Shown here: positions 1-30,739 of the stretch, piece after piece
Position numbering within the stretch: the first letter of the stretch is position 1
Layout: each line of letters opens with the position of its first letter
IMG/VR virus record: IMGVR_UViG_3300016476_000282
Coordinates: 1 to 30,739 of that record
DNA length: 30,739 nt
From: a virus
Lineage: Duplodnaviria > Caudoviricetes
Direction: 5' to 3' (one strand)
The notes under the pieces: generated by a model
Told to the model about the DNA's origin: nothing
Databases searched by the model: none
Seen by the model: the letters and a program-made list of their open reading frames with translations, nothing else
Translations under genes and position numbers: made by a program

Positions 1-1
1 A

Positions 2-910
2 ATACCCACTGCCGCCATTCGTCGCCGCGCTGTAGGCAGCAGTCGGAGCGAACGGGCTGAAGGCTTGGACGGAGGGGGTGCCGTTGACCGTGATGGCAAA
101 GGCGTTGCTGCTGTTGTCGATGAAGCGGTTCGACTGACAGGTGAGAAATTGGGTGTTAGTGATTGCTGTCAGCGGTGTCGTGCTTGGCGTGAAATTGCTG
201 GTGTAGACAGCCGAACCAATGACTATGCGAGCATTGGAAATATGACCATTAAAATACCTTGAAGTAGGGGCATAACAACCTGTACCAACGTACAAAGATC
301 CGCTGGAAGTTACTGTATACGACGCAGTGAGTGTAGAAGTGCTAACCCCATTTATGTACATGGTGTGAGCGTTACCGTTGCGTACTATGGCAACATGGTT
401 CCATGTATTCGGGGTTACGCTTCCAGTGAGCATTGGAGAAGCCCAGCCGTTATAGGCTCCGCAACCAAACGCAAGTTGATAAGCAGTACTTGTCCATTCA
501 AGCGACCAAACTTCTGACCCAAGGCTACTTGTATTACCCTTGCTTATAGGACCACTACCTGCCGCTGAAGCTAGAGGGTAAATCCAAAGTTCAATTGTGA
601 AACTTGAACTTCCAAGGTTCAGGTTTGCATTATTGGCTACTGATAAATAGTCAGAACTACCATTGAAATAGTTCCCCCACCCCGTTTGACTAAAGGGCGT
701 GAACGTACCCTGCGTAGTGTTGCCGTTGCGGGTGATCGTGAAGTTGTTGCTCGACGAGTCTAGGAACGTGTTGTTCTGCGCTCCGTTCGTGCCGTTGCCG
801 GGGAGCAGCAAGACGTTGCTTGCGAAGTACGCATCGTTGACAGCCTGCGCGAGTTTATTGAAACCGAACGCTCCTGCGCTTGCGGCTCCAGACATTGCGA
901 GTCTAGGCAT
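2..910 (-). CDS. LamG/concanavalin A-like repeat tail fibre or receptor-binding protein (partial; runs off the left edge)
   Basis: Not in the ORF track; translated by hand from ATG at 910 (GAGG upstream) with no stop to position 2: MPRLAMSGAASAGAFGFNKL...FLDSSSNNFTITRNG...YFNGSSDYLSV...FTIELWIYP...NTWNHVAIVRNG...MYINGV...FNGHISNARIV...FIDNSSNAFAITVNG. The FTIE-W-Y and W-HVA-VR-G motifs are typical of LamG_3 domains. Confidence 0.85.
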   Translation of the reverse strand, partial: MPRLAMSGAASAGAFGFNKLAQAVNDAYFASNVLLLPGNGTNGAQNNTFLDSSSNNFTITRNGNTTQGTFTPFSQTGWGNYFNGSSDYLSVANNANLNLGSSSFTIELWIYPLASAAGSGPISKGNTSSLGSEVWSLEWTSTAYQLAFGCGAYNGWASPMLTGSVTPNTWNHVAIVRNGNAHTMYINGVSTSTLTASYTVTSSGSLYVGTGCYAPTSRYFNGHISNARIVIGSAVYTSNFTPSTTPLTAITNTQFLTCQSNRFIDNSSNAFAITVNGTPSVQAFSPFAPTAAYSAATNGGSGY

Positions 911-919
911 CTTTTAACC

Positions 920-1894
920 TCACGCGAACTTGGTTTGCGAAGCCAATACGGTGAACGTCGCGTTCGCCGTTTTGGTGATCGCATAGGTGTACACATCAAT
1001 CGACGAGGCATTGCCAGCCGACGGTGCTGTGCCGCCTTGCCACTTGGGCGTCACCGCCGAGCCATCAACCTGCACCGCGCTGTTCTTGTAGGCCGTCGCG
1101 CCGTTCGTATTCCAAAACGACACAGTGATCGTTTCGCCAATCGCCATCAGCGAGTTCAGCGAGTTCGACGCATCGCCTCGGAAGTTCAGCGTAAAGTCTG
1201 CCGATGCGTTGCTGGTGTAGTACAGCAGCGATTGAGTCAAGATGTCGTAGGCGATCGTGCCGGTGGCAGCGGTCGCGGAGATCGTGTTTGCTTCCAGCGT
1301 GTTGTCGAACTTGGCCGACAGCACACCTGAGCCATCAAACGTCTTTTTGCCGGTGATCGTCTGCGCCGTGTTGGTCGTCACATCGCCAGTACCAGCAGCA
1401 CCCGTGTCGCCTTTATTGGCCGACACCATCCAATAAGCCGTTGCTGATGCGGGATTCTGGTTGGTCGATGCCTGAATCGCGATATAGCTTGATCCGTTAT
1501 AACTGACGACATCATTGGCTACATACGCCGTCGCAGATGACCACGCACCCTGCGGTGTAAATCCAACCTCGGCAGGCGTTGCTGATTTTTCATATACGTC
1601 AAGGTCAAGCGTAATCGATGAGTTGGCCGATGCCGATGCGATGATCTTGTCACCTACGGCCAAATTGATTGGCTTGGGCCATTCATACGTCGAGTTTGCC
1701 GCAACCGATTTGCCACTAATTAGCGTGGTCGTTGCAGCAGTCGCCTGCGTATATCGTTTCAGAGTAATAGTTACTGCACCCGCAGTCGTATTACCAAACA
1801 CAAGCGCGTGAGCACTGGCCTCCTGAGTCGAAGGACAGACATAAATATCCTGATCAGAAGTCGTCAGAACAACCGCTTTACCTTTGAGTGCCAT
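920..1894 (-). CDS. Tail fibre-associated protein with a central CBM5/12 (ChiC-BD)-like carbohydrate-binding module
   Basis: 324 aa, Thr/Ala/Ser-rich; contains AWSSATAYVANDVVSYNGSSYIAIQASTNQNPASATAYW, the CBM5/12 pattern; lies between two tail fibre genes. Confidence 0.7.
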   Translation of the reverse strand: MALKGKAVVLTTSDQDIYVCPSTQEASAHALVFGNTTAGAVTITLKRYTQATAATTTLISGKSVAANSTYEWPKPINLAVGDKIIASASANSSITLDLDVYEKSATPAEVGFTPQGAWSSATAYVANDVVSYNGSSYIAIQASTNQNPASATAYWMVSANKGDTGAAGTGDVTTNTAQTITGKKTFDGSGVLSAKFDNTLEANTISATAATGTIAYDILTQSLLYYTSNASADFTLNFRGDASNSLNSLMAIGETITVSFWNTNGATAYKNSAVQVDGSAVTPKWQGGTAPSAGNASSIDVYTYAITKTANATFTVLASQTKFA

Positions 1895-1896
1895 GA

Positions 1897-3429
1897 TTAA
1901 CTCCCGAAAACTAAGGCCATTGCAACAGGATCAGGTAGATCATTTATCTGTTGCTGAATATTGCTCGTTGCGCCATCAACATAATTCAGTTCAGTGGCGG
2001 TTGCTGTGATGCCGAGATTGCTGATTGCTGCGTCAGGATCATCAAGATCAGACAAATTATTTGCAGCAGCCAAGAATCCATCGCCACCCACATACGCTGC
2101 TTGCCATGCTGCACCATCGTACACCTTCATTGCGTCCGATACGGTGTTGAAATACAAATCACCTACCTGAAGCGCAGTCGTGTCGTTTCGTGTTGCTGGA
2201 TCGCTTGCCTTGGCTCCCTGATAAATATCAGTGAACATAGTCAAGTCTGCGACATTATCAGCAACCACGCTGACATCAGCAGTCACATCAGCCACTGCGG
2301 CAATATCTGCACTGATGGGACCCAGTGCTGCCAGATCGGCAGTCTGTGCTGCAAGGGTGCTAATGTTGGCTGTTTGTCCTGCAATAGCAGATATTTGAGC
2401 GCTACTTAATGCAGCTACTTGAACAATCTGATCGTCGATTGCCGCAACCGCAGTAATTTGTTGAGTGACACCAGCAACTGCTGAAAGTTGTGCAGTGCTT
2501 AATGCAGCCACTTGAACCACTTGGGTATCAATAGCTGCAACATCAGTAATGTCTGCTGCAATCGGTGCCAATGCTGCCAGATCAGCAGTTGCACCAGCCA
2601 ATGCTGCCAGTTGTTGCGTGTTAATTGCTGCCACAGCTGACACATCCGGCGCAATATCTGCAACGGTGGAAATGTCGGCACTGATTGCTGAAAGTGCTGC
2701 AATGTCTGCGGATTGACCGGCAACTACAACAACCTGATCATCAATCAGCGATACCGTTTCGATGTCAGCCGAAATCGGTGCCAAGATTGCCATGTACGGT
2801 GCAGCATTGGCAAGCGTTGCAATCTGCTGTGTGCTTAGTGCGGCGACATCTTGAATTTCAGCAGAAATCGACGCAACATCAGATATGTCGGATGCAATGG
2901 GTGCCAGTGCTGCAATATTTGCCGACTGACCTGCAACAATGTTGACATTGGCGATATTGTCCGAAACCGTATCAATTTGAGTGACATAATCAGCAACAGT
3001 GATAATGTCAGTAGCCAACTCGCTCGCATTGACATTGCTACCAACAGACACCTTGGGTGCGCGATCTAGTTCTTCTTGGAGCTGTTGTGCGATCATCGTC
3101 AGACGATCAAGCGCACGCTCATGGGTTTCAGCAGGGAATGGGTCGCCTGTGATGTAATCAACTTCCTGCGTAATATCGACCGAACGATAAATGACGAGCT
3201 TTTGACCAGATGCGGGCGCTGTCACCATCGTAACGGTACCACCAGCGTCATTATCTGCACCAGTAACGGTGTAATCAGTATTTAAAGTCAGCGTGGTTTC
3301 AACACCAGTGCTTGATACGCGAACAACTGTCAGGTCAGCATTTTGCAGAAAACGATACGGGAAACTGAATGCGGTCGTGGCACCGTTGCCGTTGTAAGAG
3401 ATTCGCGAAGTTGTGGTGCTAATCGTCAT
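1897..3429 (-). CDS. Tail fibre protein with T7 gp17-like N-terminal attachment domain and repetitive shaft
   Basis: N-terminus YNGNGATTAFSFPYRF...DLTV...LVIYR...LDRLTMIAQQ matches the podovirus tail fibre anchor; Ala/Ile/Val/Asp-rich imperfect repeats; GDLYFNT...MKVYDG..W motif near the C-terminus. Confidence 0.8.
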   Translation of the reverse strand: MTISTTTSRISYNGNGATTAFSFPYRFLQNADLTVVRVSSTGVETTLTLNTDYTVTGADNDAGGTVTMVTAPASGQKLVIYRSVDITQEVDYITGDPFPAETHERALDRLTMIAQQLQEELDRAPKVSVGSNVNASELATDIITVADYVTQIDTVSDNIANVNIVAGQSANIAALAPIASDISDVASISAEIQDVAALSTQQIATLANAAPYMAILAPISADIETVSLIDDQVVVVAGQSADIAALSAISADISTVADIAPDVSAVAAINTQQLAALAGATADLAALAPIAADITDVAAIDTQVVQVAALSTAQLSAVAGVTQQITAVAAIDDQIVQVAALSSAQISAIAGQTANISTLAAQTADLAALGPISADIAAVADVTADVSVVADNVADLTMFTDIYQGAKASDPATRNDTTALQVGDLYFNTVSDAMKVYDGAAWQAAYVGGDGFLAAANNLSDLDDPDAAISNLGITATATELNYVDGATSNIQQQINDLPDPVAMALVFGS

Positions 3430-3431
3430 GA

Positions 3432-6215
3432 TCAGTCCTCAAGAGGGGAGGCAATAACTTCGACAGGAGGCAGGCTGCGCAGGTTTTCTTCAACCACTTG
3501 CTCGGCACCAGTCAGTCCCGATTGTACTAGCCAAGCATGGATTTGCCGAGCCTGTCGTGCTTGTTTTTCAGGGGTATCTGCCTTTTCCAGCAGCAAGGCC
3601 ATTTTCATCGGGTCGTTCATGGCCTCGATCAAAAACTTCTGTGCGCTGGTTGTTGGCAATTTGGTCATAGCCGTTTCAGCCAATCGGGCACCTGCGCCGT
3701 GAACAATTAGAGAGGGTGACTTAGACCCAGCAGCGCGGGCAGTTGCACCAGCCACACCAGAGCCAATCATTCGGCTAATGGTGGCCAAGGCCGCGTCTGT
3801 CAGGTCTGTCTTAACATCAATGGCGGTACCGGGGCGCTGGCTACTTATAATTGATTCAGCGGTATCAAATAATTTTTTGATATTCTTTACTTGGTCAGCA
3901 TCGATGACGCCAGAATCTTGCATAATTTGAATCGGTGATTTCTGACCGGCAACGGACGGACTGAACAAAAAACCGCGCATTTGCTCGATATTGAGCACAC
4001 CAGACTGGTTCGTGGATTTGCGGATCGCTGCATCAAAAACCGACGCTCTCATGCCATCGATGGCCTCTTTGCCACCCGATTTGGCTATGGTGATCAGATC
4101 GCCCAAATCCTTTTCTTGATTGGTGGACAACAAGGCTTTGTTGGCCATGGTGATCGGGTCAGTCTCAAGCAGCTTGGAAAACGCTTTCTGCTTCATGACA
4201 ACATCGACCTGACGCTTGGCCAAGTTTTCCATGCGTGCGCGACCTTCTTCGGTTTTAACGGCTGCTTGCAGGTCAGCGCGTACCTCTGGGAACCGATTCA
4301 TCAAAATCTCATTGTCTCGGATGAACTTGGCCACGCTGCCCTGATTGACCTTGCCACTTAACGGGTCGATGGCGTCAGCAGCCGCCAGACGAATAATGCG
4401 CTCCTGTGCGTCCAACATGTCCTTGACGGCCTGATCGTCCCCGAGGCCGCGAGTAACCATGAACCGGGTGGCTTCTTCAAGTTCCTGAAGCTGGATGGCG
4501 CCAGCTTCTTTGCCGCTGGCCAGAGCTTTGCGCAGAGTCAACTCCGGTGCGATCCTGTCGCCATATTTGCCCTGACCAGTGACTTTACCAGCAAAGCTGC
4601 GGCTGAACGTGTCATTCAGTTCGCGACTGAACGTGCGTGCCGAGTCATAGGCAGTATCAGCAGTCTGAGCAAATGCCGCATCCATGTCGTCAAGGACTGA
4701 TTCGGCCAGATTACTGTAAATCCGCGCCTGACCATATTCACCAGCATTGGTCGATGATCGGGACAGGTCAAGCAGTTCGCTGCGCAGCTGGCGCATTTCT
4801 TTGACCGTTGTGCCCACTGGATCGGATGCGACCGGCGCACGCAGATTCTCAGGCAGGATAATTAGCGATTGCGGGCCTTGTTTGGGCGAGGAAACTCGGT
4901 CAAGGAATTTCTGCACGATAGACGGCAGTTTTTCATTGCGCACCTCGGGCAACAATTCAGCCCGAGCTTCATTGTAAGTTCGCTGTAAGTTTTCAAAGCC
5001 GGTCTGACGATTGCCGTCCACGGCATTCCACAGTTCGGACTCGGCCTTGCGAGCATCGGCAATCGAAGTCTCGACGGCATTGCGGGCAATTTTGCTCAGT
5101 TCAGCGCGTGCGGCTGGGGTGTCCTGAGTGATCTTGGCGGCAGCCTCTGTGGCGGCTTTGGTGGCAGCATCAAGGCGACCTTGGATCAGCGTGCGGAAAT
5201 AGACAGAACGGGCTTGTGCAGCCGCGGTGAGCGCCGCAGGATCGCCGGTACCGCTTAGCAGGGTAATCTGGCCACGCAGGGCGTCCAGACCATCCATGGC
5301 CTTCTTTTTGGCCTCGGCACCGAATTGGTTGCTGAACTTGGCCAGATGGTCCTCAAGCGCCGCCAGCGCCAGTGATCCGGTCTTTTGGGCAGCGGTCAGA
5401 TTCTCAGCCCCGACGATGCCCTGATCACGCAGAATGCGAGCCAATACAGTTGGGTCCTCGCCAGTTACGGCAAGCAGGTCACTCAAAATTTTTCCGGCAG
5501 CGGTTTCACGGGCAGCCGGACTAAACGATTCAATGGCTCGCTTGCTGGTATTCCATGCAAATTCTGCACCCTGCACTGCCAGCTTGGTCGGATTAAAGAT
5601 ACCACCAAGCATTTCAGCCGTTGCGCGAATTCCGGCTTCACCTTTGGCCAACGCCTCAGATAAACCTGCCGCTGTCGCCGCTGAAAATGCTGAACTGGCC
5701 TCACTTAAACCTGTCAGAACTGGACGCGACTTAACGGTTTCAATAATCTGATTGAGATAATTTCCGACCATCGATTCACCGAATCGATAGCCCGACATCG
5801 CTGCTGCATACGGTGCTGCGGCAAAAGCGCCAGCGCCACCCAGAGACTGACCAAAATACCCAAAGGGTCGAAGGACCTCAGGAAGTTGCTCGACAGATGG
5901 AATGCGCAGACCGCCCGCAGCGGCTTCTTCGCCCGACATATAACCGGCAGCTGCACCCAACACACCGCCAACAATGGGACCAGCTGGACCTGTGATTGGC
6001 GAAGTCATTGCGCCAAGGCGCACACCCAGCATCGTGCCACCCAGCGTGCCGGTTGATTCCAAACCACCGCGCACAACTTGACCACCGACGGTTTGCAGAA
6101 TTTGGTTTAAGCCAAAATCGCCATCGGCTTGTGGAAAAGCATCGAATTCCCCCGCACCAGTCGGCGCGGCCTTTACTGTACCGGCTTCAGGAAATGCGCT
6201 GAAATCATCTGCCAT
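3432..6215 (-). CDS. Large putative internal virion / DNA ejection protein
   Basis: 927 aa, Ala-rich and helical with Gly-rich hydrophobic N-terminal segments; last of three genes between the tail tube and tail fibre genes, the position of T7 gp16 and P22 ejection proteins. Assignment is positional. Confidence 0.6.
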   Translation of the reverse strand: MADDFSAFPEAGTVKAAPTGAGEFDAFPQADGDFGLNQILQTVGGQVVRGGLESTGTLGGTMLGVRLGAMTSPITGPAGPIVGGVLGAAAGYMSGEEAAAGGLRIPSVEQLPEVLRPFGYFGQSLGGAGAFAAAPYAAAMSGYRFGESMVGNYLNQIIETVKSRPVLTGLSEASSAFSAATAAGLSEALAKGEAGIRATAEMLGGIFNPTKLAVQGAEFAWNTSKRAIESFSPAARETAAGKILSDLLAVTGEDPTVLARILRDQGIVGAENLTAAQKTGSLALAALEDHLAKFSNQFGAEAKKKAMDGLDALRGQITLLSGTGDPAALTAAAQARSVYFRTLIQGRLDAATKAATEAAAKITQDTPAARAELSKIARNAVETSIADARKAESELWNAVDGNRQTGFENLQRTYNEARAELLPEVRNEKLPSIVQKFLDRVSSPKQGPQSLIILPENLRAPVASDPVGTTVKEMRQLRSELLDLSRSSTNAGEYGQARIYSNLAESVLDDMDAAFAQTADTAYDSARTFSRELNDTFSRSFAGKVTGQGKYGDRIAPELTLRKALASGKEAGAIQLQELEEATRFMVTRGLGDDQAVKDMLDAQERIIRLAAADAIDPLSGKVNQGSVAKFIRDNEILMNRFPEVRADLQAAVKTEEGRARMENLAKRQVDVVMKQKAFSKLLETDPITMANKALLSTNQEKDLGDLITIAKSGGKEAIDGMRASVFDAAIRKSTNQSGVLNIEQMRGFLFSPSVAGQKSPIQIMQDSGVIDADQVKNIKKLFDTAESIISSQRPGTAIDVKTDLTDAALATISRMIGSGVAGATARAAGSKSPSLIVHGAGARLAETAMTKLPTTSAQKFLIEAMNDPMKMALLLEKADTPEKQARQARQIHAWLVQSGLTGAEQVVEENLRSLPPVEVIASPLED

Positions 6216-6216
6216 T

Positions 6217-8043
6217 TTAGCCTCCGGGTACTACACGAACGACACCACTTGGATCAATAAATTCTGTACCCGGTGGTAACTTTTGAGCTTCTTTGGCAGA
6301 TTTTACTCGTTGCGGCACACCCAAGGTTTGACGGAAATTGTTGATCACGTTAATAACGGATTCAGCACCCTTACGTTGTTCAAGTGGTGTATTTGGGTTT
6401 GCCAAAATCTTTGTTTCATCTTTCACTCGTTTTGCCAATGCCTCATCAATACCAATTAAACGACGAGCATAGGCTTGTGGGTTATCAAATGCCGAGCCAC
6501 TAATTGACACTTCTTTTTCAATGGCCTGCATCTCAGACGCGAGATACCGACCGCTTTGACTTAATGATCGGATAAGTTCGCGAGATTGTGCTTCAGCATA
6601 TTGACGATCTGTGGTGTATTGACCACCACCGCCCATTGCTTCACCCACCACAGGAACTCGACCTGCAACATCCATCGCTGTCGGAACCAATCCAGTGATG
6701 TTTCTACGACGCGACCAGATTGATTGGTTTTGTGATGCCTGTTGTGACGGTGCAGTTTGGGCAGCCGGTTGCGCAGGTGTAGTTGATCCACCTGAAGTAG
6801 CAGATGGTGCAGGTGCGGGTCCCATTTGCGGAATCGGCGTTGATGGTGCAGGTGCAGTGCCATAGAAACGAGCACCACGATTTATCGATTGGCTGACAAA
6901 TGCGGGGATGGCTGGCGCAATACGAGTCCATTGACCAGTAACCGGGTCTTGTTTCTCTGTTGGCTTATATGCTTCATTTGCCATGACCTGAAACTGCAAT
7001 GCTTCATCGCGAGTCATTAAACCCATCGCATACCGATCAGCGTTTTTGGTCACATAGTTTAATGAGCGTCCTTGCAGACTTTCACCAAATGCACCACCTT
7101 CGGCAGACTTGATATTGAATATTTGGTTTACAATATTTTGATCTGCCCGTTTACCAGTAACCAATTCGTACTGAACAACTTCATCAGCCGGGGTCATATC
7201 TTTTTTGGCCGGTAATGAGTCAATACGAATTTGTTCCTCAGCGGTCAAATTGCGACCAAGCAATGCCGACCACTTGGTGCGATTTTGCATTTGCGCTTGA
7301 ACTGCTTGTCCTGCTTTAGCTTCATCAACCCGAGCATCAATACTGAGCTTGCGTGCGGCATTGGGGTCCATATAGCTTGATATGGTGGGGTCAGCCAGAA
7401 TTTTTTGAGCTTCTTGCCAATTGCCGTTTTGCAACATTGAAGTCACAGCGTTTTGTGCAATCTTTGCACGACCTGCCTGCGAGTATGACTGATACATTTG
7501 CGGGCTAAGTGCATCTTTAATTTTGCCCAGTTCGGAGTCATACTCGGCAAAAATATCCTGCATTTTGTCAGGCGCAAACACAGCCTGCATGGCCAACTTA
7601 TTCGATGTTTGTTCAACCATATTGCCAAGCATCGTATGCTGCGCTTTAATTTGTGCAGCATTGGCTGATTTGACATATTGGCCAATTTGGTTTTCAAGCT
7701 GTGCTTGAAGTTCGGCGCGACTACTTGCAGTACCGGCGTGTTGATTTAACGCCTCACCAACTTTTTGACGCAGTGATTGTTCAAATCCGGTTATTGTGTC
7801 TTTTTTAAGAATGTCACCGGACGATACCACCGTGTCCAACATTGACTGGGCTTCTTGGTCAATTGCTGTATACAGACGAACGCGATCCAAAACATCTTCG
7901 CGACGTTTCATCATCGTGCCAATTTCCATCATTGCCTGACCGGCTTGACCAATGACCTCACCTTGACCAGAGCCAAATTCACCAGCAGATGCACGCGGTG
8001 CTCGTACTCCAGTTCTTTGTTCGTAAAAAGGCAGCTTAGGCAT
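6217..8043 (-). CDS. Putative internal virion / ejection protein
   Basis: 608 aa, Gln/Ala-rich and helical with a Pro/Ala/Ser linker; occupies the T7 gp15 position. Confidence 0.6.
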   Translation of the reverse strand: MPKLPFYEQRTGVRAPRASAGEFGSGQGEVIGQAGQAMMEIGTMMKRREDVLDRVRLYTAIDQEAQSMLDTVVSSGDILKKDTITGFEQSLRQKVGEALNQHAGTASSRAELQAQLENQIGQYVKSANAAQIKAQHTMLGNMVEQTSNKLAMQAVFAPDKMQDIFAEYDSELGKIKDALSPQMYQSYSQAGRAKIAQNAVTSMLQNGNWQEAQKILADPTISSYMDPNAARKLSIDARVDEAKAGQAVQAQMQNRTKWSALLGRNLTAEEQIRIDSLPAKKDMTPADEVVQYELVTGKRADQNIVNQIFNIKSAEGGAFGESLQGRSLNYVTKNADRYAMGLMTRDEALQFQVMANEAYKPTEKQDPVTGQWTRIAPAIPAFVSQSINRGARFYGTAPAPSTPIPQMGPAPAPSATSGGSTTPAQPAAQTAPSQQASQNQSIWSRRRNITGLVPTAMDVAGRVPVVGEAMGGGGQYTTDRQYAEAQSRELIRSLSQSGRYLASEMQAIEKEVSISGSAFDNPQAYARRLIGIDEALAKRVKDETKILANPNTPLEQRKGAESVINVINNFRQTLGVPQRVKSAKEAQKLPPGTEFIDPSGVVRVVPGG

Positions 8044-8054
8044 TTTGACCTCGA

Positions 8055-8543
8055 TTAACGTAATGCGCTCAAAGAACCAAGACCAGTCAACAATGAAGTT
8101 CCGGCGCGGTAATAACTTGTCTCGCGTGCTTCTCTTGCACGCATTTTATAAAGTGCGGTTTCGCGATCAGCAGACCAAGCAGTATTTAACGCATCAATCT
8201 CAGCATTAGCAGCCGATTCGGCCAGTACCATTAACGGGGTGCCTTCAAATGCTGCACCTGATTTTGCAATGTTGGCACGAATAGTACCAAGCGTGCGTTT
8301 TGCTTCCTGACGCTGAACTGCCTCTTGAACTACTGCTTCCTGTTTTGCAGTTTCAGCGTTAAAGTTGGCCGCTTGAGATTGCGATTGGCCTTGCTTCATT
8401 GCACCGCTGACCAGTGCAGCAGTGCCAAGGGTTGTCAATGTGGGCGCAAGCGCAAATGATCCGGCTGTTCCGATCAAGCCGGTCGTGGCGGCAGTAGTAG
8501 CCGTCGCAGCGCTGCCGAACAAGTAAGGAACAACGAATGACAT
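8055..8543 (-). CDS. Small putative internal virion protein (T7 gp14-like position)
   Basis: 162 aa; hydrophobic Ala/Thr/Gly N-terminus followed by QSQAANFNAETAKQEA...G.IRA..AKSG...GTPL, a pattern typical of this virion protein class. Confidence 0.65.
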   Translation of the reverse strand: MSFVVPYLFGSAATATTAATTGLIGTAGSFALAPTLTTLGTAALVSGAMKQGQSQSQAANFNAETAKQEAVVQEAVQRQEAKRTLGTIRANIAKSGAAFEGTPLMVLAESAANAEIDALNTAWSADRETALYKMRAREARETSYYRAGTSLLTGLGSLSALR

Positions 8544-8971
8544 TATTTGATCCTCGCGTATAAGAGCATATCTGCACCATCAGGTCGGTATGCTCTCATG
8601 TAACCTTCTATTTCAAACCCAAGCATTCCCATCCATCGAATGCCTTCTTTAAACCCAACATCAATTGATGACTCTAATCTTCTAAACGGCACACGATCAA
8701 TAAATCGCAATGTTTCTCTATGCACCGCTGTAAAATGCTGACCAGCGTCTTTATCTACAAAAGCCCACAACAGTGCTCTATTTTCCCATTGTGGAAACAC
8801 GCCACCAACCAATAAAATCTTTCCATCTTGTTCAAGCGTTACCGCAAGACCTTCTTCTGCAAGTGGAGTTAAATCTTGATTCATCATGTCCGTAAAGCCC
8901 AGCATATATTCTTGCGAGCTTTGCGGGTTAATTCTTTGCGTGTCTCCTAATTCCCAAGGTCTAGCGATCAT
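8543..8971 (-). CDS. GNAT-fold (acetyltransferase-like) virion assembly protein, T7 gp13-like position
   Basis: Likely start ATG at 8971 (MIARPWEL), overlapping the tubular B stop; C-terminal RWMGMLGFEIEGYMRAYRPDGADMLLYAR is a GNAT signature. Confidence 0.7.
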   Translation of the reverse strand: MIARPWELGDTQRINPQSSQEYMLGFTDMMNQDLTPLAEEGLAVTLEQDGKILLVGGVFPQWENRALLWAFVDKDAGQHFTAVHRETLRFIDRVPFRRLESSIDVGFKEGIRWMGMLGFEIEGYMRAYRPDGADMLLYARIK

Positions 8972-11126
8972 AAGTATGCAATTGCGGCATAAGGGCAACC
9001 AATGTGCAAGGTGTTGGTAGTCGATGCTGAATCGTGATCTGGGCAGGGGCCTCGTACTCACCCGGCCACGGTAACAGTGCAGTATCGCCCGTGAACAATG
9101 GTATAGGATTATCCATCAAATCGGTCGATTTTCGCGCATAAACTCGATCCATTTGATCAGTGTCTGGCCCATACCAAAGCCCCGGACCTGTCTCAAACAG
9201 GCGAATAACCAAATTGCTAATTCTTTGGGTTTTACCCTGAGCAACGCCATCCGTTGCACCAGCTTCAATTGGCATAGTCTTGATGGTCGCAGTAAAAGGC
9301 AAACCCACCTGCGCTTTGGTAACAGACACCTGTAACTCGATCTGACCAGAGACAACAGTTACATTGGGGTGTACGGCACCATCGGCCAACACGGCCACTT
9401 CTTTTCCTTCAAGATGTGATAGACCGGTAATGATGCTTGTCGCAGTGCCGCTGTAAGTAAGACCAGAGTCTACAAAAAACGCATCAGCGCCGGTTTTGTA
9501 TTTTTCAAGATATTCAACATACCGCTTTGTCGAACCGTTAATGGTTCGCTTAACAACCATGAACACGACATCTTGATCACCGTCCCAGTGCGGAATTGTA
9601 ACGACTGATTCAACCTCACCACCGACATTCTGACGATGCCATCCAACAACATCTTCGGCTCGTTCGTAAGTCATGCCGGTTAATTTGCCATTGGCCAACG
9701 GTGCCCAAACAATTTGATTTGGTTCTTGTTGATATGCAGTGTCGATAATGGCGCTGTCTGCGATATGGTCAGCCAACACATTCATGTTGGGTGCCACATA
9801 AGAATCAGAATCAAAGTTGTAAACGTATTCGCGAATTTTGCGACTTGCGCGTTGCAGAAATAAAATTGCATTGGCAATGCGCAATGGGCGCACATCTGGT
9901 GCGCTACCATAAGTTGTCTGCGGCAGAATTCTTACATTCGTTGGAGTAATGGCTTCACTGGCTGTCGATGCGCTAATTGTGAATTCGCCATTGGAAGTAC
10001 CAATTGCCAAAACTTTTGATGGTGACAACCATTGAATTGTGTTTTGATCTTGAGTATTGATCGTGTAATTCAGTGCATCGTCATCATTAGTGCCGTATTT
10101 GTGATTCTCATAATCACCACTGGTCGAAGCCCACAGTGTCTGGGGTTTATAAGATGTGCCAGCAAACCATAAACGATCTTCATAGAAAGTGACACTGCGA
10201 GGATAACCACGACGGCTTGACCATGCACCCTCAGCCCATTTTAAAGTTGCAGATGTTGCACTTGCAGGTAGTCGGCTAATTACATCAGCTGTTACCGAGG
10301 TTGCGCTAGAGTACGCTGTAATTTTTGCGTAGCCCGCACCATCGTGCATAAACTGCCAACTTACTGCACCATCACTTTCGGTACCTTCTGTATGAATCGG
10401 CGGGCGATAACCAGTGGTGCCGCCAGCAGAAGTGTAATAAAGATTTCCGTCGTAGACACGATATGAGCCACCCGATACGGATTTATTCGACTCCCACTTA
10501 TCGTACTTTGACTCAATAACTTCAGAAAATTTAAAATACGATCCAACATCGGCAGAAACAAATGTCGAAGCAGATGCAGTTATTGTGATGCCATTACCTG
10601 TTACAGCGGAAGCGGTTAGCGTTACTGTGCCGGTATTTTCGTCATTAAACGGTGGCCAGTCAAAATCAACAGCAGTAATGGTCCAATTGGTTGCACCATA
10701 TCGCGCCAATTTGTACGGTGGATAATTTTTGTGACAAAGGTAAATAACATCTGCCGACTGCGCATAGTCAAGTTCGGCAAGATCAGTGCTTGAGTATGGA
10801 CTTGCAATTTCGTATGGTGTTGAACCACCACTGACCACAATGCCACCATTTGCATAGAATCGAATGTACTGATGACCAAACTCAAGCACATAAGCTTGTT
10901 CGGTACTATATTCAAATGGGATTAGTCTGGTTTTGTTTGCTGATGTTTTTACTTCACGCACAAATCGAGTGCCAGATCGTTTTGTGGCAGGTCCGTAAAT
11001 TTGCGGAATAAAGTTTTCCATAGTTTCGCAACCAGCGCGAAACTTGGTAAGATCAATGCGTCCTTTTAACTTGGGTGAAAGTTCGCCAGCGTTAAAGGAA
11101 CTCTGAATTGGACTAGCCTTGGCCAC
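8961..11126 (-). CDS. Tail tubular protein B (nozzle)
   Basis: 721 aa; begins Q.SFNAGELSP...GR.D, with YAQSADVIYL, GYPRSVTFYEDRLWFAG and GLSHLEGKEV.VLADG, all characteristic of podovirus tubular B proteins. Confidence 0.9.
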   Translation of the reverse strand: MAKASPIQSSFNAGELSPKLKGRIDLTKFRAGCETMENFIPQIYGPATKRSGTRFVREVKTSANKTRLIPFEYSTEQAYVLEFGHQYIRFYANGGIVVSGGSTPYEIASPYSSTDLAELDYAQSADVIYLCHKNYPPYKLARYGATNWTITAVDFDWPPFNDENTGTVTLTASAVTGNGITITASASTFVSADVGSYFKFSEVIESKYDKWESNKSVSGGSYRVYDGNLYYTSAGGTTGYRPPIHTEGTESDGAVSWQFMHDGAGYAKITAYSSATSVTADVISRLPASATSATLKWAEGAWSSRRGYPRSVTFYEDRLWFAGTSYKPQTLWASTSGDYENHKYGTNDDDALNYTINTQDQNTIQWLSPSKVLAIGTSNGEFTISASTASEAITPTNVRILPQTTYGSAPDVRPLRIANAILFLQRASRKIREYVYNFDSDSYVAPNMNVLADHIADSAIIDTAYQQEPNQIVWAPLANGKLTGMTYERAEDVVGWHRQNVGGEVESVVTIPHWDGDQDVVFMVVKRTINGSTKRYVEYLEKYKTGADAFFVDSGLTYSGTATSIITGLSHLEGKEVAVLADGAVHPNVTVVSGQIELQVSVTKAQVGLPFTATIKTMPIEAGATDGVAQGKTQRISNLVIRLFETGPGLWYGPDTDQMDRVYARKSTDLMDNPIPLFTGDTALLPWPGEYEAPAQITIQHRLPTPCTLVALMPQLHTYDR

Positions 11127-11127
11127 A

Positions 11128-11688
11128 TCAGTACCTTACGTTTATCCATTCATCTTCTTCAAATTGCGCCGGAGGATTTTCTTGACCATCGACGCGCTTG
11201 GCGCGAGTTAAACTATCGTCGTACTCGGCAAACAATGTTTCTTTCTTTGTAGAACTTTGCGTTAGTGCTTCACATAGTTCAGCGGCTAACCGCGTCGCAG
11301 AGGCGTCAATAAACGATGAATCAAATTCATTGGGATCGCTGACCTTGCGAATGTATCGGACGTATAAAACATCTTCATTGGCAAGAATCTGATTTGATTC
11401 AACTTGAAATTCACCTGCCGACAAGTCTCTAATTTCAACTATGCGCAAACAATCAGCAGGTTTTGGAAATTGGTATGTAAACCCCCAGTCAGGGGCGACA
11501 CTGTTTGGTGCCAACGTGGCACGCTTCATCGCAAAATTCCACGGATGATCACGCAGCACTTGGTCGCGGATCATTTCCCAGTTTCGTTTGCAAAGATTGG
11601 CTGATTTATTGCCGTCATCCAAGCTGATGATCGGACTTTGACCGAGCTTGTCGAGGGCTTTGTTGCAAATGTCAATGACTGACGGCAC
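11128..11688 (-). CDS. Tail tubular protein A (gatekeeper/adaptor)
   Basis: 186 aa, GTG start with GGAGG RBS; SVIDICNKALDKLGQ..I.SLDD and HPWNFA, P.DCLRI motifs. Confidence 0.9.
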   Translation of the reverse strand: MPSVIDICNKALDKLGQSPIISLDDGNKSANLCKRNWEMIRDQVLRDHPWNFAMKRATLAPNSVAPDWGFTYQFPKPADCLRIVEIRDLSAGEFQVESNQILANEDVLYVRYIRKVSDPNEFDSSFIDASATRLAAELCEALTQSSTKKETLFAEYDDSLTRAKRVDGQENPPAQFEEDEWINVRY

Positions 11689-11704
11689 GATCTACCTCCA
11701 CAGC

Positions 11705-11731
11705 AAAGGAAAACGGGGGCCGAAGCCCCCG
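11705..11731 (-). terminator. Rho-independent terminator after the capsid genes
   Basis: On the minus strand CGGGGGC-TTCG-GCCCCCG followed by TTTTCCTTT: 7-bp GC stem, UUCG tetraloop, directly after the 140-aa gene stop. Confidence 0.85.
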
Positions 11732-11736
11732 AGGTC

Positions 11737-12159
11737 TTACGGTGCTGAAGCGTAGATGTCAACGACCATCGTGCCACTGGACGGCAGAGCCGCAGCGCCA
11801 ACGGTGGCAATTACAGTTTCTTCAGCGGTTAGTGCAGCGTCGTCTACAGCGCCAACTACGCCGAACAGAGTCGGGGCAGCAGCGGTAAATGCAGCAGCGG
11901 CGCGATACTTACCAGCAGAGCTGGAATTACCAATTGCAATGGTCGAGCTACCCAGCGTTGCTGACGCATTGATGATGCCGTATGCGAAAGCGTAGCCAGC
12001 GGGCAGCTTGGTCAGAACAACAGTATCGCCATCTGCTTGCGATGCCAGAGTCACAGTAGCGCGGAAGCGGCGCAGACGGCCACCAACGACACCACCATTT
12101 GCCATCGTGGTCGGGACAGAACTCTGACCCGACATTTCAGTGCTATAAGTTTGAGCCAT
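11737..12159 (-). CDS. Putative capsid decoration / minor head protein
   Basis: 140 aa, beta-rich Ala/Gly/Thr composition, AGGAG RBS, between the major capsid gene and the terminator. Confidence 0.65.
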   Translation of the reverse strand: MAQTYSTEMSGQSSVPTTMANGGVVGGRLRRFRATVTLASQADGDTVVLTKLPAGYAFAYGIINASATLGSSTIAIGNSSSAGKYRAAAAFTAAAPTLFGVVGAVDDAALTAEETVIATVGAAALPSSGTMVVDIYASAP

Positions 12160-12172
12160 GATTTATCTCCTA

Positions 12173-13042
12173 TTACTCGTCGCAAAGGATTTCGACGACT
12201 TTACCTTCTTCCGTGCGAGTTGCGCCGAAAGTACCCTTGACGTACACCTGAGTTGCATAGGATTTGTCGTCACGCTGGCTGATCTTGGCATTGATGTCAT
12301 TCCACATGCCCAGATGCAGACCAGACTTGGCCCAAGCAATAACACGACGGTTGCTGGAACCATCAACACCCAGCAGTTCAGTGTGAATGAACTTAAAGCC
12401 CATGAAGGTATCAACCTGACCTTGCACCAGTGCTTTCACGGTGTTGTAGTCTGCGGAAGTAACCTGCGTGGTGCCCAAAAGGTCATCCAGCTGCTTTGCG
12501 GTGACAGCAATATACAGCGGGTCCATATCAACATCAACTTCGTTTTCCAGAAGAATTTTCTTCGCGGTACGAAGTTTTTCGATAGTCAGACCAGTGCCAC
12601 CAACAGCAATTTGCTGACCTGCGGTGTCGAACGAAGTGTTCGTGGTACCGTTTTCGCCAGTTTTAGCAGTGCCCAGTGCGGCACTGATGATCAGCGAGTC
12701 CATTGCGCGACCAAGGGCGTAAGAGCCATTGATTGCATAAGGATTCGTCGGATCGATCAGCATACGCAGCTTGTCCTGATCATCCACCAGATCAGCCCAC
12801 TCATAGTCAGTCGGGAAAACCCAACGTGCGTCATGAGGGGTCGAGATCAGCGGGGTGTCAGCATGACGGCTGGTACGCGGCTGGGCAGTTACGGAACCGA
12901 TTTGCTCAACGGCTTTTGCAGCTTTGCCGGTGTACGAACCAACCGATACGGAATCGCGCAGCTTAGAGCCACGCTGTTGAAGCAGCAGACTGACATTAGT
13001 CGAGTACTGCTGCACAAAGGCAGTAGTAACTTCAAAACTCAT
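12173..13042 (-). CDS. Major capsid protein
   Basis: Likely start MSFEVTTAFVQQY at 13042 (GGAG RBS); LLQQRGSKLR, DKLRMLIDP, ALGRAMD, TSADYN.VKALVQG.VDTFMGFKF and GATRTEE.KVV motifs of a podovirus HK97-fold capsid family. Confidence 0.9.
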   Translation of the reverse strand: MSFEVTTAFVQQYSTNVSLLLQQRGSKLRDSVSVGSYTGKAAKAVEQIGSVTAQPRTSRHADTPLISTPHDARWVFPTDYEWADLVDDQDKLRMLIDPTNPYAINGSYALGRAMDSLIISAALGTAKTGENGTTNTSFDTAGQQIAVGGTGLTIEKLRTAKKILLENEVDVDMDPLYIAVTAKQLDDLLGTTQVTSADYNTVKALVQGQVDTFMGFKFIHTELLGVDGSSNRRVIAWAKSGLHLGMWNDINAKISQRDDKSYATQVYVKGTFGATRTEEGKVVEILCDE

Positions 13043-13088
13043 GATGAACTCCAAAAAGTTGAACCAAGTTCCCGGTTAATGATTCGAC

Positions 13089-13331
13089 TTATCCACCATG
13101 AGTGGGGTCAAGAAAACTAGGCATCTCGTTGCCGGTTGTCTCTTTCGGAGGCCGACCCGGTGGACGCTTAGCTGGCGAGTCCGGTGACTTCTCGCCGTTC
13201 TTTGAGTCTAGCACATATTTTTCCAACTCTTTGCAAGTTTTGACAACTTGATCAGGGTCAGTCAAGCCGTGGCGCGTGGCCTGCGGCAGTACAGACTCAA
13301 GAATTTTCAGTCTGATCTGAACATTATCCAT
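13089..13331 (-). CDS. Hypothetical protein
   Basis: About 80 aa ORF overlapping the scaffold stop; basic KRPPGRPPK (AT-hook-like) motif near the C-terminus. Confidence 0.6.
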   Translation of the reverse strand: MDNVQIRLKILESVLPQATRHGLTDPDQVVKTCKELEKYVLDSKNGEKSPDSPAKRPPGRPPKETTGNEMPSFLDPTHGG

Positions 13332-14145
13332 GCGCATATTCCATCAGACGTTTCATTTTTGCAACCGCGTCAGTATTGCCCTTTAAGTATTCAGCCATGA
13401 ACTCTTTGTTCAGCTTCAGGTCTGCAATTTCTTGACGTGCGGCTGCGGGGGTAAGTCCAAAGCCAGCATTGGAACGATCACCACCTTCAAAATTATCCTC
13501 GCCCATTTTGCTGCCAACGGCTGCAAGCAAGCGAAGCAACTCAGCGGTGCCCATCTTGCCTTCAAGATCGTTCAGCTTTGCTTCATCGTAACCAAGGGCC
13601 TGAACTGCACGCTTACCTGCGTCGATCTGGGCGTTGTAGCCCTGACCCCATTCTTTCTGCAAGTTTGCGATTTCTTCATCGCCTTTGCGCTTTTCTTCAG
13701 CCTCAATGGCTTTCATGCGCTCAACGCTCATGCTGTTCCAAGCATCAAACAAACCAGCGGCTTGTTTATCAGTTAGTCCTATTTTATGAGCATTTTGCTT
13801 AAACCAATTTGTCAGATCAGGGTCGCCCCCATCTGGCATTTTTATGTTGTATTTGTCCGGCGACTCCGGTCGACCAAGTTTATTGAAAAAATTGTTCAGT
13901 GCTGCCTCATCGGCGTTCTCACCGGGCATTTCAAGCAAATTTTTGCTTCCACCAACAAATTTTTCAAGATTGCGATAACTGTTCAAAACATCAGCGGGAT
14001 TTTGCCAGCCTTTGTTTGATACATACGCATTAGTATCTTCATCAAAACCAGCATTCCACGATTGCGGGGTACCGGCATTGTTTGTAGCACCGGCTCCGGC
14101 GCTACCGTTATCGCCGGTATTACCAGCGGCAGCAGCTTCACTCAT
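13324..14145 (-). CDS. Capsid assembly (scaffolding) protein
   Basis: Low-complexity N-terminus, SYRNLEKFVG, KLGRPESPDKY and L..EWG..Y motifs, acidic helical body; between portal and capsid genes. Start could also be 14151. Confidence 0.8.
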   Translation of the reverse strand: MSEAAAAGNTGDNGSAGAGATNNAGTPQSWNAGFDEDTNAYVSNKGWQNPADVLNSYRNLEKFVGGSKNLLEMPGENADEAALNNFFNKLGRPESPDKYNIKMPDGGDPDLTNWFKQNAHKIGLTDKQAAGLFDAWNSMSVERMKAIEAEEKRKGDEEIANLQKEWGQGYNAQIDAGKRAVQALGYDEAKLNDLEGKMGTAELLRLLAAVGSKMGEDNFEGGDRSNAGFGLTPAAARQEIADLKLNKEFMAEYLKGNTDAVAKMKRLMEYAHG

Positions 14146-14401
14146 TGTCATTTTCCTCAATCAGTTTGTAGACATCTTCTTCAGTCAATTGCAGATGAGC
14201 CATAATGCGAAGCCACACCTCCCGCCGACCTTCAAGAAGATACGTTATCCTGTCATTGTTCACATCTGCCGTCGGAAGTGTTGCACGACAGAATCGCCGC
14301 AGGTCGGACAGGACTTTTCGACCTTCAGGATTATTAAACGTGTTCGAGTACGCCTTTCGACGTACCAAAGTCATTGGATTGAGTTTTTGAATAATGGTCA
14401 T
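14138..14401 (-). CDS. Bbp19-like small head-associated protein
   Basis: 87 aa; Y...F..PEGRKVL.DL..FC and EGRREV.LRI motifs; immediately downstream of the portal gene. Confidence 0.75.
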   Translation of the reverse strand: MTIIQKLNPMTLVRRKAYSNTFNNPEGRKVLSDLRRFCRATLPTADVNNDRITYLLEGRREVWLRIMAHLQLTEEDVYKLIEENDNE

Positions 14402-16038
14402 TGAGTTCCTGTAAGCAGCGCTTGTGCTTGTGCGGCATCTTTCATAGCGCCAGCAAGCGGTTGTGCAGCCTGCATTGCCATCATGTCCTGTTCCTGCTGT
14501 GCACGCTGTGCGCGGATTGCTGCAACCTGATCAGGACTGTTCATAACCGGCGTTGGCACACCAGATACCTCAGCAGTCAATCGAGCCAACTCGTCTTTAT
14601 TGAACACATCCAAAATGGTTGGGTCCATGTTGGCAAATGGTGTCAGCAATTCCATCGTGCGCTGCACGCCGACCAGTTCTTCTGCACGCTGCATGCGACT
14701 CATTGGTGAGTCATAAACGATCTCATACTCACCACCGGCCTCACGCAGAATGTCCGGCATGGGTGGCAGTTGATTATGAAAGGCCAGCAGGTCAAGTTCA
14801 CGCTCGATCAGTGGACCAATGGCCTCTGATTGCTGACGACCCATGGTGGGCGCAAGCAGCATTCCTTTTTCTTGAGCACGAATCAACGCTTCAGTGGCCG
14901 TCATGCGCGGGGTTTCAACAAGAATTTGGAACAAGGTGATAAAGAACGCATCATCAATTGCTGCACGACGTTGATCCATCTTGTCCTGATTGATGTCCAC
15001 TCGCGCACCACTGTTAAACGGTTGGATCATTGCTTGACCGTTGCGATTGACGCCGCCAACATTCAAACCATTAGGTTTCATATTGACCGTCATTGCACCA
15101 CCACCCAGCACGCCGTCATCGTGAAGCAAAATAGGCGGGTCAACAAGTTTGTGAACGGCACGGATGTCCGTTTTGGCCATCTCGTTCAGCATCTTGATGT
15201 CGGGCAGTGCCAACATCGCAGGAGAACGGCCATAAGTTTCGTCAGGTGCAGTCACATACCGGCTGACCGAGTATGGGAACGAATTAAAGCCACCCGGAGG
15301 GGCCATCAGCTGCTTGTCTTGAACTGAGATGTAGTAAGACGCATAGGGCTTGCCGCGAGCGTCGGCGCGTCGTGGGTCATAGTCAACACGCGGAGCGACA
15401 ACATGGATGAACTCAAACTTGTCATTCATGCGCTGCGGGTTGCTCAATGCCACCTTCATGCGCTCTGGCAAGTTCTTTTCGCCCCAGCGTTGCGCCGCCT
15501 GTCGTGCAGTCCACTTAAAATCACGGAAGATTGTGTCGATTGCGCCTTGATGATTCTCAAGCAGATACAAATCACGCAGATTTACGCAGCGATAGCGCAA
15601 ACCGACACCGGGCTGGAAGTCGATAAACAGCGCACCAGTGCCAAAAGCACCCAATGATGTCCAACGCTCATGGTTTTGACCGGCAAAATTGGCTTTGGGG
15701 TTGTATCGTGCGGCATACAAGATGTTGTTCACCTTGTAGAAGTAATCCTGTACCTCAAAATCACGGTTTAATTCTTCATTTGTTGTGCGCAGGTTATGCC
15801 ATTTTTGCTGGCGCGGCGTCAACATTGAATCCATGACCGCAGCAAACCGATCCAAAGCGATCATTGGACGCGAATCGAATATTTTCTGCGTCTTTTTCTC
15901 GCCATCAGTGCGATCACCCATGAATCCAATCTGGCGCGGCAAAATACGCTCCGCAATTTCTTCCCAGTGTGACTCCCAGTTAGACCGAGATGCCTTCAGC
16001 GACTTAAATCGCTGAATCATGTCATCAATTTTTTCCAT
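14398..16038 (-). CDS. Portal protein (head-tail connector)
   Basis: Likely start MEKIDD at 16038; RSNWESHWEEIA, AFGTG, YGRSPAM.ALPDIK.LN and MTATE...RAQEK..LL.P..GR motifs of T7/BPP-1-type connectors. Confidence 0.92.
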   Translation of the reverse strand: MEKIDDMIQRFKSLKASRSNWESHWEEIAERILPRQIGFMGDRTDGEKKTQKIFDSRPMIALDRFAAVMDSMLTPRQQKWHNLRTTNEELNRDFEVQDYFYKVNNILYAARYNPKANFAGQNHERWTSLGAFGTGALFIDFQPGVGLRYRCVNLRDLYLLENHQGAIDTIFRDFKWTARQAAQRWGEKNLPERMKVALSNPQRMNDKFEFIHVVAPRVDYDPRRADARGKPYASYYISVQDKQLMAPPGGFNSFPYSVSRYVTAPDETYGRSPAMLALPDIKMLNEMAKTDIRAVHKLVDPPILLHDDGVLGGGAMTVNMKPNGLNVGGVNRNGQAMIQPFNSGARVDINQDKMDQRRAAIDDAFFITLFQILVETPRMTATEALIRAQEKGMLLAPTMGRQQSEAIGPLIERELDLLAFHNQLPPMPDILREAGGEYEIVYDSPMSRMQRAEELVGVQRTMELLTPFANMDPTILDVFNKDELARLTAEVSGVPTPVMNSPDQVAAIRAQRAQQEQDMMAMQAAQPLAGAMKDAAQAQALLTGTQ

Positions 16039-16171
16039 TTTTGCCTGTTCCTTTTGCTTTGGTTGCAAATTCCTTTGCTACCTTTTTCGGAGGGCAGCTA
16101 CCCTTAACTTTGCCGGGATTGTGAAGGCACATAGCCATAAATCGCTGTTGAGCGTTGCTTTTTGCAGGCAT
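16025..16171 (-). CDS. Small basic hypothetical protein (48 aa)
   Basis: Below the ORF track cut-off; MPAKSNAQQRFMAMCLHNPGKVKGSCPPKKVAKEFATKAKGTGKNGKN; start overlaps the upstream stop (TAATG) and the end overlaps the portal start. Confidence 0.7.
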   Translation of the reverse strand: MPAKSNAQQRFMAMCLHNPGKVKGSCPPKKVAKEFATKAKGTGKNGKN

Positions 16172-16959
16172 TATTCCACCCATCCAGTAAAACCAGCAGT
16201 TATTGTCGCGCCTTTATCACATGTAGCCATAAAACCCACAATGTGACCCGGCCCCACAGGCAGTGGCATCTTCATGGTCAGCGTTTGCGACGCATCCTGA
16301 AGCACTATGCCTGCCTGAGAATAAAAAAATCCGGTTTCTTGTTGATCTAGTCCGTCAATTTGAGTCGTGACAAGTTCGATCAATGAACTGGTTGCCGCCG
16401 AACCGCTAGACGATCCAGCAAACATGGTGCTGATGTATAGAGTTTTACCGCGCGGGACTCTACGAAAAGAAGAATGACTGGACCGCTGACCTGCTGCAAT
16501 ACGCGCGTAAGTGTTTGTGTTCTTTATGTCGATGTTTCCTGCTGCAACACCGCCTGATCCTACTGTGGCCACATGAATTGCCTGCACCCATCGAATGTCT
16601 GTGGCTATAGTATTGACGGGCGTCAAACCATTTAATGCAATTAGTTCGAATGCCAGATCGAGATTATGGTCAAGATATTCAATAACGATGGTTCTGGCAC
16701 CTGTTCCACCCGCTATATCACTGGCGCTAGAGCTAACCAACTGCATTTGCTGACCTGTTGTTGGCGGCACATGGAGCACTGTGCCGTCTTGGTCTTGAAT
16801 TAGCGTTCTAGTGACACCAGCGCCAGCAATCAGTTTGCCATAACCAACTACAGGGTATGCCGTTCGCACACGACCGCGAGCAATCTCGTTTTCATACGAG
16901 TCGTCTGGCCGATATTGGTCGGTCCAGTAGCGGTTATATTGTGGAACGTCGATGCTCAT
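16171..16959 (-). CDS. Hypothetical beta-rich protein, possibly virion-associated
   Basis: 262 aa, coupled by overlapping start/stop on both sides; SSSASD..GGTGARTI.I.YLD motif; no function recognised. Confidence 0.75.
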   Translation of the reverse strand: MSIDVPQYNRYWTDQYRPDDSYENEIARGRVRTAYPVVGYGKLIAGAGVTRTLIQDQDGTVLHVPPTTGQQMQLVSSSASDIAGGTGARTIVIEYLDHNLDLAFELIALNGLTPVNTIATDIRWVQAIHVATVGSGGVAAGNIDIKNTNTYARIAAGQRSSHSSFRRVPRGKTLYISTMFAGSSSGSAATSSLIELVTTQIDGLDQQETGFFYSQAGIVLQDASQTLTMKMPLPVGPGHIVGFMATCDKGATITAGFTGWVE

Positions 16960-17126
16960 TTCTTCTTACCGGCCATCATGCCAAGTAATTCGGTGATCAT
17001 CTTTCTGCGCTGACCGACTGATAAAAGCTGCGCGGCCTTGCCGATAATCTCGCCTTCAAGCTCGGCCTTCTCAGTGGCTTTCGATTCCTTCTCGCCTTCA
17101 CCATTACCGTTTCTGCCGTTGTCCAT
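16956..17126 (-). CDS. Small hypothetical protein (56 aa)
   Basis: Below the ORF track cut-off; MDNGRNGNGEGEKESKATEKAELEGEIIGKAAQLLSVGQRRKMITELLGMMAGKKK; TAATG overlap upstream, ATGA overlap downstream, GGAGG upstream. Confidence 0.7.
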   Translation of the reverse strand: MDNGRNGNGEGEKESKATEKAELEGEIIGKAAQLLSVGQRRKMITELLGMMAGKKK

Positions 17127-17476
17127 TATCGCGACCCTCCGAGTAGTCTAGCGACAGAAATTTGCGGTGCTGAATAGTCCTCTTGTGAGGTCAGCATGGT
17201 GGCTGCACGACCGCGTGCACGACGTTCGCGCATACGGGCCATATCAGCAGCAGCTTGAACAGCTTCGGTGGCAATAGATGGTGGTGCAGTGGGTGCGGCA
17301 GCAGCAGATACGGGAGCCGGTGCTGGCGCTGGCGCAGCAGCGGGGGCAGCAGGTGCGGGTGCCGGGGCTGCTACCCGCGGCGGCGATGGGGCAAGACCTA
17401 CAGCCTGTGCTACACCGCCTACAGCTTTACCCACAGCCCCGGTAACTGATTTAACTAATTTACCGACAGCAGACAT
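17126..17476 (-). CDS. Ala/Pro-rich small protein, possibly virion/tail assembly
   Basis: 116 aa, GGAGG RBS; PAPAPA linker then RRARGRAATMLT...LLG, a pattern seen in small genes upstream of podovirus portals. Confidence 0.7.
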   Translation of the reverse strand: MSAVGKLVKSVTGAVGKAVGGVAQAVGLAPSPPRVAAPAPAPAAPAAAPAPAPAPVSAAAAPTAPPSIATEAVQAAADMARMRERRARGRAATMLTSQEDYSAPQISVARLLGGSR

Positions 17477-17488
17477 AATGACCTCCGA

Positions 17489-19030
17489 TCAAGTACTCAA
17501 AATATCGTAGTCGGACTGTGCGAACCGACCGTGCATGGCAGTACGGCGGCGCATCATCTGACTGTCGCGGCGTGCAACTTGCTCTGCGAATGTCAGCGCC
17601 AGTGCGTCGCCGTCATCAGGTGAAGCCAGACCCCGTTTCTTCATGGAGTCCTTTGTTTCCAATTTGATCTGGCCTTTGAGGTGGATACTGTACTCGGGGC
17701 CTGTCAAATCGTCAATCAACGTCGCTTCGTTGTCAATACAGCCATAGGTCAGCCACTCGCGCATGTCGCCCCACATCTCGGCTCGCCGGTTCAGGTACTT
17801 GTCAGGGTCATACGCCTTCTCGCCACTCTGGACCTCTATCACGCGGTAGCCAAGCTGTTTCAGACGGTCCACGACGCCGCCGCCCACGCCCCCGCCGTCC
17901 ACGAACACGGCGTCAGGATTGTACTTCTCGATTAGCGCTGCGACGTTGGCCGCAAGCTCCATGGTATCGACGCCACGGTACTTGACCGGGGCGATTGTAC
18001 GCGCGTCGCGCCCGCGCCTAAACCTGATTACGCTCTCGTCGTCACCGAACCGGGCGACGTCCACGCCCATCAGCAGCGGTGCACCATCGTCATTGATCAG
18101 CTCACGCTCTGCGGCGGCCTGTGCTGTGTCGCGTCCGATGAACTGATTCGATCCTGTGCGCGGAAACTCACCCTTGACCTCGACGCGGGTAACATCATGG
18201 TCCTCGCCGTACTTGTCAGCGATGCGCTGATACACGCCTGCATCGACACCCTCGACTGTACGACTATCGATGTACCGTGTCTCCCAGAACGCCCGGTCTT
18301 TGTGGAAGCACTCGAAGAACCGGCCAGTATTGCGTCGCGGGTTCGATATGGCCAACCACAGGCGCAGGAACGCCAGATCGGTAAAGAAGCCCTCAGTCAC
18401 CTGCCAGATGGGGTCAGGGATACCCGATGCCTCGTCGAACTGCACCATCATGCCGATCTGACTGTGTGCACCGGCAAACGCATCAGGGTTTTCCTCACTC
18501 CACGACTGCGCATCGACGTAGTAGTATTGTGTGTCCATCTTCAACTGCTGCTCAACGAGATCACCGAACCAGCGTGCAGGGCGCAGCGTGGTGCTGCTTT
18601 TGTCGAACCAGTGCGAGTTGATCGACATGGTGTGCCACTTACCCAACTCGGCCATTGTTCTTGAGCGCAACTGTGTCTCGGTGTTGGCGGTGACGATGGT
18701 TGTGGCTCCGATCCAGCACGACATCACCCACATGTCCAACATCGCCAGAAACGCCGACTTCCCCGGCCCACGACCCGACGAGATGGCCAAGTACAGCGGC
18801 TCAGGTGTTAGCCCGATGCGCTGCTTCTCAAGGTCAGTCTGCAAGTGGTCAGCGATGCGCTTGAACTCGTCGCGCTGCCAGCGGCGCGGACCACTGATCT
18901 TCTCCAGCGGTGTGCCTTTGACGCCCCATGGAAACGCATAGAGTGCATACGCCTCGGGGTCATACTTGAACTGAAGCAGGTCAGTGATTAACTGCTGCTC
19001 TTTGGACGATGGGCCAGCACTCTTACTCAT
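17489..19030 (-). CDS. terL: Terminase large subunit
   Basis: Walker A SGRGPGKS, Walker B MVQFDEASG, SNP coupling motif, RNase H-like nuclease motifs LMGVDVARFGDD and SPDDGDALALTF. Confidence 0.95.
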   Translation of the reverse strand: MSKSAGPSSKEQQLITDLLQFKYDPEAYALYAFPWGVKGTPLEKISGPRRWQRDEFKRIADHLQTDLEKQRIGLTPEPLYLAISSGRGPGKSAFLAMLDMWVMSCWIGATTIVTANTETQLRSRTMAELGKWHTMSINSHWFDKSSTTLRPARWFGDLVEQQLKMDTQYYYVDAQSWSEENPDAFAGAHSQIGMMVQFDEASGIPDPIWQVTEGFFTDLAFLRLWLAISNPRRNTGRFFECFHKDRAFWETRYIDSRTVEGVDAGVYQRIADKYGEDHDVTRVEVKGEFPRTGSNQFIGRDTAQAAAERELINDDGAPLLMGVDVARFGDDESVIRFRRGRDARTIAPVKYRGVDTMELAANVAALIEKYNPDAVFVDGGGVGGGVVDRLKQLGYRVIEVQSGEKAYDPDKYLNRRAEMWGDMREWLTYGCIDNEATLIDDLTGPEYSIHLKGQIKLETKDSMKKRGLASPDDGDALALTFAEQVARRDSQMMRRRTAMHGRFAQSDYDILST

Positions 19031-19583
19031 TGATCAGTCTCGGTGTGATGTCGATGGTGCGCTTATCTGCCAGTCGTTCATGGGCTGCTGCCATCGCTGC
19101 GCCAATGTCCACGGTCAGGTTGTGGTCGATCTGTTTGGTTTCACCGAAGCGTTTGCGGTTCCACACGCCCAGCAACCACTTACGAGTGTTGATGCGCAGG
19201 GTAGATCGTGCGACATCTTCGAGAGAGTCGTCAGCATCTGCAATGGCCAGCATTTCACTGGCAATCATCTCCGCGCCGATCTCCTGTGCTTCGTAATAGC
19301 GGTTCTTGCGATTCTCGTCTTTATGCACCCAGCGAAGAAAGTGCTCGTACTCAGGCTGGCGAAAGTCCGACCGCAGCACCTCTTTCAACGGCACACCTTC
19401 AGCGATCTTCACCAGCACCCACTCGAACATGTTCTCGAAGGTCAGGTTGTCCATCTCACGGGCGACAGCGGTTCGACGAGTGTTCGAATGGGCGCTGGGC
19501 CAATCGTGACTCGGCTCTATGGGTTTTGTCTGGTCCTCTTGCTGAGTCAACCAGTCAGGCAGCGTTTGGGTATGGGTATCCAT
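19023..19583 (-). CDS. terS: Terminase small subunit (Sf6 gp1-like)
   Basis: Likely start MDTHTQ at 19583; IAEG..LKEV...FLRWV...Y.EAQ.IGAE...E...IAD...LRI.TRKW...WN.KRFG pattern; overlaps the terL start. Confidence 0.75.
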   Translation of the reverse strand: MDTHTQTLPDWLTQQEDQTKPIEPSHDWPSAHSNTRRTAVAREMDNLTFENMFEWVLVKIAEGVPLKEVLRSDFRQPEYEHFLRWVHKDENRKNRYYEAQEIGAEMIASEMLAIADADDSLEDVARSTLRINTRKWLLGVWNRKRFGETKQIDHNLTVDIGAAMAAAHERLADKRTIDITPRLINE

Positions 19584-19817
19584 TGAATCAATATATCCCA
19601 TTTTCAAAAATTTTTATATTTTTCCTCGGAACCCATTGGGTTATCAGTTTCCAAGTTTCTCGGGGTGCTTGGGGTACCTCCCCTGCCAAAGTCTCGCCGC
19701 CGCCGTGGGGCTCCCCCTCCCCCTCGCCGCCACCGGCACCCCGGCACCCCCAGATAACGGGGTCAGATCCCCACCGGGTCAGGATTCACGGTGCCCAGGT
19801 TGCCGAGATTCCCGGAA

Positions 19818-19983
19818 TCCAATGGGTCGAATTGCACCCAGTGGGCACGTGAACCCAATGGGATTTTGTGAATCCAATGGGTCAAATTGCGATCAATGCG
19901 TGATCATGCCCCAATGGGTTCAATTGCTCAATGGGTCGGTGCCAATGGGTCAAAATCGGTGCATTGGGTCGGTTCCAATGGGT
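19818..19983. repeat. Array of ten short (C)CAATGGGT-like repeats at 14-19 bp spacing
   Basis: Cores start at 19820, 19839 (CAGTGGG), 19856, 19875, 19894 (CAATGCG), 19912, 19929, 19943, 19962 (CATTGGG) and 19976; outlying copies at 19631, 20135, 20185 and 20435. Confidence 0.9.
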
Positions 19984-20174
19984 TTTTGGGCGGTTTTGTG
20001 ACAACGGTTCCTTCGCGTGCGACCCCCTTGTTTTTACGATTTTCAAATTAGCACAAACTTTTCAAGAATCCGAGAATCTATACCCCCCTGACCAGTCACT
20101 ATTGTCACAATCTTCCCTTCAATGGAAACTATAGACCCAATGGGCACAATTGGCACAATCAATCAAATTACCCC

Positions 20175-20202
20175 TTGACATCTAACCCAATGGGTATATA
20201 CT
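20175..20202 (+). promoter_or_regulatory. Sigma70-type early promoter with palindromic site in the spacer
   Basis: TTGACA (20175-20180), 16-bp spacer, TATACT (20197-20202); ACCCAATGGGT at 20185-20195; first ORF starts at 20246. Confidence 0.8.
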
Positions 20203-20245
20203 CGCGCATGTAGTAACTGTTATCAATCAACCCGGAGAACTGACC

Positions 20246-20431
20246 ATGACCAAATTCGAAACCAAGCAAGTCCAAACGATCCGCGCTCATCTCGCGCTCG
20301 GTAACATCGAATCCGCTGCACTCGGCCTGTCGTCCCTGATCCGCTGCGCACGCACCGCCAAAAGCGCCAACGAACTAACCGCAATTGCTCATGAACTCAA
20401 ATTGCGCAATCACCCTGAGTTCCGAATCTAA
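20246..20431 (+). CDS. Early hypothetical protein (61 aa)
   Basis: GGAG RBS in CGGAGAACTGACCATG; first ORF after the promoter. Confidence 0.8.
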   Translation: MTKFETKQVQTIRAHLALGNIESAALGLSSLIRCARTAKSANELTAIAHELKLRNHPEFRI

Positions 20432-20441
20432 TTAACCCAAT

Positions 20442-20463
20442 GGGGCTGATTGATTTCAGCCCC
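20442..20463 (+). terminator. Intergenic hairpin (weak terminator, attenuator or processing site)
   Basis: GGGGCTGA-ttgatt-TCAGCCCC, 8-bp stem, followed only by TTAA. Confidence 0.5.
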
Positions 20464-20483
20464 TTAACCGCGGAGAACTGACC

Positions 20484-20657
20484 ATGATTTACAAAACCGC
20501 AGCCGCAGCCCGTAACGCACTCAATAGCCAACCCTTTACCCCGGCCTGTCGCGCACGACATGAAATTGTGCCGGTCTATAAACGCAACTTACTCGGCGAA
20601 ATTGAATCCCCGCAGCCAATTGGTTACGGATACCGCTTGAAAGGGGCCGCAAAATGA
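20484..20657 (+). CDS. Early hypothetical protein (57 aa)
   Basis: Below the ORF track cut-off; MIYKTAAAARNALNSQPFTPACRARHEIVPVYKRNLLGEIESPQPIGYGYRLKGAAK; same 17-nt RBS/start as the 20246 gene; ATGA overlap with the next gene. Confidence 0.8.
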   Translation: MIYKTAAAARNALNSQPFTPACRARHEIVPVYKRNLLGEIESPQPIGYGYRLKGAAK

Positions 20658-21001
20658 CACGCCACTATCAAACGATTCACCGAGAACAATTCCAAGGATT
20701 CGACATCGTTGTCTACATTACCCCCGAGGATATTTCCCCGGCTGATTGTTTCGATCCCGAGATCGATAACATTCCCGAGCTTTGCGAAAAAATCAATGAT
20801 GGCCGGCTGGAATGGTTCGTTGCCAAAGTAACCGCAAGCCGGTGCGGCATTGAACTCGCTTGCGAATATCTCGGTGCAAACCTGTACGCGAATGCACTCG
20901 AATTCGTCAATGAACCGCTGGGATACTTTCAAGATATGCGCCACGAAGCCGTGAACCATGCACGCGCCATGATCAAGCAACTAGCCGAGGGCGTGCAATG
21001 A
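20654..21001 (+). CDS. Early acidic hypothetical protein (115 aa)
   Basis: AAGGGG RBS, ATGA coupling at both ends. Confidence 0.8.
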   Translation: MTRHYQTIHREQFQGFDIVVYITPEDISPADCFDPEIDNIPELCEKINDGRLEWFVAKVTASRCGIELACEYLGANLYANALEFVNEPLGYFQDMRHEAVNHARAMIKQLAEGVQ

Positions 21002-21087
21002 ACTTGATCGAAATAATCCTCGGCCTGTTTGGCTTTGCTGTCTTTTACGCCTTCCTTGTGATCGTTTTATCTTTCGGAGGTTACTGA
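20998..21087 (+). CDS. Small hydrophobic single-pass membrane peptide (29 aa)
   Basis: MNLIEIILGLFGFAVFYAFLVIVLSFGGY; GAGGG RBS, ATGA overlap, fills the gap to the next gene. Confidence 0.65.
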   Translation: MNLIEIILGLFGFAVFYAFLVIVLSFGGY

Positions 21088-21088
21088 A

Positions 21089-21406
21089 ATGCAATATTCA
21101 CTTGATCGTGCCATTCATGACGCTAAATTCCCGAATCGCTCGGGACAAACAGAGGTGTCTACTGTCAAACTGACCGACGAACAACAATCCGTAATCTTTG
21201 AAATTGTCGCAAAGGGCTGTCGATCAGCCACAAAAGCCGCAATTGGTCGCCGCTTAGAATTGCCCTTGTCACTCTGGCCTTCATTCGGCCTATTTAGTCG
21301 CTTGATCCTTTGGGACGACAATACAAACATCCCTTATTACATTACTGGACAGGATTTCAATGTCGAACGTAAATCATTGCGTGACTGTATCCTCGGGAAA
21401 GGTTAA
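21089..21406 (+). CDS. Early hypothetical protein (105 aa)
   Basis: GGAGG RBS; in operon order. Confidence 0.8.
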   Translation: MQYSLDRAIHDAKFPNRSGQTEVSTVKLTDEQQSVIFEIVAKGCRSATKAAIGRRLELPLSLWPSFGLFSRLILWDDNTNIPYYITGQDFNVERKSLRDCILGKG

Positions 21407-21410
21407 CCAA

Positions 21411-21623
21411 ATGACCCTATACACCGACCTAATAGACGCCGGGATCGAGGTGCGCAATTGGCAATCTGATCTTTATTTCCCGGTCACTCCGGAATCAAAA
21501 GAAATATTGTTTCGATACCCGAAACAATCTCGATCCGTTTTCAAAAGCAATGCAGACGGACAAATAATGTATGAATGCCCGTTTGCGTTTGATCCATATT
21601 GGCAAACAAGGGGGTTTAAATGA
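21411..21623 (+). CDS. Early hypothetical protein (70 aa)
   Basis: Likely start MTLYTDL at 21411 (AAAGG upstream); ATGA overlap with the next gene. Confidence 0.75.
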   Translation: MTLYTDLIDAGIEVRNWQSDLYFPVTPESKEILFRYPKQSRSVFKSNADGQIMYECPFAFDPYWQTRGFK

Positions 21624-22096
21624 TTACTGAAAACCTGAAAGCAATTAAGCGCTGGGAACGTCCGAACGACTATTTCGGCGCTGACTGGCCTAAATACTTC
21701 GTTTTTCTCGGCCAGCATCGGGATAGTGACAGCGCAACCCGGTCTAACTTTATCGTTGGGCTTGAGGCGCTCGGCGGTGAATCCGAAACCGTGATTGTTG
21801 TTCGCGAGCGCCACTGGGCCGTCGGCTGGGTCGAATGGATCGGTATTCATGAATCAGACGAGGCGCGGATCATTGAAGCGGACGAGATGTTATGCGCACT
21901 GTCTGATTATCCGGTGCTGTCGGACGATCATTTGAGCGAGCTTGAATGGAACGAAGCTTGTTTTCAGTGGGAATCGATGCCCGTTAAATACCGCGTCGAA
22001 TTGTGCCGGGACGCTGGCGTGAGCATATTCGCCGCGCGTCATGATTACATGCCGGAGGATGATACCGGCTTTATTTTTGAATCTTTAAGGGGCTGA
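21620..22096 (+). CDS. Early acidic, Trp-rich hypothetical protein (158 aa)
   Basis: AAGGGGG RBS; RDSD...SNF, HWAVGWVEWI and DYPVLSDD motifs. Confidence 0.8.
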   Translation: MITENLKAIKRWERPNDYFGADWPKYFVFLGQHRDSDSATRSNFIVGLEALGGESETVIVVRERHWAVGWVEWIGIHESDEARIIEADEMLCALSDYPVLSDDHLSELEWNEACFQWESMPVKYRVELCRDAGVSIFAARHDYMPEDDTGFIFESLRG

Positions 22097-22099
22097 ATC

Positions 22100-22291
22100 A
22101 TGACAATGACACTTCAGGAAAAAGAAAACCTCGCATATCTGGCCGGGGACACCGAAAAAGCCGAGATACTCGCAGACCTGATCCAATTGAATAAATTTTG
22201 TGAAGCTCAGGAAGCAAGGATCGAAGAACTCGAATGCGAATGCACCGCATTGCGTCGGGAGATTCAAGCATTATTAGATCGGCTGGAATAA
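22100..22291 (+). CDS. Small acidic coiled-coil hypothetical protein (63 aa)
   Basis: AAGGGG RBS; heptad-like C-terminal half. Confidence 0.75.
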   Translation: MTMTLQEKENLAYLAGDTEKAEILADLIQLNKFCEAQEARIEELECECTALRREIQALLDRLE

Positions 22292-22503
22292 TGTTTTTCC
22301 ATCCCGACATGACCGATGCCGAGATTCTGCGCACATGTGACGGTGTGCAATCCCGACATTTGCGGTTACTGGCCGATCGCCTCGGCCAGCGATCCCGGCA
22401 ATTGCAGGATGTTGCCCGGCTTTGCAGAGTTGCTCGGAAAACCTCGGACACTGTATTGCTTCAATCGACTCTGATTCAGATTGAATCAATTGCCACTGAC
22501 TAA
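22291..22503 (+). CDS. Hypothetical protein (70 aa)
   Basis: Likely start MFFHPD at 22291 overlapping the previous stop (TAATG); ends just before a terminator. Confidence 0.7.
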   Translation: MFFHPDMTDAEILRTCDGVQSRHLRLLADRLGQRSRQLQDVARLCRVARKTSDTVLLQSTLIQIESIATD

Positions 22504-22510
22504 CCCAAAC

Positions 22511-22536
22511 CCCCGGAGCAATCCGGGGATTCTTTT
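22511..22536 (+). terminator. Rho-independent terminator
   Basis: CCCCGGA-GCAA-TCCGGGG (GNRA loop) followed by ATTCTTTT. Confidence 0.75.
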
Positions 22537-22551
22537 CAGGATCAAAACCCA

Positions 22552-22818
22552 ATGACCAAACGCACCAAAAAGCCATCAGAGGCCACAAAACCCGAAGCTG
22601 CTACCCTAACCCCGGCTGACCTGAAGAAATGGCGTGAGCGCCTCGGATTAGGCGTGCAAGGCATGGCCGAGTACCTCGGAATCCCGGTTCATACACTGAC
22701 CAAATGGGAAAACGGCACCCGCGCACCCGACGCCGCACCGCGTCGATTGTTCGAGGTGCTCGGGCTGATCGAGGCCATGGCACCATCTATCCACGATGTG
22801 CTGTTGCCGCGTAAATAA
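22552..22818 (+). CDS. XRE/Cro-type helix-turn-helix protein
   Basis: LTPADLKKWRERLGLGVQGMAEYLGIPVHTLTKWENGTRAP is a typical HTH_XRE pattern. Confidence 0.85.
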   Translation: MTKRTKKPSEATKPEAATLTPADLKKWRERLGLGVQGMAEYLGIPVHTLTKWENGTRAPDAAPRRLFEVLGLIEAMAPSIHDVLLPRK

Positions 22819-22824
22819 TAAAAA

Positions 22825-22902
22825 TCCCCGTACCCTATTCGGATTTCCCAATGGAAATTTTAAGTCCGAAAAAAGTACGGGGAAAAGGGGGCCGGTACCC
22901 CC
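22825..22902. terminator. Nested inverted repeats between convergent operons (candidate bidirectional terminator)
   Basis: TCCCCGTAC(22825-33)/GTACGGGGA(22875-83), TTCGGA/TCCGAA, inner ATTTCC-caat-GGAAAT, then GGGGG-ccggta-CCCCC. Confidence 0.55.
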
Positions 22903-22930
22903 ACCTCACTGAAGGCGGGTAAATTTTAAA

Positions 22931-23353
22931 TCATTGGGGTGAATTTTTCTCCCGCAGCTTGGCTTCAATGCAGCGGCGCAAGTTCTGAAAGACGCTTCCG
23001 GTCTTGGCTGCGTCGTAGTCTGCTCGCTGCAGGAGCGTCGCATATTCCTCATCCGTCAGCCCTTGCCATTCGCGCTGTGGTGGGGCGGTGTAGAGTGGTG
23101 CTGAATCAGGCCAGCCGGGTGTATCGCTGAACGGATAGTCGCAAGTCCAGTCAATTTGTCCATCTTCATCAAGCACACCATACGCCACCAGCTCCGGTTC
23201 CTTTGCTGCTAGTGCTGCGCGGAGTGCTTCGATTCGCTCGTCATACCATTCCGTTCCTTCAGGATGCTTTATCTTCTCGCGGCTCATTACGAACACACGG
23301 CTAGATTCCAACGCATCCAGCGCCATCTGCGCGGCTTCTCTAAGTGTTGTCAT
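22931..23353 (-). CDS. Hypothetical modular phage protein
   Basis: Likely start MTTLREAAQMALDALE at 23353 (GGAGAGAACAATG); PLYTAPPQREWQGLTDEE and IEAKLREKN segments common in accessory phage proteins. Confidence 0.75.
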   Translation of the reverse strand: MTTLREAAQMALDALESSRVFVMSREKIKHPEGTEWYDERIEALRAALAAKEPELVAYGVLDEDGQIDWTCDYPFSDTPGWPDSAPLYTAPPQREWQGLTDEEYATLLQRADYDAAKTGSVFQNLRRCIEAKLREKNSPQ

Positions 23354-23639
23354 TGTTCTCTCCTGCGGGTTCATACGTCATCTCAAATATGTCAGGCTTA
23401 CATGGGTAGAATTCGCCTTTTACTCCTTTGATGACCCAATCAAATTCACTTGCTGTAATAAATCCTTCAAATGTTTTAATCTTCATAAAACGTTCAATTG
23501 GCGGCATCATTGTATCGTCACTGTCCCAGCACCATTCTTTGACGTAACCACTTTCACTTATCCAGTTATAAATTTCTTGAAAACTGTTGTCAGTTAACTG
23601 TTTTGCTTCAATCACTACTGGTTTTTTACGATATTTCAT
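23340..23639 (-). CDS. Conserved phage hypothetical protein
   Basis: MKYRKKPVVIEA...I.T.EG...AS..DW.IKGVKGEFYPCKPDIF..TYE, a widespread phage family of unknown function. Confidence 0.85.
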   Translation of the reverse strand: MKYRKKPVVIEAKQLTDNSFQEIYNWISESGYVKEWCWDSDDTMMPPIERFMKIKTFEGFITASEFDWVIKGVKGEFYPCKPDIFEMTYEPAGENNDNT

Positions 23640-23648
23640 TGTTCTCTC

Positions 23649-24071
23649 CTATCTAAACACAACAAGCGCAGACGGAAACGGAGCAGAATTTTTACTATCG
23701 CCAAACTTTAAGCGACCACGAATAAAGGTAACAATCCCATACTGTGCATAGTCATGCCACCATGCCGTATCAGTCCGTGCTGGGACAAGACAAACAACCA
23801 TTGTTCCGTTGCCAGCAGATTCTTTTGCTTTCTTCATCCATTTGCCTATTTCTCTGCCGTAAGGTGGATTCATCCAACATTTGCCTGTCCACGTTTGTTT
23901 TAATCCGTCCATTTGTTTGTCAAAATACTTAGCGCATTTTGTGTTATTTGCGTCGGCGCAAACATCAATATCAAACTTTCCGTATTGTTTTTCGCAAGCA
24001 TCGAAAAAGTCTTGTGGTGTTGCCCATTGGTCTGTATTGCTGGTAAGTAACCCTTTATTTATTTTTGTCAT
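23649..24071 (-). CDS. Phage DNA N6-adenine methyltransferase (phage Dam-like family)
   Basis: W.TPQ..F, F..DVCA (SAM-binding), WMNPPYG (catalytic), LVPARTDT.WW and FIRGRLKF motifs. Confidence 0.9.
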   Translation of the reverse strand: MTKINKGLLTSNTDQWATPQDFFDACEKQYGKFDIDVCADANNTKCAKYFDKQMDGLKQTWTGKCWMNPPYGREIGKWMKKAKESAGNGTMVVCLVPARTDTAWWHDYAQYGIVTFIRGRLKFGDSKNSAPFPSALVVFR

Positions 24072-24273
24072 TGTTCTCTCCGGTTGCTTTGTTCTTATGG
24101 CTGTTTATCTCCGTAGCTCCAGCTTTTGATGCAGGCCAGATAAGTTGATTTTGGTTAATGGTCAAGTCGTAGCCAAAACGCATCGCATTAACCAACGCTG
24201 GTGTCATCGCCGTGAACTGTTTCGGGTTAGGCTCGTCAGGGCAGATAGTGATTGTGTAAGGTAACTTAGCCAT
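24055..24273 (-). CDS. Hypothetical protein (72 aa)
   Basis: GGAGAGAACAATG start; overlaps the methyltransferase start. Confidence 0.75.
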   Translation of the reverse strand: MAKLPYTITICPDEPNPKQFTAMTPALVNAMRFGYDLTINQNQLIWPASKAGATEINSHKNKATGENNDKNK

Positions 24274-24508
24274 TGTTCTCTCCGGTTGCCTTATGTAGTG
24301 CTTTACGCGCTACCTTATAGTGAATCCTGCTATCTTCCGGCAGGTCTATGATCTGCTGTAACGCTTCCACCAACTCCGCATTGACCTCATGCAATCGGCG
24401 TAACTCTACTGCGGCTTGCCCTTGCACGTCTTGCCACCACATTGAACCCGAATGATCTCTTTCAATCTCATCAGCCAGCCTCAATGCTTCTGGTTGTTTG
24501 TCAGTCAT
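24266..24508 (-). CDS. Hypothetical protein (80 aa)
   Basis: QPEALRLAD...AA.ELRRLH..NAELVEAL...A..AL.KATGE, a common accessory phage module; AAGGGG RBS. Confidence 0.8.
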   Translation of the reverse strand: MTDKQPEALRLADEIERDHSGSMWWQDVQGQAAVELRRLHEVNAELVEALQQIIDLPEDSRIHYKVARKALHKATGENNG

Positions 24509-24654
24509 TTCATCCCCTTTCCGATTTCTGCTGCTGCCCTTACGATGGCTCGGCGTGTTGCTGCGTATCCGTCATCCCAGAACTTTTCCGCTTCTTCTTT
24601 GTAAGCAAACTTACGCAACAGCACACCTGTTTCATCGTAAACCCAAAATCTCAT
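24505..24654 (-). CDS. Small hypothetical protein (49 aa)
   Basis: Below the ORF track cut-off; MRFWVYDETGVLLRKFAYKEEAEKFWDDGYAATRRAIVRAAAEIGKGMK; GAGGGG RBS; ATGA overlap with the next gene. Confidence 0.7.
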   Translation of the reverse strand: MRFWVYDETGVLLRKFAYKEEAEKFWDDGYAATRRAIVRAAAEIGKGMK

Positions 24655-24657
24655 TAT

Positions 24658-27177
24658 TCACCCCTCATCCATTGTGTCAGGGTCATATCCCTTGACAAAT
24701 TTGCGCCCTTTATAGTTCGGGCTATTGACAGCCAGCTTGTATATCTCGTCAACATGTCGTTGCTTCGCTTTGATAACCTGCTGCCTGTAATCTTTAAATA
24801 AGTTAGGTAGTTCTGGATTGATCGCCCAGACCACATGCCGCTTGTTAAATTGCTCCTCAACCTGCATCACCCAACCCGATTGCTCCAACATCAGCATGGA
24901 GTCCATCACCATCTGATCCTTTTGCCATTCGCTCATATTCTCAAGAGGCCTGCGTGCCGACCGCTTCAACTCTCGCAGTGTCACCATTTGCTTTTCATCG
25001 CAAATGTGAATAATGTGATCAGTCATCCACTGATCAAGTGAATCGTCAGCCAGACCACCGACTTCACCCAATGAATACCGTAGTGCTGGAATAATGTATC
25101 CACGCACCAAGCGCACCACACGATTCGTCACATCAGCTGATACTTCGATGTCATAAGGTGATTCGATGAGATGAAACAACAGGATCAATCGACCAGCCAG
25201 ACCTTCAAGTTTGCCAAATGCTGTGAGATAGGTGTTATCTGCTTTCACCAATCGCTCATCTTGCTTCGCTTGCTCATACCACGCTTGGAACTCACGATAT
25301 GCGTTATAGGCTGGCTCACTCATGCGATAGATCATCGGCGGCAACCCGTACACGGTACGCACCATGTGATCGTATTCAGCCTTGTTCGTCATGTAGTCTG
25401 GTACCGGATGACCCAGCTTCGTTTTGTTCCCGCGCAGCACAATCGGAATGAATCGCTGAAGCAGGCCATCTGACGACAGGTTGCGCACGTTGTCCTTGAA
25501 CACACGCGGCTGGATATTGCCAAAGATTGACACGGCCAGATTGCTCGCGTGAATGCTGCCACTGCCTACCCGGTCCATCTCGTAGTGCTCACCCTCGTAA
25601 CTGACCACCCATGCCGACCGATCCTCGCCGCTGGTCTTGTCGGTGATCTTGCGCACCCATGCGTTCATCTCGTCCAGATAGCACAGCAGCCCCCGCGGCC
25701 TGTCAGCAGCCGATCTGACCAGCTTCTGCGAAGTAATGTCCGACACTGTGATCTTCAGTGATACCGGGGGCGGCGGCAGCTCGGGTACCACCGGGGGCAT
25801 GGTGTTGGCCAACAGCGCCTCGGGTGTCTGGGCGAACTCAATGAACGCCTTTTTGGCCATCGCGTACTGTGCCTCTTTGGACTCCCAGTTCAGCTGCTCT
25901 TTGGCGAACCGGGGGCGATCCTCAGCCTCAATCTCTTTCAAAACCTGAAACATTGGCCGACTGCCGGGCGACTTCTTATCCGCGGGGTCCCCGAGCGTCA
26001 TCAGCCACAGGATCGGCGGTACCCGGAACCCCGGCATTAGTTCCAGCCTGATACGGGCATCCACGGCCCCACAGACGGCCCCCAGACCCGCGAACAGGGG
26101 CACCAGAGGATCACACCCCACCGACTCGGCAATCTCGTCTGCGCGGGTCGCCAGCACCCTTGGGAACAGGCTCAGGTCGAGGTCGGGTGCTGGCGGGCGC
26201 AGATCGGTGATGATCTTCTTCGGGGAAGCCGTAGTTGTTGGCGAAAACAGGGTCGATACGTCCGGGGTGGGCCTAACCCAGCCATGACGGCGTGCAATGT
26301 GAAAAAGCGTGCCCAGCTTGACGCTGGTGGCCTTGTCTGGCCTGAAGCTGCTCCATTGGGTCAGGATGTCGCGCTCACCCGGATATTTGCTCTGGCTCTG
26401 GGCTGACCACTCATTCCACAGGTACAGCGCCTGGTCGATCTGCCCGGTCGCGGTACCGGCCCAGTGCAACGCCATGCCTATGTTGATCCATTCCTCGCGG
26501 GAAACATCCGGGCTGATATGCTCAAGCGCCCCACGAATTTCCTCCCATGAGGCGTCGATCGACTCGCCCATGGACATCGATCGCGCTCGGTCCTGCTCAA
26601 GTAAATAATTCCAAAAATTTAATAATTCTGTGGGGATGGTTGGCAACCGGGACCAGTGGCCGCGTCCGGCCCAGCGGTACGGCTGATGTGTGTCCGGGTG
26701 GATCGACGGCGGCAGCACATCCTGAACCGTCAGGTTGTTGGCAGTTGCACACCGGAAATCCAGATAATTAAACCGCTTACCGTCTGGCGCCACATCAATC
26801 AGCTTCTTCGACGGCAGCGCCAGCCCGAACGGCATCGCGTACAGCAGCTTGCCATGGCCCTGCCTGCCACTGTCCACGATCACCGCGTCAGGGGCGTCGT
26901 AGAGCGCGTTCAGATCGACGCCGTGGATGGCCAACTCAGCCGCAGCGCGGTCCCAGACATCCACATCAAGCGCCATGGTGCCACTGTAGGCGTGGGCCAG
27001 ACCAATACCGAACCCCGGCAGCAGATCGGTCTGTGACTTCAGCGCAGATTCGCGAAGGTTCCAGCCTCGGTTTGTCGGCCCCTTTGTACCCGGTGGGATT
27101 GGCACCAATGACCAGCCGTGACGGATATAGGCGTCAACAGAGGCAGGGTGCTGTTGGACTTGTGGTACTGTTGTCAT
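24658..27177 (-). CDS. Bifunctional primase-polymerase (Prim-Pol) with PriCT-2 and DUF3987-like NTPase/helicase domain
   Basis: Likely start MTTVPQV at 27177; Y..HGWSLVPI.PGTKGP...GW, ALDVD and VLPPSIHP.T..PYRW (Prim-Pol); AL..ISPD..REEWI.IGMAL...WS....KY....W.SF...GTLF..A (PriCT-2); G.P..KKSP, YLDEM and SDGLLQRF (DUF3987-like). Confidence 0.88.
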   Translation of the reverse strand: MTTVPQVQQHPASVDAYIRHGWSLVPIPPGTKGPTNRGWNLRESALKSQTDLLPGFGIGLAHAYSGTMALDVDVWDRAAAELAIHGVDLNALYDAPDAVIVDSGRQGHGKLLYAMPFGLALPSKKLIDVAPDGKRFNYLDFRCATANNLTVQDVLPPSIHPDTHQPYRWAGRGHWSRLPTIPTELLNFWNYLLEQDRARSMSMGESIDASWEEIRGALEHISPDVSREEWINIGMALHWAGTATGQIDQALYLWNEWSAQSQSKYPGERDILTQWSSFRPDKATSVKLGTLFHIARRHGWVRPTPDVSTLFSPTTTASPKKIITDLRPPAPDLDLSLFPRVLATRADEIAESVGCDPLVPLFAGLGAVCGAVDARIRLELMPGFRVPPILWLMTLGDPADKKSPGSRPMFQVLKEIEAEDRPRFAKEQLNWESKEAQYAMAKKAFIEFAQTPEALLANTMPPVVPELPPPPVSLKITVSDITSQKLVRSAADRPRGLLCYLDEMNAWVRKITDKTSGEDRSAWVVSYEGEHYEMDRVGSGSIHASNLAVSIFGNIQPRVFKDNVRNLSSDGLLQRFIPIVLRGNKTKLGHPVPDYMTNKAEYDHMVRTVYGLPPMIYRMSEPAYNAYREFQAWYEQAKQDERLVKADNTYLTAFGKLEGLAGRLILLFHLIESPYDIEVSADVTNRVVRLVRGYIIPALRYSLGEVGGLADDSLDQWMTDHIIHICDEKQMVTLRELKRSARRPLENMSEWQKDQMVMDSMLMLEQSGWVMQVEEQFNKRHVVWAINPELPNLFKDYRQQVIKAKQRHVDEIYKLAVNSPNYKGRKFVKGYDPDTMDEG

Positions 27178-27206
27178 TCCTGTCCCAAAATATTTTTCTC
27201 GACCTG

Positions 27207-27236
27207 TTGCACATCGTAATCCATTTGTGATACGCT
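27207..27236 (+). promoter_or_regulatory. Candidate rightward sigma70 promoter of the replication operon
   Basis: TTGCAC (27207-27212), 18 bp, TG-A-TACGCT extended -10 (27231-27236), in the ~80-bp divergent gap. Confidence 0.45.
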
Positions 27237-27259
27237 TGCAAGCATCAAGTGAGGGAAAT

Positions 27260-27463
27260 ATGCCAGCACCGTCAATTTTTAATTGCCACATCACTTTCCG
27301 GGTCAACAACAAAACCCGGATTGCCTTTAATCGCAAGGCACAGAAATACGGGATACCGTCCGATGTGCTGCGCGAACTTGTTCAGGCGTTTCTCGATGAT
27401 CGCCTTGTAATTCAACCTGACCCAAAGAAGGAGAGCTTGTATGTCACTAGAATCGAAAATTGA
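27260..27463 (+). CDS. Small ribbon-helix-helix-like DNA-binding protein
   Basis: Likely start at 27260 (GAGGG RBS); HITFRV strand, helix, G.PSDVLRELVQAFL helix fits the Arc/CopG pattern. Confidence 0.65.
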   Translation: MPAPSIFNCHITFRVNNKTRIAFNRKAQKYGIPSDVLRELVQAFLDDRLVIQPDPKKESLYVTRIEN

Positions 27464-27872
27464 TAAATTGATCACGGCTGTTGAGGCACTTACGAATGCG
27501 CTTAATTCGCAAGGTTCTCAAACGATGGCCGCGCCGCCAGTACAAGCCCCTGTCGCTGCGCCAGCGCCTATTCCTCAAGCTCCTGCTATACCTCAAGCAC
27601 CCGTGGCTGCCCCGCCTGTAGCGCAGCAACAAATGCCCGCTGCACCGACTTTTGAGATGCCTGCTGCTGCACCGGCAATCACTGGTGCACCGTTCAATGA
27701 CGGCAAGGGTCTGATTGCTTATGTGATGGAGGCATACAAGGCGATGGGTCCACAAAAAGGTGCAGGTATTCAGAATGTGCTGACAGCACTGGGCTATGGC
27801 AACATCAATGATGTGAAGCCCGAGCACTACGGCACACTGTATGCTCAAGTTGAAGCGTTAAAAGCCGCATGA
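27441..27872 (+). CDS. Pro/Ala-rich hypothetical protein
   Basis: AAGGAG RBS; N-terminal helix, PA-rich linker, C-terminal small domain; this layout is typical of genes preceding DUF2800. Confidence 0.8.
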   Translation: MSLESKIDKLITAVEALTNALNSQGSQTMAAPPVQAPVAAPAPIPQAPAIPQAPVAAPPVAQQQMPAAPTFEMPAAAPAITGAPFNDGKGLIAYVMEAYKAMGPQKGAGIQNVLTALGYGNINDVKPEHYGTLYAQVEALKAA

Positions 27873-29164
27873 GCGATCACGCCTTATTGTCACCGAGTCG
27901 TGCCCATCGCTGGATGGCGTGCCCCGGTTCGATCAGGGAAGAATCAAAATACCCTGATGAATCTGGTCCTGCCGCAGTTGATGGTACGCACACTCACTCG
28001 TTGCTTGAATACTGTATCAAAAACGATATGCTGGACCCACATAGCATGGTGGGTGCAGAGCTTACTGATCATGAAGGTAAATTTGTTGTCGATGATCAGC
28101 GAGCCAATCGAGTTCGCATGGCGCTTGATTACATTAAACAGCGCATTGCCGAATACAACGGCATGTGTGAAGTAATCAGTGAAACCCGTGTTGACCCAGC
28201 GTATCTTATCGGTCGCACTGATATGTCCGGTACCGTGGACGTTCAGATTCGTGGTGGTCGTGTCATTGAACTCATCGACTACAAGGATGGCATGAACCTT
28301 GTGGAAGCTGATGGCAATGTGCAATTGCTGCAATATGCGATTGGTGTTCTTGCAGGCTTCGAGCGTCCAATAAACGCTGAGTATCCTTTCGATGTAATTC
28401 GCATGACAATCATTCAGCCGAAACTGGCAATGAAAGGTCAAAATTACATCATGCACTGGGAGTTGTTTGTATCCGAAGTTATCGCTAAAATGGGCGACTT
28501 CATCGTCAAAGCAAAAGCTACTGACGACCCAAATGCACCACTGATTCCCGGTGAGCGTCAATGTAAATATTGCCGAGCAAAAGGTAGCTGTTCAGCCTTG
28601 GCAAGTAATGTGATGAAAGAGGTCGGTGTTATGTTCCAAGTTACTGAAACTTCTCCGCTTGATCTGGCGCACCAAAGCGCCAACAAAGACCCGAACACCA
28701 TGACGGATCAGCAGATTCGTGAAATCATGGAAGCAGCACCACTGATGCGCCAGTTGCTTGAGAGTGTTGAAGAAGAAGCATTGCGCCGCATGAAGAAGGG
28801 TCAATCGATTCCCGGTTTGAAGATTGTCAATGGTCGCGGCTCGCGTGTATGGGCGCTGCCTGAGAATGAAATGGCCGAGAAGCTGGTCAAACTGGGTATT
28901 CCGAAATCAGAAGTATATGAAACAAAACTTTTGTCACCTTCCAAAGCCGAAAAGGTGACTTGGAAAAAACGTGACGGTACTCAAAAATGTTTATCGGAAC
29001 GCCAGATCAAAACACTGAATCAAGAATATGTTGTAAAAATGGCGGGTAAGTTAACCGTCGCACCAGAATCAGATGACCGCCCTGCTGTGGTCTTTGATGC
29101 GTCGTCGATGTTTGGCGCAATTGAGTCGCAGGTACCTGAAGCAATGCCTGCTTGGTTAATGTAA
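27869..29164 (+). CDS. DUF2800-family Cas4-like PD-(D/E)XK exonuclease
   Basis: HALLSPS.A.RW..CPGS, GT..H, GTVD, IDYKDG, QL..YA.G, I.QP and C..C.AK..C (1+3 Cys, Fe-S staple arrangement). Confidence 0.9.
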   Translation: MSDHALLSPSRAHRWMACPGSIREESKYPDESGPAAVDGTHTHSLLEYCIKNDMLDPHSMVGAELTDHEGKFVVDDQRANRVRMALDYIKQRIAEYNGMCEVISETRVDPAYLIGRTDMSGTVDVQIRGGRVIELIDYKDGMNLVEADGNVQLLQYAIGVLAGFERPINAEYPFDVIRMTIIQPKLAMKGQNYIMHWELFVSEVIAKMGDFIVKAKATDDPNAPLIPGERQCKYCRAKGSCSALASNVMKEVGVMFQVTETSPLDLAHQSANKDPNTMTDQQIREIMEAAPLMRQLLESVEEEALRRMKKGQSIPGLKIVNGRGSRVWALPENEMAEKLVKLGIPKSEVYETKLLSPSKAEKVTWKKRDGTQKCLSERQIKTLNQEYVVKMAGKLTVAPESDDRPAVVFDASSMFGAIESQVPEAMPAWLM

Positions 29165-29177
29165 ATTGGAGATTGTT

Positions 29178-29900
29178 ATGTCAGATATTATTTATCTCAG
29201 TAATGTTCGTTTGTCTTTCCCCCACATCATCGAACCTCAACGTCAAGTTAATGAACAGACCGGTAAAGAGCGCATCAGCTATAACTGCGAGTTCATCATG
29301 GCAAAAGATCATGTTGGCTTTGCACAATTTATGCAGCGTTATGCGGCAATGGCCGCCGAAAAGTGGAAAGAACATGCGAACACTGTGATGAGCATGATTC
29401 AGAATGATCGTAAATCACGATGCTACGGTGTCGGTGAGGAAAAGATCAACAAGAAAACATTCCAACCCTACGATGGGTATGTTGGTCATGTGTTCATCAC
29501 CGCTGGTCGTGATACTGCACCGCAAATCATTCAGGCCGATGGTCAACCCATCGATCCGGCAAACACGATGGCGTATCAGCAACTGGCTCGCAAGATGTAC
29601 GGCGGCTGTCGTGTCAATGCTGCTGTCAAACCGTGGTTGCAAGAAAACACACATGGTCGCGGTATTCGTTGCGATCTGATTGCGGTACAGTTTGCAGGCG
29701 ACGATGCGGCGTTCGGTGAAGGCGCACCCGATGTGACTGGTATGTTTGGCGCTGTGGCTGCTGCAACGGCTCCTGTGGCTGGTATGGCACCTATGCCTGC
29801 AATGCCTGCTGCACCATTTGCCGGTGCACCAGCGGCACCTCAGATGGCAGCACCAGCGATGCCAGCGGTACCGGGTCTGCCGCCATTCATGCAGCAATAA
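29178..29900 (+). CDS. DUF2815-family single-stranded DNA-binding protein
   Basis: Likely start MSDIIY at 29178 (GGAGA RBS); NVRLSFP.I.EP, YGGC.VNA and GI...L.AVQF..D...FG motifs. Confidence 0.85.
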   Translation: MSDIIYLSNVRLSFPHIIEPQRQVNEQTGKERISYNCEFIMAKDHVGFAQFMQRYAAMAAEKWKEHANTVMSMIQNDRKSRCYGVGEEKINKKTFQPYDGYVGHVFITAGRDTAPQIIQADGQPIDPANTMAYQQLARKMYGGCRVNAAVKPWLQENTHGRGIRCDLIAVQFAGDDAAFGEGAPDVTGMFGAVAAATAPVAGMAPMPAMPAAPFAGAPAAPQMAAPAMPAVPGLPPFMQQ

Positions 29901-29905
29901 GTCAA

Positions 29906-29978
29906 TGGGTCAATGCGACGGATGCTAGTAGGTAGTTCTCTGGTCAGTTCTCCCTATTAGTGCAGACGCATTGACCCA
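29906..29978 (+). ncRNA. Candidate trans-acting antisense RNA hairpin
   Basis: 12-bp outer stem TGGGTCAATGCG/CGCATTGACCCA, 9-bp inner stem GCTAGTAGG/CCTATTAGT with G-U pairs, 20-nt loop; 29941-29953 is complementary to the RBS at 20234-20246 and 20472-20484. Confidence 0.7.
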
Positions 29979-29986
29979 CCCTTTTC

Positions 29987-30063
29987 GGTGACAACAGGAC
30001 GGCAGTGGCATACCGCACACGGTCATTGGGAGTGCAGTCACCTGACACCTCGGAAAGACGGGG
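29987..30063 (+). ncRNA. Second structured RNA element upstream of the polymerase gene
   Basis: GGTGAC/GTCACC closing stem, CAGTGGC/GTCATTG inner stem with G-U pairs, terminal CCTCG-GAAAGA-CGGGG hairpin. Confidence 0.5.
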
Positions 30064-30081
30064 ACTTACAAAAATAAATCC

Positions 30082-30738
30082 ATGCGAGACTTTATCTACG
30101 ATATTGAGACATACCCGAATGTGTTCACGATGAACGTGAAGCACGCGGAGTCTGGTTTTCGTTGGATGTTTGAAATAAGTGATTATCGTGACGACTCTCG
30201 AAGCATCATTGACTTTGTTCGCTACTTGGCAGACATCCACGCTCGCATGGTTGGCTTCAACAACTTGGGTTTTGATTACCCTGTTGTCCATTTTTTGCTT
30301 CTTAATCCTAAAGCCGGTGCTAAAGGATTGTACGAGCGAGCTATGGCCATTATCAAAAATCAAGATGACGAAAATCGTTGGGCTTTTCAAGTCAAACCAA
30401 CAGACAGATCAGTCGAACAGATAGACTTGTTCAAGATTCATCACTTCGATAACAAAGCGAAAGCCACCAGTCTCAAGGTGCTTGAGTTCAATATGCGCTC
30501 GCATAGCATTGAGGACCTGCCGTTCAAGGTTGGCACGACATTGACTGCTGATCAGATTCCGGTTCTCAAGAAATACAACGCGCACGATGTTGATGAGACT
30601 CACAAGTTTTTCAATCATTCGATCAAGATGGTCGAGTTTCGTGAAGAACTAACGCGCAAGTATCAGCGCGACTTCATGAACCACAATGATACTAAGATCG
30701 GCAAAGATTATTTCATCATGAAGTTGGAAGAAGCCGGG
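30082..30738 (+). CDS. DNA polymerase, N-terminal 3'-5' exonuclease domain (partial; runs off the right edge)
   Basis: Not in the ORF track; ATG at 30082 gives MRDFIYDIETYPNVF (ExoI), MVGFNNLGFDYP (ExoII) and KYNAHDV (ExoIII). The polymerase family cannot be fixed from this part alone. Confidence 0.88.
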   Translation, partial: MRDFIYDIETYPNVFTMNVKHAESGFRWMFEISDYRDDSRSIIDFVRYLADIHARMVGFNNLGFDYPVVHFLLLNPKAGAKGLYERAMAIIKNQDDENRWAFQVKPTDRSVEQIDLFKIHHFDNKAKATSLKVLEFNMRSHSIEDLPFKVGTTLTADQIPVLKKYNAHDVDETHKFFNHSIKMVEFREELTRKYQRDFMNHNDTKIGKDYFIMKLEEAG

Positions 30739-30739
30739 A

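Follow-up and report, generated by a model that had tools for sequence, protein, structure and literature searches.

The window analysed here is the whole of a partial viral record (30,739 nucleotides, 30.7 kb) from a podophage-type phage. Nearly all of its sampled words were found in one freshwater metagenome run, which may be where it comes from; a small share also occurs in the metatranscriptome runs X10 and X13, which we do not take as evidence of expression. Structural genes lie on the minus strand and read leftward. A run of small genes starts at 20246, behind a sigma-70-like promoter (TTGACA / TATACT, 20175..20202, plus strand) that is the best consensus match (11/12) in 19000-30739. 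Early gene 1 (20246..20431, plus strand; 61 aa) has homologues in seven relatives at 38-48% identity, and early gene 2 (20484..20657, plus strand; 57 aa) is an exchangeable cassette. Neither matches a PHROG or Pfam family, and both are presumed early from their position and promoter on this partial contig.

A minus-strand primase faces a plus-strand exonuclease-SSB-DNA polymerase operon. The gap of interest separates the single-stranded DNA-binding protein gene (SSB; PF10991, phrog_112; 29178..29900, plus strand) from the N-terminal part of a DNA polymerase gene (phrog_1252; 30082..30739, plus strand). No promoter or terminator was called in this gap, and no integrase or immunity module was seen in the partial contig. 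From 27441 to 30739 the replication module resembles that of phage DSL-LC05 (OR003940.1; 65-84% identity), but the portal and capsid do not match that phage, and on this comparison the genome reads as a mosaic. DSL-LC05 has the replication module in common with the window, but a different gap insert and a different leader.

Two other repeated elements lie nearby. A CCCAATGGG-type repeat is clustered at 19631-20437, between the small terminase gene and the early promoter, with one copy between the -35 and -10 boxes; the copy at 19943 has 11 nt in common with the 5' arm of the hairpin (29903). The repeat is possibly an operator or a packaging signal. At 23340-24285 on the minus strand, another leader, GGAGAGAACAATG, is common to four small cassette genes, and 7 nt of it are complementary to the 5' half of the hairpin tip (GTTCTCT).

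Hairpin and early leaders

The hairpin spans 29906..29981 on the plus strand and comprises a 12-bp outer stem, an internal loop, a 9-bp inner stem and a weakly paired tip, followed by ACC. Both stems can be read directly, as first described: the outer stem (29906-29917/29967-29978) has 12 perfect pairs and the inner stem (29924-29932/29953-29961) has nine, including two G-U. Folding bears them out, with z = -4.10 and 0 of 200 shuffles as good (z = -3.02 for a wider stretch). The 20-nt loop of the sequence-only reading is not fully open, with four more weak pairs predicted inside it; its 6-nt apical part is. This hexaloop, CUGGUC (29940..29945, plus strand), is of the YUNR type, is 98-100% unpaired in the predicted fold, recurs in other lineages and is the predicted seed for pairing. 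GGT stands at 29908 and ACC directly follows the stem, where it may form an acceptor-like end for release by RNase P. No Rfam family reached its gathering score in the window, and a search of 29870-30110 with E up to 10 returned just a sub-threshold fragment of a Drosophila lncRNA.

The same gap holds a second structured element with a small hairpin (29987..30063, plus strand; fold z = -1.5), which we read as one or more separate RNA cassettes. Gap elements two and three (GGCAGTGGCATA..GCACACGG and CACCTCGGAAAGACG; window 30000-30063) recur in unrelated phages, with similar stretches in records L216 (12875-12919) and L115 and in the Ralstonia phages Adzire, Bakoly and kin. An array of structured RNAs, including a tRNA-like element, precedes the terminase of L216 (12480-13380). 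We take a CTGATGA...GAAA stretch of L216 to resemble a hammerhead core; Rfam gave no hammerhead match in the array.

The tip carries a 13-nt segment (29941..29953, plus strand) that is the exact reverse complement of GGAGAACTGACCA, found at 20234-20246 and 20472-20484 on the plus strand. This complementarity was correctly reported from the sequence, but the segment is not wholly borne by the loop: its last base, 29953, lies in the stem. The sense copies belong to a start-associated leader, GGAGAACTGACC-ATG, which stands before early gene 1 (20234..20248, predicted target 1) and early gene 2 (20472..20486, predicted target 2), both on the plus strand. The window contains no further GGAGAACTGACCA copies at up to two mismatches. 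Opening the whole 13-mer in the hairpin is predicted to cost 7.4 kcal/mol and opening the target 2.6-4.5 kcal/mol, against -22.9 kcal/mol for the hairpin-leader duplex. The predicted net of about -11 to -13 kcal/mol and the predicted fold support an exposed seed and favourable pairing with the leader.

A single 13-mer match is weak evidence alone, because 0.39 antisense 13-mers are expected per contig, against one seen, when all 40 start windows are counted under uniform composition. The expectation of 0.001 first quoted for this match was post hoc. Nor are the two targets independent, because early genes throughout the clade have repeated leaders. It is conservation and recurrence, and not the one match, that carry the excess over chance.

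Variation in close and distant relatives

We aligned contigs of four public runs (X2, X3, X4 and X6) to the window; X3, X4 and X6 are nearly one haplotype. Stem pair 29912/29972 changes from A-U to G-C in all four runs (A29912G with T29972C), and 29930/29955 does the same in X3, X4 and X6 (A29930G with T29955C). In those three runs 29928/29957 also changes from G-U to U-G and 29929/29956 from U-A to U-G; 29917/29967 changes from G-C to G-U in X3 and X6. All five altered pairs of the X3-type haplotype stay canonical (p about 0.007 under uniform substitution), as do three of four in the main X2 contig. A second X2 contig has a remodelled left arm and aligns through 29955 before diverging; the changes listed omit six of run X2, probably from this contig. 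The sequence-only reading had proposed RNA-level structure from the G-U pairs, which favour the plus strand as RNA, and the compensatory and G-U substitutions agree with it. Together they support selection on the hairpin as a plus-strand RNA structure.

The tip varies less. Among the changes listed, the sole one in the loop is C29940T (X3, X4 and X6), which lies outside the 13-mer and keeps the YUNR pyrimidine. The loop had been expected to be conserved, and none of the listed changes falls in 29941-29953 in the four fully readable contigs, against 36 variable sites in the 166-nt gap (p = 0.036 relative to the whole gap and 0.16 relative to the hairpin alone). The expected co-variation of loop and leader was not found in relatives, where both are constant wherever seen. 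At the targets, the match to the window ends at 20248 in one X3 contig and at 20486/20487 in X2 contigs, and beyond these points the contigs continue into different genes. Because alignment ends at the ATG with another gene beyond, the leader appears, among the changes listed, to be kept while the cassette behind it is swapped. One metagenome match, L198 (97% exonuclease identity), was set aside as uninformative since its likeness to the window ends inside SSB.

For gap comparison we gathered 80 SSB relatives at 71-85% identity (L001-L080). In their gaps a G-rich stem encloses structured inserts of many unrelated kinds. Among the matches listed, ACC comes directly after this stem in 53 of the 77 relatives examined; control trinucleotides gave 0-35, so the test is loose and suggestive only. 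The early genes of these relatives have repeated leaders that are genome-specific. We rejected antisense pairing across the clade: in 22 distant relatives the longest helix between hairpin and own leader averaged 6.1, against 6.3 with the leaders of others (permutation p 0.89; three of 25 relatives were dropped for want of a usable hairpin, and gene starts were called by a heuristic). The longest such helix in the window is 13. Hairpin-leader pairing is not a clade trait, and these relatives do not show it because the SSB-polymerase gap serves as a slot in which different RNAs are exchanged. We also rejected as leaders the minus-strand GAACTGACCATG copies of SSB relatives, which are antisense of a coding stretch.

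Across the window gap (29901-30081) and those of L001-L080 there are at least ten unrelated structured RNA inserts, with a G-started stem that often ends in ACC. They include tRNA-like tips (L036 and L063) and a recurring stalk, GAAAGCGGATG...AGCGAGTA. An Rfam search of 18 relative loci found two tRNA-like tips and no other family. Just past the SSB stop in L017, L030, L051, L056 and L205, an upstream AAGCCAG pairs with CTGGCTT in a loop, and the two change jointly to AAACCAG and CTGGTTT; judged by this joint change, the insert family is likely a pseudoknot.

Tip and leader in unrelated phages

A scan of a viral collection for the leader gave at least 120 loci, and about 610 stretches hold GGAGAACTGACCATG. 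One phage found through its leader is G002 (53.8 kb, 96% complete). It carries the leader three times, in two cases right after a promoter-like sequence, together with an intergenic hairpin (z = -3.7) at whose tip (ACTTTGGTCAGTTCA) GGGGACTTTGGTCAGTTCACCCC matches 12 of the 13 leader positions. This hairpin belongs to a cluster of RNAs located between the early genes and the terminase, where Rfam gave sub-threshold matches only.

We built a 17-nt pattern from the window and G002 and scanned for the loop only. The scan returned 25 loci, of which 15 form one tip family by manual reading, with three or more distinct stems among them; in viral records other than the window, the tip core YTGGTCAGTTC is borne by different stems. 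Six of the 15 tip-family records also have start-associated GAACTGACCA (G002, its sister L473, G015, G006, G022 and G025). In two lineages with 0-1 proteins in common with the window phage, GAACTGACCA immediately precedes 2-5 start codons. There are six sense copies in G006, five of them directly before ATG, with a varying Shine-Dalgarno and a fixed 10-mer. The one antisense copy of G006 lies in a hairpin 0.7 kb past a target, with a terminator after it, and a reversed-pattern control in G006 gave 0 matches.

The window, G002 and G006 have 0-1 common ORFs of at least 100 aa. In each of them the leaders are the top-ranked duplex partners of the tip among 120-243 start windows; in G002 and G006 the pairing is 10-11 bp, with a mismatch in the Shine-Dalgarno part. 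Non-family matches of the loop scan that were searched whole had an opposite-orientation copy in 0 of 7 (20 of the 25 loci entered). Control loci numbered 403 (8.08 million strand-bases); none of them contained the 13-nt tip core, and their gene-start leader copies came from about one phage. These sequence comparisons support co-occurrence of the tip and the start-associated leader in two unrelated lineages besides the window.

Tip and leader also occur apart. Nine of the 15 tip records have no exact target of their own; six of these are 7-31% fragments, and the other three are G009 (98% complete), G016 (68%) and G019 (71%). A fourth lineage, with one record 98% complete, bears the tip without a target. 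Among leader records searched whole, 4 of 116 had an opposite-orientation 10-mer, and only that of G006 lies in a tip; the other three are ordinary, on par with seven control matches. The leader is repeated in G107 (92% complete) and G004 (100%), neither of which has an exact antisense copy. G107 (L605-L610) is a GC-rich 117-kb phage with many start-associated GGAGARCTGAYCATG variants, a motif that resembles the start-associated sequences of mycobacteriophages.

A second loop-leader pair sought across the gathered loci gave 21 true matches against 18 and 11 control matches. Generic loop-leader scans do not separate from controls, and there is no variant pair among the matches listed, so covariation, the strongest test, is missing. 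A scaffold pattern scan was discarded (116 loci, mostly chance, no close relative). An outer-stem pattern scan found no close relative, and a loop-plus-arm pattern scan gave 0 matches. The genome collection scan gave two matches, neither in a comparable hairpin, a query with early gene 3 gave none, and no cultured phage record had the hairpin.

Known systems and proposed mechanism

The phage RNAs most like the hairpin in action would be c4 of P1 and P7 and the similar CI RNA of P4. YUNR loops occur in antisense systems such as CopA/CopT. The accessible texts describe c4 as a processed 77-nt RNA whose loops cover a ribosome-binding site, and attribute its release from a longer transcript to RNase P, as shown by others (PMC5320573, PMC12197685, PMC11143913). 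The hairpin resembles c4 (Rfam RF01695) in being phage-encoded, about 75-77 nt long and in displaying, in trans, a loop complementary to the ribosome-binding site of a phage message encoded elsewhere. Its stem starts with G, as does that of c4 in those texts, and it too may be released from a longer transcript. RNase P makes the 5' end of c4 at a GGW stem; the hairpin has its GGT at 29908. It differs in having one long hairpin with one apical loop, whereas c4 has three stems with loops a' and b', and in having as predicted targets several exchangeable early genes with a common leader, whereas c4 acts on an antirepressor message. Because it neither matches the RF01695 covariance model nor has the three-stem anatomy, we do not assign it to the C4 family. 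A YUNR/U-turn loop is also described, in the accessible text, for bsrG/SR4 (PMC4152353). As in such systems the YUNR loop is the predicted first contact; unlike bsrG/SR4 and CopA/CopT, which are cis-encoded with long full complementarity, the hairpin is trans-encoded and would pair over 10-13 bp.

In published anatomy the nearest parallel is the start-associated sequence (SAS) of cluster K mycobacteriophages, which likewise has one reverse copy. The main text of Pope et al. (2011; PMC3203893) describes SAS as an asymmetric motif of 13 nt that occupies the ribosome-binding position of non-structural genes, is conserved more than 16S pairing requires and has a single reverse copy away from gene starts. 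That text leaves its function open and does not propose that the reverse copy is displayed on a hairpin or acts as an antisense. Our element shares the repeated asymmetric motif at ribosome-binding sites (two copies here, 2-5 in G015, G002 and G006) and the single reverse copy apart from any gene start. It differs in sequence and host group, and its 2-5 copies compare with the 11-19 given there for cluster K. Our search, which covered main texts and few subscription papers, found no published description of the element, and the accessible parts of PMC2864571 and bioRxiv 10.64898/2026.09.22.753630 hold nothing on it.

We consider it probable that the conserved hairpin at 29906-29981, with its tip complementary to the early leader, is a trans-acting antisense RNA that blocks ribosome loading. 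An antisense brake on early-gene translation is likely because this loop and this leader are found together again in two unrelated lineages. Since no promoter or terminator was called in the gap, the RNA would be made with the exonuclease-SSB-polymerase transcript, and host RNase P could cut it free at the G-started, ACC-ended stem, giving an RNA of about 75 nt. Contact would begin between the YUNR hexaloop and GACCA at the start codon, and pairing would then zip through the Shine-Dalgarno to 13 bp. Translation would be lowered for whichever genes bear the leader, and genes would join this control by gaining the leader, whichever cassette stands behind it. The hairpin RNA is best explained as an accessory module that occupies a slot with exchangeable contents, and not as part of the clade's core. 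An early-to-middle switch driven by the replication operon, as the sequence-only reading had it, is not supported as a general scheme: that layout is specific to this genome, and the hairpins of G006 and G002 are placed otherwise. The G006 hairpin stands at the end of an early operon led by a target, an arrangement that points to general negative feedback and not to a fixed early-to-middle switch.

In another reading, phages would trade the tip horizontally as an anti-leader RNA whose main action is on other phages: it would silence early genes of co-infecting phages with GAACUGACCA leaders and regulate its own phage as a side effect. This would explain the tip-only genomes, such as the near-complete record with no target of its own, and accords with an identical tip on different stems in backbones with 0-1 common proteins, with the many RNA inserts of the SSB-polymerase gap, and with small moron stretches common to the window and G002 that hint at one gene pool. 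We think it unlikely, as own targets in three of four lineages would expose a phage to its own RNA, common hosts are presumed, and an orphan tip may be a recently gained or decaying cassette. A broader version is rather unlikely too: that freshwater phages trade a plug-in anti-leader tip on interchangeable, RNase P-released stems, with GAACUGACCA-leader genes as its regulon and tip-only phages silencing competitors.

Alternatively, a third partner from host or phage (an RNA, a protein, or a protein acting at the DNA level) might read GAACUGACCA, with the hairpin as its mimic or decoy. A common partner would explain why the sequence is invariant across unrelated lineages and does not drift in pairs as c4 does between P1 and P7 (PMC5320573, in its accessible part), and many phages have the leader without the tip. 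RNA or protein binding is likewise left open for SAS motifs in the main text of Pope et al. (PMC3203893). We find this improbable, because in every case the lone reverse copy is found at the apex of a hairpin, on the transcribed strand and on G-U-tolerant stems, a display that a DNA operator would not need, and no such factor has been identified. Finally, a real structured cassette serving processing or stability might match a common strong ribosome-binding sequence by chance, given the roughly 610 GGAGAACTGACCATG stretches, the 0.39 chance 13-mers per contig, 0-3 control apical matches per ordinary-sized record in generic per-genome scans, the unrelated inserts of the clade slot and some 250,000 windows scanned; but coincidence is quite improbable with the tip and a multi-copy start-associated leader in three unrelated backbones, one of them (G006) picked by a loop-only scan, and about one leader-bearing phage in 8 Mb of controls.

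In the years since Pope et al. (2011), the repeated start-associated motifs of phages have had no function assigned to them. Our analysis links one such motif to a particular RNA partner whose structure is conserved and which occurs again in unrelated phages. If an antisense brake is the right reading, sets of swappable early genes would be controlled through one small RNA and one common leader, and RNA regulators would move as cassettes, like genes. Were the traded tip to prove true, it would mean RNA-based interference between unrelated lytic-type phages.
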